Source: a virus (taxonomy: Duplodnaviria; Caudoviricetes). Taken from it: a stretch of DNA of 64,000 nucleotides. Shown here in pieces: positions 1 to 64,000 of the stretch (positions are counted from its first letter, which is position 1; each line of letters starts with the position of its first letter). The stretch is taken from positions 119,209-183,208 of the IMG/VR virus record IMGVR_UViG_3300029288_007102; one strand, written 5' to 3'. A program made the translations under genes and the position numbers. Below the pieces are notes generated by a model, which worked only from the letters and a program-made list of their open reading frames with translations, was not told the origin of the DNA and did no database searches.

Positions 1-243
1 TGTACTGAATGTGGGGGCAAAGAAAAGATAGATGCTCATCACATAAAGTCTATATCCACCATTGTTAAAGAATTATTAGCGACCTGTGATATTGAATTTA
101 AAAACTCAGATGAAAAATATTTATGGTTGATTAAGCAACCAAGAATAGTAGATAAGTATTTAAAGAACGGTATTACCCTATGTAGAAAGTGCCATAAAGT
201 AAAGCACAAAAATTGGGGAAGTCATTATGGAGGAGGGAATTAG
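1..243 (+). CDS. HNH endonuclease, C-terminal part (truncated by window edge)
   Basis: Frame 1 reads CTECGGKEKIDAHHIKS...NGITLCRKCHKVKH...GGGN*, i.e. CxxC, HH and N..LCxxCH HNH motifs; TAG at 241-243. Confidence 0.8.
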   Translation, partial: CTECGGKEKIDAHHIKSISTIVKELLATCDIEFKNSDEKYLWLIKQPRIVDKYLKNGITLCRKCHKVKHKNWGSHYGGGN

Positions 244-248
244 AAGTT

Positions 249-932
249 ATGGATAATATGGCGATTGCGAAAAGAATGAAAGACTATGAGCGGGTAACAG
301 AAATTATGTTGCCCCACCGCATTCCAGTAATCTTAAGAGTAGATGGCCGGGCTTTCCATACTATTACCCGTAAGAGATTTGGCAGAGCCTGGTCTCTGGA
401 GTTTGTAGAGCAGATGGTCGAAATGGCTAAGGTTGTCCAGAAAGACATCCAAGGATGCGACTTCTGCTATTCTCAGTCTGATGAAGTTTCTTTTTTGCTT
501 ACTGACTATAAGACCATTAGGACTAATGCCTGGTTTGATTATGACCTGCGTAAACTTATATCTATCTCTTCTTCCTTGGCCGCATCCGTATTCTCCCGGA
601 TTTATGGAAAGCCTGTCTGCTTTGACAGCCGGGCGTTCACGGTGCCTCACGATGATGTTTGCAACTACTTTGTGTGGAGGCAGATAGATGCCACCAGGAA
701 TGCGATTCAGATGGCTGGTCGGGAGCATTTCTCCCATAAGCAGTTGCAAAACGTGAGCTGTAATGAGATCCAAGAGAAATTATTCCAGGAGAAGAAGATT
801 AATTTCAACGACTACCCGATAGTCCGGAAAAGGGGATTTTGTATTGTTGATGGGAAGCCAGATTTTGCGATTCCTATCTTTAGTAAGGACCGGGCTTTTG
901 TGGAGAAGTATGTCAATGTGAGGGAGGATTAG
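249..932 (+). CDS. thg1: tRNA(His) guanylyltransferase Thg1-like 3'-5' polymerase
   Basis: RMKDYE, LRVDGRAFHT, YSQSDEVS, FDSR, NYFVWRQIDATRNAI motifs; ATG 249 follows GGAGGAGG (ORF track extends to 213). Confidence 0.92.
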   Translation: MDNMAIAKRMKDYERVTEIMLPHRIPVILRVDGRAFHTITRKRFGRAWSLEFVEQMVEMAKVVQKDIQGCDFCYSQSDEVSFLLTDYKTIRTNAWFDYDLRKLISISSSLAASVFSRIYGKPVCFDSRAFTVPHDDVCNYFVWRQIDATRNAIQMAGREHFSHKQLQNVSCNEIQEKLFQEKKINFNDYPIVRKRGFCIVDGKPDFAIPIFSKDRAFVEKYVNVRED

Positions 933-1322
933 ATGAAGAAGAAAAAAGTTAAGCCTGGGTACTTGGTATTCCGGACGAACATCCTTAATCCAGGGGTAAT
1001 AGGGTATGGCGATGTTTTTACTGAGGAAGCGTTAAAGAAAAGCTGTAAGACTTTTATCGGGAAGCGGGTGCAGTTAGGCCAGTGTGGGGATTTTGAGATC
1101 GATAAAGCAAACACTGTAGGCTATGTTGTGGATGCTTGCTGGGATCCAAACTATAAATATTTAGAATGTGTTTTTGCGATCAATAAGGATCATCCTGCAA
1201 TAAAGACCTTAAGCTTAATAAAAGAAAATGAGAGTAGGCGATCTAAGGAGACCTGGGAAGAAGTTTGCATGAGACATCGCCAAAAGTGGAAAACAATTAA
1301 GAAAAGAGGAAGGAAGAAATGA
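933..1322 (+). CDS. hypothetical protein, weak resemblance to prohead-protease/XkdF-like domain
   Basis: GDVFTEEALKK...FIGK...VGYVVDA pattern. Confidence 0.3.
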   Translation: MKKKKVKPGYLVFRTNILNPGVIGYGDVFTEEALKKSCKTFIGKRVQLGQCGDFEIDKANTVGYVVDACWDPNYKYLECVFAINKDHPAIKTLSLIKENESRRSKETWEEVCMRHRQKWKTIKKRGRKK

Positions 1323-1696
1323 AGATGAACTCTGCCCTTTGGATAGCAGTTTTATATGGAGTTTGTGCCTTGGTTTTTTTATTCTTAGGTGTCAAAGAAG
1401 CTATTCGTGACCAAATACCTAATGTCTACGGCCACGACAAAGATGATACCTATGTTGAGATAGGAAGTCTTAACCAGGTTTGTTGGGGAAGAAGTCTGAA
1501 AAGGCTTGAACTACTCCAAAAGGATCCTGAGATTACTGGTGCTAGGATGATGTATGGACTCTACAACGGGACAGGGCATGCTTGGATAGAATATGTGCGG
1601 GATGGGTATGTGATTAAATATGACCCCAGTAAAGACAAGATAATTACAATGACCAAGTTGCCAGAGAAGAAGGGGAGAAATGAAAAAGCTCAGTAA
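1319..1696 (+). CDS. membrane-anchored transglutaminase-like protein
   Basis: N-terminal TM helix; Cys (QVCW) ... GHAWIEY ... YDPS, a papain/transglutaminase-type triad pattern. Confidence 0.5.
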   Translation: MKMNSALWIAVLYGVCALVFLFLGVKEAIRDQIPNVYGHDKDDTYVEIGSLNQVCWGRSLKRLELLQKDPEITGARMMYGLYNGTGHAWIEYVRDGYVIKYDPSKDKIITMTKLPEKKGRNEKAQ

Positions 1697-1791
1697 AGGA
1701 AAAATCAATTACCGGAAGACTGAAAGGATCCTGATGAACAGGACTAACAGGAAACTGGCCAAGAAGGCTGTCCGGGAAGGGAAGGAAATCA

Positions 1792-2964
1792 ATGCCAATT
1801 ATAAATAGCTTGCTCGATACGGACTGGTATAAAATCTTAATGTCCCAGGTCATCTATTTTAACTTTCTTGATGCTTCGGTTAAGTATAAATTTATCAACA
1901 GGAATAAGGAAGACAAGTTCCCCCGGGGATTTGACAAAAGGTTGAGGAAAGAAATTCGGCATCTAGCCACGCTCCGGTTAACTCAATATGAAAAAGACTG
2001 GTTGTTAAAACAGAACTCTATTTACCCGGAGTTTGTGGACTGGTTTGAAAAATATAGATTTAACCCTAAAGAGGTCAAAGTTAAATTAGTAAAAGGCGAT
2101 CTCCAGGTTGAGATAGAAGGATCCTGGTTAAGAACTATTTTCTGGGAAGTGCCTCTCCTGGCTATAATTTCAGAATTGTATTATAAAATGTTGGGCTGTA
2201 CTACGGATTGGCCTTATGTTAACAAGATGATGCGGGGGAAAAGGGTAAAATTGGCATTCCCTTTTGCCGACTTCGGTACCAGAAGGAGATTTTCTTATGA
2301 TGTTCAGGACAGATTGGTAAAGACAATGAAGGCAGTTTTGTATGAAGATGGGCAGGACCAAATAACAAATCTTCACTTTCTTGGTACGTCAAATCCTCAT
2401 TTTGCAATGAAATATCGAGTAACCCCTATTGGTACCTATGCCCATGAAGCCCCTATGTTCATGCAGGTTTTTGGGTGTATAGAGGCTAGCAATAATCACT
2501 GGTTAACCCTTTGGCGAGAATTGTACGGGAAACAATATAGCATAATGCTAACTGACACCTTAACTACTGATTATTTCCTTGATCATATGCCGGGGAAGTT
2601 CTTCCGCATGATGGATGGGGTAAGGTTGGACAGCGGTGACCCTATTAAGGTTGGCCAGAAGGTTCTCAATTTTTATAAAGCTCAGGGCATAGACCCTAAA
2701 CATAAGAAGTTTGTTTGGAGCGATAATTTAAACCCGGAGACTGCCAAGAAGATTTATGGACAGTTTAAGGACAAGACAAACTGTATATTTGGGATTGGAA
2801 CAAATTTGACAAATGACTGTGGACAGAAACCTTTAAATATGGTGATCAAGTTGGATATGGTCAATGGGCAATATGTTGTCAAATTATCTGACGATAAAGG
2901 GAAACATACCGGAAATCCGGTGATTATAGCAAGAGTGAAAGAGACTATTAAGAGGATAGGATGA
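1792..2964 (+). CDS. pncB: nicotinate phosphoribosyltransferase
   Basis: SLLDTDWYK, ADFGTRRRFS, GTSN, GTYAHE, GVRLDSGDP, FGIGTNL, VKLSDDKGK. Confidence 0.92.
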   Translation: MPIINSLLDTDWYKILMSQVIYFNFLDASVKYKFINRNKEDKFPRGFDKRLRKEIRHLATLRLTQYEKDWLLKQNSIYPEFVDWFEKYRFNPKEVKVKLVKGDLQVEIEGSWLRTIFWEVPLLAIISELYYKMLGCTTDWPYVNKMMRGKRVKLAFPFADFGTRRRFSYDVQDRLVKTMKAVLYEDGQDQITNLHFLGTSNPHFAMKYRVTPIGTYAHEAPMFMQVFGCIEASNNHWLTLWRELYGKQYSIMLTDTLTTDYFLDHMPGKFFRMMDGVRLDSGDPIKVGQKVLNFYKAQGIDPKHKKFVWSDNLNPETAKKIYGQFKDKTNCIFGIGTNLTNDCGQKPLNMVIKLDMVNGQYVVKLSDDKGKHTGNPVIIARVKETIKRIG

Positions 2965-3236
2965 CCATAAAAAAACACAAGCGTTGTTGCCGCAATTGCG
3001 GCTCCTTTTGGAGTTGTCCTAAATATTTTTCTCCACACAATGACTGGAGGGCGTGTAAACTCTGGTGGCCAAAAAAGAGAGAAAGGATAAAGAAATGAGA
3101 ATAACGTTCCGGGAGGCACAGAAATTAGGGATCTGGGATAAGATCTCTGAGATCTCAGGGATAAACCCTTGGGCGGCTAATGAGGGGTTGTTAGACCCCG
3201 ATGAACCGATAAACATAACCATAAAAGAAAAGGAGA

Positions 3237-3551
3237 ATGAAAGCAATGACAAAAAAGAAAACAAATAAGGTAAAGTTGACTAAAGCCCAAATGAATTTCA
3301 GGGACAGGGCTAAATTTGTAGAGTTACAGAAGAACCGTTTGGCGGATGCTGCAGAACTTGTCAATGCCTCCTATGAAGCTTTACAGAAAGTGGGAGCATC
3401 TGTTGAGCCCCTCCGCCTGGTCTATGAGACCATCATTGATGTGGCGACAATGTTAGTTGACCAATACTTGATTACCCCTGAGGAGAAAGAAAGACGGGAT
3501 TATAAACCGCCAGTAGAAGCGAAAGAAGAAGACAACGAACCTGAAGAATAA
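3237..3551 (+). CDS. hypothetical protein
   Basis: ORF with AGGAG RBS, helical/charged composition. Confidence 0.6.
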   Translation: MKAMTKKKTNKVKLTKAQMNFRDRAKFVELQKNRLADAAELVNASYEALQKVGASVEPLRLVYETIIDVATMLVDQYLITPEEKERRDYKPPVEAKEEDNEPEE

Positions 3552-4098
3552 CCAACTAGAGAGGACAATTTATGAAAATGAGATGTAGAAAGTGTAAGAG
3601 TACAATGACTTACATAAGGATCTCTACCGGAGAACGGGTTTGTCGTCACTGCGGAGATGTAGAAAAGATAAAAGGGTTGGGCACTAAAAAGAAGAAGGGG
3701 GCTGCTGATGTATAAGCCTAAAACGAAAAAGAGGATCTTAGCCAGGCTAATTGCTTTGGCAAAACTGCCAACAGCAGAAGAGATTAGTTTATCAATTAGG
3801 GAGGAGGCAAGAGAGGGGATAAAAAATGAGATGATCCGCCAAATGGACAGATTCACAAAGAATAAAAATAGATTTTAATTTTTAAAAAGAAGGGGGTGAG
3901 GATGTGGCTAAAATAAGGTATCAGTGTTTGTACAGCAATAGCTGTAAAGACACTCTCTGCCCGCATAGAGAAAAACATGAAGCGATGGTCGGGAAGGAAG
4001 GGAGATGCAATAGTTGTGAGACTCTTTGCAGCAATGGCGGGCAATTTGCCAAGAAGGTTTTTTGTGAAGTAGTGTAACCAATAAGTAGGAGGGGGAGA

Positions 4099-4395
4099 AT
4101 GGGAAAAAGAATTAAGATAGACCGCAAGAAGGCTAATGAAATGAGAGCGAGAGCCAGACATCATGCAAAACAATTGATTCCGTTAGCTGTAGTTGTTCAT
4201 GACATTTTATGCAATTTTAATGAAGATTGTTTTGGACAATTCAAAACCGCATTACATTTCCGCACACCCAAAGGGGTCTACAAAGTAAGGCCTTACGGTA
4301 ATGGCCACAATAAGTATGTCGGCATAGAGGTTCTTCTAAAAGGGAAAAGACTGGTTGCTTTAAAAATAGATGAAAAACAAATGCAAAAAGATTAG
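4099..4395 (+). CDS. hypothetical protein
   Basis: ORF with GGAGG RBS. Confidence 0.6.
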   Translation: MGKRIKIDRKKANEMRARARHHAKQLIPLAVVVHDILCNFNEDCFGQFKTALHFRTPKGVYKVRPYGNGHNKYVGIEVLLKGKRLVALKIDEKQMQKD

Positions 4396-4407
4396 AAATT
4401 TTTGTGC

Positions 4408-4436
4408 TTGACAATAAAAGAGAAGTATAGTAGACT
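4408..4436 (+). promoter_or_regulatory. sigma70-type promoter
   Basis: TTGACA (4408-13), 17 nt spacer, TAGACT (4431-36); shares TGCTTGACAA...GTATAGTAG context with the promoter at 26536. Confidence 0.75.
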
Positions 4437-4549
4437 TAACATCGGACAAAAAGCCGAAAGTCATTCTTACTATTTTTCGGTAGCACAGAGAGTCTAATTT
4501 ATGACCAGCACCAAAACAAATCACCCATAAAATTAAAAAACCAATAGTT

Positions 4550-4603
4550 CCAGCAGATAGGCCTAATAGCCTGTCTGCTGGCGTTTCTGTTTCTATTTTT
4601 TTT
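4550..4603 (+). terminator. intrinsic terminator/attenuator hairpin
   Basis: CCAGCAGATAGG (4550-61) pairs with CCTGTCTGCTGG (4570-81), followed by a T-rich tract. Confidence 0.6.
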
Positions 4604-4673
4604 GGTCTTTGATAACCGCCTGACTTGAATCCACTGAAAAGTTTGAATAATTTAATTTAAAGGGAGTTGACTA

Positions 4674-5027
4674 ATGAAAGAGCCTGACAACCTGTCTGCA
4701 AGTCTAACTAGCGATGCCGTTACCGTATGTTTGATCGGGGCAGTGATAAAACAAGCTATTGTAGATTATTTTAATCCTCAGATAAATGGTTCGGGATACT
4801 TCAAATTGAAATATAAAAGAACCGCCGATTACAAAAGAAAGATGATCCAAGAAGACGCAAGGAAATTTTTGTTCACAAAGGATCTTGACCACTATTTACA
4901 ACATTTTGGTTTAACTATCAATATTGCCTATTTACGCAAACTTTTACATAAATGCCAAAATGGGAAATATAGAACAAATTTGTTAGCACCCCACCCTGAC
5001 GTATTAATGAAAAATCTATGGATTTGA
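4674..5027 (+). CDS. hypothetical phage protein
   Basis: ORF with GGGAG RBS, AVIKQAIVDY helix. Confidence 0.6.
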   Translation: MKEPDNLSASLTSDAVTVCLIGAVIKQAIVDYFNPQINGSGYFKLKYKRTADYKRKMIQEDARKFLFTKDLDHYLQHFGLTINIAYLRKLLHKCQNGKYRTNLLAPHPDVLMKNLWI

Positions 5028-5230
5028 TTGAGATATTATGAAAATAAAAGATGTATTTAATAAATACAGAAAACTTGTACCCTTCCCTTGGAACCAGAAG
5101 AAGATAAGGTGTTCCGGGCTGAATCCAAAAAAGTTTGTAAGAGATTTTGCCAAAGACCTTAATAGGTGTGAGGATCAAACAGTTGAGACTTTGCGGTTTT
5201 GTAAGAAAGTAAAAAGCTTAAAATAAATAT

Positions 5231-6802
5231 TTGCCAGTCTATATAGAGTTGGCATATTTAGGATACCGAATGACATTAGAGCTATGCGTTTCCGGTCAGT
5301 ATGTATATTTCCGTAATCTTACCAACACCATCGTAGACAAATTAGACGACCACTTTTCGGTGTTTTTTCCGAATTATTGGTTTATGCCTTCTTTCAAGCA
5401 ACACTTCTCTGACGGAAAATTTCACTTCTACAACAAGACCTACAACCGTTTACCTGGGGGACTTGTTCCCCTTATTGAAGAATTTTTGATAATTGAAAAT
5501 ATCCCATACGAGAAGAGAGATACCCGTCAGATCAAACCTTTGGCAACCGGGGTAGACTTCTCTTTGGTTGGGGCTGAGGAGCGGAGTTACCAGATTGAGA
5601 CAGTAAAGACAATCCTTTCTCAGAAGGCCATAATTGCCAACTCTGCCACGAACGCAGGTAAAACTGAGCTGGCCGCAATTGCCATAAAGATCTATCTGGA
5701 AAGCGGCTTTAAGGTCCTTTGGATTGTACATCGGAAGGCTTTAATGCGTCAGACAGCCAAACGTCTTATGCGTAGACTATCTCTTAAAGAGAGCGACATT
5801 GGGCTTATAGGAGATGGTGCTTTTGATCCTGAAAAGCAGCTTACGATTTCCATGATCCAAACTCTATCCCGATTAGCCATTGGGAAAGAGAAAGCTAATT
5901 CCAAAGTGGCAAGAAAATTGTTGGAAGAATGTGATGCTGTAATTGTAGATGAAGTCCATCACGGCAAATCAGATTCTTATTATAAAACCTTAATGAAAAT
6001 GCCTGCTGTTTATAGGCTAGGCTTATCAGGAACTGCCCTGAAACAAAAAGAGTTAGACTTGATGAGGATCAAGGCGGCAATCAGTTCTAATGTTTGTGTT
6101 ATCACCAATGATTTTTTGATTCAAGAGGGGTATTCAGCTAAACCGACTATTTATCTGCATACCATTGAAAATATGACTATTGATAAGAAGACGCCATCCC
6201 GGGATGAATTATTGTATGAAGAAACCGAAGATGAACGTGGCGAACCTCAAAAAGAACTGGTTTTAGACGAAAGAGGAAGGTCGATAGTGGTGACGCCGGG
6301 CGTTTATCGCATAGGCGTTATAAACAACGATGGATTCAACGAGCAGGTAGCGGACATTGCCAAGAAGGACTCAAAAATCGGCAATGTCTTAATTATCGTC
6401 AATCGTACTGAACATGGCGAGAATATCCTGGCAAAACTTGATAAAAGATTTAAGGCAGATCTGATATTTTCCGAACTAGGTACCGAAGAGGTTATGCAGA
6501 AGCTAGAGAACTTCCGGACAGGTAAGACAGAGATCTTAATTTCTACGCCTTTGGTTGACGAAGGTTTGGATTTACCGAACATAAAAATATTGATCTTGGC
6601 AGCAGGCGGTGAATCACCCAGCCAGTTGTTGCAGAGGGTAGGAAGGGGGTTGAGAAAGAAGGGCGGAGACAACCGCTTATACGTCCATGATTTTATTAAC
6701 TGTTGCCACCATCTATTGTTGAGCCAATCAATTAAACGATTTGACGAATATGTGAATGAAAAGTTTGAAATAATCCAAGACGGAGTTCGGTTGGAGGGTT
6801 AA
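5231..6802 (+). CDS. superfamily II DNA helicase (UvsW-like)
   Basis: ATNAGKT (Walker A), IVDEVHH, GLSGT, DEGLDLP, QRVGRGLR; true start may be ATG ~5270. Confidence 0.9.
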   Translation: MPVYIELAYLGYRMTLELCVSGQYVYFRNLTNTIVDKLDDHFSVFFPNYWFMPSFKQHFSDGKFHFYNKTYNRLPGGLVPLIEEFLIIENIPYEKRDTRQIKPLATGVDFSLVGAEERSYQIETVKTILSQKAIIANSATNAGKTELAAIAIKIYLESGFKVLWIVHRKALMRQTAKRLMRRLSLKESDIGLIGDGAFDPEKQLTISMIQTLSRLAIGKEKANSKVARKLLEECDAVIVDEVHHGKSDSYYKTLMKMPAVYRLGLSGTALKQKELDLMRIKAAISSNVCVITNDFLIQEGYSAKPTIYLHTIENMTIDKKTPSRDELLYEETEDERGEPQKELVLDERGRSIVVTPGVYRIGVINNDGFNEQVADIAKKDSKIGNVLIIVNRTEHGENILAKLDKRFKADLIFSELGTEEVMQKLENFRTGKTEILISTPLVDEGLDLPNIKILILAAGGESPSQLLQRVGRGLRKKGGDNRLYVHDFINCCHHLLLSQSIKRFDEYVNEKFEIIQDGVRLEG

Positions 6803-6803
6803 G

Positions 6804-7427
6804 ATGACAGGTAAAGATTTGGCGATTTTGTCAAAATTGAAGCAAGGGTTTGGAGTTAGACAACAGAAGGAAAGGAATTCTCGGTTAAAGGCGATGCAGC
6901 AAACCTTATCAGAAGAAGATAAGAAAATTTTCTCCCTTTTAGAGTCGTTCTACAACAGATATAAAGAAAAATATAAAGTATCCCCCAAAGAGTTAGCTTG
7001 GTTTGACGAATGCAAATTCGATTTCAGACGTTTTAGGATCTGGAAACAAATGAAAACAATCCATAAAATTTTAGTTCGTCTGGACATAGACCAAGAAAAA
7101 TATTTGGGGTTTTTATTTAGAAACACCTGGTACCCAAAAATCTACGCTTTAGCTACCCCATTTTACACTGGACCTTACTTATCTTACTGTATGAAAGATG
7201 GGACTTTACTCCCGGATGAATCTAAAAAATATTGGGATAAATTTGTCCAAAAAGGATTAAATACTTTCCACTTTAAGACTAGAGAAGATCTCTACAAAAA
7301 CAAACCAGATTTTACCGTTTGGTTGCCTGAAGCTTACCTAGCAAAAGATGAGGTTTACCAAACCTTATTTCGCCAAGGAATATTCTCAAAATTACCTCCT
7401 AAATCTACACACTCTTTAGAGGTTTAA
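6804..7427 (+). CDS. hypothetical protein in replication block
   Basis: 207-aa ORF coupled to the helicase. Confidence 0.6.
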   Translation: MTGKDLAILSKLKQGFGVRQQKERNSRLKAMQQTLSEEDKKIFSLLESFYNRYKEKYKVSPKELAWFDECKFDFRRFRIWKQMKTIHKILVRLDIDQEKYLGFLFRNTWYPKIYALATPFYTGPYLSYCMKDGTLLPDESKKYWDKFVQKGLNTFHFKTREDLYKNKPDFTVWLPEAYLAKDEVYQTLFRQGIFSKLPPKSTHSLEV

Positions 7428-7806
7428 CCTGTGGATAACTCATCAAAACTAACATTTTTCCACTATACCTTTTTCTCGTCGCTGTCTCGTACGCACGCAC
7501 GCACACCCGGGCGGGAGATATAGGTTTTTGTATTTTAATAATTAAAAAATTAAAGCATTAAAGCATTAAATATTAGAATATTTAAAGTTTAGCAGAATGT
7601 TAGTCAAGAAGAGCGGAGAAATCGGCTGAGACGTTTTTTTTGATAGAAAAAGAAGACAGAACCTTAAACCCCTCCGCTCCAAAAAGCCGGAGCGGAGGGG
7701 CCGGTTCCACTGAAGACTTTAAAACTAAACAAAAGCAACTGCTTCAAGAATTACCACAGCTCAAAAAATTCCGCCTGGTTTTGCCGGGCGTTTAGGGGAT
7801 ATTAGA
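7428..7806. other. candidate replication origin (non-coding)
   Basis: DnaA-box TGTGGATAA 7430-38, (ACGC)3, AT-rich tract with AAAGCATT x2, 12-bp GC hairpin 7669-7700; lies immediately before the DnaB-like helicase. Confidence 0.45.
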
Positions 7807-9096
7807 ATGGCTGACCAATACAACTTTGGGGTGGATTTCCAAAAGCAGATCTTGCGGTTCTTGTTGAACAAAGAAAACCTTCACGAATACCGGGTGTTTA
7901 TCCAGGCTGAGTATTTTAGCAACGAGATGCACCGGATGATTTATGGACTTATCCAAACGCACTATGAGAAGTATAAAGAAATCCCGGACCTAGATATTAT
8001 GCTGGAAGAAGTAAGGATTTCTCAACAGAGCCTAAATAAAGACTATCTGAACTCGGAAATAAAAACTATTTTTGGAATGCGTGAGGAAAATAATTTTGCA
8101 TATATCCGGGATAAGGTTGTGGAGTTTGCCCAGCACCAAGCAATGAAGAATGCGATATTACAATCTGCGGATGCATTGAAAGTAGGGGATTATGCTAAAA
8201 TTAAGCAGTTGATTGCGGAGGCGAATAAAGTAGGGGATGTCCAAGATCTGGGGTTGGAATATTTTACTTCAATGGCAGATGGTTCATTTTTCCGAGGGCA
8301 GGATCATAAAGATACCCGTATCCAGACGTGCTTGGATGAATTAGATAACTATATGGGTGGAGGGTTGGATTATGGTGAGTTAGGAATAATCTTGGGGTCA
8401 AGTAAAAGAGGGAAGTCGATGTTCCTGGTGAATTTAGGGAAGGCGGCGGTATATTGGGGAAAGAAAGTTGTGCATTATACTTTTGAGTTATCTTTGAAGA
8501 AAACGGCTAAGAGGTATGATAGTACATTCTCAGGGATAGAATATAAAAAACTGGATGATGATCCGGTAGAGATTCGTGATCGGGTAATGAACATCATGAA
8601 CGAGATGGTTGTCAATGAGGCTTTGGTTATAAAGTCGTACCCGACGAGGAGTTGCTCGGTGGATATGATCGCCTCACATTTAGATCGATTACAGGCAAAA
8701 GGGTTTTATCCGGATATGTTAGTTGTTGATTATGCGGACATTATGAAAGCAAATCGCCGGATTAACGACAGCTTAAGGGAAGAGGCTAGTATCTATGAGG
8801 ATTTGCGGGGTTTATCTATGAGCAGGAATCTTGCTGTTTGGACCGCATCGCAGGCGGGAAGGCAAGCGTTTGGGAAGGATTTGGTGGAAATGGAGGACAC
8901 AGGTGGGACGATCAGTAAGATACAAATTGCTGATTATATTATAACTTTGTGTCAAAACAAGGAAGAAAAAGCCTTGGTGCCTCCGGTCATAAGGCTGTTT
9001 GTTGCTGGTGCCAGAGATGTAAAAGACGGAAGTCATATTAGAGTGCAAACAGACTTTGAGAGAATTTCTATAGGGAGTGTTCCTAAAAATGAGTGA
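7807..9096 (+). CDS. replicative DNA helicase, DnaB/gp41-like
   Basis: GSSKRGKS Walker A, HYTFEL, VVDYADIM, WTASQ. Confidence 0.9.
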   Translation: MADQYNFGVDFQKQILRFLLNKENLHEYRVFIQAEYFSNEMHRMIYGLIQTHYEKYKEIPDLDIMLEEVRISQQSLNKDYLNSEIKTIFGMREENNFAYIRDKVVEFAQHQAMKNAILQSADALKVGDYAKIKQLIAEANKVGDVQDLGLEYFTSMADGSFFRGQDHKDTRIQTCLDELDNYMGGGLDYGELGIILGSSKRGKSMFLVNLGKAAVYWGKKVVHYTFELSLKKTAKRYDSTFSGIEYKKLDDDPVEIRDRVMNIMNEMVVNEALVIKSYPTRSCSVDMIASHLDRLQAKGFYPDMLVVDYADIMKANRRINDSLREEASIYEDLRGLSMSRNLAVWTASQAGRQAFGKDLVEMEDTGGTISKIQIADYIITLCQNKEEKALVPPVIRLFVAGARDVKDGSHIRVQTDFERISIGSVPKNE

Positions 9097-10029
9097 TCTC
9101 TTTGCAACCATAAAAGCAAGATTTCCGGAAGCGTATCTGGATAAACATAACCATGAGATAATTATTACTTGTCCGGTGCAGGGGTGTGGTAAACCAAAAC
9201 ATTTTGGGATTAATCAGAAAAAGTTGGTGGTGCATTGTTGGAAGTGTGGATATGGGGGGAAGTTAAGTAAGTTTTTACGGGACTTTAACATAGAGTTTGA
9301 CGGGGATCTAACAGCTGAGCCAATGGTTGAGCAGAAAGAGGAAGGAGAATTGGCGACAGTTGCATTCCCGCAGGGGTTTAAATTGTTGCCGGATAAGAGC
9401 GTAATGGGCGGTTTGGCGATGAATTATCTCTTGAATGTACGCAAGCTCCCGTTGGAGACAATAACGGCTTATAGCTGGGGTATTGCAGTTCAGGGGCATT
9501 TGCAGGGAGGATTATCATCCCGATCTTTGAAGAAGAAAAATTAGTGTATTACCTGGGGCGGTCGTTTCTGGGTGGGATTTACAGGAAAGTGAAGAACCCG
9601 GCAAAATTAGAGCATGGCCAACAGAAGAAGCAGGGGGAAGAGTATCTCCCTAATGGTAAGGCCCAAGTGGTATTTAATATAGATGGGGTATCCAGGTATG
9701 GACGTCGCTGTATTATTACTGAGGGGGTGTTTGACGCCATGCGGACGGGGACCGAAGCGGTAGCGTTATTGGGAAAAGAGATCTCAAATGTTCAGTTTAA
9801 CAAATTGCTTGGCAAGAGGTGTGATGAGTATGTGGTGATGTTGGATTCGGATGCTCAAGATACAGCAATGAGATTGGCTGAGAGGTTGGCGGCGATAGTA
9901 CCGACCAGGGTAGCAAAAGTTCCGGCACCATATGATCCGGCAGACTATCCAGGAGATATTCGGGATATCCTTGACAAGGCACAGATTTATGATTATGATT
10001 TAAGTCTGCAATTTATTCTAGGATCTTAG
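9089..10029 (+). CDS. DNA primase (Zn-binding + TOPRIM), interrupted by a 1-nt frameshift near 9473-9480
   Basis: First frame has CPVQGC..H..HCWKC; second frame from 9481 reads YCSSGAFAGRIIIPIF..YYLGRS..ITEGVFDA..MLDSD..DPAD. Confidence 0.85.
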
Positions 10030-10038
10030 GGGTGGAAG

Positions 10039-11373
10039 TTGGAGCTTATATTAGGAGATTGTCTGGAAGAGCTTAAGAAGTTGCCAGAAAATAGTATTGA
10101 TGCGATAGTTACAGATCCTCCTGCTGGAATTTCGTTCATGTCTGCTGACTGGGATCACAATAAGGGGGGGAGGGATCAATGGGTAAAATGGTTGAGGGAA
10201 GTTATGGGGGAGGCGAGGAGGACATTAAAGCCTGGTGGACACGCTTTGGTTTGGGCCTTGCCTCGGACTTCCCATTGGACGGCTCTTGCTTTAGAGGATG
10301 CTGGCTTTGAGATAAGAGATTGTATTTATCATATTTTTGGCTCGGGGTTCCCTAAAAATTTAGATCTAGGGAAAGCGGTAGATAAACTCCAAGGGAATAA
10401 GAGGGAAGTTGTTGGCCGGAATCCTAATAGCCGGGAAAACTGTGATAAGACTAATACGATTTATGAAAGTGGGACTGTAGGTAAAACAGATTTTATAACT
10501 AAAGGATCTTCTGAGTGGGAGGGTTGGGGGACAGCACTCAAGCCTGCGGTAGAGTGTTGGTGGCTTGTTAGAAATCCGATCTCAGAGAAAACCATAGTGG
10601 AGAATGTTTTGAAGTGGGGCGTTGGCGGTTTGGCTATTGATAACTGCCGGGTAGGTCTGGAGGGGGAGAAACAGCCGAAAGGTAGTGCTAAAAGGGTCTA
10701 TGAATCTAATCAGTGGGCAAAAGAAAAGAAGTATGGAGATAATACAACTACCCCGGAAGCAGGAAGATTCCCGGCAAACCTTGTCCTTGAATGTATTTGT
10801 AATGAGGTAATAACTGAACCGACAGAAATAAAAGAACCGGAAGAAGTATCTGGTGGGATTTTCTCTCCGTCAACAGGGAAGCCAGCTGGGCGAACTTATA
10901 AAGGGGGAAGACAGATTCACACTAATCCAGAGTGTCCGTGTTATATGTTGGATAGGCAAAGTGGGTTATTAAAAAGCGGGATAATGAAGGCGGGGCAGAA
11001 AAGAAAGAAGAGTCTCGGTCTTGGTGGGTATCACGATCATATGCCTGACGAAGCTTCTGCTGAAGGTACTTATGGGGATTCAGGTGGTGCCTCTCGGTTC
11101 TTTTATCAAGCTAAAGCCTCCCGATCTGAAAAGAATGAGGGGTGTGGAGAGAACAAACATCCTTCTGTTAAATCAGTTTCTTTGATGGAGTTCCTGGTTA
11201 AACTAATTACTAGGGAGGGACAAGTGGTGTTAGATCCTTTTGCGGGTACATTTACTACGGGGGTTGCTTGTGTGAATTTGTGGCGAGATTTTGTTGGGAT
11301 AGAAAAAGAGGTAGAGTATTTTAAGATAGGGGAAGCGAGAATGGTAAATGCTATAAACAAAAAAGATTTATAA
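10039..11373 (+). CDS. DNA methyltransferase (N6A/N4C, beta class)
   Basis: LILGDCLE, IVTDPPA (motif IV variant), GRFPAN, HPSVKS, VLDPFAGTFTT (motif I). Confidence 0.88.
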   Translation: MELILGDCLEELKKLPENSIDAIVTDPPAGISFMSADWDHNKGGRDQWVKWLREVMGEARRTLKPGGHALVWALPRTSHWTALALEDAGFEIRDCIYHIFGSGFPKNLDLGKAVDKLQGNKREVVGRNPNSRENCDKTNTIYESGTVGKTDFITKGSSEWEGWGTALKPAVECWWLVRNPISEKTIVENVLKWGVGGLAIDNCRVGLEGEKQPKGSAKRVYESNQWAKEKKYGDNTTTPEAGRFPANLVLECICNEVITEPTEIKEPEEVSGGIFSPSTGKPAGRTYKGGRQIHTNPECPCYMLDRQSGLLKSGIMKAGQKRKKSLGLGGYHDHMPDEASAEGTYGDSGGASRFFYQAKASRSEKNEGCGENKHPSVKSVSLMEFLVKLITREGQVVLDPFAGTFTTGVACVNLWRDFVGIEKEVEYFKIGEARMVNAINKKDL

Positions 11374-11396
11374 TTGATGCTTGGCGTGGGGGTAAA

Positions 11397-11798
11397 ATGA
11401 AGGAGTATAAGGTCTATGATAGTTGTTTTGGTCGAAGTTATGATGCGAACATTAAGGAGTGTAAGAATTGTGAGGTGACAGAGGAATGTAAGTTAAGGCT
11501 GATTGAGTATAGTAAGAAGAGGCGGGGTGGCGGCAAAATAGAAGGTTCTTCTAACCCTTTTCGCTTAGGGACAGCGATGTATGTTTGTTATGAGAATTTA
11601 AGGCAAGGTGGGACATTTAAGACTTTAGTTTGCCGGGTTACAGAAGAATTAAAAAAGAGAAAGATAAGGTGTATAAATGTCCCAAAAAGGTTGAGGGAGG
11701 TGTTATATGAGTGTCGTCAAGGAAAGACACATAGAGGGGGAGAATTGATTTATAGTGTTGAAGATAAAATATATAAGGTTGTGGATAAAAATATTTAA
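11397..11798 (+). CDS. hypothetical protein with N-terminal 4-Cys motif and NPFR-type winged-helix-like C-terminus
   Basis: CFGRSY...CKNC...C; SNPFRLGTAMY. Confidence 0.55.
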   Translation: MKEYKVYDSCFGRSYDANIKECKNCEVTEECKLRLIEYSKKRRGGGKIEGSSNPFRLGTAMYVCYENLRQGGTFKTLVCRVTEELKKRKIRCINVPKRLREVLYECRQGKTHRGGELIYSVEDKIYKVVDKNI

Positions 11799-11807
11799 GG
11801 AGGGGCT

Positions 11808-12179
11808 ATGCCGGATTTTGTGTTTGGGCTTATCGTTGGGATTTGCAGTATAGTGATAGTGTATAGAATCTATGAAAATCATAAAGAGGCAAAGGAGGAA
11901 GAGAAGAAGTGGGAAGAGGAGAAGTTGGAGAGAAAGATCGTAGAGGTTGTGGGGAAGGCTTTACAGACGAGCAACCCTAAAATGAAGATAGAATATTTTG
12001 GAAGTCTTGGGAGAATTGAGTTTCGTTTTATTAACGAGTTTGTTTCTGCATACAATGGGCTGGTTGAGGAGTTTAAAGAGCAAGAGGAATCTTTTAATGT
12101 TTTACTTGAAGAACTTGGGTATAAAGGAATTTGGCAGAAGGATAAATTTGTATTAATACCGAGTAAAAGAAAAGAGTAA
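11808..12179 (+). CDS. single-TM hypothetical protein
   Basis: Hydrophobic N-terminus, AGGAGG RBS. Confidence 0.6.
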   Translation: MPDFVFGLIVGICSIVIVYRIYENHKEAKEEEKKWEEEKLERKIVEVVGKALQTSNPKMKIEYFGSLGRIEFRFINEFVSAYNGLVEEFKEQEESFNVLLEELGYKGIWQKDKFVLIPSKRKE

Positions 12180-12181
12180 TT

Positions 12182-15100
12182 ATGGCTGGTAAATTTTGTC
12201 ATCTTCATGTCCATACAACATTTTCTTTGCTGGATGGCCTAGGTACTCCGGCGAAGCTTGCGGAAAAGGCAAAGCAGCTGGGGTTTACTGCCCTGGCACA
12301 AACAGATCACGGCAACATTGATGGGGCGATAAAATTTTATTCTGCGATGAAGAAGCAGGGTGTAAAGCCAATCATCGGGGTAGAGCTCTATGTGGTTGAT
12401 AATCTATATGAAAAGCCGGAGAAAGAGAAACGGTATCATATGTTGGCCCTCTGCAAAAGCAACAACGGCTTTGTCAATCTTATGAAGATGTTGACCGTAT
12501 CAAATCTTGACGGATTTTATAGGAGACCCAGGATTGATATGAAACTTCTAGATCTCTATGGGGGGGATCTGATAATTCTCACTGGGTGTAGTGAGGGGAT
12601 ACTGAAACGGCCAGATGGAATTGAATTGGCAAAAAAATTAAAAAAGAAATATGGTGATGATTTTTATCTAGAGATAATGCCTCATCATTATAAACCGCAA
12701 GTGGAAATGAATAATTTTTTATATAAACTTTCTCGGGAGCTTTCTATCCCTCTGGTTTCCACCAATGATAATCATTATCTAGACAAAGAGGGCTCGGTGG
12801 TCCAGGAAGTATTGCTTGCTATACAAAATAAAGTAGAATGGAAAGATCCTAATCGATGGAAATTTAGTTTTAATGGATTATATATGAGAACTTACGAAGA
12901 GATGTTGTTGGAGTACAAGTCTCAGGGGTCTGACATCCCTTCTAGTGTTATAACTGAATCTTTGGAACGGACAATGGAAATTGCGGACAAGTGTAATGTG
13001 TCTCTGGAGAAAGAGCGGGTGGATCTGCCGCTACCTCCGGCATTGAAGGGGCAAGAAGAAATTCAAGCGTTAATGGATTTGTGTATGGAAGGGTGGAGGG
13101 AAAAATTTCCCTTGATGTCGGGAGAGGAGGAAAAGGTTTATTATGGGAGGTTGGATGAAGAGCTTCAGGCTATTATTAATTTTGGCTATACTCGGTACTT
13201 TCTACTTGTATGGGATGTCCGGCGGTGGGCAAGAGAAAAAGGCATGTTCCTCGGCTGGGGTAGGGGATCGGCTCCAAGTTCTTTTGTCTGTTATCTACTC
13301 GGAATTACAGGAGTGGACCCGATTAAGTATAAATTGTTGTTCAGTAGATTTATTGCCAAAGGGAGAATCGATCTTCCGGACATTGATCTTGATTTCCCGG
13401 ACACAAAGCGGGATCTAATTAAACAATACTTGCGGGATACTTATGGGGAGAACAATGTGGCAGCCATATCCACATTTATGTATCTGCATGGAAGATCGGC
13501 AATTAAAGATGTGGCCAGGGTCTTTGATGTGCCATTGGTAGAAGTGAATGAGTGTACGAAGGAAATAATCGACTACCCTCCCGGGGAAGATGAAGGCAGG
13601 TCAGAGATCCTGGAATCTTGTGCTCAGTTTGAGACTGTGAAAAAATTTAAGAAGAAGTATCCTCAGGTGATAAAGGTTGCGGCTGAACTTGAAGGGGAGA
13701 TTAGGAATAAAGGGATGCATGCTGCCGGGATGGTTATTTCTTCTACTCCATTGAATGAGGGCATTAAATGTGTTCTGCATAAGATGAAAGGTGAATTAGT
13801 AGTTAACTGGGATAAACATGATTTGGACAATGTTGGTTTGATAAAGTTGGATGTTTTAGGATTGAATACGTTAAGTATGTTTGAAATCTGCCTTGACTTG
13901 ATTAAGAAGAATCGTGGGGTTGATTTGGACTTATATTCTCTGAAGCCTAGAGACCAGAGAGTATTTGAGGAGTTTAGTAAAGGGGAAACGGAAGGGGTAT
14001 TCCAATTCTTAAGCACTGGGCTGTCAAAATATTGTGAGCGGATAGGAATCTCTGATATAGAGGACTTGGTGGCCCTAAATGCTTTACATAGGCCGGGTGG
14101 GCTGAAAAGCGGAACCCTTGAGTCGTATGAGGCCCTCAAGAAAGGGAAAAAGCGTCCGATATATTTATGTGAAGAGTATAAGCAGATTACAGAGGAAACT
14201 TTTGGTTTGGTGATCTATCAGGAACAGATTATGCAGATTTTCCATAGACTGGCGGGCTTTACTTGGGAGCAGGCGGATTCAATTAGAAAGATTGTGGCGA
14301 AATCCCAAGGGGAAATTGCGTTTAATAAATATAAGACTGAATTTGTTAATGGCTGTCTGGATAAGGGGACATTAAATAGGGAGCAGGCGGATGCGTTGTT
14401 TAAAACTATGGCGTTCTCTGCGGGGTATAGTTTTAATCGGAGCCATGCTGTTGTCTACACTTTGCTTGGATATTTTTGTCAGTACCTAAAAGTTTATTAC
14501 CCGGCAGAGTTTATATTGGCTTCACTGATGACTTCTGATAGCGATAAACAGATAGATTATATCCGGGAGGCACGTAGGCTGGGGATGAAAGTGGGGACTG
14601 TGGATATAAACCGATCTGGGTTGAATTGGGAAATATACGAGAATACTTTACTGCCGGGTTTTTTAATCATTAAAGGGATTGGTGACAAGGTGGCTTCCAA
14701 TATTATGGAGTACCGGAATAAGATTGGCGTGTTTACAAGTTTTGATCATTTTCTGGGTTCAGTGGAGAAGAAAGCGGTCAATAAGAAGTCGGTGGAATCC
14801 TTGGTTAAGGCTGGTGCGTTTGATAAGATGGAGACGAACCGAAACATCTTGTTTGCCAAATTGAATGGAGATCCGATAGAGAAGGTGGATCAACTTACGG
14901 AAGAGGAAAGGATGAAACAGTTGGATGAGGTTATGCCGTTTGAATTTAACCCTGACCCCTTATATATTTACCGCTCCCTCATCAAAGAGCTTGGGTCTGT
15001 GCTTTCGACTGTTAAGATAGTAGAAGCAACAAGGGCGGTAGATCGCCCTAGGTATTTTATAGGGAAGATGTTGAGTGTGGACTTCAGCCGTAAAGGGCAG

Positions 15101-15907
15101 GATGTAACTAGTGTCTATGGGGAGTTTGAAGATGAGAGTGGTTTGGCAAATCTTATATTCAGCTCTAAGGTTTATGGTCATTATAAAGAGAAGATAGAAA
15201 AACTGGCGGGTAAATATATCTTGGTGTTGGCGGGTTATTCTCCGACCAAAGGATCAATGTTGGCGGACAAGTTGTGGTTGTTGGAAGACATAGTGAATCT
15301 AAACTTTGGTAGTGATAAATTGATTTTGCCGTTGATCAAAAATACGGATTTAGATATTGATGGTTGTTCAATTTGTCGGGAGTGTAAACTTAGAAATAAC
15401 GCCAGGTCGCCAGTAGGTGTGCAGAAAGGTAAGTGGAATGTTATGATTGTTGGTGAGGCACCAGGGGCAGAGGAGGATAGGTTGGGGGTCCCATATATCG
15501 GGTCTGCCGGGAAATTATTGAATGATACTTTGGTGAAGTATGATTTGCGTAGAGAGCTTTTTTATGTTTCTAATTGTGTTAAATGTAAGCCGTTTAATGG
15601 TCCAAAAGATCCAAAGACTCCAAGTTTAGATTTGGTAAGGAAGTGTTCTGAGTTGTGGTTAGATAATGAAATTAGGGATATAGCTCCGAAGATAATTTTT
15701 GCTACAGGGAACACCCCGTTGTATTTTTTTACGGGGAAGGAAACTGGAATCTCGGACAAGAATGCAACAATGCAATGGAATAAGGAATATAATTGTTGGA
15801 TAATTTTCTCAATACACCCGGCGGCTGTGTTATATCATAGGGAAAATCAGATAATGTTCGACCAGGCGGTAAAGATGTTGGCAGAGAAAATAGCTTATTT
15901 ATTATAA
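12182..15907 (+). CDS. dnaE: DNA polymerase III alpha (DnaE) fused to C-terminal family-4 uracil-DNA glycosylase domain
   Basis: PHP HLHVHTTFSLLDG/TDHG; GRGSA, PDIDLDF, HAAG, KLDVLGL, YQEQIM, YSFNRSHA; C-terminal CREC..GEAPGAEED..G..G..L..SNCVKC..HPAA. Confidence 0.93.
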   Translation: MAGKFCHLHVHTTFSLLDGLGTPAKLAEKAKQLGFTALAQTDHGNIDGAIKFYSAMKKQGVKPIIGVELYVVDNLYEKPEKEKRYHMLALCKSNNGFVNLMKMLTVSNLDGFYRRPRIDMKLLDLYGGDLIILTGCSEGILKRPDGIELAKKLKKKYGDDFYLEIMPHHYKPQVEMNNFLYKLSRELSIPLVSTNDNHYLDKEGSVVQEVLLAIQNKVEWKDPNRWKFSFNGLYMRTYEEMLLEYKSQGSDIPSSVITESLERTMEIADKCNVSLEKERVDLPLPPALKGQEEIQALMDLCMEGWREKFPLMSGEEEKVYYGRLDEELQAIINFGYTRYFLLVWDVRRWAREKGMFLGWGRGSAPSSFVCYLLGITGVDPIKYKLLFSRFIAKGRIDLPDIDLDFPDTKRDLIKQYLRDTYGENNVAAISTFMYLHGRSAIKDVARVFDVPLVEVNECTKEIIDYPPGEDEGRSEILESCAQFETVKKFKKKYPQVIKVAAELEGEIRNKGMHAAGMVISSTPLNEGIKCVLHKMKGELVVNWDKHDLDNVGLIKLDVLGLNTLSMFEICLDLIKKNRGVDLDLYSLKPRDQRVFEEFSKGETEGVFQFLSTGLSKYCERIGISDIEDLVALNALHRPGGLKSGTLESYEALKKGKKRPIYLCEEYKQITEETFGLVIYQEQIMQIFHRLAGFTWEQADSIRKIVAKSQGEIAFNKYKTEFVNGCLDKGTLNREQADALFKTMAFSAGYSFNRSHAVVYTLLGYFCQYLKVYYPAEFILASLMTSDSDKQIDYIREARRLGMKVGTVDINRSGLNWEIYENTLLPGFLIIKGIGDKVASNIMEYRNKIGVFTSFDHFLGSVEKKAVNKKSVESLVKAGAFDKMETNRNILFAKLNGDPIEKVDQLTEEERMKQLDEVMPFEFNPDPLYIYRSLIKELGSVLSTVKIVEATRAVDRPRYFIGKMLSVDFSRKGQDVTSVYGEFEDESGLANLIFSSKVYGHYKEKIEKLAGKYILVLAGYSPTKGSMLADKLWLLEDIVNLNFGSDKLILPLIKNTDLDIDGCSICRECKLRNNARSPVGVQKGKWNVMIVGEAPGAEEDRLGVPYIGSAGKLLNDTLVKYDLRRELFYVSNCVKCKPFNGPKDPKTPSLDLVRKCSELWLDNEIRDIAPKIIFATGNTPLYFFTGKETGISDKNATMQWNKEYNCWIIFSIHPAAVLYHRENQIMFDQAVKMLAEKIAYLL

Positions 15908-15917
15908 GGGGGGTAGC

Positions 15918-16079
15918 GTGGAAGACAAGCCGAGATATAGAGTAAGATTGACGATTGAGTTGGACGATGTGGCGTTGAGAAATAAGGTTAAGAGTAAAGC
16001 CGCAGCACGTGGCTTGGGGATAAGAGAGGCAGTGATCTTGCTGTTGAAGAAGTGGGTTGCAGGTAAAATAAAAATATGA
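15918..16079 (+). CDS. small ribbon-helix-helix DNA-binding protein (not in ORF track)
   Basis: GTG-start 53 aa: RVRLTIELDDVALRNKVKSKAAARGLGIREAVILLLKKW. Confidence 0.6.
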   Translation: MEDKPRYRVRLTIELDDVALRNKVKSKAAARGLGIREAVILLLKKWVAGKIKI

Positions 16080-16097
16080 CCATAAGGGGGTGATGTA

Positions 16098-16577
16098 ATG
16101 AAGATGAGTGTCAACAAGTTTGACAAGGAACATCTGGAGGTGGAGTTTGCAATGAAGAATGGCATTGAAAAGATGGATGTGTTGGCGGAATTAAAGATTG
16201 ACAGTAATAACTTGGATGTAGAGTTAGGGCAACAGCCAAGAAGTTTTTGCTTCTATTCTACTATCCTGGCCGATGCCGAGGATGCTACAGAGAGGGCGAA
16301 GATGAATATGTCTGTAGTGGAAGCGGACTTAGATCAAAAGATAAGGGCAAAGGCGATTGCAGATAAGACTAAGGTGACGGAAGATTCTATTACCAATATA
16401 ATCAAATCTTCCAAGGAGCACATTGAGGCTAAGACTGCTTGGCTTGATTGCAAGCGTGATGAGGGTAAAATTCGGGCTTATGTGGAGGCGTGGGCTCAGA
16501 GAAAGGATATGTTGAAGGCGATAGCGGGAAGGGCAATGTATGAAAAAGATTTAAATGTAATGAAACAAAATACTTAG
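16098..16577 (+). CDS. UvsY-like recombination mediator
   Basis: Helical, LKIDSNNLDVEL..QP, KVTEDSI, AWAQRKDML; precedes SSB and RecA. Confidence 0.6.
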   Translation: MKMSVNKFDKEHLEVEFAMKNGIEKMDVLAELKIDSNNLDVELGQQPRSFCFYSTILADAEDATERAKMNMSVVEADLDQKIRAKAIADKTKVTEDSITNIIKSSKEHIEAKTAWLDCKRDEGKIRAYVEAWAQRKDMLKAIAGRAMYEKDLNVMKQNT

Positions 16578-16589
16578 AGGAGGAATGAA

Positions 16590-17522
16590 ATGGTAGACAA
16601 TAATGGAGTTGGGATGGACGATGAGATAAGGGAGGTATATGAACGGCTTAACAGGGAGAGTGATACAAATTTTTGGAAGCCGAAAGAAACAACCAAGACA
16701 TTCAAAAATATGATCCGGGTTCTGCCAGGCTGTTTTGGCAACAAGTTTTATAAAGAGATTCACTCGCATGGAGGCATAGTGGAGGGCCAGAAGTCGGTGG
16801 TGTGTCCTTTGATGACATTTAAGAGACCCTGCCCGATATGTGAATTCCGGGATAGTTTACAGAAGCAACTTGGGAAGAATGCTACCAAAGAGGATCTGGA
16901 GTTGATCAAGAACCTTAAACCTTATCGTTATTGGTATATGAACATTTTGGACCGGAACGAAGAAGGTAAAGGTATCCAGGTCTATACTGCCAACAAGACA
17001 GTGTTTAGCAAGATCCTGGAGTACTATTTTAATAATCAATGGGGTAATAAGCTTAACGATCCTAAAGAAGGGTTTGACTTGGAAGTTGTACGGCACGGTC
17101 AGGGGATGGCTTCTGATTACGATGTAGTGCCGAATAGGATGCCAAGTGTTTTGGATGAGGCTTATTTAGCTCAGGCGAAAGATCTGTCGATTTATGCCAA
17201 GGAAAAGACTTATGAAGAGTTGCAGGAGTTCTTGAGTCTTAGTTCTGGTGAGCCTTCAGCTGAGGCTAATCCTCCTGCGAACGGGAAGGATGAAGCTAGC
17301 CCTTCTAAGCCAAGATGTTTTGGCCAGTATGCAGAGGGTGATCGGTTCTGTGCCCAATGTGGTGTTAAGTTAGAATGCAAACCCCCTAACAAGGAACCTG
17401 TAGCAAAGGAGCCTGCTCAGGCGAAGGAAGCTCCGGTGGATGCTGCTAAGACTGACTCTGCTGTAGAGGAAACAAGAGCAAAATTGATGGAGAAGTATAA
17501 ACAGATGAAGAAAGGAAAATAG
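16590..17522 (+). CDS. single-stranded DNA-binding protein (gp32-like)
   Basis: FWKP, IRVLP, H..C..CPIC Zn site, DPKEGFDL..YDV. Confidence 0.75.
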   Translation: MVDNNGVGMDDEIREVYERLNRESDTNFWKPKETTKTFKNMIRVLPGCFGNKFYKEIHSHGGIVEGQKSVVCPLMTFKRPCPICEFRDSLQKQLGKNATKEDLELIKNLKPYRYWYMNILDRNEEGKGIQVYTANKTVFSKILEYYFNNQWGNKLNDPKEGFDLEVVRHGQGMASDYDVVPNRMPSVLDEAYLAQAKDLSIYAKEKTYEELQEFLSLSSGEPSAEANPPANGKDEASPSKPRCFGQYAEGDRFCAQCGVKLECKPPNKEPVAKEPAQAKEAPVDAAKTDSAVEETRAKLMEKYKQMKKGK

Positions 17523-17523
17523 T

Positions 17524-18576
17524 ATGGTAAAAAAAGCAGATCTGCCTGAGGGGAAGAAGAATATGGATCCTTTAGCTGCCTCCATTGTTAATGCTGTCAG
17601 TAAGAAGTATGGTGATGGAGTTGTATTTATGGCAGACGAAGCGGATGCCCCTTATAAGATTTCAGCTTTTATTCCTACCGGGAATATTGTGTTAGATAAG
17701 ATTTGTGGTGGCGGGATCCCGGTAGGAAGGATTACTGAGATTTATGGGGATTTCAGTACAGGAAAGTCGGCGTTGGCTTACAAGATTCTGGCTAATACGC
17801 AGAAGATGGGTGGGGTGGCAATCTTATTTGATACAGAGATGGCCTATGATGCGGAGTGGGCGGAAAGAGTTTTTGGCCTGGACCCACATAATCTTATACC
17901 AATGATGGTTGATACCATTGAAGAGTTTGCTGAGCTGGTTAGTTTCACCATAGAAGACGCTAAAGCGAAAAGAGATGGTAGGATAATAACTATAGTCTTG
18001 GACAGTGTAGCGGCGACCAGCTTCAAAACAGAGATGGACGGTACTAGGGCCAGTGAAATGGGGAAGAGAGGCGGTCTTTGGTCTGAATGGCTGAGAAAGA
18101 ATAGCCGGATGATAGCCAAAGAGAAGGTTGCTTTGGTTTTCATTAATCAAATAAGAGATAAGATGAACGTGATGTATGGTGCTAAAACGGACACGCCTGG
18201 TGGACACGCAATTAAATTTCACTCCTCTATCCGTTTGAAGATGAAGAATGTGGAAGACATTAAGGATGAAAAGACGAAGGAAGTGATCGGGGCAAGGATT
18301 GAGTTATTTACGGAGAAGAATAAGATTGCCCCTCCTTCTAAGACTGCCACGTTTGTATTAGATTTTGAGAAAGGGATCGGATTGTATGATGGGCTGTTGG
18401 ATTATTTATGTAATCGTGGGGTGATTCAACAGGCTGGTGGATGGTACAACTATGGTACTAAGAAGAAATTTAGAAGCTCCGATTTTGAGGAAGTTCTTAA
18501 GGAGTTCCCTGAGCTTTTGGATTTAACCCAGAAAGCAACCGAAAGCGAGTTGAAGAATGAGGAGCCTACTTCTTGA
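17524..18576 (+). CDS. recA: RecA/UvsX recombinase
   Basis: GGIPVGRITEIYGDFSTGKS, LDSVAA, FINQIRDK, TPGGHAIKFHSS, KNKIAPP. Confidence 0.93.
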   Translation: MVKKADLPEGKKNMDPLAASIVNAVSKKYGDGVVFMADEADAPYKISAFIPTGNIVLDKICGGGIPVGRITEIYGDFSTGKSALAYKILANTQKMGGVAILFDTEMAYDAEWAERVFGLDPHNLIPMMVDTIEEFAELVSFTIEDAKAKRDGRIITIVLDSVAATSFKTEMDGTRASEMGKRGGLWSEWLRKNSRMIAKEKVALVFINQIRDKMNVMYGAKTDTPGGHAIKFHSSIRLKMKNVEDIKDEKTKEVIGARIELFTEKNKIAPPSKTATFVLDFEKGIGLYDGLLDYLCNRGVIQQAGGWYNYGTKKKFRSSDFEEVLKEFPELLDLTQKATESELKNEEPTS

Positions 18577-19930
18577 CGGCAATAATCTGGTGATGAGGCA
18601 TTTTCACCAACATCTTCTTATGGATCCTGAGGGACGGAATATCTCTGGAGTGTTTGGCTTTTTGAAGAGTTTGAGGAAGTTGGTCAAACAGTTCAGGCCG
18701 GATATTATCTATGTATGTTGGGATAGCGGTAGATCTCCCAGGAGAAAGAAGATTTACCCTGATTATAAGAAGCGGGATTTTGATGAGAATCAAAAATTGC
18801 AATATGAGGATGTCGTAAGACAGATGGGTATGCTTTACGACATCCTCAAGTTCTTCCCGGTGGTTCAGTTGAAAGCTAGTAATCCGGTTGAAGCTGATGA
18901 TATTATCGCTACCTTAAGCTTGGTTCTTGAAGGAGAAAAGACAATTGTTTCTGCGGATAAAGATTTCTATCAGTTGGTGGGAAAAGATGTTATGGTCTAT
19001 AGTCCAACTAAAGATGTTGTTGTTGAAGAGCACAATTTCCGGGAACAGGTTGGTATTGCTCGGGATCTGTTTTTAACTATGCGGATGTTGATGGGAGATA
19101 ATTCGGATAATATACCGGGGTATGAAGGTGTTGGGGAGAAGACGGCAACTGATATTTTGGTCAATTATGGCGGTCTGGATAGGATTTTAGAAGCAGAGGC
19201 AGAGCTGTGTAAGTCTAGACGGTACAAGAAGATCTTTGAGGATATTGATTTATTGGAGAGGAATAGGCAATTGATGGATTTGCGGTTGGCGGTTGACGAT
19301 GTGGGAGAAGAAGTTATGGGAATTTTAGCGAATTATACGCCGGGGATTTTGATGTATACGAAAGAGTTGATTCAACAGGAAACGTTTAATCATGGCTTTA
19401 AGTCGATCTTTATGGAGTTTGGTGATTGGATCCTGCCTTTTGAGGGATTGTCTACAGAAGTAAAACTTGGGGGGCTGACGATGAAGCAGGGAATTGAATG
19501 GCAAGTATGTAATTTAGAGCTATCCAAACGCTTATGCGAATTAGGCGTGAAGCAGGAGAGTATGTTTTGGTGGTGTGAATTTACTAAGAAAAACGAAACT
19601 AATTATACAGACCGAGTTATTACCAACAAAGAATATCAACATAGAATAGATGGGTTGCAAAGGGGAGATGGAGTAGAGTTTCATAAACATCAAGGAGTTA
19701 AATACTACTCCGCCTTCACGGTCGCCGAACTTGGGGCAATGCTGCCAGAGGGTTATGGAAGCATAAAAACTCTACACCGTACATATAGATGTGGAACTAT
19801 GGTTGGCGAAAAATTTAGAGAAGCACCATTGCAAAAACAATATCCAGAGGCCGACACTGAAGCTGATTGTAGAGCTGAAATGTTGATATATCTAATAGAG
19901 AATAAATTAGTGGGGGTTAACAAATGTTAA
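18557..19930 (+). CDS. 5'-3' exonuclease/flap endonuclease (T4 RNase H/PolI-N-like) with an extra C-terminal domain
   Basis: LLLDGNN, WDSG, EADDII, SADKDFYQL, GDNSDNIPG..GVGEKTA. Confidence 0.88.
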   Translation: MRSLLLDGNNLVMRHFHQHLLMDPEGRNISGVFGFLKSLRKLVKQFRPDIIYVCWDSGRSPRRKKIYPDYKKRDFDENQKLQYEDVVRQMGMLYDILKFFPVVQLKASNPVEADDIIATLSLVLEGEKTIVSADKDFYQLVGKDVMVYSPTKDVVVEEHNFREQVGIARDLFLTMRMLMGDNSDNIPGYEGVGEKTATDILVNYGGLDRILEAEAELCKSRRYKKIFEDIDLLERNRQLMDLRLAVDDVGEEVMGILANYTPGILMYTKELIQQETFNHGFKSIFMEFGDWILPFEGLSTEVKLGGLTMKQGIEWQVCNLELSKRLCELGVKQESMFWWCEFTKKNETNYTDRVITNKEYQHRIDGLQRGDGVEFHKHQGVKYYSAFTVAELGAMLPEGYGSIKTLHRTYRCGTMVGEKFREAPLQKQYPEADTEADCRAEMLIYLIENKLVGVNKC

Positions 19931-20970
19931 TTGCTATAACAGGAGATATTCAGGCAGAGAATTATCGGCAGTATTCTAAAATATTGCCGGATGGGATGAG
20001 CAGTCGTTTGGCTGACATCAAGAGTGTTTTACAGCAGATGTTGGATTATTGCATCCAGAACAAAGTCTCAGTGTTTGTTATCAATGGGGATATTTTTGAG
20101 TTCCGGGATAATATAGATGTGATGGTTTATCTGATGGTTTACCGGGCGTTAGAGTTGTTTAAGGCTGCAGGCATTCGGTTATATATTAATTTGGGGAATC
20201 ATGATATGTTGCAGGAGGGTGGAGATGATTTTGCTCTTTACCCCTTTTCTAACATAGCAGACGGGATAAATAAAACCTATGCGGCTTGTACGCTAACCTT
20301 GGGTGATGGGAAGGTGTTCACGATGGGTTTTGTGGCTTATTCGGATTCCCCGCAGACTTTAAGAGATAATATTCAAAAGATGGTAGATAAGAAGTGTGAT
20401 ATTTTATTTGCACATTGTGGGGTAGATGAGGCCAGGGTGGGGCCTAATGATTCTGTCGTAAAGGGGCAGTTGTCTGTTAGGGATCTCCAAGCTAACCATT
20501 TTGACCAGGTCTTTTTGGGACACTACCATTCACCTCAGCAGATCGCTAAGAATACTTGGTATGCCGGGTGCCCTTTACAATTGAATTGGGGGGATCGTGA
20601 TGATCACAGGGGTTTCTTGGTTTATGATACTGAGACAAAGCAGACTCAACTTATTCCTACAACCTTCCCTTGGTTTATTGACAGGGGCTTGGAAGATGTA
20701 GCCTCAATGGATCTGACTGGGCATTTTGTTAAGGTGAGAATTGCAAATGAGAATAAGTTGGAAATTTATAATAAAGTAATGGCGGCAGGAGCCCAATGGT
20801 GTACGGTTGTTTCAGGGGAGGCACAGAAAGTGGAGAAGAGGATGGATGTTGATATGTCTACAGATGAAAAGGATATGATTAAGGAGTATGTCAAGCATAT
20901 GCCTGCTCAAGATTTAGACAAGGATCTTTTATTAAGTTTGGGAATGGAGATTTATGGCGAAATTAAATAG
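19924..20970 (+). CDS. SbcD/Mre11-like nuclease (gp47-like)
   Basis: GDIQ, NGDIFE, GNHD, AH, GHYH metallophosphoesterase motifs. Confidence 0.88.
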   Translation: MLIAITGDIQAENYRQYSKILPDGMSSRLADIKSVLQQMLDYCIQNKVSVFVINGDIFEFRDNIDVMVYLMVYRALELFKAAGIRLYINLGNHDMLQEGGDDFALYPFSNIADGINKTYAACTLTLGDGKVFTMGFVAYSDSPQTLRDNIQKMVDKKCDILFAHCGVDEARVGPNDSVVKGQLSVRDLQANHFDQVFLGHYHSPQQIAKNTWYAGCPLQLNWGDRDDHRGFLVYDTETKQTQLIPTTFPWFIDRGLEDVASMDLTGHFVKVRIANENKLEIYNKVMAAGAQWCTVVSGEAQKVEKRMDVDMSTDEKDMIKEYVKHMPAQDLDKDLLLSLGMEIYGEIK

Positions 20971-22849
20971 GGTTGTTCTGCATAATTTTCAATGCTTTCC
21001 TGATGAAACTTTCCAACTAGATAACCAAGGGTTATCTTTGATTTATGGTTTTGACGAAACGGGGGATGCTAATGGGGTTGGCAAGTCGGCATTAGCGATT
21101 GACTCTATTACCTGGGTTATCTGGGGAGTAACCCCTAAAGGTATAGCCGGGGATGATGTTGTGATTGATCAAGGCTCTGGTAAAAATTGTTTTGTTGAAC
21201 TTGATTTTGAGCCAGACCCGGAGACTAAGGTTAAAGTTATAAGGTATCGGAAGCATCATGAGTTTAGGAACGGCTTACGGCTTTTTGTTAATGACCAGGA
21301 ACAGACGCAGATGACCCCTACGGAGACGGAGGCTCGGCTCCAGAAGTATATTGGTGTTTCATATGAGGCGTTTATTAATTCTGTCCTATTTAGCCCGGAG
21401 ATAACTAATCTTTTCTCTTCTTCTACTGATAAAGAGCGGAAGACTTTGATTGATTCGATCTTGGGTTATGAGTGGGCGGACCAGGCATTAGAGGTGGCTA
21501 GGAAGCGTTTGAAACAGGTTGATGGTGAGGCGGATGGTCTGGCACTTAAAAAGGCGGAGTTAAACAGTAAGTTGGAAGTTTTGTCCAGACAGAAGAAGGA
21601 GGCGGAAGAGGGGCAAGCTAATTTTGAGACAGAAAAGGAAGAAAAGATAAAAAAGTTTGAGGAGAATATCAAGAAACTTAAAGAGCAATTGAAGGATGTA
21701 GATGAGGCTCCGTTAAAGAAAAAATTGGAAGAAGCAAATACTGAGCTGGAGAGTATAGTAAAAACTGAGAAGTCGGCAGCTGAGACCCAGCAGGCGTTGC
21801 AGGGGTTGGAAGGAAGAATTATTGAGTTGGAGACGGCCAAGCAGTTGGCCGAGGAACAGATACAGCTGGCCAGGGAGAACATAAAACTTATTCAAAATAA
21901 CGAGGGTGGGTCTTGTCCTCTGTGTGTTAGAAAAATTACCAAGACTGAAGCACCAAAAATGATACAGCATTATGGGGGGGAGGAAGATAAGCTTAAGGAA
22001 AAAGTAAGACTTATTGATGGCGATTTATATAAGTGTTGTAATTTGCGGGATGAGCTTATGGATGTCCTGGAAGAAGATCGGAAAAAGATTAATAGACGTT
22101 TGGGTGTATTAAACGATAAGGATAGAGTGGTCGCTCAGATTCACGGGTTGGAAACGAAGACCTCTGAGATCAATTTGGCTATTTCTATGTCAGAGGCAAT
22201 GACGAAAGACGCCTTAGCAGAAAAGTCTCCGTATAAGGATATGTTAGAGCGGGTAATAAAAGAAGAGGGTGAGGTTGAGAAAAAGATTGAAGAGGCTCAA
22301 GGAGAATTTGATACTCTTAATATTATGAGAAAACATTTAGAGTTCTGGGAGTATGGCTTCGGCCAGGCGGGGATAAAGACTTTTATCTTGGATAGTGTTC
22401 TTCCTATACTAAATGATCGGGTCAAGTATTATTCTGAGATCTTGACGGATCAGGCTATTGAGGTTAAGTTCTCGGCTCAATCTCTCTTGAAGTCGGGGGA
22501 AGTACGGGAGAAAATAGATCTATCAATAGACAATACCCGGGGGGCCAGTAAGTACAAGGGAAATTCTACTGGGGAGAAGAGGAAGATAGATATTTGTATT
22601 ATGCTTGCCTTACATGATCTTATCAAGATGCGACATAGTGTGAATTTCAATGTGGCATTCTACGATGAGGTGTTTGCCTTCCTCTCGGCTTCTAGTATAC
22701 AGAAGGTGATGACTTTACTTAGGGAAGAGGCTAGGACCAAAGATTCTGTGTTTGTGATTAGCCACGATGACAAGTTGAAATCTAGTTTTGACCGGGTGAT
22801 TATGATTAAGAAAGAAGGAAAGACATCTAAGGTTGTAAAGGATTCTTAA
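20954..22849 (+). CDS. SbcC/Rad50-like ATPase (gp46-like)
   Basis: NGVGKS, coiled coil, CPLC Zn hook, STGEKRK signature, YDEVF, ISH. Confidence 0.92.
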   Translation: MAKLNRVVLHNFQCFPDETFQLDNQGLSLIYGFDETGDANGVGKSALAIDSITWVIWGVTPKGIAGDDVVIDQGSGKNCFVELDFEPDPETKVKVIRYRKHHEFRNGLRLFVNDQEQTQMTPTETEARLQKYIGVSYEAFINSVLFSPEITNLFSSSTDKERKTLIDSILGYEWADQALEVARKRLKQVDGEADGLALKKAELNSKLEVLSRQKKEAEEGQANFETEKEEKIKKFEENIKKLKEQLKDVDEAPLKKKLEEANTELESIVKTEKSAAETQQALQGLEGRIIELETAKQLAEEQIQLARENIKLIQNNEGGSCPLCVRKITKTEAPKMIQHYGGEEDKLKEKVRLIDGDLYKCCNLRDELMDVLEEDRKKINRRLGVLNDKDRVVAQIHGLETKTSEINLAISMSEAMTKDALAEKSPYKDMLERVIKEEGEVEKKIEEAQGEFDTLNIMRKHLEFWEYGFGQAGIKTFILDSVLPILNDRVKYYSEILTDQAIEVKFSAQSLLKSGEVREKIDLSIDNTRGASKYKGNSTGEKRKIDICIMLALHDLIKMRHSVNFNVAFYDEVFAFLSASSIQKVMTLLREEARTKDSVFVISHDDKLKSSFDRVIMIKKEGKTSKVVKDS

Positions 22850-23593
22850 AATGAGAGTGAAGTTCTTTATGGATGTCGTTCTTCCTTTTGGTGATGGAAT
22901 AGTCAGGAAAGGTTGGACTGCGGAGAAGTATACGAATAGGCATACTGGTATTAGTTATATAACAATAGATAAAAGGTATGAGAAATTTTTAAGGTTATAT
23001 CTTTTATTTGGGAAGAAATATTTTATGAAAATAGTCCCTATATATGATGAGTCGTTCTTTAGTGGAACTTATAAAAGATATATAAAGGAGGATTGATGCA
23101 GATTTATTTTGATTCAAAGAAGGCAGTAAGAGGTTTCCGAGAGTGGATAGCTTGGAAGCTGGTAAACCTGGCTAAGTTTATTTATCCGCAATCGGAAGAT
23201 GTAATGTCTTTCCATGTGAGTATGCTGTATGATTATATTATGTACGGGCAGGTGGCTGTACGGGTGAGTCCGGACGAGATTGTTCGGATTTCCGCAGAAA
23301 GGGGTTGGGGATGCTCAAAAAAGAGTTGATTAAATTGTGTCCAATTTGTAAAAAGTATTATTATGCAGATAAGCCTCATGCCGTTAAGTCGGGAGAGCAT
23401 TGTCAGAAGGCAATGGAAGAATTCCGTAAACAGAATAATATTCCTTCTTATGAGGTTTGGGATATGACGGTGAATACTGAGTTGGGTATATTTGTTCCTC
23501 AATATAATGCGGAAGAGACGGTGCGGAATTTTATGAGGGTAATGTATGATAAGGTAGAATATCCTTTAGTTCGATGGGAGTTGGGGGGTAAAA

Positions 23594-24103
23594 ATGATTA
23601 GGTGGGTAGGAATTGATAACGGGGTTTCCGGAAGTGTAGCGATATTGGATGATGAGGGGGATTGCCAGTATTATCCTACTCCAATAAAAAATGAGCTTAA
23701 TTATACCAAAACAAAACAGTGGGTGCATCGGGTAGATGTTGTAAAATTGTTGGAGATATTTGAGCCATTAAAGGGTGGTAATGTCATCATCTTGCTAGAA
23801 AGGCCAATGGTTAATCCTGGGAGATTTAAAGCTACAACTTCGGCTTTAAGGGCGTTAGAGGCGACTTTGATCGCTATTGAGTTCTCTGGGTTGTCATTTG
23901 CTTATTGTGACAGCAAAGAGTGGCAGAAGGTGATGCTTCCGGCTGGGCTTGAGAAAGAAGAGTTGAAGAAGGCCAGCTTAGATGTGGCTAAGAGATATTT
24001 CCCTAATATTAAATTAAAGAAAGATGGAGATAGTCTTTTGATCGCTATGTATGCTAAACAAAAATTCCAAGGGAAGGCCTCTGATGATCAAAAGAAAAGC
24101 TAA
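23594..24103 (+). CDS. RuvC-like Holliday junction resolvase
   Basis: VGIDNGVSG, LERP, KEWQK..K..S, DGDSLLIA. Confidence 0.75.
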   Translation: MIRWVGIDNGVSGSVAILDDEGDCQYYPTPIKNELNYTKTKQWVHRVDVVKLLEIFEPLKGGNVIILLERPMVNPGRFKATTSALRALEATLIAIEFSGLSFAYCDSKEWQKVMLPAGLEKEELKKASLDVAKRYFPNIKLKKDGDSLLIAMYAKQKFQGKASDDQKKS

Positions 24104-24337
24104 AAAAAAAGATAGGTTGCCGGATTTGATAAGGGCGTATGATTTTTTTTTAAGTAATAGGTATAGGGCGTTGGGGAAATTACAAAAAAGTAAGAATGAG
24201 AGTTGTAAGGAATATTTTAGTAAGTATGGATGTATATTGACAGGGTGTAAAAAATGTTGTATGTCTTGTGGGCAGTTTTCTTGTATTCGTTGGGACAATT
24301 GTTTATATTTTGATCAGGTTTTGACGAGGAGGTAAGG

Positions 24338-24607
24338 ATGGCGGAGAAAATTAGGGCGAACGTAGTTTGTCCAAAATGTAAGACTTGTTGGGGGACACTT
24401 AAATTTTCTTTTGATTCTATCTTGACAACGGAGGATATTAGTGTTAAACCTAAATATAAGGAGAGGGTGCGTTTGGTCAATAATGAACTTATTTGCCCGG
24501 TCTGCGAATATCAATTTAGAATCTTTGATGTTTGGGAAATGATAGCCAAGCAGCTCCCTCAAATAGAAAAGACAATATCTATTCCTACCAAAAAAAAGAG
24601 GAGGTAG
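24338..24607 (+). CDS. zinc-ribbon protein
   Basis: CPKC ... CPVC. Confidence 0.55.
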   Translation: MAEKIRANVVCPKCKTCWGTLKFSFDSILTTEDISVKPKYKERVRLVNNELICPVCEYQFRIFDVWEMIAKQLPQIEKTISIPTKKKRR

Positions 24608-24611
24608 ATAG

Positions 24612-25157
24612 ATGCTACTTTGTGGGACATTGGATACACAACAGGCTGAAAGATTTTCTAAGTTTAATACATGTGTGGTTAGAGGTCTGTCTCTCCAGCA
24701 AAAACCGATAATAGATAGGTATGCGGAAGGTAAGATAGATGTATGGATGCCTGCGGTAAATATGATTGTAAGATGCAGGGGGAATACAGACAAAACACAA
24801 ATCAAACTTAAGTCTTTATTTTATGACTATGGTTTTGTCTTATATGAGACGGATGAAATAAAAAAAGATTTATATGAGCTTTTTGGAAATCTGTTACATT
24901 GTCAGATGTTAAAGGGGTTTTGTTTTTTAGAGAAAGGGCAGATTTCTCAAATTAATGAGGCCATTTATAAGTTGGAAGGAAAACCAAAGGTATATTTTGA
25001 GGTTGGGGATTTGGTGAATGTGAAGAAGGGGCCTTGGTCTCATTTGACAGGGAAGGTGATTGAGGTGGGGGGAGATAAAGTGAAGGTGGGTATATTTGCT
25101 ATGGGTAGAGTAACCCCTATAGGTTTTAGTATGGAAATGATAGAGAGGGCGATATGA
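24612..25157 (+). CDS. NusG/RfaH-like transcription factor
   Basis: VWMP...LFYDYGFV (NGN-like); FEVGDLVNVKKGPWSHLTGKVIEV...FAMGRVTP (KOW). Confidence 0.75.
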   Translation: MLLCGTLDTQQAERFSKFNTCVVRGLSLQQKPIIDRYAEGKIDVWMPAVNMIVRCRGNTDKTQIKLKSLFYDYGFVLYETDEIKKDLYELFGNLLHCQMLKGFCFLEKGQISQINEAIYKLEGKPKVYFEVGDLVNVKKGPWSHLTGKVIEVGGDKVKVGIFAMGRVTPIGFSMEMIERAI

Positions 25158-25315
25158 GCAACTTATATCTTAATATCCGGTTTGGGAATTATCATTTCCA
25201 GGTTGGGGATCCGCATTGGTATAGTATCCGCTGGGTGTTTAATGGGGTTCATATAAAGAACCTTAAAAGGTTTGAGATATATCAATTTTTTAATTTAGTT
25301 TAGGGGGGGGGGGCA

Positions 25316-25753
25316 ATGATTACAGATAACCCGGAGTTTTTGGAAAAGAAGGTGAAAGAGGATATTGTTAAATGGTGGGGAAAACCATTAGATGATGAGT
25401 CCTTCCCTTTTCATCTTTCTTTTATATATCATCCAACTGAGGTGCCGTTGTCGGAGATTTACTCGGATGATTCTTCTTTATGGAAACAATGGGGGTTAGT
25501 TAAAGTTTGGGCGAAGCTGAAAAATAAAATCCCAATGTTGATAATTTATAACTGTGAGGGTCCTATTGTTTATTTCTGTTTTACTTATAATGATGAGATC
25601 GCAACAGTGGCCGGAGAACACTTCCCAAAATTTGTGGCATATAGTTTGGTGATGAAGGGGATGCCAAATTTGTGCTCTGTGTTTTTGTTATATGATCTGT
25701 TGGCTTTAGATAAAAAACTATTTGAGGGGTTGAAGCCTCACGAAAGGGAATAA
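25316..25753 (+). CDS. hypothetical protein
   Basis: 145-aa ORF preceded by a G11 run. Confidence 0.55.
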   Translation: MITDNPEFLEKKVKEDIVKWWGKPLDDESFPFHLSFIYHPTEVPLSEIYSDDSSLWKQWGLVKVWAKLKNKIPMLIIYNCEGPIVYFCFTYNDEIATVAGEHFPKFVAYSLVMKGMPNLCSVFLLYDLLALDKKLFEGLKPHERE

Positions 25754-25946
25754 AAATGACAGAAGGGAAAATTGAAGTCTATTATGAGTTTATAGATGGT
25801 TCGCCAATGGTGCCGAAAGATAATTCGGACTGGGCTAAGATTAATAAAGAGGTTATGGATATAGCTAAAGCTATGCAGAGTACAGGGATAAAAAAAATGG
25901 AATTGAAGGTGCCTGGTGTAGAAAAGGTTCTTGAGGACAAGAAACC

Positions 25947-26510
25947 GTGAAGATAAAAACTTTAAAAAATTGGATAAGGATCAGGACGGTTATAAATGGT
26001 TTGGCCTTTGTTTTTTTGGTGTGTGTTGGTATGGTTATGGTTGATGCGGCACTTGTTGCCAAACAGACATTAAAGAAGATTGCATTGGAGATAACCTTTA
26101 TTGGACCAGAAAATCTGGAATATTTAGGGGAATATGATACTACGGCTTATTCTGATCGCTTTAAAGAGACGACGGGTAAGCCTTCTATAGAAATTATTGA
26201 ACAGACAGGTAAGGGGGAAAAGAAGACGATTCTTCGGGAACGGAGTGATGAGAGATTGTTTACGGCAAGTGGCCTTCCGGTTGATGAGGAAACGATAGCT
26301 GTCAGTAGAGATATGTTAAGATCTGGGGAGTTTTATTATGGGGAGAAGTTGTGGGTGCCACAATTACACAAAAGTTTTACGGTAAAAGATAAGATGGGAT
26401 TAGATAAATATGGGAGAGAGATAGCCCGGCGGTTGGATGTTTTTTCTTTTAATAGAAAATATGTAGATAGTTTTGGGTTGAAAAAATTAAAAATATATAA
26501 AATAAGATGA
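25947..26510 (+). CDS. membrane-anchored 3D-domain (lytic transglycosylase-like) protein
   Basis: TM helix; TTAYS, TASG, IAVSRD, VKDKMG, RLDVF. Confidence 0.75.
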   Translation: MKIKTLKNWIRIRTVINGLAFVFLVCVGMVMVDAALVAKQTLKKIALEITFIGPENLEYLGEYDTTAYSDRFKETTGKPSIEIIEQTGKGEKKTILRERSDERLFTASGLPVDEETIAVSRDMLRSGEFYYGEKLWVPQLHKSFTVKDKMGLDKYGREIARRLDVFSFNRKYVDSFGLKKLKIYKIR

Positions 26511-26535
26511 GAGATGTTATTTTTAAATAATTTGC

Positions 26536-26564
26536 TTGACAAGGAGATGGTTGTATAGTAGTAT
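26536..26564 (+). promoter_or_regulatory. sigma70-type promoter driving the hairpin array
   Basis: TTGACA (26536-41), 17 nt spacer, TAGTAT (26559-64). Confidence 0.75.
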
Positions 26565-26591
26565 AGTTGTATCAAAGATAAACAAAAGTTT

Positions 26592-26931
26592 AGGCATCGG
26601 TGGTTCCTATTATATCGTGGAATCAGCCCTTCGGGGCTGAGCAAATTACCACCCGCCTTTTTTTTATAATGATGGGCACAAGGGGTTCCTAACAAAAAAA
26701 AGACTAACACTCTTCCTAATACCCCTCGCTCTATAATATTTGGGCATAAGCGGTTCCTAACATAAAATCCCGTTAAGATTCTACTGCTCGCCCTACTAAT
26801 TAAAAGGCATAAGCCGTTCCTAACAATTTCAATTGGTGAAAATATACGGCTCGCCTTCTATTAAAAGGCATATAGAGGTTCCTAACAAAAATCAAGCCCT
26901 TCGGGGCACCTGCGATAATACCTCTCGCCTT
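26592..26931 (+). ncRNA. array of five structurally conserved hairpin RNAs
   Basis: Units 26592-658, 26674-731, 26742-793, 26804-857, 26865-931; consensus GGC-A(2-3 nt)-RGNNGT-TCCTA(AC)-variable-T-ACNNCY-C-GCY with compensatory changes. Confidence 0.8.
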
Positions 26932-26956
26932 ATTTTGAATGAAAAGGAGAATGAAA

Positions 26957-28879
26957 ATGGAATCCACGATCAGACTGTTCAAAGCTTTACCTATCACTAA
27001 GAAGGGGAAAAAGACTAACAAATCCTTATTGACGCAAACTGTCAAGAAGGGTTTTATTTTTGCCCCAGAGGTTGTCGCTAATTATAGTGAAGCGGAATTG
27101 CAGACTCTCGTTAAGGTAGTAGAGGAAAACCTTGGGCTGTCTGCAGACAAGATGAATAATGCGTTTCATAAGTCCTGGGGGAAAGTGGCGACAGCCAGCA
27201 TAGAGCAGCTAGTTGCCGAACAGATCGTGCATTATATGACTACCTATGGTTTTGAACGCTTGGGTATATATAATAAGGATACAGTATATATCCCTACTGA
27301 GAAGTTGAAGATCCCCAAGATAGATGTAGAAAAATTCCCCTTGATGGTTGTTAAGGGGTATACCAAAGTGGAGCTGAAATATAAGCTGATTGTTCTTTTG
27401 AGTTCCGGGGTTGCCCTGAAAGAAGATACCAAGAGGGATGTCGTTGATGTAGCATTGTTTATTGGGCTGACAGAGTATGATATTTCCTTGATCAGGAACA
27501 AGGAAGTTAGGGTGGCCTTGTTTGATTACCTTGGGATGATCCCAGATAATCCTATTGAGTTTCTGCGGTTTATGGTTTATAAATCTATCAATAAAACTCT
27601 GTTGATCAAAGACAGGGCAACCATTGCTGAGATAAAGATGAAGGACAATCTGGCGGCTCTTCGGTTGCTTGAGCAGTACCGGGAGAAATATGGCCTGAGT
27701 AGATTGGCGGAGATCTTCTATCGGTTTAAACCTTTGTTCCTGGCTTTTAGGTCTAACAAGAGTTTGAAGGTTATTATTAATAAGGTAAGGAAGCTTGCCC
27801 TAACTAACCATAAACCTATGGTGGAAGATTACTTGAATACCATTACTGCTTTGATCAAAAGAGGTGAGGAGATCGATAAGGCTAAATTAAAATCTGAACT
27901 GAAAAGGGTAAACACTTTTAGGAAGATTCGTCTGGCTTACGCCTTGAACTTCCGGCTGACCGATGCAGGTTCCATTTTGTATAGGGTGAGGAACGGGAAG
28001 AGTTTTGCTACTGGGTTTAAGTTCGACGGGCAGAAAGAGGCAAAAGGTATTTTGAAGATTGTTCTTAAATCCATTGCCAAGGACATTGCAGAGAATGTGG
28101 CGGGGAAGAAGGTTTATCTCCCCTCTAATATACAGTATGCTTTACCTGCGACAGAGAAGCAGTTTACTGGATATTTTCCTAGTGGCTCTTATGTGTCTGT
28201 CCCTAAGGACATGATTTTTGGAGTACATTGGACGAATGTTGGTGATAGTAAAGGACTGTATAGTGATGGCCGGGTTGACCTAGATCTGTCTTTGATTTCG
28301 GTAGATGGGAAATTTGGTTGGGATAGATCCTACCGAAATGAAGAAGGCAGTATTTTATTCTCCGGAGATATGACTGACGCTCCTAAACCTAATGGGGCGA
28401 CGGAGCTTTTTTATGTAAAGCGGCAAGAGAAAATGGCTGCCATTCTAATGGTGAACTTCTTCAATGGTGGGGATTTTAGTGAAAACAAACAAGATGTCCC
28501 TTTTGATATTATCGTAGCGAAGGAACAGGCTAAAAACTTTAAGCAAAATTATATGGTTGATCCTAACAATGTGGTGGCCATTTCTAAGTCTGGCATTAAG
28601 GCTCAGCAGAAAGTATTGGGGTTGTTAGTGTCTACCCCCGAGGAAAGTAGATTTTACTTCGCAGAGTCTTATCTTGGCAAAGGGATAACTTCCAGGGAAA
28701 CGGAATACGTTGCGGCTACTCGGCAATATTTCTCTGATTTCTATAAGAACCCCATTAGTTTGAATGAAATCTTGGAAGAGGCTGGGGTTAAATTTGTAAA
28801 AGACCCGGAGAAAGCGGATATTGACCTCTCTCCTGAGAAGTTGGAGAAGGATACTATTTTGTCGCTGTTGGCGGCATAA
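26957..28879 (+). CDS. large helical protein with C-terminal TerD-like domain (possible Ro/TROVE-like RNA-binding scaffold)
   Basis: ~400-aa basic helical region then FGVHW..RVDLDLS..FSGDMTDAP..GATE; ATG 26957 follows AGGAG (track start 26939). Confidence 0.55.
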   Translation: MESTIRLFKALPITKKGKKTNKSLLTQTVKKGFIFAPEVVANYSEAELQTLVKVVEENLGLSADKMNNAFHKSWGKVATASIEQLVAEQIVHYMTTYGFERLGIYNKDTVYIPTEKLKIPKIDVEKFPLMVVKGYTKVELKYKLIVLLSSGVALKEDTKRDVVDVALFIGLTEYDISLIRNKEVRVALFDYLGMIPDNPIEFLRFMVYKSINKTLLIKDRATIAEIKMKDNLAALRLLEQYREKYGLSRLAEIFYRFKPLFLAFRSNKSLKVIINKVRKLALTNHKPMVEDYLNTITALIKRGEEIDKAKLKSELKRVNTFRKIRLAYALNFRLTDAGSILYRVRNGKSFATGFKFDGQKEAKGILKIVLKSIAKDIAENVAGKKVYLPSNIQYALPATEKQFTGYFPSGSYVSVPKDMIFGVHWTNVGDSKGLYSDGRVDLDLSLISVDGKFGWDRSYRNEEGSILFSGDMTDAPKPNGATELFYVKRQEKMAAILMVNFFNGGDFSENKQDVPFDIIVAKEQAKNFKQNYMVDPNNVVAISKSGIKAQQKVLGLLVSTPEESRFYFAESYLGKGITSRETEYVAATRQYFSDFYKNPISLNEILEEAGVKFVKDPEKADIDLSPEKLEKDTILSLLAA

Positions 28880-29156
28880 CAAGTCCAAGGCACCGTACAT
28901 CCACTTAAACGTGAGGTGGGTAGGTGATAATACAGCTAAAAAGAGGCGTTGATCCTAAGCCAAACAGTGCTGAGAGGGTTGGTAAGGGGAGTCTCTCCTT
29001 GTGACATTTAAAAGAATTGCTCCCGCCAGGGGATTGCTTCCCGGGACGCTTATCGGAGGAGGCCTGGAGAACGATAAGACCTGACTTGCTCGGGACAGAT
29101 GCGAGAAGCATAGCAGACATTAGCAAGTGGCTTGACGAGCCCGGAGAGACGGGCAC
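28880..29156 (+). ncRNA. putative ~275-nt structured ncRNA
   Basis: GC-rich intergenic region closed by CAAGTC/GGCTTG, several helices and a 3' hairpin GCCCG-GAGAGA-CGGGC. Confidence 0.55.
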
Positions 29157-29180
29157 TTAGAAATAAGGGGAAGAAGAGAG

Positions 29181-30269
29181 ATGGCCAAAATAGATTTGGT
29201 TGAGATGCATAAGAGAAGAGATCTTCGTTTAGTTACCCGCAAGAAACACCCTACATTAGATTTATATATCTGGAACTATACACCTGAATGTCAATATAGC
29301 CGGGCTTGGGATGAGTACACCAAGATGGCTAGAGGATTGATTACTGATGGTGAAGGGAATATTGTTGCCAGACCTTTCAGTAAATTTTTCAATTTAAATG
29401 AAGCAGAAGAAACGAAGATAGAAAACTTACCATTAGAGATCCCGGAGATAACGGAGAAGGTTGACGGGAGCCTTGCCATACAATATTATGATGGTGGAGA
29501 TAGGGTTTGTATTGCTACCCGGGGAAGTTTTGAGTCTGAACAGGCAATCTTTGCTACAGACTGGCTTTACCGAAAAGGGTATGTTAAAAATGCTTTTAAA
29601 GAAGAATATACTTATTTATGGGAAATAATATATCCACAGAATCGTATAGTTGTTTCTTATGGTGATTTTTCCGGCTTGATCTTACTTGCTGTTGTTGAAA
29701 TTGAAACTGGCAAGGAGATAGATCATGTGCAAGAGGCACAAATATTAGGGGTGAGATCTTCGCAAAGAATAAATAAAACAGTTGATGAGTTAGTGAGTAT
29801 TTGCAAAGACACTTCTATAAAAGGTACAGAGATGGAGGGCTTTGTTCTTAAATATAGTAATGGCCTGAGGGTTAAGACAAAGACGGAAGAGTATATGAGA
29901 CTTCATCGGATGATCACCCATTTTTCTTCTAAGGTTATTTGGGAGATCCTGGCTAAAGGGGAGACCATTGCGGTTTATTTGGAGCAGGTACCGGATGAAT
30001 TTTTCCAATGGGCAAAGGAGAAGGAGAGAGAACTTAAAGATAATTATGCGGGAGTTTATGCTACTATTATATTAGGTTATAATGATGTAAAGGATCTTCC
30101 TACCCGGAAAGACCAAGCCTTAAGGATAATGAAGGATTATAAGGCGGTCTCTGGTGGAATATTCAGTTTGTTGGATGATAAGCAGAGTAACTTGAATGAT
30201 TATATCTGGAAGATGATTAAGCCGGAATATGAGTTGCCGTTTAAGGATGTTAACCGGGAGGCAGAGTGA
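29181..30269 (+). CDS. RNA ligase 1 (T4 Rnl1/RnlA-like)
   Basis: ARGLI, ARPFSKFFN, EKVDGSL, ATRGSF, EIIYPQNRIVV, EGFV, KTKTEEY. Confidence 0.9.
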   Translation: MAKIDLVEMHKRRDLRLVTRKKHPTLDLYIWNYTPECQYSRAWDEYTKMARGLITDGEGNIVARPFSKFFNLNEAEETKIENLPLEIPEITEKVDGSLAIQYYDGGDRVCIATRGSFESEQAIFATDWLYRKGYVKNAFKEEYTYLWEIIYPQNRIVVSYGDFSGLILLAVVEIETGKEIDHVQEAQILGVRSSQRINKTVDELVSICKDTSIKGTEMEGFVLKYSNGLRVKTKTEEYMRLHRMITHFSSKVIWEILAKGETIAVYLEQVPDEFFQWAKEKERELKDNYAGVYATIILGYNDVKDLPTRKDQALRIMKDYKAVSGGIFSLLDDKQSNLNDYIWKMIKPEYELPFKDVNREAE

Positions 30270-30673
30270 AGCGGAAGAAGAATTACTTTAAGCCTCTAAA
30301 AGGTTTGTCGGATGGGGTAACTGTATTCTTGGCCAGGCTAGATGAAGAAATGAAATCCCCGTCGTCAGAGAATAGGGGAAGGGTGATAGCAAAACTTTGC
30401 AATGATCTTGACATGCTTAACGATACGATAAGGTATGGCTATCTTGGTGTGGATTACAGGAAAGATAAAAAATGATAGAGAGATATTTAAACTTATAGTC
30501 AGGGGGGGGTGGTTCCTTTGGGAGAAAAATCGAGAGAAGTGAGAAGAAATAACGACGGTTCCCGTACAGAGAAAGTAAAGTATGATGATGGTAGTGGGCA
30601 TGATAAGACTACCAGGAATGGCGATTTTGTGTCATACAAAAAATATAAAGGGAAATAAATGTTGGTTATTTTT

Positions 30674-30806
30674 GATAGGTGTGGTGGTCTGGCGAAACCA
30701 TCGTTAACACTAGTGCGAGTTGAGAGCCTCGCCCGTAAACATTAAAATGTGTGTCTGCTACTAGCGGCTGAAGGACACAAAGTAGGTTCGAATCCTATGC
30801 CTATCA
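30674..30806 (+). ncRNA. tRNA-like RNA with ~80-nt structured insert replacing the anticodon arm
   Basis: Acceptor GATAGGT/GCCTATC+A, D-like arm, canonical T arm GTAGG-TTCGAAT-CCTAT. Confidence 0.65.
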
Positions 30807-30818
30807 AAAATATTATAA

Positions 30819-30889
30819 CTGGGTGAGGTGTTGCGGTAGCATTTGCGGCCTGGGACCGTAAGGGGAAAGTTCGACTCTTTCCATCCAGA
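30819..30889 (+). tRNA. tRNA-Pro(TGG), atypical A8/C33, no encoded CCA
   Basis: CTGGGTG/CATCCAG acceptor, TGCGG-CCTGGGA-CCGTA, GAAAG-TTCGACT-CTTTC, A73. Confidence 0.8.
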
Positions 30890-30894
30890 AAGTT

Positions 30895-30983
30895 TAGATT
30901 GGCTGGCTATAAGACGGAGAATCTCACGCAGTAAGATATCTACTTGTAAATAGCTTTCCAAGAGAGGGTATCCAGCTAGTCTA
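30895..30983 (+). ncRNA. putative small structured RNA
   Basis: 12-bp closing helix TAGATTGGCTGG/CCAGCTAGTCTA (G-U pairs on + strand) enclosing small hairpins. Confidence 0.45.
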
Positions 30984-30998
30984 TTAAAGGATGTTTCT

Positions 30999-31163
30999 AT
31001 GAACTGTGAAGGTTGTGGAGTATTGTTTGGCGATCTTGGTGAGGGGTATTCTTGTGACACTTTCTATGAGGACGGTAAGGTTGTGGAGAGTATAACTTGT
31101 GATATTTGTGGGTTCACAAAAACACATGAAGTCTTATCCCCGGCCTGTAGTGTAAATACCTAG
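30999..31163 (+). CDS. small zinc-ribbon protein (not in ORF track)
   Basis: MNCEGC...TCDICGF, 54 aa. Confidence 0.45.
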   Translation: MNCEGCGVLFGDLGEGYSCDTFYEDGKVVESITCDICGFTKTHEVLSPACSVNT

Positions 31164-31213
31164 GCTAGCACGGCCACAGGCAAGAGCAGGCTGTAATGTC
31201 TGCCAGGCTGGGG
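31138..31213 (+). ncRNA. tRNA-like RNA with vestigial anticodon arm
   Basis: CCCCGGCCTG/CAGGCTGGGG stem, TA, GTGT..GG..GCAC D-like arm, GCC-ACA-GGC, GCAGGC-TGTAAT-GTCTGC. Confidence 0.5.
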
Positions 31214-31233
31214 TTAAAATAAGGAGATAGATA

Positions 31234-32253
31234 GTGATTGAAAGAGAAATGGCGGAAGCCAATAAAATATTAGTAATCAGAACCGGGTCGCATATGTATG
31301 GGACTAATCTCCCGAATTCTGATGAGGATAAGATGGGGGTGTTTATAGCTGACGAAGATTACTATCTTGGGTTGAAGACGGTAGAAGAAGTGGATTTTTC
31401 TGTACAGGAGAAGGATGAAAGAGGAAAGAATACAAAGGATGCTCTGGATTATAAGCTTTACGAGTTTAAGAAGTATATAAAGCTTGCTTGTGATTGTAAT
31501 CCGAACATCATAGAAATGTTGTATGTCAATGAACCAAACATTCTTTTTATCAATGATTTTGGGAAGACGTTATTGGAGCATCGGGAATTGTTTCCTAACC
31601 AGAGAGCTTACTATAAGTTTATTGGGTATGCCCACTCTCAGAAGCATAAGATGATTATAAAGGGGGATCATTACAGCCAAATTATGGCAGCCCATGCCTA
31701 TTTGAAGGAGCTGCCAAACCGGGCCATAATGAAAGACTTTGAGAAGAAAGAGCTTCCGTTTTTGGTCTACAACAAGAATGCTTTTATTGAAGTGGGGGAT
31801 ATGAGGATCCCTACAAATACCACTGCCAAGAAGGCGACGGCTTTGCTGAAGGGGAGAATTGACCGCTTTGGTAATAGGACTGAGCTGATTAGTAAGTACG
31901 GTTATGATCTCAAGTTTGGTTCGCATTTGGTTAGGTTATTGGTTGAGGGGATAGAGTTGTTGAAGACTGGGGAGTTGCAGTATCCTATAAAAGAAAGGCA
32001 GCTGATCCTGGATGTCCGGCAAGGCAGATATACTCTCAAACAGGTATTTGATATGTATGATGAGTTGAGTAAGGAGATAGACTCAGTGTTTGCCAATACT
32101 AAGCTGCCGCATCACCCGGATATAAATAAGATAAATGATTTTTTGAAAAATATTGTTAAAAAGAAATGTGGTTTCCCAGTTAAAAGTTTCAGTAAAAATT
32201 GTGTAAGATGGATAGAAGGGGTATTAAATTTGCTAAAAGGGGGAAGATTGTAA
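31234..32253 (+). CDS. RlaP/NrdC.11-like Pol-beta nucleotidyltransferase
   Basis: TGSHMYGTNLPNSDEDKMGVF, NPNIIEML, GYDLKFGSHLVRLL. Confidence 0.85.
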   Translation: MIEREMAEANKILVIRTGSHMYGTNLPNSDEDKMGVFIADEDYYLGLKTVEEVDFSVQEKDERGKNTKDALDYKLYEFKKYIKLACDCNPNIIEMLYVNEPNILFINDFGKTLLEHRELFPNQRAYYKFIGYAHSQKHKMIIKGDHYSQIMAAHAYLKELPNRAIMKDFEKKELPFLVYNKNAFIEVGDMRIPTNTTAKKATALLKGRIDRFGNRTELISKYGYDLKFGSHLVRLLVEGIELLKTGELQYPIKERQLILDVRQGRYTLKQVFDMYDELSKEIDSVFANTKLPHHPDINKINDFLKNIVKKKCGFPVKSFSKNCVRWIEGVLNLLKGGRL

Positions 32254-32807
32254 TGCCATCATCAGAGCAGGTATCAGAAGGAAGAAAAGAGAAAATTGTT
32301 TTTGTCCGGGGGTTGCTTAAAGAAACTCCGAAGCTGAGGGCGACAGATATTTATGTCGCAGTTAAGACGAAATTTGGTAGTGGTATTGATGGAATAATGG
32401 TAAGAAAATTAAAACAGGAAGTGGATCCTAGTTATGTGGGGAAGAGGAGAAGGACGACAGGGAGAGTCTTCCCTGACGCTTTGGATGGGACAGGAAGATT
32501 GCCTGGAGAGATCGACCTTAAGAGGAGAGTTGATGTAAACACTATGTATTTTTCTTTTAGGAAGGTTGGGGCAACAGACAGCCAAGCTCGGGCTGCTGTA
32601 TTAGATGCTACTGGAATAAGGCCGCTGGTCTTTGAATTTAAGAAGGAGCAGCTAGAGCAAGCCCAAGAGGATTTATCTAAATACAGACTTGCCTGTTTTA
32701 ATCTTAACAAGAAGGGTGAGATCGTTCGGGTGAATCCGGTGAGGGTAACGGTCCAAGAGAAAAGGGGGCGGAAGAAGGAGAGTGAAAGGGCACCCCAGCA
32801 GAATTAA
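32253..32807 (+). CDS. hypothetical basic protein
   Basis: ATG overlapping the upstream TAA. Confidence 0.55.
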   Translation: MPSSEQVSEGRKEKIVFVRGLLKETPKLRATDIYVAVKTKFGSGIDGIMVRKLKQEVDPSYVGKRRRTTGRVFPDALDGTGRLPGEIDLKRRVDVNTMYFSFRKVGATDSQARAAVLDATGIRPLVFEFKKEQLEQAQEDLSKYRLACFNLNKKGEIVRVNPVRVTVQEKRGRKKESERAPQQN

Positions 32808-33910
32808 TTAAAAGTATCTTAGTAAAAGGAGAAGTGATGAGTGAAAGAGATTTTCGTTCTTTAGGGGAAGGCGATTTGCTTAAATGCATAAGGTTTATCC
32901 CAACGGGGAAAGATAAGGGGTATATCTTTTTAGATATAGAAGATAATATTGTTAAAATTTCTGAAACTGTTATTACGGCTTCTGTGCGAGTAGGGGATAC
33001 CTTTGCGGTGTTGTCGATCAAAGAAGATGGTATGCCTTTATTTAAAAAGCTTTTTTCTGGGCAGACAGATAGGATAAAAAAGGTTTACCCAAAAAAAGAG
33101 TTGGCTATTACTTTGTATGCCTTTGCGGAGAATGAGGTTAACACGGCGGCCTATAAGCGTATGGATACAATAGACGAGGCGGTAGAGTTCTTTAAACAAC
33201 TTTTGAATAAGCCGGAAATAACCATTATTAATGTTAGGAAGTTAAAACTAAAGGTTGGCGAAGAGAAGGGGATCTGATGCCAGAAGATGATGTTTTAGAG
33301 CGAGTAGCAAAGGTGTTGGCTAGGAAGAAATTACTTGAGGAGTATTCTAAGGCAATATTGTGTGTTAGAGAGACTTTTACCGAATTAGGTAAAATTTCAA
33401 TGTCTGGTCAAGATTATATTAAAAGCTTTTCTAGCCTATTGGTGGTGTTAGGGCAGACGGCTGATCGGATGATTTATTTTTTAGGCAAACCTTTAGAGGA
33501 AGTACCGCTTATACAGTTTGATGGAGAATTGAAACGAATGGTGGATTTGAATGGGATTTTGGATGCGGCAAAGAAAAAGTTGAAATAATGAGGGGGGGGT
33601 ATATGGAGGGGGAGAATGTAGACCAAAGGGGTTCTGTTCAAAAATATTTAGGGATAGATGATATACGGGCCAAGATAATACAAGATTTTATTATAAAAGT
33701 ATTTGGCGAGAATCTCTCTTTGGTTGAGATTTTTAAGAAGATAGAAGACAATAGTGAATTTGTAGACAAAGAGAAAAATTATGCATATTTCGCTAGCGGA
33801 TCTTTTGTGACTTATAAGAGTTTAGTGCAAATGTTTAATGAGATGGCGTCAATGATGAAGATTGTTAACGAAGATTCTAATAGGCCATTAAATTAAAGTA
33901 GGTGGTTTAG

Positions 33911-34249
33911 GTGGCAAAGAGAAGTAGAGAATTTATTCTTCCTGATATAGTTTGGGATAAATTGGATGAGACTAAGTCTGTTTTCTATTTTGAACCAGAT
34001 GAATTGTATGAAAAGAAAAAACTTGCATCTCGCAGAATAAAAGAGTTGTTGGAGACTGATTTTTTTACAGGTCGGCAGAAAGATATTGTTCATTTAATGG
34101 TATATGAAGGGAAGAGCCAGCGGGATATTGGGGGGATTTTGGGGGTGCCAAGAACTACAATAGAAAGGCAGATTTCGGCAATTATCCGTAAGCTTAAAAA
34201 ATATTTTGACAAAATAAATCTTTTTGATCAGGAGATATTAGAGAAATAA
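33911..34249 (+). CDS. sigma70 region-4-like HTH protein
   Basis: FTGRQKDIVHL..EGKSQRDIGGILGVPRTTIERQI. Confidence 0.75.
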   Translation: MAKRSREFILPDIVWDKLDETKSVFYFEPDELYEKKKLASRRIKELLETDFFTGRQKDIVHLMVYEGKSQRDIGGILGVPRTTIERQISAIIRKLKKYFDKINLFDQEILEK

Positions 34250-34261
34250 TTCGGAGGGGAT

Positions 34262-34504
34262 ATGGGGATAAGGGCTTGTGTTGAGTGTGATTATGTTAGC
34301 GATAACGATTTGTTGCCTAGTGATGGGAGATGTAACGAGTGTCATGGGACGGGTTGTGAGCAGGATGTTGTTGATGCTTTAGCGGAATCGTTCAGTGGTC
34401 AAAGCCAGGACTGTAAGAGATGTGGCGGCACTGGAGAATGCCCGGCATGTGAAGGAAGGGGTTTTATCGATACAGGAATTCTTGATGCAGAAGAGGGAGA
34501 GTAA
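34262..34504 (+). CDS. DnaJ-type Cys-rich zinc-finger protein
   Basis: CNECHGTG, CKRCGGTG, CPACEGRG repeats. Confidence 0.7.
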   Translation: MGIRACVECDYVSDNDLLPSDGRCNECHGTGCEQDVVDALAESFSGQSQDCKRCGGTGECPACEGRGFIDTGILDAEEGE

Positions 34505-34702
34505 AGAATTAAAAATAAGGAGGGAGATGAATAGGTGTGGAAAAAGATTGTTAGGGTGGTTTGCGGTTGGTTAGGGCATAGTGATTGGAAATTTATTGAA
34601 TTTGTTTATAGTGATAAGAAGATTAGAGGGTGGTTTGTTATTGTAGGAGAGAAACAGCGTTGTAGTGGATGTGGAACAGAGAGAATTAAGAAAACATAAT
34701 TG

Positions 34703-35151
34703 GGGCAGGTCAGGTAAAGGGAGATAGGGTTTAATAATTTGTCTTCATATTTTTACGGTACGGTCTGGTAAGGATAGGTGTGGAGAGGTCTGGTGGGGTA
34801 AGGTAGGGTTTTAATTTGACATTATTTCTTTTTACGGTAAGGAGTGGTGTGGCCGGGTACGGTGGGGCAAGGTAAGGTAGGGTGAGGTTTCAATTTGAAT
34901 TTATATTTTTAGGGTACGGTCCGGAGCGGTTGGGCAAGGCCGGGTGCGGTAAGGTCTGGTGTGGCAGGGTTCGGAACGGTACGGCATGGTGAGGTACGGT
35001 ATGGTTGGGTTTGGTCAGGTGCGGTAGGGTTTTAATTCTTATGGTTTTATAAACTGGTGTGGTGAGGTGTGGTTAGGTTGGGTCGGATTATGTATGGTAG
35101 GGTCAGGTACGGCAAGGTGCGGTAAGGACAGGTTTGGTAGGGTAGGGGTTT
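34703..35151 (+). repeat. array of five phased GG(T/C/A)-NN pentamer tracts (candidate guide RNAs)
   Basis: Tracts 34703-732, 34757-811, 34836-890, 34913-35032, 35056-151; each ends in GGTTT followed by an AT-rich linker. Confidence 0.9.
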
Positions 35152-35179
35152 TAAAATAAAATTGTGAGGAGGCAAGAAA

Positions 35180-35707
35180 GTGGAAAAGGTAAAAGTTATG
35201 ATTAAGGGGACAGCACCATTATTGCAACACAGGTATCCGATGGAAGAGCACCCCGAGGAAAAAAGCAAGAAGGTTAAAAAGATTTATCCGGCTCAAGATG
35301 AATGTGAGAAAAGTCTTTATATGGATGATAAACTGAAGATCTATCAACCAGCGGAACACATCTATAGTTGTATTATAATGGCCGGGAAAAACTTTTTATA
35401 CGATAAACGGAAAATGTATGCCTCGGTATTAAAAGGGATGATCCTGGTAACCCCTTCGGCCATTTACCATAAGGATCAGAACTGGGTTATAGATCGTAGG
35501 CCAGTGGTAATAAATAGGGCTAGGATCGTAAGAGCAAGGCCTAGGTTTGACAACTGGGAATTGGAGTTTGAAATTGAATATGATGAGGAAGTAATCAGTG
35601 AGTTCAAATTGAAAGAGATCGTAGACTTTGCCGGGAACAGAGTCGGCCTGGGGGACTTCCGCCCACTGTTTGGTCGGTTTATTGTTACTGAATTCAAGAA
35701 GGCGTAG
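35180..35707 (+). CDS. stand-alone RAMP/Cas7-like RRM protein
   Basis: IKGTAPLLQH (first strand), IYQPAEHI, RARPRF..WELEFEIEY, C-terminal Gly loop GLGDFRPLFGRF; GAGGAGG RBS. Confidence 0.7.
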   Translation: MEKVKVMIKGTAPLLQHRYPMEEHPEEKSKKVKKIYPAQDECEKSLYMDDKLKIYQPAEHIYSCIIMAGKNFLYDKRKMYASVLKGMILVTPSAIYHKDQNWVIDRRPVVINRARIVRARPRFDNWELEFEIEYDEEVISEFKLKEIVDFAGNRVGLGDFRPLFGRFIVTEFKKA

Positions 35708-35712
35708 CATTA

Positions 35713-36234
35713 ATGGACAAGTTCCGTGCGGATTTAATTAAATTTATAGATCACTCTAATATGATAGAGGGGGTAGAGGACAAAGATGAGATCCCCAACT
35801 CTATTGCCGCTTGGGTACACCTAAGTGGTAAATCCCAGTTGAGTAAGGCTGCGATATTATATGCCCATTATTGCATTCTCCAGGACCTTAACCCTAGGAT
35901 TGCCGGGAAGATTCGTACTTGTGATGTTGTTGTTGGTGGAAGAGTATGCCCTAAATATCATAAAGTTAAAGGGATGTTGTACCGCTGGATTAGGAAGTAT
36001 GAGGATGGAGTGAAGACTGAGGAAGAGGCTGTCAAGGCTCATGTAGCATTTGAGAAGATTCATCCCTTCCAAGATGGTAATGGGCGGGTAGGTAGATTGT
36101 TGTGGTTGTGGATGAGAGAAAAGGCAGGATTGCCGTTTAAATATATTGATGTTGCACAGAGGTATGAATATTATGATTGGTTCAAAGAGAGGGGGACTGT
36201 AAGTGAGGAAGATGTATATAGATGGTCCAGCTGA
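35713..36234 (+). CDS. Fic domain protein
   Basis: IHPFQDGNGRVGR canonical Fic motif; HSNMIEG. Confidence 0.92.
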   Translation: MDKFRADLIKFIDHSNMIEGVEDKDEIPNSIAAWVHLSGKSQLSKAAILYAHYCILQDLNPRIAGKIRTCDVVVGGRVCPKYHKVKGMLYRWIRKYEDGVKTEEEAVKAHVAFEKIHPFQDGNGRVGRLLWLWMREKAGLPFKYIDVAQRYEYYDWFKERGTVSEEDVYRWSS

Positions 36235-36869
36235 TCAAGGTGAAGGGGTATATTCTTTAGTTTTGGATGATGGGGAATTGTTGGCCACCCATTTTTGTAG
36301 CAGCTCGGGGTTTGCCAAAGGGGATTTAGAGGCAGAGAGGCCTGAGAGGCAAGATGAATGGAAGAAGAGATTTGGGGAATACGAGGTTCTTTTTATTGGC
36401 GAAGACGATATGACTAGAGATAAACTGATAGAATTGAATAAAAATATTGTGGCGAACCTTGCTTCTAAAGGGGTTAAGGATGAAGACGGCAGCCGAGATT
36501 CGGGAAAAATATAATAAACTTATAGAGAGAGATCTTGCCAGGTTGCAGAAGAGGTGTAAACATCCTACTAAAATTTGGTGTGATCAACAGTGGGCTCCAG
36601 CACATAGTACTGGCAGGGATGTTTTGGTTTGTGATTGTTGTGGTAAGATTTTGGAAGAACGCCAGGGGGGGTCTAGATAATGCCTGATATTACTGTAGTA
36701 GGGGTAAAGAGAACAAATGGTAAAGAGGAAGAGGTTCAAATTGCTATATATTTGCGGCCAGGAACAACGAATATGACATTTGTTGTTGAGGGGTCTGAAT
36801 ACATCTTCCCCACTTGTGCGATTGTCGGTTTGATGGCGGGATATAAGAATGGGTAAATAAGGAGGGCTA

Positions 36870-37121
36870 GTGGCGATCATTAAGATTAAGGCTCCTATAT
36901 GGAAAACCCCCCGCAGTGTGGGTGTTGCAGAGTTTAGGATGACGGAGCCAATAGTTAGGATTCAGATAGAATATAAAGAGAAGAGTGGGGAGAAGCTTTA
37001 CCCTGGAATATATTCGATTAGCCGGGAAACGGCTATGACTTATCCAGTGCAGGTGCTGCCTCAAGGAATACGATTAAGGATTATCCCTATAGAGGATTTA
37101 GTGATGGTGAGGATAGATTAA
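36870..37121 (+). CDS. hypothetical phage protein
   Basis: GGAGG RBS, 83 aa. Confidence 0.6.
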   Translation: MAIIKIKAPIWKTPRSVGVAEFRMTEPIVRIQIEYKEKSGEKLYPGIYSISRETAMTYPVQVLPQGIRLRIIPIEDLVMVRID

Positions 37122-37779
37122 TGATAACTTGTTTAGGGAAGAAGTATGTTGAACGGCATCCAAAGAAAAAGTCTTGGAGTTATCATTTTACTTATATAGA
37201 GAGTGTTAATAAACCTAATGGGTCTTCTTTAACTAAAGAGTGTCATTATCATAGTAAGTCTTTCCTTGACTATCGGGAATGTTTGCGGGTGGCAACGATA
37301 CATTATGTTGATATAAAGCAGATTATGGCACGCCAAAGGAAGGAAAAGTAGATGATAGATTTGATCTATTGTGGATATGAACACTATGATGAATGTAAAA
37401 AGGAATTGCAGGTTGGTTTCCCTGATTGTGCAATTGAAGATACTTCTGATGATATTCATGAAGGAAGATTTCAGATAGAAGTTCCTGATGAGAGAAGGAA
37501 AGAGTTACTGATGTTTTTGTTGGAGAATGGATATTATAATATTTCGCTGAAGCTTCAATTGATGTCTTATGAGGAGAAGGGGGTTAAAGAATTGGAAGGG
37601 TTGATGGAAGAGTTGGCGACGAAGAAGAAGGGGATAAATGAAGTGTAAATTTGAGGAGAAAAGGAATGATGTTGAGGATTGGTGTTCTATTCATCATCAG
37701 TTCTTGGCGGGCACTACTTGTGTTGGTTGTCCGGATTATATAGAAGAAGAAGTTGTAAAAAAAATAGTGGGGAGGAAAA

Positions 37780-39093
37780 ATGTTTAGTCTAGCGACAACG
37801 GTGTTGGGTGTAGTTGCGGGTTTGTTTCTTGTTGGGGTTCTATTGGTAATTTTGGGTTTGAGGTTTATAATTGTTCCTGCCAACGAGTGCCATGTGAGAA
37901 TAATGTTTAACAGTATCTCTTATTTTTCTAAAAGGGAAGGGAAGTCTTCTTATTGGAAAATCCCTATTATTACTAAAGTACATAGATTACCCCTTTCTAA
38001 CTTAGCTGTTCCGGTTAATGACATTAAGCTTAATGATAAGAATATGGCTAAGTTTGTTTGTGATGTTGTTTGTTTTATTACAATCAAAGATCTTCCTTTG
38101 GCGGTTGAGAGGTTGATGTTGACGACTGCCCAGGAAGAACTGGGGTTTGACTTTTCTAAATTGGCGGAGGATTTCCGGGCGATCATTGAAAGTGTTGGTA
38201 GGACTACTGTTACCAAGAGTAGTATCTTAGAGATCTATATGAACAGACAGATTTTGGATGATGCTATAACCAAAGAAGTGCAATCGGTATTCCCGAAATG
38301 GGGCGTAGAGTTGATAGATCTTGAATTAAAGGATTTGAAAGATGCCCAGGAGAGTACTATTATCCAAGACATTGAACGGAAGGTTGCTTCTGAAATTCGG
38401 AGAGATGCGGAGATAATGGTCGCTACTACGAATAGGGAGGCTGAAGTTGCCAAGGCTGAGGCTGAGGAGACCTACCGGAAAAGACAGATAGAAAAAGATA
38501 AGCAGATAGGTATTTCTGAACAGAAAAAGAAACAGGAGATTGCAGACGAAGAAGCTACGGCTAATATGAAAACGATAGAGGCCATAAGAAAGATGGAGGT
38601 TGGTGGAGCGGAAATCGCTAAACAGATCGTGGAGCAGCAGGCTCAAGCGGAAAAGATAAGAGCCGTAACGGTTGCAGAAGGCGAAGCAAACTCTGTTAAA
38701 ATCAGAGCTGATGCTGAGAAGGCGAGACTTACCGCTCAAGGTGAAGGTGAAGGAAAAGCCAACAATGCCAGGCTGACTGGTGAAGCGGAAGGTCTTTCTA
38801 GGAAGGCTGACGCCTTAAAGAAATATGAAGAGGCGGCGAAGTTGTCTCTACTGCTTGATACTTTAAAACCTATTGCCGAGAATTTCGCCAGAGCGGCGGA
38901 AAAGATAAAGATTGACCAGGTTGTAGTCGTTGATGGTGGTGGTGCGGATAGTTCTTTGAAGAGGACTATGACGGCTATCCCCGGAGCAGCAGCGGAACTT
39001 TTTAATACTTTAAAAGTGGCGACTGGGATTGATCTTAAGGCTTTGATTGAGGGAGCCTTGACGAAGCAGACAAAGACGGAAATACCTAAGTAG
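37780..39093 (+). CDS. SPFH/flotillin family membrane protein
   Basis: N-terminal TM, IIVPANE, band-7 core, AEAE/AEGEA coiled-coil repeats. Confidence 0.9.
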   Translation: MFSLATTVLGVVAGLFLVGVLLVILGLRFIIVPANECHVRIMFNSISYFSKREGKSSYWKIPIITKVHRLPLSNLAVPVNDIKLNDKNMAKFVCDVVCFITIKDLPLAVERLMLTTAQEELGFDFSKLAEDFRAIIESVGRTTVTKSSILEIYMNRQILDDAITKEVQSVFPKWGVELIDLELKDLKDAQESTIIQDIERKVASEIRRDAEIMVATTNREAEVAKAEAEETYRKRQIEKDKQIGISEQKKKQEIADEEATANMKTIEAIRKMEVGGAEIAKQIVEQQAQAEKIRAVTVAEGEANSVKIRADAEKARLTAQGEGEGKANNARLTGEAEGLSRKADALKKYEEAAKLSLLLDTLKPIAENFARAAEKIKIDQVVVVDGGGADSSLKRTMTAIPGAAAELFNTLKVATGIDLKALIEGALTKQTKTEIPK

Positions 39094-39107
39094 ATGGGGG
39101 AGAATAG

Positions 39108-39446
39108 ATGAATGGATTCCTAGCTTTGATCTTTGGACATTTCATCGCCGACTGGGCGTTGCAGAACGACTTTGTGGCACAAAATAAAGGTAAGGTTTGG
39201 TTTGTTATGTTTGCTCATTGTATGATCTGGACTGGCGTTATTTGTTTCCTCTTATCTTATATGGAAGTCTTTGCCTGGTGGAAGTTTTGGTTTCTGCTCA
39301 TAGGCCACTGGTTTGTGGACAAACATAAGACAAGTAATCTGCGGCCTGAGGATTCTGGGGTAGATGCTTACGATTGGAATATGCGATTGTTGTATGGGGA
39401 CCAGGCGTGGCACATCTTGCAGGTGATTGTTGTAGGATTGTTATAA
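39108..39446 (+). CDS. DUF3307-like membrane protein
   Basis: GHFIADWALQ, HCMIW, HWFVD..K, DQAWH. Confidence 0.8.
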   Translation: MNGFLALIFGHFIADWALQNDFVAQNKGKVWFVMFAHCMIWTGVICFLLSYMEVFAWWKFWFLLIGHWFVDKHKTSNLRPEDSGVDAYDWNMRLLYGDQAWHILQVIVVGLL

Positions 39447-39879
39447 GGGTGGGGGAATGAAGACGATCTATAAAAAATATAAAATCCCTTTTGTGTTTTA
39501 TGGAGAGGTTGTGATAGAGGCTGAAGGGAACTCTGATGCAGAAGATTATGCGTGTGGCATAATTATGAATGCTTTTGCCCGAGCTAAAGGATCTGTAGAT
39601 CTAATGGCGATTACTCTGAATAGTTATAAGAGTGAAGAGGCGGTAGAATTAAAAGAAGAGGATATAAAAGGGAGTGAGAATGAAAAATAATTGTTTCCAA
39701 TGTGAGTTCAAAGAAAGTATCCCAGGAGATTGTCATATTAGCTGTAAGAATCCGGATCCTAATATGAGGGGGAATTTGCACGGAGTGAGGAATGGTTGGT
39801 TTATGTATCCCTGGAATTTCGACCCGGTGTGGGCAGAAGTTAAGTGTAAAAATTATAAAAAAGTAAAGGGAGGGAAGTA

Positions 39880-40593
39880 ATGTCTTTTAAGACTATTCCG
39901 TTACTGAGAGGGTTCTCGGAGATAGAAAGATTGTACGGAGAGATCACGGCAAGAAAATCTATTATCTGTGGTGGGTATGCCAGGTATTGTGCTTCCCCTG
40001 CGGAAAATCCTGAGAGGCCGGGGGATGTGGATGTTTTTCCTTTAGAGGAAACTGCCTTTCAAGAGGTCAAGGCATTCCTCTTAGTCGAGGGGTTTGAAGT
40101 TAGGCACGAGAATGAAATCTCTCTTACCTTTAAGAAACACAAGGATCCAAAGTGGGTAGCTTGCCCAACCATCCAATTGATCAAGCCTATGGTTGAAGGC
40201 AAGGTCGTAACCTTGGGTGATATGGAAAAGATCCTGGAGAACTTTGACTTTACAGTTGTCCGGGCGGGGATTGTTTCTCCTAAAGAGGTTCTGGTGGATG
40301 AGGACTTTGAACAGGATGAGAAGAGGAGAGTTCTTGTCTTTAAGAATATACATTGCCCGATCAGTTCAACCTTCCGGGTGATTAAGTATACCCAGAGAGG
40401 TTATTGGATCCGCCCGCTTGAAGTATTGAAGCTGTTCTTGGATTGGGAGAGCCGGGGTATTGAGTACCGTCGGGAAATAATAGAGTTGTTTAAGAAGTCG
40501 GAGAGTTTTGACTCTACTAAGCCTGAGGGCGAACAGGGTGGGCTTACCAAAGAAGAGATCCAGGATCTGGAAAAGTTGATGAGGATAGATTGA
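39880..40593 (+). CDS. CCA-adding/poly(A) polymerase head-like nucleotidyltransferase
   Basis: ICGGYARY, GDVDVF, FDFTV, RVIKYTQRGY. Confidence 0.65.
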   Translation: MSFKTIPLLRGFSEIERLYGEITARKSIICGGYARYCASPAENPERPGDVDVFPLEETAFQEVKAFLLVEGFEVRHENEISLTFKKHKDPKWVACPTIQLIKPMVEGKVVTLGDMEKILENFDFTVVRAGIVSPKEVLVDEDFEQDEKRRVLVFKNIHCPISSTFRVIKYTQRGYWIRPLEVLKLFLDWESRGIEYRREIIELFKKSESFDSTKPEGEQGGLTKEEIQDLEKLMRID

Positions 40594-41040
40594 TGAAGAA
40601 TAAAAGAGTGTCCAAATTATTCACCCAGAAAGAGATGGCTTGTATCTATGCGGGGTTGATCCAGTCAGCAGAGACGGGTTTTAGGGATACTTTTGATTTT
40701 GAGCGGTTGAATGATTTAATTAAAAAGAATTGGTCGTTTAAAGAATTGATGATAATAAAGAGGGAGGCTTGGGGGATAAGAAGTAAGTTGATGGAGTGGG
40801 AGTTGGAAGTTGCAGTTCATAAGGAGGCGTAGGTGGAGAAGCAATATGCCTGTAGGGTATGTGGATTTGTTCATGACGATTCCACTAAAGTTCGTAAGAG
40901 AATAGATTTTGAAGACAAGGGTTGGTGGGGATTTTTATTCTTATCTTACTCTTTTCACGGTTACATCACTAGCAGAACTTGTCCTGAGTGTGGGAATATA
41001 AGATTTATTAAAAGAGAAGAAGATAAGAAGGAGGGGATAA

Positions 41041-41394
41041 ATGGAAGAAGAATTGAAGGATAAGATCAAATTAGAGGTGGAAATTAAAGGAGATAGATTT
41101 TTTTATTCTTGGGAAATTGGAAGCTCAAAACAAAGCTCATCCTGTTTGTTGGGGTCTGACAATTTTGCTTCCTTCTCATAGTTAGTTGATGCCTGTAATA
41201 GGTCTTGGCAAAGTGATAGAGAGGGCAAGGAGTTGAGTCTTCGTCTTAGGCTAATGGCAGCTGCCGATGCCGGACTTGTTTCCAGGGGAGAGTTCTTTAA
41301 GAAATTAGAATCCCTCTTTAAGGAAAATGGGATTAAAAATAGTGAAGCTCTTATGAAACTTATAGATCAAGCATTAGAGAGGAAGGGGGAATAA
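41041..41394 (+). pseudogene. 117-codon ORF interrupted by one in-frame TAG (41179-81)
   Basis: GGAGG RBS, open before and after the TAG, TAA abuts the next ATG. Confidence 0.55.
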
Positions 41395-42525
41395 ATGAGT
41401 TCAGTAATTGTTAAAATTTGTCCTGTAAAAGAAATAAAACCGCATACAAATTCGGATAGTTTAGAGTTAGCAATTGTGGATGCTTGGCAGGTGGTGGTGA
41501 GGAAAGGTGAACTTAATGTTGGGGATTTAGTTGTCAACTTCCCGGCAGACAGTGTTCTACCTATAACCCTCTCTGATCGTATTGGTGTAACTAAATATTT
41601 AAGTAAACAGAGAATAAAAGCTATCCGGTTGCGTGGGGAGTATTCCAACTCTCTGGCCATTCCTCTTAAAGAATTTCCGGAGTTCCAGGATAAAGCGGTA
41701 GGGGAGAATGTGGCGGATCTTTTGGGGGTGAGCAAGTATGAGCCTCCTATGGATTTGTCTAGTGGAGATATGGAGACGCCGCATCCGGCATTCCATCTTT
41801 ATACGGAAATTGAGAACTTTCGGAACTATCCTGACTTGATTCCGGATGATGTGGAAGTAATCGTGACAGAGAAGATTCATGGTACCAATGACCGGGTGGG
41901 GCTGATTGATGTGGAGAGTCCTGCTGCTATAGTTGAAAGTTTAGATCCGTTGGTACTCGGAGCTCCTACGGTTAAAATAGATGAAGACTTTATGGCGGGT
42001 AGTCACAAGACCCGGAAGAAATTGATAGAGGTAGAGAATATGAAAGCCAATCTTTATTGGCATCCACTTTCTGATGTGGCGGTTAGAGATATGCTAGTGG
42101 CTATCAAACATGAATATAAAGCTAAAGCGGTTATCTTATTCTCTGAGGTTTATGGCTGGGTTCAGGATCTTAAGTATGGTTGTGCTAAAGGCCAGATAAC
42201 CTATGCGGCTTTTGATATTTCGGTTGACGGGAAGTATCTGAGCTATGATGACTTTGTTAAGTGGACGGCTCAGTATCCTGTAAAGGTCGTGCCTATCATT
42301 ACCAGGATCAAGATGGGGGACCTTAAAAAGGAAGGTTTAGATAAATACGCAGAAGGGAATACATTCATCTGCCGGGATAAGGAAGAAGCTGCGGTGCCTC
42401 AGATGAGAGAAGGCATTGTGATCAAGCCCGCTAAGGAGATGTGGGACCCGGCAGTGGGCAGAGTAATCCTGAAATATTTAAGTAATGAATACCTTACCCG
42501 TAAGGGTGGAACGGAATACAAATAA
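41395..42525 (+). CDS. RNA ligase, DRB0094 family (tRNA-binding OB + ATP-grasp)
   Basis: PHTNSDSLELA..WQVVV, RLRGEYS, TEKIHGTN, FDI, REGIVIKP, LKYLS..YL. Confidence 0.9.
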   Translation: MSSVIVKICPVKEIKPHTNSDSLELAIVDAWQVVVRKGELNVGDLVVNFPADSVLPITLSDRIGVTKYLSKQRIKAIRLRGEYSNSLAIPLKEFPEFQDKAVGENVADLLGVSKYEPPMDLSSGDMETPHPAFHLYTEIENFRNYPDLIPDDVEVIVTEKIHGTNDRVGLIDVESPAAIVESLDPLVLGAPTVKIDEDFMAGSHKTRKKLIEVENMKANLYWHPLSDVAVRDMLVAIKHEYKAKAVILFSEVYGWVQDLKYGCAKGQITYAAFDISVDGKYLSYDDFVKWTAQYPVKVVPIITRIKMGDLKKEGLDKYAEGNTFICRDKEEAAVPQMREGIVIKPAKEMWDPAVGRVILKYLSNEYLTRKGGTEYK

Positions 42526-42801
42526 TGGAAGACCTGAACCGGGAGTTTGAGGGGAAGCGGTTAATTTTTTGTAAGGACTGTCTCTTCTATTTTTTACAGA
42601 ATGATGATTATAGTAGTGAGGATTGTTTGTGCCCCACACTAAAGAAAATCGGGAAGGATTATCATGGGACTTGGTGGGTCTTCGCTGAACCGAAAGAGGT
42701 TAATAAAAATAATGACTGCAAGTATTTCCGTAGGCCTGTAGGTTTTAAAGAGAAGTGGCTTCATTTTTGGAGACGTTAAAAAAAAAGAAAAGGAGGGAAA
42801 G

Positions 42802-43395
42802 ATGTTGAAGTGGGTTTTGATTATCGGTGCAATGATTGTCGGTGTTGTTTTTATTGTTGGTCTATCTGTTGTGGGTATGTATAATGGTTTAGTTGCTCAG
42901 GAAGAGACAGTGAAGACTGCCTGGTCGCAAGTGGAGAACGTCTATCAGCGGAGGAGCGATCTGATTCCTAACCTGGTAGCGACAGTTAAAGGGTATGCTG
43001 TACATGAGCATGACACCTTTGTCCAGCTGGCAAATGCCCGGGCGAGCGTAGGTAAGATGGATATGGGAAGTGTAATTAACGATCCGGAAAAATTTGCTCA
43101 ATTCCAAAAGGCTCAAGGGGAGATTAGTTCTGCTTTGACCAGATTGCTTGTATCTGTAGAGGCTTATCCGACATTAAAGGCTAATGAGGGGTTCTTGGCT
43201 TTACAGAGTCAGCTTGAAGGTACAGAGAATAGGATTACTATAGAACGGCAGAGATATAATGAGGCGGCTAAGGTCTTTGGTATTTCTGTCCGCAGGTTCC
43301 CGACAAACATCCTGGCGGGGATATTTGGTTTTAAGGCGAAGGCTTATTTTGAAGCAGAGCAAGGATCCAAGGAAGTGCCAAAGGTTAAGTTCTAA
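42802..43395 (+). CDS. lemA: LemA family protein
   Basis: YNGLV, WSQVENVYQRRSDLIPNLV, EAYPTLKAN, LEGTENRI. Confidence 0.95.
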   Translation: MLKWVLIIGAMIVGVVFIVGLSVVGMYNGLVAQEETVKTAWSQVENVYQRRSDLIPNLVATVKGYAVHEHDTFVQLANARASVGKMDMGSVINDPEKFAQFQKAQGEISSALTRLLVSVEAYPTLKANEGFLALQSQLEGTENRITIERQRYNEAAKVFGISVRRFPTNILAGIFGFKAKAYFEAEQGSKEVPKVKF

Positions 43396-43416
43396 ATAAA
43401 ATGTGGGGGGGATAAT

Positions 43417-43767
43417 ATGCAAGATGATGAAGTTGTAGATTCGAAAGCAGGGGCTTTTATTTCTTCGTTGAAGAGGAACAACCGCCAGATCAGGGCTGAT
43501 CGTGCGGAGGCAATAGGTGAGGACGCCAAGCTTGTATATAAACGTAGGGTGGAAGACCTGGAAATGAGCATTAAGAAGATGAAGAGGGACCAAGAGAATA
43601 TGTTGGATATGTCTCCTTCTGATGCACAGAGTCTGGTGTTGGCTAGTGATTTTAAGGCTGACCAATATGCGGCTAAAGATATAGATCTTAGTCGTCAGAT
43701 CCGGGACGCAGAGATCACCCTGGAGTTGGCCAAGAAACGTTTTGCATACCTGTTTGGGGAGGAATAA
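43417..43767 (+). CDS. coiled-coil protein of the vWA/PurA cassette
   Basis: Helical 116 aa, coupled to the vWA gene. Confidence 0.6.
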   Translation: MQDDEVVDSKAGAFISSLKRNNRQIRADRAEAIGEDAKLVYKRRVEDLEMSIKKMKRDQENMLDMSPSDAQSLVLASDFKADQYAAKDIDLSRQIRDAEITLELAKKRFAYLFGEE

Positions 43768-43769
43768 TT

Positions 43770-44624
43770 ATGGGTGGTGGGAGTTATTCAAGTACAGATA
43801 GAAAGATAAGGGCTACCGCTAGCGGGTTTTACGATAAGGCCCCTGGGGAAATCTTTAAAGAAAAAAGTGTTAACAACGCAATGAGCCCTTACGGGATTAA
43901 GTTAAGAGAATCCCGGGATTCTGCCGAGCATCCAAATAGTGTGGCTATAATTATTGCTTTGGATGTAACGGGTTCTATGGGCTCTATCCCGCATCATTTG
44001 GTGAAGGATGGGCTTCCAGAAGTAATGGACGGCATTATGAAGGCGGGAGTCAAAGATCCCCAGGTTTTGTTCCTTGGAGTAGGAGATCATGAATGTGATT
44101 CTGCTCCGCTCCAGGTTGGCCAATTTGAATCAAGTGATGAGTTGCTTGACAAATGGTTGACCTCTGTTTTCTTGGAGGGTGGTGGTGGGGGGAACTTGGG
44201 GGAAAGTTATTCTCTCGCATGGTATTTTGCGGGGCAGCACACTTCTATTGATTGTTGGGAAAAGCGGAAACAAAAGGGGTTCTTGTTTACTATTGGCGAT
44301 GAGCCAGTGTTAAGAAGGATGCCAAAGTCTTTCTTGAAATCAATGATGGGGGATGGTCAGTTCCAGGATTATGATGCTGCGGAATTATTATCTAAGGCCA
44401 GGGAAACATATAATGTTTACCATATCCATGTGCGGGAAGGTCATAATGGCTCCCGGCAAGAAGTGATCGATAGTTGGAAGCAGTTGATGAGAGATAATCT
44501 TATCATCGCTGAAAGGCATCAGGATATTTCTAAGATCATTGCTGAGATTATTAAGGGGGGCGTGGCTATGCCTATAGGGAGTGAAATAGCTGAGGGTAAA
44601 CCGGGAAAAGAGATCTTGCTGTGA
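43770..44624 (+). CDS. vWA domain protein
   Basis: MGGGSY N-terminus, DVTGSM (MIDAS), EGGGGGN, IGDE. Confidence 0.85.
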   Translation: MGGGSYSSTDRKIRATASGFYDKAPGEIFKEKSVNNAMSPYGIKLRESRDSAEHPNSVAIIIALDVTGSMGSIPHHLVKDGLPEVMDGIMKAGVKDPQVLFLGVGDHECDSAPLQVGQFESSDELLDKWLTSVFLEGGGGGNLGESYSLAWYFAGQHTSIDCWEKRKQKGFLFTIGDEPVLRRMPKSFLKSMMGDGQFQDYDAAELLSKARETYNVYHIHVREGHNGSRQEVIDSWKQLMRDNLIIAERHQDISKIIAEIIKGGVAMPIGSEIAEGKPGKEILL

Positions 44625-45757
44625 CGCATAAGGCTGTAATTGGACTTGGATTTGGGGATGAGGGAAAAGGGGCGGTGGTAGATTACCTCTGCTCCCTTAA
44701 CCCTTCATCTATAGTTGTAAGGTTCAATGGAGGCCATCAAGCTGGGCATACTGTTGTAAACGAGAATGGTCGTCATGTGCATTCAAATTTTGGATCTGGA
44801 ACTTTGAGGGGGAAGCCTACCTATTGGTCCCGCTTCTGTACGGTTAATCCGGTATCATTATTAAATGAGAGGGATACTTTTCCTAAAAAGGTTAAACCGA
44901 CATTGTATATAGAGGGGAAGTGTCCAATAACTACCCCTTATGATATTATGGCCAACCGATGGAATAAGAACAATTGTTCTCACGGGACTTGCGGTGTAGG
45001 GTTTGGGGAAACTATTAAGCGGGAAGAGAATCATTGCTCTTTGACTTTTTATGATTTATTTTATCCTGGGGTATTAAAGGAGAAGTTGAGGGCTATCCAT
45101 GAATATTATAAGTGGAAGATTTACTTAGATACTAAGGAGTTCGTGTCTGCCTGTCAGGAGTTGGTGAAGACTAAAGATGTTTATCTTACCGATGATAAGT
45201 TTTTATATTTTCGTAGTCCAACTGGATACAGTTTTATTTTTGAGGGGGCTCAGGGATTATTGTTGGATCAGAACTTTGGGTTCTTTCCTAACGTTACTAG
45301 GTCAAATACTGGCTATGCGAACATCTTTGCATTACTGCCGAGATATGTGGACGATTTGTATTTGGTTACCCGGGCATATCAAACCAGACATGGCAATGGA
45401 TATATGAGTAATGAAGATTTGCCCCATAATATAAAGGAAGACCCGCTTGAGACTAATCAGAGTAATGAGTGGCAAGGGGAGTTTAGGAGAGCGTTGCTTG
45501 ATGTTTCCTTATTGGAATATGGAATGGGTAAGGATCCTCACATCTCTGACCGTTATTCTTTAAGGAAGAGTTTGGTCATTACTTGTCTAGATCATATAAG
45601 AAAAGATTATAGATTTACTTATAAAGGAGAGATTGTTTATTGTAAGAATGAGAAGGATTTTGTTGGGAAGGTTGCTCGGCTGCTTAAGATTGAGACCGTA
45701 TATGTAAGTAAATCTAATGATTCTAGGAACATCCGCAAATTAATTGGAGAGGGCTGA
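44621..45757 (+). CDS. adenylosuccinate synthetase-like protein
   Basis: GDEGKG, RFNGGHQAGHT, GTCGVG, FEGAQGLLLD, YQTRHGNG, TCLD. Confidence 0.85.
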   Translation: MTHKAVIGLGFGDEGKGAVVDYLCSLNPSSIVVRFNGGHQAGHTVVNENGRHVHSNFGSGTLRGKPTYWSRFCTVNPVSLLNERDTFPKKVKPTLYIEGKCPITTPYDIMANRWNKNNCSHGTCGVGFGETIKREENHCSLTFYDLFYPGVLKEKLRAIHEYYKWKIYLDTKEFVSACQELVKTKDVYLTDDKFLYFRSPTGYSFIFEGAQGLLLDQNFGFFPNVTRSNTGYANIFALLPRYVDDLYLVTRAYQTRHGNGYMSNEDLPHNIKEDPLETNQSNEWQGEFRRALLDVSLLEYGMGKDPHISDRYSLRKSLVITCLDHIRKDYRFTYKGEIVYCKNEKDFVGKVARLLKIETVYVSKSNDSRNIRKLIGEG

Positions 45758-46027
45758 GGTGGGTGTTATGGGTAGAGGTAATACTATTGAAGAAACAATC
45801 TTGACTGGGTTGTTGTGGAACACAGTTGTTGATAAGAATATTAAGGTCCAGGATCTTAAGTCTTTGGCGATAGATCTTGCGGAGGGGATAAGACCATTCT
45901 TTTCAGATAAGGATGAGGAAATTGCTATTATTCTTAAAGGATGTGAGCCGCCGTTGCCAGAGAAAGAGATTGAAATTGCACTAAAGAGAATTTTGGAGAG
46001 TCTACAAAAGAAAATTAGGAGATAAAA

Positions 46028-46909
46028 ATGCGTTGTTATTTTCATACGGATATGGATGGTATTTGCTCTGCGGCTATAGTCTATAAGTTTTACAAACGTG
46101 ATAGAGATTACACTAAAGATATTGGTGAGGAATGTAAATTTATTCCTATTGATTATAAGGATGACTTTCCGTTTGATGAGATAACCCCTAATGAGACGGT
46201 AATATTTGTTGACTTCTCTTTACAAATGGAAGGTGGGTTCGAGAGATTAAAAAAGATAACTGATAAGATTATTTGGATAGATCACCACAAAACTGCTATA
46301 GAGAAACATAAAGGATTTGACTGTATTGGGATAAGAGAAGATGGTGTTGCCGGGTGTATATTAACCTGGCATTATTTTTATCCAGGGAAGAAAGTCCCAC
46401 TGGTTGTAGATATGTTAGGATCATATGATATATGGGATTTCTCTAAATATGGGGAGGACCTGAACAGATTACAGACTGGTATCCGGCTGGCCGAAACTAA
46501 TCCTGAGAGTGATAGGTGGGTAGAGTTATTAGAGACCGAGGGGCAGTTTGACAGGCTGACAAAGATCTTGGAGGATGGCTATACTGCCCTAAAGTACCGC
46601 AATAACTATTATGGTGGGCTTATTAAGTCCTGGGCTTTCTGGGCAGAGTTTGAGGGTTATAAGGCGATCTGTTGTAATATGGGGAGTACTTCCAGTCAAT
46701 TGTTTGATAGTGTTAAAGAGGATTATGACCTGATGATGCCCTTTGTCTTTGACGGGAAACAGTGGTCGGTCTCTATATATACTAAAAAGAAAGAGATAGA
46801 TGTCTCAGAGCTGGCCAAGAAATACAAAGGTGGTGGCCATAAAAATGCGGCAGGTTTTACTGTAAAGGAGTTACCATTCACTAAAATAGAGAAGAGGGGT
46901 GATCTGTAA
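46028..46909 (+). CDS. DHH/DHHA1 phosphoesterase (nanoRNase-like)
   Basis: HTDMDG, VDFS, IDHHKT, GGGHKNAAGF. Confidence 0.9.
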   Translation: MRCYFHTDMDGICSAAIVYKFYKRDRDYTKDIGEECKFIPIDYKDDFPFDEITPNETVIFVDFSLQMEGGFERLKKITDKIIWIDHHKTAIEKHKGFDCIGIREDGVAGCILTWHYFYPGKKVPLVVDMLGSYDIWDFSKYGEDLNRLQTGIRLAETNPESDRWVELLETEGQFDRLTKILEDGYTALKYRNNYYGGLIKSWAFWAEFEGYKAICCNMGSTSSQLFDSVKEDYDLMMPFVFDGKQWSVSIYTKKKEIDVSELAKKYKGGGHKNAAGFTVKELPFTKIEKRGDL

Positions 46910-47067
46910 TGGCGAGGCTGAGTATTAGCATAAAGAAGATGACGGAGAAGCAGGCTAAAGAGCTTCTGGAAAAAATCGTTATCCAATTAGATGAGTTGGA
47001 TGAGGAAGATTATTTCGGCACCGAGGGATGGAAGCATAGATTCGGTCTTGAGGAATAAGGAGGTTCT

Positions 47068-47604
47068 ATGGAAATTGGATGGATAATATTTTGGGTTGCC
47101 GTACTCTTGGTTACTTTAATAGAGATAGGATATGAGCATGGCCTGGCGACTACGGTAACTTTGATTATAAGTATAGTGGCGTATGTGATAACTGTAAGAC
47201 ACTTCCCTTATCAATGGTTTTTGGATTACTGGTATTTGCTTGTGTTGTATTTCCCTGTCGGGGTCCTCTGGTCGTTCAAAATGTGGGCGGATAAAATAAA
47301 AAAATCCCGGGATGAATATGAGGAGATAAAGATTCGGTGGGGAAAGAAAGATGCTTTAGGTAAAAAGACTTGGCAAGGGGGTTGGGAGTCTTATTTGCGT
47401 TCCCGGAATTTTGAAATACCTGAACTTGATAGATATAAAGGGGATATAGTTTGTTGGATTGCTTACTGGCCTTGGTCGGTTGTGGTGTATCTATTAAAAG
47501 ATGTAGTGCGGGAATTTTGTGAATGGGCTATTACCCATTTGAGAATGGTGTATGAACGGATTGCCGAGAGGTATCTTGGAGATATAATAAAAAAAGGAGA
47601 ATGA
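47068..47604 (+). CDS. multi-TM hypothetical protein
   Basis: Several hydrophobic helices, WIAYWPWS. Confidence 0.6.
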   Translation: MEIGWIIFWVAVLLVTLIEIGYEHGLATTVTLIISIVAYVITVRHFPYQWFLDYWYLLVLYFPVGVLWSFKMWADKIKKSRDEYEEIKIRWGKKDALGKKTWQGGWESYLRSRNFEIPELDRYKGDIVCWIAYWPWSVVVYLLKDVVREFCEWAITHLRMVYERIAERYLGDIIKKGE

Positions 47605-48071
47605 GAATGAAAAGTTTTAAACTGATGGGCTTTATGTTTGTCATTATGATGTTTGTTATGATGGGGTGTAGTAAAGATGAGGAGGACAAAACAGAATCAG
47701 ATCCAATCCCAGTACCAGTATCGACAGTGTCTGTCTATGTTACATCCGCTTTAACAAGGACAGATGCTCCTCTGTATTCAGCTAAGAATACAAGTGCATA
47801 TGTCGAAGTGATTTATGCAGGATCTGGAAATTTTTCTGTGTCATCTGTAAAGTTAGCTGGTGTTGAAATTCCTTATGATCCTGTTATTAGATACTATCTA
47901 TTAGACTGGGATAGTACACTTGTTACAGGATCTAATGTCAAACTAGAAATAGTTTCTTCATTAGGAACTTATTCAGTATCAGGAGCTTTACCAGCGGTTG
48001 GTTCAGGACAAGTTCAGATATCAGTCCCAGACTGTTTACAGGGGTCATATTTAACTTTAGCTCATAATTAA
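47601..48071 (+). CDS. putative lipoprotein
   Basis: Signal peptide ending MMGC; Ser/Val-rich beta domain. Confidence 0.65.
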   Translation: MRMKSFKLMGFMFVIMMFVMMGCSKDEEDKTESDPIPVPVSTVSVYVTSALTRTDAPLYSAKNTSAYVEVIYAGSGNFSVSSVKLAGVEIPYDPVIRYYLLDWDSTLVTGSNVKLEIVSSLGTYSVSGALPAVGSGQVQISVPDCLQGSYLTLAHN

Positions 48072-48089
48072 ATCTAACAGAAAAGGAGA

Positions 48090-48779
48090 ATGAACATGAA
48101 GAAATGGCTAGTGGTTTTATTTCTTTTGGTAAGTTCCTTGTGTTGGGCAACAGCAATACCTGACCATCCATCGGGAAGGATCAGTGATTATGCCGGGATA
48201 TTCTCTCAGGCAGTGATAAGTGAGGTTACAGGCATTCTGGAGAATTATGAGAAGCAGACCACTAACCAGATTGCAGTGGCCACATTTAATTCTCTGGAGG
48301 GTGGAAGTCTGGAAGATTTTTCCATTAAGCTGGCGGAGAAGTGGAAGATTGGCCAGAAGGATAAGAATAATGGTGTGATCTTGGTAATTTTTAAAGATGA
48401 CCGAAAGGTAAGGATTGAAGTGGGTTATGGGTTAGAACCAGTATTGACAGATGCTAAATGCCAGGGAATAATGCAGAGGGCTATTGTCCCAAACTTTAAG
48501 GCTGGCGATTATGATGCTGGGCTGAGGGCAAGTGTAGGGCAGATTATAGAGGTTCTTAGCGGAGAGAAAGAGGAAAGGTTAACAGACCAAGATAAACCTT
48601 CTATAGGGATGATTATTTTGATTGTGTTTATTATAATTCTTATTATTATAGTTGTTGCTATTGGTGCTTTTGGTGGTGGATCAAGTGGTGGTTACTACAG
48701 TGGGGGTTCTAGCGGATCCGGTGGTTTTAGTGGGGGTGGAGGCAGTTTTGGCGGTGGTGGTGCTAGCGGAAGATTTTAG
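48090..48779 (+). CDS. TPM domain protein (YgcG-like)
   Basis: QIAVAT, WKIGQKDKNNGVIL, RIEVGYGLEPVLTD, TM, GGGSFGGGGASG tail. Confidence 0.93.
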   Translation: MNMKKWLVVLFLLVSSLCWATAIPDHPSGRISDYAGIFSQAVISEVTGILENYEKQTTNQIAVATFNSLEGGSLEDFSIKLAEKWKIGQKDKNNGVILVIFKDDRKVRIEVGYGLEPVLTDAKCQGIMQRAIVPNFKAGDYDAGLRASVGQIIEVLSGEKEERLTDQDKPSIGMIILIVFIIILIIIVVAIGAFGGGSSGGYYSGGSSGSGGFSGGGGSFGGGGASGRF

Positions 48780-49210
48780 GGGGGTTGATGTTTGTAGAAG
48801 AGGATTATATAAAGAAATATTGTAAACCTGCTACTCCAGATTGTTGTAGGTATTTACTTATGGGGCCTGAGGGTTGGTTCTGTGGAAAGCTTGATATTCC
48901 TGCGAAGCTATTGTTGGATGCAAGAGTGGCTAAGGGTGATATGAATGCTGTAGGAGACAACTGTAAAGGTAAGAATTTTGAGAGGGAGAGAAAAAGATGA
49001 GTCTTCTTGATTATCGCCGAAATTCTTGGTTTGCCGGGCTTTGCCTCGATTGTGGCTACAATGTTGTTATTACTCAGCCTATATTGCGGAATGAGGATTA
49101 TTGGTGGTATTGTTCTAATAAAGGCTGTCCACATCATATTATAGGGGAGCATACGGGTGATATGGAAAAGCCTGAATGGGTCAGGTTTATAAAATAATAA
49201 GGAGGGGATT

Positions 49211-49582
49211 ATGGGTATTGGGGATTTGATTTCGCTTTTGAAACAAACAGTTAAGGTTGTGAAGTGTGAAAACTGTGGGGTCTTGATGGTCAATCTTGAC
49301 GAAAAAGATTTGTCTCCAGGGGATCTGAATAAGCTAAGAGATCTTGGTTTAAAAGTATCTAATCCTGGGACGACCAATCAATTGTGTTTGAATTGTGAAA
49401 TAAAGAGAGAGGAGCCAGTTTCAAATAGGAGAAAGGTTAATGATTTTTTTGAGCATCATTCTCACGACAACGATTCTGGCTTCTTCTCTGGTGGTGGGGG
49501 ATTTGGAGGGTTTGGTGGGTTCGGAGGCTTTAGTGGTGGTGGTGGAAGTTTTGGTGGTGGAGGAGCAAGTAGTGGGTGGTAA
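49211..49582 (+). CDS. Zn-ribbon protein with YgcG-type Gly-rich tail
   Basis: CENC..CLNC; GFSGGGGSFGGGGASSGW. Confidence 0.6.
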   Translation: MGIGDLISLLKQTVKVVKCENCGVLMVNLDEKDLSPGDLNKLRDLGLKVSNPGTTNQLCLNCEIKREEPVSNRRKVNDFFEHHSHDNDSGFFSGGGGFGGFGGFGGFSGGGGSFGGGGASSGW

Positions 49583-49596
49583 ATAATAAAGAAAAT

Positions 49597-49667
49597 TGAG
49601 GAGTCGTCTAATGGTAGGACAAGGGTTTTTGATGCCCTCGATGTTGGTCCGATTCCAGCCTCCTCAG
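49597..49667 (+). tRNA. tRNA-Gln(TTG)
   Basis: TGAGGAG/CTCCTCA, AGGGT-TTTTGAT-GCCCT, T loop TCCGATT (atypical), G73. Confidence 0.85.
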
Positions 49668-49671
49668 ATGT

Positions 49672-49744
49672 AGAGCGGTCGTTTAATTGGCTAAGACCCC
49701 GATCTCCAAAATCGGCGATCCAGGTTCAACTCCTGTCCGCTCTG
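49672..49744 (+). tRNA. tRNA-Trp(CCA)
   Basis: AGAGCGG/CCGCTCT, CCGAT-CTCCAAA-ATCGG, TTCAACT loop. Confidence 0.9.
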
Positions 49745-49875
49745 AATATAATATTTGTGGGTACACGCAGCCGAAATTGTGTGTCTATGAGGAAAAGAGT
49801 ACCGGGATAAGCTCCGGAAGGGATGACTACTTGTAGTGAGGTAAGCTGGCGATGGTTACTGAGGCCCTACCATTT

Positions 49876-49951
49876 GGCACGGTGCCCGAGCCTGGTTGAA
49901 GGGTGCAGTCTGCAAAACTGTAAACCGCTGGTTCAAATCCAGTCCGTGCCT
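49876..49951 (+). tRNA. tRNA-Cys(GCA)
   Basis: GGCACGG/CCGTGCC, GCAGT-CTGCAAA-ACTGT, TTCAAAT, U73. Confidence 0.92.
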
Positions 49952-50572
49952 AGTAAAAGATTTTCGGGTGTCCGATATGAGAAGAAAATGTCCGCAATAA
50001 TGTCCGATATATAAGGAATATTATGTGGAATGTTTCTGAGGATTTTGAGGATAGTTTTTGGGAAAGTTGTTGGTTTAAGCTAAAAGAAATCTTTGTCTGC
50101 TCTCGGAAAGGGCATGATATGGATGAATACGGATGCCCCCCGTACGATTACCAGAAAGGTGTCCGGGAGCATATCACTTGGGATGTTCAGACATATAAGT
50201 GCCATAGATGCCATAAATTAAGGATTGGGATATAGGATTGTTGACTTCGGGAAAGATTTTCCCCCATTCTGGCTTGCTCTTTGTACAACTCAGAACGAAA
50301 GTGGGTATAGCATTTTATTTGTGACGAAAGACTTTGCTGTTTGGGGGAATTTTTAAAAAGGAATGGTGATGAGATTTAAGCCAAAACGTAATGAAATATA
50401 TTATACTATAACCATTTTGGAAGGAGAATTTAAGGCAGTTTTTTTTGAATGGACTTGCGACGATATGGATCGTGGCCGTTATAAAGTACATAATTGTTTT
50501 AGGACAAAAGGAGAGGTGGATAAAGCGATAGATAAGATTTTAAAAGTTTTGAATAAAAAATAAGAGGTTGTT

Positions 50573-50965
50573 ATGAAATACCCAAGGATGACCCGGCAAC
50601 AACGGGTGTTAAGAGGATCGGGAAAATTAACGGAGACTCGGATTGAGAAGATAAAGATTTTAAGATTATTGGGTTTGACCTATGTGCAAATTGCTTATGT
50701 GATGAAGATTAATAAGACGATGGTTATGTATTGGTGTTTGCCGGAGTTTAGAGAGAAAGTTATCAGGAAGAATTCTGTGGCAACTTCTCGGAGATGGCAG
50801 AATTGGCCACAAGAGAAGAGATCTCTCCAAAGCAAAAGGGCTTTAGAGCGGATTAGAGATAGATGCAAAACTGACAAGCTTTTTGAAGTTTGGTATAAAA
50901 CATATCATCGAGAGCATGGTAGAAAAAGTTATATAGATTTACAAAGGCAGATTAATGGTGGGTGA
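50573..50965 (+). CDS. HTH-containing hypothetical protein
   Basis: KLTE..I..IK.L...GLTYVQIAYVMKINKTMV. Confidence 0.55.
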   Translation: MKYPRMTRQQRVLRGSGKLTETRIEKIKILRLLGLTYVQIAYVMKINKTMVMYWCLPEFREKVIRKNSVATSRRWQNWPQEKRSLQSKRALERIRDRCKTDKLFEVWYKTYHREHGRKSYIDLQRQINGG

Positions 50966-50971
50966 GTAATT

Positions 50972-51250
50972 ATGGGTGAGGTTGGCAAAAAATATGATCA
51001 AGAGAAGCCTCGCTGGGAGTTATTACCTTTGGCTACAGTTGAAGATATTGTTAAGGTGATGACCTTTGGTGCGAAAAAATATGGTGACAATAATTGGAAA
51101 TTAGTGGAGCCAAAGCAAAGATATTTTGCGGCGGCATTAAGGCATTTGAAGGCCTGGCAATCTGGGGAAATTATAGATAAGGAGAGCGGCTTGCCTCATC
51201 TGGCCCATGCTTTGTGTTCACTTTTGTTTTTGCATTATTTAGATAAATAG
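50972..51250 (+). CDS. dATP/dGTP diphosphohydrolase domain protein (DUF5664-like)
   Basis: KYDQEKPRWELLP, FGAKKYGDNNW, AALRHL, DKESGLPHLAHA. Confidence 0.85.
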   Translation: MGEVGKKYDQEKPRWELLPLATVEDIVKVMTFGAKKYGDNNWKLVEPKQRYFAAALRHLKAWQSGEIIDKESGLPHLAHALCSLLFLHYLDK

Positions 51251-51266
51251 TTTTGGAGGGAGACGA

Positions 51267-51893
51267 GTGGTATTAAAGGGGAAGAAACCTTGGAATTATA
51301 GAGGGATAACTGATAAAATTTCTTTTTGTGTAGGTTGTGGAAAAAAGGTTGGGTACAATTATATAAGGTGCCCGAGTTGTGCGAAAAAGGGGAAATTGAA
51401 CCCGCTTTATGGCAAAAAACGGGTGGTTTCTGCGGAGACAAGAGAGAAGCTCAGAATAGCGAAGACTGGGCAGAAATGCCCTCAACAAAGTGAATGGATG
51501 AAAATACACAAGCCTCATTTAGGCCATAAGCATTCTAAAGAAACTAAAGCTTTAATAGGTGCATTGGCGAAAGAAAGATATAAAAATTCGGAAGACAATC
51601 CTAATTATAAACATGGCAGAGGTAATGATCCTTATCCGCTTATATTTAGTTATAGGTTAAAAAATAAAATAAAGGGGCGGGATAATTATAGGTGTTTGAA
51701 TTGTGGAATTAGCGAAGAGGAACACCTTAAATTAGTGGGAACCAAATTACATATACATCACGTAGATTACGATAAAACTAATATTGCGTATTATAACTTG
51801 GCGACAACTTGTAGGGCATGCAATATGATGGCTAATAGTGATAGAGATTTTTGGATGGATATTTATCAGAGGAAATTGATTTCTTATATTTAA
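51267..51893 (+). CDS. HNH homing endonuclease with NUMOD3 motifs
   Basis: NPLYGK, SAETREKL, HSKETK, RDNYRCLNC, HIHHVDYDKTN..NL..CRACN. Confidence 0.85.
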   Translation: MVLKGKKPWNYRGITDKISFCVGCGKKVGYNYIRCPSCAKKGKLNPLYGKKRVVSAETREKLRIAKTGQKCPQQSEWMKIHKPHLGHKHSKETKALIGALAKERYKNSEDNPNYKHGRGNDPYPLIFSYRLKNKIKGRDNYRCLNCGISEEEHLKLVGTKLHIHHVDYDKTNIAYYNLATTCRACNMMANSDRDFWMDIYQRKLISYI

Positions 51894-51903
51894 TGGAGGT
51901 AAC

Positions 51904-52197
51904 ATGGAGGTAAAGAAATATTTTGACGAGAAGATGAGGGATCCGAAATTCCGTAGGATCTGTGAACGGGAGTTGGAGAGGCAAAAGATTGCTTCAGCGA
52001 TTGTTGATTATCGAGTTAAAAAGAATCTTACTCAAAAACAATTAGGGGAAAAATTTAACATTTCTCAACAGTATATATCAAAGTTGGAAGATGGGGATTT
52101 TGGCAGTTTGGAAAAAGTTAAACCTTTTTTGGAGAAGCTCGGTTATCGGTTAGAGTTTAAGATTGTGCCGATTAAGAAAGAGAAAACTAATGTTTAA
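51904..52197 (+). CDS. XRE-family HTH protein
   Basis: LTQKQLGEKFNISQQYISKLEDG. Confidence 0.88.
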   Translation: MEVKKYFDEKMRDPKFRRICERELERQKIASAIVDYRVKKNLTQKQLGEKFNISQQYISKLEDGDFGSLEKVKPFLEKLGYRLEFKIVPIKKEKTNV

Positions 52198-52742
52198 TCT
52201 TGCGGGGGAGATTGAAGAGGTGCTGCGTAGGTACCATTCTTGTGATAACTCAAGCTGCGGTAATGGAGCAATTTGTAATTACTGTTCCTTAAAAAAGGAT
52301 ATAGAATCTATTTTGGATAAGGCGAGGAGGGGAAGATGAGTAGTAAAAATGAAGATATTCGCAGTAGAACACAAATTATAATAGATGAGATTTTGTGTGG
52401 TGGTTTTGCTAAAGAAGAATTACAACAAATAATTGATGTTTGTATTAAGGAACAGGAGAGCTTATAATCCTTAAAAGAAAGTGAAAGAGGGAAAATAATG
52501 GGACATCAAATAATTAAACAACCAGATGGGAAATATTGTGTATGGAGTACTATTGTGGAGGGGCTTATCTTAGAGAATGTGACCAAAGACGATCTTCTTC
52601 ACTATTATCTCGACAGGGCAGTTTTAGAAGAAAAGCAAAAGTTGGCTGAAATTCTTAAGAATGTAGATGCTGGAACTCCTGAGCAAGTATATCTAAATAC
52701 TGTTATAACTTATGATGAAGTAAAGGGAAAGCGAGGGGAAAG

Positions 52743-53204
52743 ATGAAAACTAGTTCTTATAAACAGACTGCGGTTCATTGGGGTAAAAGCCAGGCAGACA
52801 TTTCTAAGTTGCTGATGAAATATAATATTGGGGATACTCGGTTTACTTTTTTGAATAGTAAGAGTGAATTGATTTGTGAGTTTAACTATCCTATGAGGGA
52901 GGATAATAAGGATGTGATAGTGGGGGTGCGTATTGCCACTCCTATCCCACATAGCAAGGATCTTGAGCAGGCTAAGAACCAGGTACACCGGGCCCTGTTC
53001 TATTATCTTAAATCTAAATTTGAGGCTCTTAATTTTGGTTTAGTAGAGTTTATCCAGGAGTTTATGCCTCATCTTAGCTTGTATGACAAGAACGGCAACC
53101 CTACAACTTTATATCAACAGATCATCCCCCAATATAAGAAGCAGTTGCTTACCGGGGAGCAGGGGGAGATAAAGATGTTGGGGGGACCTAAGGATGAGAG
53201 ATAG
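52743..53204 (+). CDS. hypothetical phage protein
   Basis: 153-aa ORF, coupled start. Confidence 0.6.
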   Translation: MKTSSYKQTAVHWGKSQADISKLLMKYNIGDTRFTFLNSKSELICEFNYPMREDNKDVIVGVRIATPIPHSKDLEQAKNQVHRALFYYLKSKFEALNFGLVEFIQEFMPHLSLYDKNGNPTTLYQQIIPQYKKQLLTGEQGEIKMLGGPKDER

Positions 53205-53453
53205 GGGGCTATTGACAGTTCAGCAACTGAATAATGCTGGAAGGCGAGCGTGGATTCTTGGTGGGCTTATGGGGAAGATGATCTTGTGGCCTATTGGGGC
53301 GACTGTTAAGAATATGATAGGGCAGGAAGGAAAAATAGTAGATTATGAATCTTATTGTATTTCTAAGAACGCTTTAGAGCTTGCTGTTAAGGAAAAAGAT
53401 TTTCCTTATAATATTAGATATTGGGATGAGAGAGAGATTGTCTTGGTGAAGAG

Positions 53454-54137
53454 ATGAGGCAGTATCCTGAACCTCTTGATCGCAATAAAACAGATCTAAC
53501 CCATAAGCTGACGGCTTTGGCTTCTGGTTATCTGGCCTATATAGGGTGTAAACCTATTGAGACGGAGGTCCCTGTAGCCCCTGGGTGGATAGCGGATGTG
53601 GCAGGATTTACTTATCCTACACAGACTGAATTGAAGAACGCAAAGCTATTAAAGAGGTTGGTGGTAGAAAATCCTCAGCTGAAAGGAGTTCCGGATTACC
53701 AACTGGATAATATCTTTAAGATGAGGAATTATTTCCCTTTGACAGCTTTATGTGAAGTGAAAATATCGATTGCCGATTTTAAGAAAGATCTGGAGAGAAA
53801 GTTCCAGAAGGGTGCGGCCAATTTGAATTATTTGGTTATACCCCAAAGTATTAAGGAAGCTGTTTTGGATATTGAACCTCACTTTTTATTCCTTCATCTT
53901 AAGTGGGGAATGATTGTTTGTTCTGACTCTGGGGAGAAAATAACTAAAGTAGAATCCCCGGCAGTTGTACCTATGACGGCGGCAGATACTATAGATTTTA
54001 TTGCCAGCGTGGCGATAAAGAGAGATCATCGGTCTAGATATTCTTATATGAGAGTGATGATGAAATCCTATCGGGTGGAACAAAGGGAAAGGAAAGAAAG
54101 AGAAAAGCGGTGGGACGAAACAAATCCGATTCTATAA
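53454..54137 (+). CDS. PD-(D/E)XK nuclease-like protein (MmcB-like)
   Basis: ETEV..IADVAG...CEVKISIADFKKD. Confidence 0.6.
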   Translation: MRQYPEPLDRNKTDLTHKLTALASGYLAYIGCKPIETEVPVAPGWIADVAGFTYPTQTELKNAKLLKRLVVENPQLKGVPDYQLDNIFKMRNYFPLTALCEVKISIADFKKDLERKFQKGAANLNYLVIPQSIKEAVLDIEPHFLFLHLKWGMIVCSDSGEKITKVESPAVVPMTAADTIDFIASVAIKRDHRSRYSYMRVMMKSYRVEQRERKEREKRWDETNPIL

Positions 54138-54156
54138 TACTTATTGAGGAGAAGAG

Positions 54157-54534
54157 ATGAAAAGAAAAGAAGAACGTCAGGCTATTCTTCTGAGGACAAC
54201 TCCGGAGATGCATAGAGAGCTTGCTGAAGACGCTAGAGCTAAAGGTCTTTCCCTTAACGCTTTGTTAAACCAGCGTCTGGAGGAGAAGTTAAGGTATTTG
54301 GCGATTCCTATAATTAGGATGAATAATAAAGAATTTGAATTGGTAGTTAAAGAGGCTACGGAACGGATTAAGAATTTTATTTATATGAACGCAAAACAGA
54401 GGGTGAAAGAGGAATTGGTGAGAAGAAGAAAAAAGATTAGGCCTGTCGACAAGATTACTTTTACTTATTATTTTAGTTTAAACGGGAGTGATATTGTACA
54501 GTTTCTTGGGGGATTGAGAAGGAAAAATAAGTGA
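54157..54534 (+). CDS. Arc/HicB-like RHH DNA-binding protein
   Basis: ILLRTTPEMHRELAEDARAKGLSLNALL. Confidence 0.7.
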   Translation: MKRKEERQAILLRTTPEMHRELAEDARAKGLSLNALLNQRLEEKLRYLAIPIIRMNNKEFELVVKEATERIKNFIYMNAKQRVKEELVRRRKKIRPVDKITFTYYFSLNGSDIVQFLGGLRRKNK

Positions 54535-57345
54535 GGAGGCATTATGGCCAAGTATAAGAGTGTGATGGATCGGTTTTTTGAGAAGGTGAAAGTGACGAAG
54601 AAAAGTTTTCTGTCTCCCAAGGGAGAAGGAATGGGCACTAGTTTTGTTAGTTTTTCTAACGGGGGGGAATATCCCTATGGATGGGAGTATGACGAAGGAT
54701 GGGAGATTGGAATTTGACAAAGATATTGTATTAAAAGAAATGAGCGTTCCCCCAACAGAAATAAAGCTTGGGCAGATTACCGTGAAGGCTTTTCAATTAA
54801 AACAATTAATTAAGAGGCTGAAGGCGAAGAATTTGGATACGGCTATTTATGCCAAGGCTTTACAGCAGCTTATCAACCGGAAGATCTATCTTAAAGTAAA
54901 GGACCACGTGGAAGCTCTGCCAATTACCAATGATGCGAAGATACAGGAATTAATTAAGAAATATAAATTAGTGTTCCGACCTATGGGTGGGATCACTAAG
55001 GAGATGCCTTTAGAGGTGGTAGAGTCTTTAGATAAGTTCTGCCAGCCTTTAGAGAAAGTGGGTATTGTTTTTGGTAGAGAGGATTTTCATTTGATTGCCC
55101 CGGAAGATTGGTGGCAGAAGAACCGGGATCCGATCCTCTTGGTGGGAAGCCCTTTTGGGAACTACTGGTATATAGTTTGTGCCTGGGATAAGGAAGTTGA
55201 CATTTTAGGGGAGTTGTTTGAAGATTAGGGGGATGTATGCTTAATAAACCGCAGTTGGAGTCTCTACAGAAATCAGAGTTGCTGGAGAAGAAATTGCTTA
55301 GTGATCTGAATTTGTTGAGAGATCTTCATAGAATAGAGGCCCGGCTGCAAGATCGGTTAATGGCGGATTTAAAGCTGTATCGTTGTCAAGGTTGTTTAAA
55401 CCAACATAAATGTTGGAATAATTATTTTGAGTCAGCGACGATTGTAAATGGCAATTGTTTGAATAGGAAATGAGGGGTGGAAAAATGAAAAGGAAGATAG
55501 AAGACGAATTGCGTTTCAATATTCTTGTGCCTATGGTGGTGGCGATTAACACTAGGCGGGATAATGATCCCCCTTTGACTATGCGGAGTGTTGCTGACAT
55601 TTATACAGGTACGATCAGAAAGATAATAGATCTTTTTAGGAAAGAGACTGCGTTGCCTGGGGATCTATTGTATTTTGTGACTACGATAGATAAGGATGGT
55701 CTTGCCAGGTGTATTGGGTTTTATCGGTCAATGAAGTATGCCCGGAAGATTATCAAGAAAAAGCACGACACTTTAAATGAGGCTGGTTATTATAAATATG
55801 CGGTCATAGAGGCGTTTGGTTGGGGATGGTACCCGATGGCGGCAAAGGAAGAGTGGTATGAGCTGAAAGAAAAGGGTGCTAGGAAAGTTAAGAAACCTAC
55901 CAGGTATAAGAATGAATGTAATTTTGGGTTAGGATAATTATGGCCGCAAAGATTAAGTGTCCGCATTGCAACAGGATCTTAAAGCAAGAAGGGGACTTTG
56001 GCAAACAAGCTCAGGGTACCTATCGGGTTTATGACAGTATACCAAATTGGACATGGGATAAAAACCCCCATCGGGTATTGAAGTGTTTAAAGTGTAGAAA
56101 ATTTTTTGAAAGGTGGGATGACTTTTGAGGAAGATGTATAATAAAATAGTGTTAGTGGTGTTTTTGGCAATGTCTGTTGTGTATACTGGGGGGATGTTGA
56201 TTGATGATGGAAGCACCTTACCCAGAAGATTGTTGTGGTTTTTCTTTCTAACTATGACTGGCGTTTTCTGGCATGAGGTTTCAGAAGATTCCAAGAAACC
56301 GGAGGGGAAAGATGGTACCAATACACAAACCGACAATAAGATTCGGTGATGTGGATTTTATTGATGTGACGAATGAGACGACAAGCAAGGAAACCTTTTC
56401 CCTGGCAGAGGCCAGAGTTTGGGGAGAAGAGCATCGGAGAATGTATTCTTCCAAGTAGGAGGATAGATGGATATTGACAGTTATGCTAGGGTAAAGAGAG
56501 GATCTCCTCTTTGGATGGATTCTTCTGGTGGGGTAGAAACTTTTCCGGCAGTTAGGTTTTCTGTTGAGGAGTATTCCGATCAAATTCGGAATGAGGTGGT
56601 TGTACGGGTTGGGAATTTATTATTAAAGGTCCCATATAGCCAGATTATTGGAGGCGGAGAAGGGGTGGTTGTTTTAAGACAGCCAGACTTTAAAGAGGTT
56701 GCATGTATTAGGGAAGTTGGGTTTGAGCCAAAAAACAGTGAGGAGGAGATAACTTTATGTTCAAAGTTTTTATGGGCAAGGAAATAATGGAAGGGCATAA
56801 GAAAGAAGTTCGGGATCTTACTGATAAGATTATAAGGTTGGAGGCAGAGAATAATAGCCTCAAAAGTAAGATCGATAGTCAGGATTATACTATAGAAGGG
56901 CAAAGGGTTGAGATTAAGACTCTCAAGTTTGATCTTAATCACCAGGAACAAAAAAATCAACTAGAGTTGGCCAAAGCATTGCAGGCCCAGGCAGAGAAGA
57001 CAAAAGAGGCTTTAGTTAAATCTGATTTGGAAAGAGAGAAGGCTCTTTCGGCTATAAGAGTTTATGAGAAGATGGATACTAAAGCGGATGCAAATACTAT
57101 AAAAGAAATGTTTGGTAAGATCATTGAGGTTATTGGTAAGAAGCAGACAGAAATAAATATGGTGAAGTAGGGGGTAGAATGAGTGTTCCTAAATATTCTA
57201 TGAGGGCGATTTGTTCTAACTGCAAGGCGAACTGGATTGTTGATATAGAGAAAGGTGTGATGGTTGAACAGGCTCAGAAAGATAAACATTGTGAGATTTG
57301 TGGGTGTCATCAGATTCACATCCAGCCATTGAAGGATCCTGTCTG

Positions 57346-57822
57346 ATGGCTGATAAAATTATCTTTCTTGATATAGACGGGGTTGTTTGTAGCATAAGAT
57401 CGGCGATAGCTTTTGGTGGATATCCTCATAGAGTCCGAGCGAAAGATATTAAACTCTTTGATCAGGTTGCCATTGCTTTAATCCGGCGGGTTTGCAAGGA
57501 GAGGGGGGCTAAGATAGTATTATCTTCGACATGGAGATTTACTGTTAGATATAAGTCTTTGGCGAAGAAATTGGATTTACCAATTATAGATAGTACTGCT
57601 ATGCATCGTAGGGAAAAAAGGGGAGATGAAATAAAGCAATGGCTAGATAAGTATCCAGAGGTAAAGGTGTATGCGATAGTAGATGACGACGATGATATGT
57701 TGGATGAGCAGGTGCCTTTTTTTGTAAAGGTAGATTCTCAGAATGGTTTGTCTTATAAGAATTATCTTGGGTTAAATACTATATTGGGTTGGGAAGTAGG
57801 GGAAGATGGAAAAAAAGTTTAA
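57346..57822 (+). CDS. HAD phosphatase, RNA-repair ('Swiss Army Knife') type
   Basis: IFLDIDGV, IVLSSTWR, RGDEIKQWL, YAIVDDDDD. Confidence 0.85.
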   Translation: MADKIIFLDIDGVVCSIRSAIAFGGYPHRVRAKDIKLFDQVAIALIRRVCKERGAKIVLSSTWRFTVRYKSLAKKLDLPIIDSTAMHRREKRGDEIKQWLDKYPEVKVYAIVDDDDDMLDEQVPFFVKVDSQNGLSYKNYLGLNTILGWEVGEDGKKV

Positions 57823-58168
57823 GGCTTGGGATAACAAAGAAAAGAAGATGTTGATTCAAAGTCCTTGTGCCTCAATGCAATTATTCCACATAACCCCACT
57901 TGGAAATGTATATCACGATCAAGGGAAGGTGTGGGACCTAACCCTCCTCCAATATACTGGCAAGGAGGATAAGGTAGGGAGAGAAATTTATGAAGGAGAC
58001 ATTTGTCGGTTCTACTCTATCTTAAATAGTTTGTGGGAGAATGTGGGGAAGGTTAGCCTTTATGATGGGGCTTTTTGGATAAGAGGGATCGCATTACATT
58101 GTTTTTCCCCGCAACAGTTAGAGATTATAGGGAATGATTTTGAAAATCCGGAATTATTAAAAAAATAG
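57806..58168 (+). CDS. YopX family protein
   Basis: KFKAWD, LQYTGKEDK.GREIYEGDI, EIIGNDFENPELL. Confidence 0.88.
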   Translation: MEKKFKAWDNKEKKMLIQSPCASMQLFHITPLGNVYHDQGKVWDLTLLQYTGKEDKVGREIYEGDICRFYSILNSLWENVGKVSLYDGAFWIRGIALHCFSPQQLEIIGNDFENPELLKK

Positions 58169-58483
58169 GAGGGTGATGATGGTTAAGAAAGTTAAATGGA
58201 ATTTTGCGGTAGTGAAAAGTATATTTGGCAATCTGTGGATAGGTAAGACTAAGTTGGCACCAGTTAAGGATAAGGTGTTCACCGATCTCAGTGAAGCTAT
58301 CGAGAAAGCTCAAGGTTTGTTTATGGAGGATCATATAGATTTTGATCCTTCTTTGGTGGAAGATGATGAGTTTTATGATTGCGAATTAGAGGTGGAGTAT
58401 AACGAGCTTGAGATGACCACAGAAGAGGATGCCGAAGAAATCAAGAAGGATTTGGAGAGGTTTATTGTTGGTGGGGGGTAAGT

Positions 58484-58801
58484 ATGGAAGACGTTAAGTG
58501 TCCTTATTGTAATGAAGGGCAAGAGATAAATCATGATGATGGCTATGGCTATGAAGAAGACAGAGTACACCAGCAAGAATGCGGTCATTGTGGAAAGACG
58601 TTTACTTATACTACTTATATCTCGTATCAATATGATGTGGGCCAGGCTCCTTGTTTGAACGGAGAACCACATTCGTGGAAAGAGCTTGGTGGTTATCCCC
58701 CTGGATATATGTCAAACTTTCATAGGTGTGAGTGGTGTGATCTAGAAGAAAAGAAGAATGAAAATTTAACATATAATGTTAGGGAAGATAAGTGGAGGTA
58801 G
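58484..58801 (+). CDS. zinc-finger hypothetical protein
   Basis: CPYC, CGHC, CLNGEPH, CEWC. Confidence 0.6.
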   Translation: MEDVKCPYCNEGQEINHDDGYGYEEDRVHQQECGHCGKTFTYTTYISYQYDVGQAPCLNGEPHSWKELGGYPPGYMSNFHRCEWCDLEEKKNENLTYNVREDKWR

Positions 58802-58958
58802 ATATGGCTAAGAGAAAAGAAATAAACTTTGATTGTACGGTTGCAGAATTTGCCCGGCAGATTAAGATACCTCTTTGGAAGATGATGGAGATTGGGAGAT
58901 ATTATGCTGGGCGACATAACAAGAAGTTGATAGACCTTATTGAAGAGATTAGGGATGG

Positions 58959-59627
58959 GTGGGTAGAATGAAAGATCATCCTATCCTTTTTAGCGGCGAG
59001 ATGGTACGGGCAATATTAGCCGGGAAGAAAGAACAGACTCGCAGAATAATTAAGGAAATAAAGAGTCCTCTTTGGGTAGTGGAAGAAGTAAGACCCGATC
59101 TTGGTTATTCTGCTAGTATGGGGAATATCTGGGCGGGCTTTAGGTTTAATGAGAATCCCCAAGGATCTTTGTCTTATTTCAAATGTCTTTTTGGAAAGCC
59201 AGGGGATCTTCTTTGGGTGAGAGAGAAATGGGCTTTTGTCAAAGGTGAACCTACAAATATTAATTCTGAGAAGGCGACAGTCTACTATGAGGCTGATAGA
59301 AAATATAAGGTTGTTGGTTGTCAGTCGTCTGCCCAGAATGATGGGAAATGGATAAGGTGGCGGCCATCTATCCACATGCCGAAAATCTTCAGCCGGATCT
59401 CCTTGGAGATAATAGATATTCAGGTGGAGAGGCTCCAAGATATAAGTGATGAGGATGTGAAAGCGGAAGGGGTAGAGATGCCCCACAACGAATTGTTCCC
59501 TATGATAAATGCGGAGGATAAATTAAAAGCAGAGTTCCAGAGATTGTGGAATTCCGTTAATGGTGCTGGGGTTTGGGGAAGTAATCCTTATGTGTGGAAA
59601 ATCATATTTAAAAGGATAAAGGAATGA
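58959..59627 (+). CDS. ASCH/PUA-like phage protein
   Basis: PILFSGEMVRAILAGKKEQTRR, GDLLWVRE, WRPSIHMP, VERLQDIS, NPYVW. Confidence 0.8.
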   Translation: MGRMKDHPILFSGEMVRAILAGKKEQTRRIIKEIKSPLWVVEEVRPDLGYSASMGNIWAGFRFNENPQGSLSYFKCLFGKPGDLLWVREKWAFVKGEPTNINSEKATVYYEADRKYKVVGCQSSAQNDGKWIRWRPSIHMPKIFSRISLEIIDIQVERLQDISDEDVKAEGVEMPHNELFPMINAEDKLKAEFQRLWNSVNGAGVWGSNPYVWKIIFKRIKE

Positions 59628-59853
59628 AACGGGTAAAGCGGTACGATTGTATTTTCAGTAGTTGGGGAAAAACATTTAAATATAGTAGGCATTTATACGG
59701 GAATGTAAGAGATCCTTATACAGGAAAACTTTATTGTCTCCGGTGTGCTCATCTTAAAGGAGAAAAAGAATGACCAGTATGGACTGGGTAGTAAAGCCAG
59801 AGAATTTAGATTAAAAATCAACCATACTGGGGCTTTAATTTTTAGGAGGTTGT

Positions 59854-62800
59854 ATGAAAAGGTTGAAGATTGCTAAACGCAAGACGGTATTGGATGAGAC
59901 GTTAAGGTTGAGCTGGGCAGTGGAGAAGTTGAATATTGCAGCTGGCCAAAAAAGAATGAGGGAAAAGGATTTCGATGATTGTACGTCTTATGTTTGGTCT
60001 TATACAACTAACCATAATGTAGACAGTAGGCCGTATTATTACTTGTTGTGGAAAGTTGTTGATTCTACTCAGGGGCCTAAGGCGAATATGGTATATAAAG
60101 CGATGTGTGATAAGATGATTGAACTTATTGAGGCGGAAGATGTTCTAAAATATAAGGAGGGTTGATGTGGGGGAGATATACGGTGGAGCAAAAGTTTTAG
60201 GAAATGAATTGTTTTGTCCTATCTGTGGGACACAAGTAGATTATGATTGCTACCACCACAGATTTGAGTGTTTGTCAAAGTCTTGCCATTGGCAAAGTGA
60301 AAACAACCCAGAGATTGGTGATTATGTGCCAGTAGTAAGTCAAATAATAAAGAAACGCTAGGGGTATATAAGTTGTTGGAGGGAAAGAGGGGGAGAGAAT
60401 GAAGAAAGAGAAGTGGTGTGAGCATATAGTGTTAGTAGATGAGCAGTATGAAATATACAACAAATATGTCCCGAGTGAATGGAAATATTGTCCTGTATGC
60501 GGGGAAAGACGACCATAAAATTAGGGGGAGATATGAAGAAAGAAGATCTGGATGAGCTTGTGGATCTGGCTAAGGCTTATGAGGAGGCGGATGAATGTGA
60601 TTATTGCCAGTCTGGGAAGTTCCAGGGCTTGGCACCTTATGAAATCGCCCGGCGTATAGTCGCAAAGATCTTTGCATTAAAACTTGTAGAGGGGAAATAA
60701 GATGTGTGATAACTTAAGTGATGATGATAGTTTGGCTTGTGAAGTAGAGCGTTGTGAGTTCTGCGGGAAGAAAGAAGGCGAGTGTGAATGTAATAGGGAT
60801 TGGGAGGCAAGTCTGTGATGATAGAGCAGATTATGAATAAGATTTTATCTTACTTTCTTCTCTATTATGGCGGTATGATCTTTGGTTGTTTGATGATGGC
60901 TTCTACGGAGAAGCAACATTCTACAAAGAAGACTATTGTGATTCTTGCTATTGGTTTGGCTATCAGTGCGGTCTTTGTAATTGTTGGAGTATTATTGGAA
61001 AATAAAAAGGTGGGATAGGATGAGTGGGAAGATAAGGTGTACTTGTTGTTATGTGTTAAGGAGTATAGGTGACATAAAGATTTCTTCCAATGGTACTCCA
61101 TATTGTGAAAGGTGTATTGTTTGGGTAGAAGAAGAATTAAAGGCGTCCAGAAGAATTCGGCGAGCAAGTAAGAAAAAAAGTAAGGTAGGAGGGCAAGATG
61201 AATCTGTTTAAGAAAAAGGTTGTGGATTATGTTTTTAGGCAGTTGTTGCTAAAGGCTTGGATGGAGCATGCAAAGTCAAAAGGGGATAATAGAGTTATAA
61301 CTCCCCGGGAAAAAGCGATTAGGGAATTACAGGATTGGTATTCTGAGGGGGATGAATAAATGAAAATAGACAGTAGTTTTCTTGCGACAACGGGAAGTGA
61401 ACTTGAAGAGGGGAAAACTTATATCTACAAGGAGTCTCTTCCTTATACTATGTGGAGGATCAGGGTAGACAAGCTTTCTGAGGACAAGGATGGGATGGTG
61501 ACTATAGCTTATACAGTTTTAAACTCAATATATCCCGAGGACATAGGCCAGAAAGATACTATGACTATGCACCAAGGTGGCCATTATTACTTTGGAGGGA
61601 TGTGGCAGATCTATGATGATGGGACATATATGTTTCCTGAGAAGGGGGTAGAGAATGAAAGTTAAAGTTAAAGATAATATATTATTTGGGGAAGATTGTT
61701 TTCGAGATCTGGTACTGCCAACCAAAGAGGAACTTGCGAGTGTGGAGAAAGGAGATCTGATCCTGGTGCTGCAGGAAGTCCGCCAGCTGAGTGCAGGTTT
61801 TTGGGCCAGCTCCAACGATAAGGCTAACACACACTGGCTTTCTAAAGATAGGATAGTGGCCATCGTAGAGAAGGCTAAGGGTAAGAAGGCTACATTTCCG
61901 GATAAGGTCCTAGGGTATTCTATAGACGAGATTCAGGATGGGTTGAACTATGCCAAGGAAAGAGGATGGGCTTCTAAAGAAGAGAAGAAGCCGGGGATCA
62001 AAGATCGGATTTGGGGGATTTTCAGTAAGTATAGTATGAACTACAGTAGGCCAGCTATGGAAGAGATCTTGGCTGAGGTCAGAGAATTGATTGAGGAAGA
62101 AAGAATAAAGTTTTCTGACATGCCGGGTTCAATGCCTTCAAAGTTGAGGGATGATATAGTTTTTGTCCGGAACAAAGTTTTAGATTTAATACTAGAAAAA
62201 TTGAAGTAGGAGAGGGTATATATGTTAGATCAGGGGCTTGCTTCGTTAGCATCCGCTCTCATATGTATGCAATTGATGCGTTGGACTAAAGGTAAACATG
62301 GAATAGGGTGGTTCATTGTTTGCCTATTACTTATCTGGCCATAGGAGGTTGTGAGATGGATAAACAACATTATCAGAAAACAATTCTTGCAGAAGCTGTC
62401 AGTGAGGTTTTAAAGAGTTGGGGATTGCCGGAGAAGGACAACGAAAGAAACTGGTATATAGCCGGATACCTATTAAAAGAGATGGAAGAAGTAGAAGCGT
62501 TTAAATATTTAGGGTCTACTTAACCTATAAAGAAAGTGGGGTAGTCGATGATTAACCTAAGAAGCTCACACTATAATAATTTTGAAAATGCGGCTTTAAT
62601 GTTATTAGAAAATGGAGCCACAATAGACGAGCTTAAAACTCAACTTGAGATAATTGTCGAAATTAGAAATGAGGCAGCCGACGAGACGACTAGAGGGTAA
62701 AGATGAAACATAAACATAATTGGGAAGTTATATTAGAAAGATATGAGCCTGTTCCTGGATGCCATAGATTGCGTAGAAAGGTTTATGTAAGAGAACAATG

Positions 62801-64000
62801 TTCTTGCGGTAAGCAAAGGAAAAGGAGTATTAAATGACTGACCAGGGAGTGAGGGGGAGAATGGAAAAAGAAATATTAACTGCCATTGGGCCTGGTAATG
62901 AAGGATTGGTAAAAGAGATTGTTAATAGACAATTATCCCTCATCAGACAGGAGATAGAGAAGTGCAGGCCGATTAGCACGGACAATTTTTGCAACCAAGT
63001 CATAGATCGCCTCCATGCTAAGATACAGGAAAGATTAAAATAGATAGGACTTTCACTATTGGCCGAAGTCCAAATACCTGCGATGATTGGTCTCTCCAAC
63101 ACATCGGGGAAACTAAAGAATTGGGCTGAGAGGGCTTTCCGGGGAAACCTATAAAAAACCCGACAAAATAACTTTGAAGGAGATGAGGATGATAGGTAAA
63201 ATGGATTGGAAAGAAGGGCTTCAAGGGTGGATTATATTTGTGCAGATATTTGCTGTAGGGTATTTTATTGGCTGGATTATTCAATTGGTTTTAGCTTTTA
63301 AGTTTGGGATTTAATAACCAAAGAAGGGGTTAAAAATGAAGAGGGTGAAAACAAAACATGCAACAGTAATAATTTGTTATCATACTGATTGTAAGTTTAA
63401 TGAAAGACAAGATACTTTTTATGTTTGTTCTAAGAAACAGATACATCTTTTTGGACATCATTCAAGTGACCACCAAGATTGGCCAATGATGATGATGTGT
63501 GAAGGCCGCAAGGTTAAAAAGGGGTATTATGATGATACTGTTGATGTAGGTTTGAATCCTGCCAATTCCAATACTTTGAAAGATAAAAATAAAAGGAGGG
63601 TTAGATGAAGAAATCAATACAAGAGATAAATGAAGAGGTTAGGAAGTTAGAATGTGATCCGCTACACAACGTGGAGTTCCTCCTGGAGGCCACAGCAGCC
63701 CATTTGAAGGATCATCTCTATTTCCAGAAGCATCCGAACCCTGAATGGACGAAAGGCCTGCCAGATACGACCAGGCATATGATAAAATGTTTAAATAAGA
63801 CTAGGCGGAGTCTCCGGAAGGATGTGGCCAAGTTAATCTTTGGCCCAATGCATCACAATCTGGCGATGAGCAAATGTTTTAAAAATAAGAAGTTAGGAGA
63901 GATACATGAGAGTGCGGTGAGGATAGACATCCGTCTAGTGGAAGCAGTCATAAGGGTGAGAGATCTAAAACTCCCACTAAGGAAAGGGGTTGTGAAATAA
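59854..64000 (+). other. run of short hypothetical + strand ORFs (hyperplastic region)
   Basis: Tightly packed 60-185 aa ORFs with RBSs and no recognisable motifs. Confidence 0.6.

What the first reader, a model, noticed from the sequence alone, without database searches (positions are those of the whole stretch)
26536..28879. Promoter-driven array of five covarying hairpin RNAs upstream of a helical + TerD-like protein
Seen: after TTGACA-17-TAGTAT come five 52-67 nt units separated by 7-15 nt AT linkers. Each has an outer GGC/GCY helix, an asymmetric loop (ATC/ACA/ATA/ATA/ATAT opposite a single C), then a 6-bp helix whose sequence changes while pairing is kept: GGTGGT/ACCACC, AGGGGT/ACCCCT, AGCGGT/ACTGCT, AGCCGT/ACGGCT, AGAGGT/ACCTCT. 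A conserved unpaired TCCTAAC follows (TCCTATT in unit 1), then a variable region with its own hairpin. G-U pairs work only on the + strand. The array ends ~25 nt before the ATG of a ~640-aa basic helical protein with a TerD-like C-terminus. Established: Ro/TROVE-type scaffolds bind bulged-helix Y RNAs and cluster with RNA ligases; an Rnl1 gene follows here. Inference: a multi-RNA ribonucleoprotein in which a constant handle loads variable cargo loops (guides, decoys or adaptors). It fits no CRISPR, tRNA or riboswitch layout I recognise.
Basis: partly seen in the sequence, partly recalled or inferred. Interest (0 to 1): 0.85.

Follow-up and report, generated by a model that had tools for sequence, protein, structure and literature searches.

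The report
Handle-and-cargo RNAs with TerD-fold partner
This phage carries five small folded RNAs that share one conserved "handle", placed directly before a gene for an uncharacterised 640-residue protein; the same RNA-protein pair recurs in every phage and most bacterial loci examined here (about 140), sometimes beside RNA-repair enzymes, so it looks like an undescribed counterpart of the Ro60/Y-RNA particle.

Summary
Window 26591-26931 (+) holds five units of one RNA module. Each has helix P1, a 3-nt/1-nt internal loop (A-N-A opposite C), a 6-bp helix P2, an invariant UCCUA and a variable apical "cargo".

- **The RNA is real.** A covariance model finds only these five copies in the 183-kb virus record. 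It finds 192 more in 68 related phage loci and about 140 in some 70 bacterial or MAG loci. All lie on the gene's strand and almost all directly upstream. All 11 base pairs covary (98.5% paired; 0 of 500 shuffles reach this).
- **No known family explains it.** Rfam 15 gives no match.
- **The partner protein is not Ro60.** It has a basic alpha-solenoid and a TerD-fold C-terminus. It has no Pfam family and is not TROVE by HMM or profile-profile comparison.
- **The context points to RNA repair.** In Chryseobacterium and Flavobacterium the order is RtcB, a tRNA carrying the handle in place of its anticodon loop, two or three handle RNAs, the protein, then often RlaP. This parallels rsr-yrlBA-rtcBA. 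In this window Rnl1 and RlaP follow.
- **Cargo.** It includes anticodon-loop-like hairpins, UUGG loops and, in relatives, tRNA bodies.

Best reading: a trans-acting RNP analogous, and probably not homologous, to Ro60/Y RNA. Binding, expression and function are untested. Two earlier notes of this scan reached the same reading on other genomes.

The parts
26536..26564 (+). Sigma-70-like promoter candidate TTGACA-17-TAGTAT, about 27 nt upstream of unit 1
   Evidence: matches 10 of 12 consensus positions. It is a consensus match only, and the region as a whole is not enriched for such sites.
26591..26659 (+). Handle RNA unit 1. P2 is GGUGGU/ACCACC. The cargo is a GC-rich hairpin with a UUCG tetraloop (CAGCCC-UUCG-GGGCUG). 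A U8 run follows the unit.
   Evidence: 41.9 bits, E 7.9e-09. MFE -27 kcal/mol, z -3.1. Sequence.
26673..26732 (+). Handle RNA unit 2. P2 is AGGGGU/ACCCCU. The cargo hairpin is AAGA-CUAACAC-UCUU, a 7-nt loop resembling an anticodon loop.
   Evidence: 45.3 bits..
26741..26794 (+). Handle RNA unit 3. P2 is AGCGGU/ACUGCU, with a G-U pair. The cargo is AAUC-CCGUUAA-GAUU, a variant of the recurrent CUGUUAA (GUU-anticodon-like) class.
   Evidence: 48 bits..
26804..26857 (+). Handle RNA unit 4. P2 is AGCCGU/ACGGCU. The cargo is UUUC-AAUUGGU-GAAA, a member of the recurrent UUGG-loop class.
   Evidence: 54.9 bits, E 2.4e-12..
26865..26931 (+). Handle RNA unit 5. It has a 4-nt loop AUAU, and P2 is AGAGGU/ACCUCU. 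The cargo is a GCCC-UUCG-GGGC hairpin.
   Evidence: 40.9 bits..
26957..28879 (+). Gene for the partner protein, 640 aa counted from ATG 26957 (GGAG lies 8 nt upstream). The longest ORF starts at 26939.
   Evidence: more than 2300 homologues, with the window's own entry 640 aa; 1647 representatives at the 50% identity level; the Atlas record starts at residue 7.
26957..28180 (+). N-terminal basic alpha-solenoid domain (pI 9.8). It is the presumed RNA-binding part.
   Evidence: model with pLDDT 88; no clear match outside its own family; pI. RNA binding is inferred, not shown.
28199..28732 (+). C-terminal TerD-fold beta-sandwich (acidic, pI about 5). It contains the conserved stretches VDLDLS and FSGDMTDA.
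   Evidence: Foldseek probability 1.0 to TerD structures 3ibz, 2kxt and 2qz7. Z 11.3 and 10.6; sequence; the Pfam TerD HMM does not match.
29181..30269 (+). Rnl1-type RNA ligase. It is context only, not a conserved neighbour of the module.
   Evidence: PF09511, E 6e-21; phrog_562; present within 4 kb in only 4 of 80 phage loci.
31234..32253 (+). RlaP nucleotidyltransferase (context).
   Evidence: PF10127, E 1.1e-20; phrog_388.

Best explanation
The five units are trans-acting small RNAs of one undescribed family. Each has a constant protein-binding handle: P1, an A-N-A/C internal loop, P2 ending in invariant G-C and U-A pairs, and single-stranded UCCUA. Each also presents a variable apical cargo.

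Proposed mechanism, with its basis:
1. The RNAs are co-transcribed with the downstream gene from a promoter near 26536 (inferred).
2. They are cut apart at the A/U-rich linkers (inferred).
3. Each is bound through its handle by the 640-aa protein, whose basic alpha-solenoid would hold the RNA (inferred).
4. The cargo consists of anticodon-loop-like hairpins, UUGG loops and stable tetraloop hairpins. In relatives it includes whole tRNA bodies in two topologies (shown).
5. The cargo would connect the particle to tRNAs or to tRNA-handling enzymes (inferred).
6. The particle would therefore act in tRNA/RNA damage surveillance or repair, alongside the RNA ligase (Rnl1 here, RtcB in Flavobacteriia) and RlaP (inferred from gene context).

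It works like the Ro60/Y-RNA particle but is not detectably homologous to it.
For: **Shown here**
- The handle is a real structured RNA. All 11 pairs have compensatory changes, 98.5% of cells are paired, and 0 of 500 shuffles reach this.
- It is strictly tied to the gene.
  - There are 5 hits in the 183-kb record, all at this site.
  - There are 192 hits in 68 of 71 phage loci. The three loci without hits are cut off at the gene's 5' end.
  - There are about 140 hits in roughly 70 of 80 bacterial or MAG loci, whose proteins are only 31-55% identical.
  - All significant hits share the gene's strand.
- Invariant unpaired nucleotides (A6, A10, C156, UCCUA) sit beside freely covarying helices, which fits sequence-specific protein recognition.
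- The N-terminal domain is strongly basic, pI 9.8.
- The context is RNA repair.
  - In Chryseobacterium the order is RtcB, a tRNA with the handle, three units, the protein, RlaP and an R2K ATP-grasp protein.
  - RtcB lies upstream in 19 bacterial loci and RlaP downstream in 11.
  - RtcB also appears in 2 phage loci and Rnl1 in 4 phage loci. This window adds its own Rnl1 and RlaP.
- tRNA-like cargo occurs in relatives.
  - tRNAs with the circularly permuted handle in place of the anticodon loop score 50-62 bits with Rfam tRNA.
  - Closed tRNA bodies sit inside a standard handle at L001:3870-3984 and L033:2421-2538.
- Cargo classes are non-random. There are 34 anticodon-loop-like 7-nt loops against 7.5 +/- 2.9 in shuffles. 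UUGG occurs in 43 of 222 cargos against 5.2 expected.

**From the literature**
- YrlA Y RNAs combine a Ro60-binding stem with a tRNA-like domain and lie next to rsr (PMC4201824).
- RlaP adds nucleotides to damaged RNA ends (bioRxiv 10.64898/2025.12.29.696909).
Against: - No binding, processing or expression data exist. The RNP is inferred from linkage and anatomy only.
- RNA-repair genes lie next to the module only in some lineages.
  - Most phage loci show tRNA genes or unrelated genes nearby.
  - In Selenomonadaceae, Saprospiraceae and Ktedonobacter the neighbours are housekeeping genes.
- The five units of this window carry no tRNA body.
- The anticodon-loop and NCCA-pairing readings of the cargo loops rest on pattern enrichment in A/U-rich loops, not on any test.
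- The role of the TerD domain is unknown.
Confidence: 0.6

Rival explanations
1. Decoy or sponge particle. The cargo hairpins mimic anticodon stem-loops and tRNA bodies. They would soak up tRNA-targeting nucleases (host anticodon nucleases, or competitors' ribotoxins) or tRNA-modifying enzymes. The protein would only stabilise or present the decoys, and repair would not be the particle's own job.
For: - Anticodon-loop-like 7-nt loops are enriched, 34 against 7.5 +/- 2.9.
- The same loops recur on different, covarying stems in unrelated loci: CUGUUAA about nine times, CUUGAAA about seven times, plus CUGUAAA, CUGCAAA and CUGAUAA.
- Phages carry arrays of up to 8 units with different cargo.
- The module often sits within phage tRNA gene clusters.
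Against: - The module also occurs in ordinary chromosomal contexts and inside rtcB-rlaP operons of Flavobacteriia. There a decoy against the cell's own nucleases makes less sense.
- Many cargos are plain tetraloop hairpins or UUGG loops, not anticodon-like.
- The stems are only 3-5 bp.
- No nuclease target is known.
Confidence: 0.15
2. Cis-acting leader. The hairpins would be part of the gene's 5' untranslated region and serve autoregulation (the protein binding its own leader), mRNA stabilisation or attenuation. They would not be free RNAs.
For: - The array is nearly always directly upstream on the same strand and ends about 25 nt before the start codon.
- A U8 run follows unit 1.
Against: - In several loci units lie downstream of the gene: L069, L075, L031, L004 and L032.
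- In L021 the units lie 1.3 kb upstream.
- In L086 another ORF separates the array from the gene.
- Copy number ranges from 1 to 8 with diversified, class-conserved cargo.
- One member is a full tRNA-shaped RNA that would be excised by tRNA-processing enzymes.
Confidence: 0.08
3. Type III toxin-antitoxin-like pair. A repeated RNA array upstream of a protein would be processed into units that neutralise that protein, as in ToxIN.
For: - The layout is the same: promoter, array of RNA repeats, then the protein gene on one strand.
- The module occurs in phages and as a stand-alone pair in chromosomes.
Against: - The units are not near-identical tandem repeats. They are divergent copies with covarying stems and different cargo.
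- Many loci have a single unit.
- The protein is 640 aa and no solved nuclease ranks above background for it.
- It is embedded in rtcB-rlaP operons together with a tRNA chimera.
Confidence: 0.07
4. Processing or splicing signal. The handle would be a recognition element that the protein, with a ligase, excises. In the tRNA chimeras it would be an intron-like insert whose removal matures a tRNA.
For: - The handle replaces the anticodon loop of otherwise canonical tRNAs that end in CCA or in a discriminator base.
- RNA ligases are frequent neighbours.
Against: - No conserved anticodon or 7-nt loop would remain after excision, because the linkers differ between loci.
- Most units stand alone, with nothing to splice.
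- No solved nuclease ranks above background for the protein.
Confidence: 0.05

Closest known systems
Ro60 (Rsr, TROVE + vWA) with Y RNAs YrlA/YrlB, for example the Salmonella rsr-yrlBA-rtcBA operon
   Same: - One to several small structured RNAs are encoded right next to a large helical-repeat protein gene.
- Each RNA is modular, with a protein-binding stem formed by the 5' and 3' ends plus an effector module.
- At least one RNA per locus in many relatives carries a tRNA-like domain.
- The pair occurs in bacteria and in phages.
- It lies in an operon with RtcB in some lineages (PMC4201824).
   Different: - The protein is not TROVE by Pfam or hhalign. It ends in a TerD-fold beta-sandwich instead of a vWA domain.
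- The handle lacks the GNCGAAN0-1G / GGUCCGA Ro-binding motif and matches no Rfam Y RNA model.
- Arrays reach 8 units.
- The tRNA module also occurs in the open, acceptor-end-out topology, with the handle in the anticodon position.
- A canonical TROVE gene sits elsewhere in one Chryseobacterium genome that also carries this module.
TerD-family proteins (tellurite-resistance TerD; PDB 2kxt, 3ibz, 2qz7)
   Same: The C-terminal 180 residues have the same beta-sandwich fold (Z 10.6-11.3; Foldseek probability 1.0). The stretches DLDLS and SGDMTD are conserved in this family. That these resemble TerD Ca2+-site signatures is recalled from memory, not tested.
   Different: - The Pfam TerD HMM does not match, even at E 10.
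- The domain is fused to a 400-residue basic helical domain.
- No ter operon genes are nearby.
- It is linked to an RNA.
MXAN_6230/SCO0854 family RING-domain proteins (NCBIfam NF041916, Pfam Prok-RING_4) of Actinomycetota
   Same: Predicted structures superpose over the whole length (TM 0.76 by query over 613 residues). There is a weak HMM match across residues 413-494 (E 6.6e-05).
   Different: - The score of 21 bits is far below the family cut-off of 600.
- There is no RING domain here.
- The function of that family is unknown, and whether it has RNA partners was not examined.
Type III toxin-antitoxin loci (ToxIN)
   Same: An array of RNA repeats lies directly upstream of, and is co-transcribed with, a protein gene. 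Such loci are found in phages and bacteria.
   Different: - The repeats here are divergent and covarying, with variable cargo.
- The protein is far larger, and no solved nuclease ranks above background for it.
- The surrounding genes are RNA-repair genes.

Membership tests
Y RNA / YrlA (Rfam Y RNA models) | Match to an Rfam Y RNA covariance model | tested here: not met
   The permissive Rfam scan of 25500-31500 lists no Y RNA family up to E 10. The gathering-threshold scans of the whole window and of 12 related loci return only tRNA.
Y RNA / YrlA (Rfam Y RNA models) | Ro60-binding motif GNCGAAN0-1G (bacteria) or GGUCCGA (vertebrates) near the 5' end | tested here: not met
   The handle consensus is NNGGCA-N-A-RRNRGU-UCCUA ... 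ACYNYY-C-GCC. The motif definition comes from PMC4201824.
Y RNA / YrlA (Rfam Y RNA models) | Encoded adjacent to a TROVE/Ro60 gene | tested here: not met
   There is no TROVE match in the 183-kb record, and the adjacent protein is not TROVE.
Y RNA / YrlA (Rfam Y RNA models) | A tRNA-like domain in at least one RNA of the locus | tested here: inconclusive
   It is met in many relatives: L001:3870-3984, L033:2421-2538, and tRNA-handle chimeras in at least 9 phage and 17 flavobacterial loci. It is not met by the five units of this window.
TROVE / Ro60 protein | Match to Pfam PF05731 or profile-profile similarity to TROVE proteins | tested here: not met
   hmmscan finds no family at E 0.01 and none at E 10 for the two halves. 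hhalign of A1 and A5 against an 8-sequence TROVE alignment gives probabilities of 0.2% and 0.8%.
TROVE / Ro60 protein | HEAT-repeat ring fold | tested here: inconclusive
   The N-domain model (pLDDT 88) aligns to phage phiLo Ro60 (9l5y_B) at Z 6.0, rmsd 5.4 over 155 residues, and to 1yvp_A at Z 5.8. Both are tied with many unrelated helical proteins, the best of which reaches Z 7.2.
TROVE / Ro60 protein | C-terminal vWA domain | tested here: not met
   The C-terminus is a TerD-type beta-sandwich.
TerD (Pfam PF02342) | Match to the Pfam TerD HMM | tested here: not met
   No hit for residues 400-646, even at E 10.
TerD (Pfam PF02342) | TerD beta-sandwich fold | tested here: met
   2qz7_B gives Z 11.3 over 148 residues and 2kxt gives Z 10.6 over 149 residues. 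Foldseek probability is 1.0.
Type III toxin-antitoxin (ToxIN-like) | Near-identical tandem RNA repeats | tested here: not met
   The units differ in P1, P2 and cargo; mean column identity in the seed alignment is 53%. No tandem-repeat finder was run.
Type III toxin-antitoxin (ToxIN-like) | Small endoribonuclease toxin | tested here: inconclusive
   The protein is 640 aa. No solved nuclease structure ranks above background in the searches. Absence from such lists does not exclude an active site.
tRNA | Cloverleaf detected by ARAGORN or Rfam RF00005 | tested here: not met
   None of the five units is called as tRNA. The tRNA-handle chimeras of relatives are called.
MXAN_6230/SCO0854 RING family (NF041916) | Score above the curated cut-off, and a RING domain | tested here: not met
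   The score is 21.3 bits against a cut-off of 600. No RING family is found by Pfam. Whole-length structural similarity is TM 0.76.

The most novel reading that the evidence does not exclude
This would be a modular 'handle-and-cargo' ribonucleoprotein system that is not homologous to Ro60/Y RNA. One scaffold protein loads a genome-encoded library of RNAs. Their cargos are parts of tRNA: anticodon-arm mimics of several identities, UUGG loops able to pair with NCCA 3' ends, and whole tRNA bodies in two circular permutations. The system would be used by bacteria for tRNA surveillance and repair. Phages would have expanded it into multi-unit arrays as a counter-measure to tRNA-targeting host defences.
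Probability: 0.3. Interest if true: 0.9.

Novelty: new variant of a known kind. Interest (0 to 1): 0.82.

Why it matters
Ro60/Y RNA is so far the only described class of bacterial RNP that pairs a large helical scaffold with tRNA-mimicking small RNAs in RNA-repair operons, and its function is still poorly understood.

- **A second, apparently independent solution.** It has a different protein fold at the C-terminus, no detectable sequence relation to TROVE, and a different RNA handle. That would show the arrangement is a recurrent answer to RNA damage.
- **Scale.** It would give a new RNA family. It would also give a new protein family with about 1650 clusters at 50% identity.
- **Tractability.** The system occurs in cultured Chryseobacterium, Flavobacterium and Pedobacter strains.
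- **A reusable tag.** The handle is small (about 30 constant nucleotides) and tolerates cargo from 9 nt to a whole tRNA in either topology. If binding is confirmed, it could serve as an RNA display tag.
- **Phage biology.** In phages the arrays may bear on how large phages protect translation from tRNA-cleaving defences.

Tried and rejected
- **RNA evidence.** The look-up of sequencing runs listed no RNA holder. One 'RNA?' wastewater run held 7% of the sampled words. When laid on the window it gave a single 241-nt contig inside the ORF (27691-27930) and nothing over the array. Three metatranscriptomes gave nothing. This says nothing about expression.
- **Phage records.** BLASTN of 26400-30400 against the phage GenBank collection found no match.
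- **Protein family libraries.** PHROGs gave nothing for the protein. A profile search of PDB sequences gave nothing at E 1.
- **N-domain fold searches.** Foldseek against PDB gave nothing at E 0.001. The ESM Atlas search matched only the protein's own family.
- **Fused forms.** A search for longer forms (1174-3350 aa) found none, which is weak evidence.
- **Closest relative.** The contig of P0003 (86% identical) has a 383-nt gap before the gene, but no DNA was available.
- **Permuted handle here.** No circularly permuted handle or tRNA chimera was found in the 183-kb record.
- **Local T-loop idea.** G-UUCCUAA-C in units 2-5 was considered as a local T-loop. It was rejected because the closing C is not conserved in other loci and positions 57 and 58 do not fit.
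- **K-turn idea.** A kink-turn reading of the 3-nt bulge was rejected because the flanking pairs covary as Watson-Crick pairs.
- **GUUCC/GGAAC pairing.** This pairing appears in some tRNA chimeras but is not conserved.
- **Complex prediction.** It was not used, because the tool does not take RNA.
Full report
**1. What is in the window**

Positions 26536-26564 match a sigma-70-type promoter, TTGACA-17-TAGTAT, at 10 of 12 positions. Promoter-like sites are not enriched in the region, so this is a consensus match only.

Five units follow. The covariance model places them at 26591-26659, 26673-26732, 26741-26794, 26804-26857 and 26865-26931. The A/U-rich linkers are 13, 8, 9 and 7 nt.

Each unit reads NNGGC - A(U/C)(C/A) - RNNNGU - UCCUA - cargo - ACNNNY - C - GCCNN. 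Each folds on its own into the proposed shape.

Unit 5 ends 25 nt before ATG 26957, which is preceded by GGAG. The alignment consensus begins MKSTIRLF, the window's own database entry is 640 aa, and the Atlas record starts at residue 7. The gene is therefore most likely 26957-28879, 640 aa, rather than the longest ORF from 26939.

**2. The RNA is real and is tied to the gene**

The protein has more than 2300 homologues in the 90%-clustered collection and 1647 representatives at the 50% level. Most come from large phage contigs.

In 80 IMG/VR loci the word GTTCCTA recurs one to seven times in the 400 nt before the homologous gene.

I built a covariance model (R1: 55 positions, 11 pairs) from 58 units. 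Its results:
- **This genome.** It finds only the five units in the window and in the whole 183-kb virus record.
- **Phage loci.** It finds 192 hits in 68 of the other 71 phage loci searched. All are on the gene's strand. The three loci without hits are cut off at the gene's 5' end.
- **Bacterial and MAG loci.** At E 0.01 or better it finds about 140 hits in roughly 70 of 80 genome loci. Their proteins are only 31-55% identical to this one.

On the 150 best phage hits every one of the 11 pairs shows compensatory changes. For example, pair 14-153 is AU 66, GC 32, UA 29 and CG 19. In total 98.5% of cells pair, against 78% in shuffles and 35-58% when partners are slid. None of 500 shuffles reaches the observed values.

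My seed selection required full P2 pairing, so P2 in the seed is circular evidence. P1 was not selected for, and it covaries just as well. The model-aligned set leans towards the structure, as the tool warns. G-U pairs and the uniform strand of the hits agree with transcription of the + strand.

The invariant positions are the C-G pair closing P1, A6 and A10 of the internal loop, the opposite bulged C, the last two P2 pairs (G-C, U-A) and UCCUA.

**3. It is not a known RNA family**

The permissive Rfam 15 scan of 25500-31500 lists only weak chance-level matches that lie outside the units. The gathering-threshold scan of the whole window returns four tRNAs elsewhere, and the same scan of 12 related loci returns only tRNA.

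ARAGORN does not call the units. The handle lacks the Ro60-binding motif of YrlA or vertebrate Y RNAs (PMC4201824).

**4. The cargo**

Cargo length runs from 9 nt to 86 nt. Four kinds recur.

- **Anticodon-loop-like hairpins.** These are short hairpins with 7-nt loops of the form Y-U-NNN-R-N. There are 34, against 7.5 +/- 2.9 in shuffles. The same loop recurs on different stems in unrelated loci. CUGUUAA sits on AUC/GAU, CUA/UAG and UCU/AGA. CUUGAAA sits on UUGA/UCAA, AGU/ACU and AAAA/UUUU. CUGUAAA, CUGCAAA, CUGAUAA, YUUACAU and CUCAUAC also occur.
- **UUGG loops.** Hairpins display UUGG(A/C/U). UUGG is the most enriched 4-mer, in 43 of 222 cargos against 5.2 expected. That UGGN could pair with a tRNA NCCA end, as in T-box RNAs, is my own speculation from general knowledge.
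- **GC-rich tetraloop hairpins.**
- **tRNA bodies, in two topologies.**
  - In L001:3870-3984 and L033:2421-2538 a closed acceptor stem, T arm and D arm sit inside a standard handle. This is the YrlA architecture.
  - In at least 9 phage and 17 flavobacterial loci an otherwise canonical tRNA has its anticodon loop replaced by a circularly permuted handle (3' half, short loop, 5' half). These score 50-62 bits with Rfam tRNA, and some encode CCA.

In this window:
- Units 1 and 5 carry UUCG-tetraloop hairpins.
- Unit 2 carries CUAACAC.
- Unit 3 carries CCGUUAA, a variant of the CUGUUAA class.
- Unit 4 carries AAUUGGU.
- No tRNA chimera exists in this genome.

**5. The protein**

No Pfam or PHROG family matches it.

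The AlphaFold2 model of the whole chain has pLDDT 75. Its C-terminal 180 residues are a TerD-type beta-sandwich: Foldseek probability 1.0 to 3ibz, 2kxt and 2qz7, and Z 11.3 and 10.6. The stretches VDLDLS and FSGDMTDA are conserved there.

The N-terminal 415 residues were modelled with 75 sequences (pLDDT 88). They form an alpha-solenoid with a small beta element. The best PDB match is Z 7.2 over 64 residues. Ro60 of phage phiLo appears at Z 6.0 over 155 residues, tied with many unrelated helical proteins. The Atlas search matches only the protein's own family.

For a direct test I took eight TROVE proteins from genomes of the Chryseobacterium host's taxonomic class and aligned them. I compared the profiles with hhalign, which gave probabilities of 0.2% and 0.8%. 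The phage record has no TROVE gene. One Chryseobacterium genome that carries the module also has a separate canonical TROVE gene.

The N-domain is basic (pI 9.8) and the C-domain acidic (pI 4.95).

The only whole-length structural relatives outside the family are actinobacterial MXAN_6230/SCO0854 RING-domain proteins, at TM 0.76 with a weak HMM match. Their function is unknown.

**6. Context**

In this window Rnl1 (29181-30269), tRNA-Pro and RlaP (31234-32253) follow. Across phage loci this is not conserved. Rnl1 lies within 4 kb in 4 of 80, RlaP in 3 and RtcB in 2, while tRNA gene clusters are common neighbours.

The informative case is Flavobacteriia. In Chryseobacterium sp. (L149) the order is:
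1. RtcB
2. the tRNA-handle chimera
3. three units
4. the protein
5. RlaP
6. an unknown ORF
7. an R2K ATP-grasp protein

.

RtcB lies upstream in 19 genome loci and RlaP downstream in 11. This parallels the Salmonella rsr-yrlBA-rtcBA operon (PMC4201824, PMC7790460).

In Selenomonadaceae, Saprospiraceae and Ktedonobacter the pair stands alone among housekeeping genes. The pair is thus a self-contained two-part module of cells and phages.

**7. Mechanism**

*Shown:*
- a structured, covarying RNA handle
- its strict linkage to the gene over deep divergence
- modular cargo that includes tRNA-shaped parts
- repeated association with two unrelated RNA ligase families and with RlaP

*Inferred:*
- The protein binds the handle through its basic solenoid.
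- The RNAs are released from a common transcript.
- The cargo links the particle to tRNAs or tRNA enzymes.
- The particle acts in tRNA/RNA damage surveillance or repair.

*Rivals considered:*
- A pure cis-leader role is unlikely. Units lie downstream of the gene in several loci, are separated from it by another ORF in L086, and include a complete tRNA-shaped RNA.
- A ToxIN-like pair is unlikely because the units are divergent and the context is repair.
- A decoy role for the anticodon-like cargo remains a live alternative, especially in phages.

**8. Comparison and novelty**

The system works like Ro60/Y RNA but fails every tested membership criterion of the Y RNA and TROVE families. I found no paper describing it. 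The 2016 survey of RNA repair systems by Burroughs and Aravind could not be read here, so a prior mention of the protein cannot be excluded.

Two earlier follow-up notes of this scan (e1-5468357, e1-4657586) reached the same reading on other genomes. They are not independent evidence.

**9. Verdict**

This is a new RNA family and a new protein family forming a probable Ro/Y-like particle. Interest is high. Function and binding remain to be shown.

Noticed in passing
window 30673-30806 (+): A tRNA-like RNA lies 12 nt before tRNA-Pro. It has the acceptor stem UGAUAGG/CCUAUCA and a canonical T arm (GUAGG-UUCGAAU-CCUAU), but about 80 nt of extra hairpins where the D and anticodon arms belong. Its folding energy is not unusual (z -1.3). 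It carries no handle motif.
   Followed up: partly
window 31130-31220 (+): A compact, strongly folding RNA (z -2.9) with a long closing stem lies about 20 nt before the RlaP gene. No homologues were examined.
   Followed up: partly
window 28880-29156: A 277-nt GC-rich gap with no + strand ORF separates the TerD-fold protein gene from Rnl1. I did not fold or compare it.
   Followed up: no
window 26650-26672: Unit 1 is followed directly by a run of eight T. With the handle stem this could terminate part of the transcripts and release unit 1 as a separate short RNA. The terminator scan did not call it.
   Followed up: no
window 24612-25157 (+): A 181-aa ORF upstream shows weak NusG/UpxY-type antiterminator similarity (NCBIfam TIGR00922 E 1e-08; UpxY E 2.6e-06). 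A phage-encoded NusG-like factor might bear on read-through of the structured array.
   Followed up: no
L086:7271-7993: In a 168-kb NCBI contig a 240-aa ORF with a weak NUMOD3 hit, resembling a homing endonuclease, sits between the four-unit array (6936-7200) and the protein gene (8001-). The array and the gene can therefore be separated.
   Followed up: partly
L149 (Chryseobacterium sp., NZ_CP180265.1), 5955-7078: Downstream of RlaP lie a 213-aa ORF with no family and an R2K-clade ATP-grasp protein. This pairing is conserved in 3-8 Chryseobacterium loci. They may be further members of the same RNA-repair operon.
   Followed up: partly
tRNA-handle chimeras, e.g. L011:3811-3928, L149:2699-2808: P2 of the permuted handle inside tRNAs is almost always AAAAGU/ACUUUU (or AAAGU/ACUUU), whereas P2 of stand-alone units varies freely. 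The reason is unknown.
   Followed up: no
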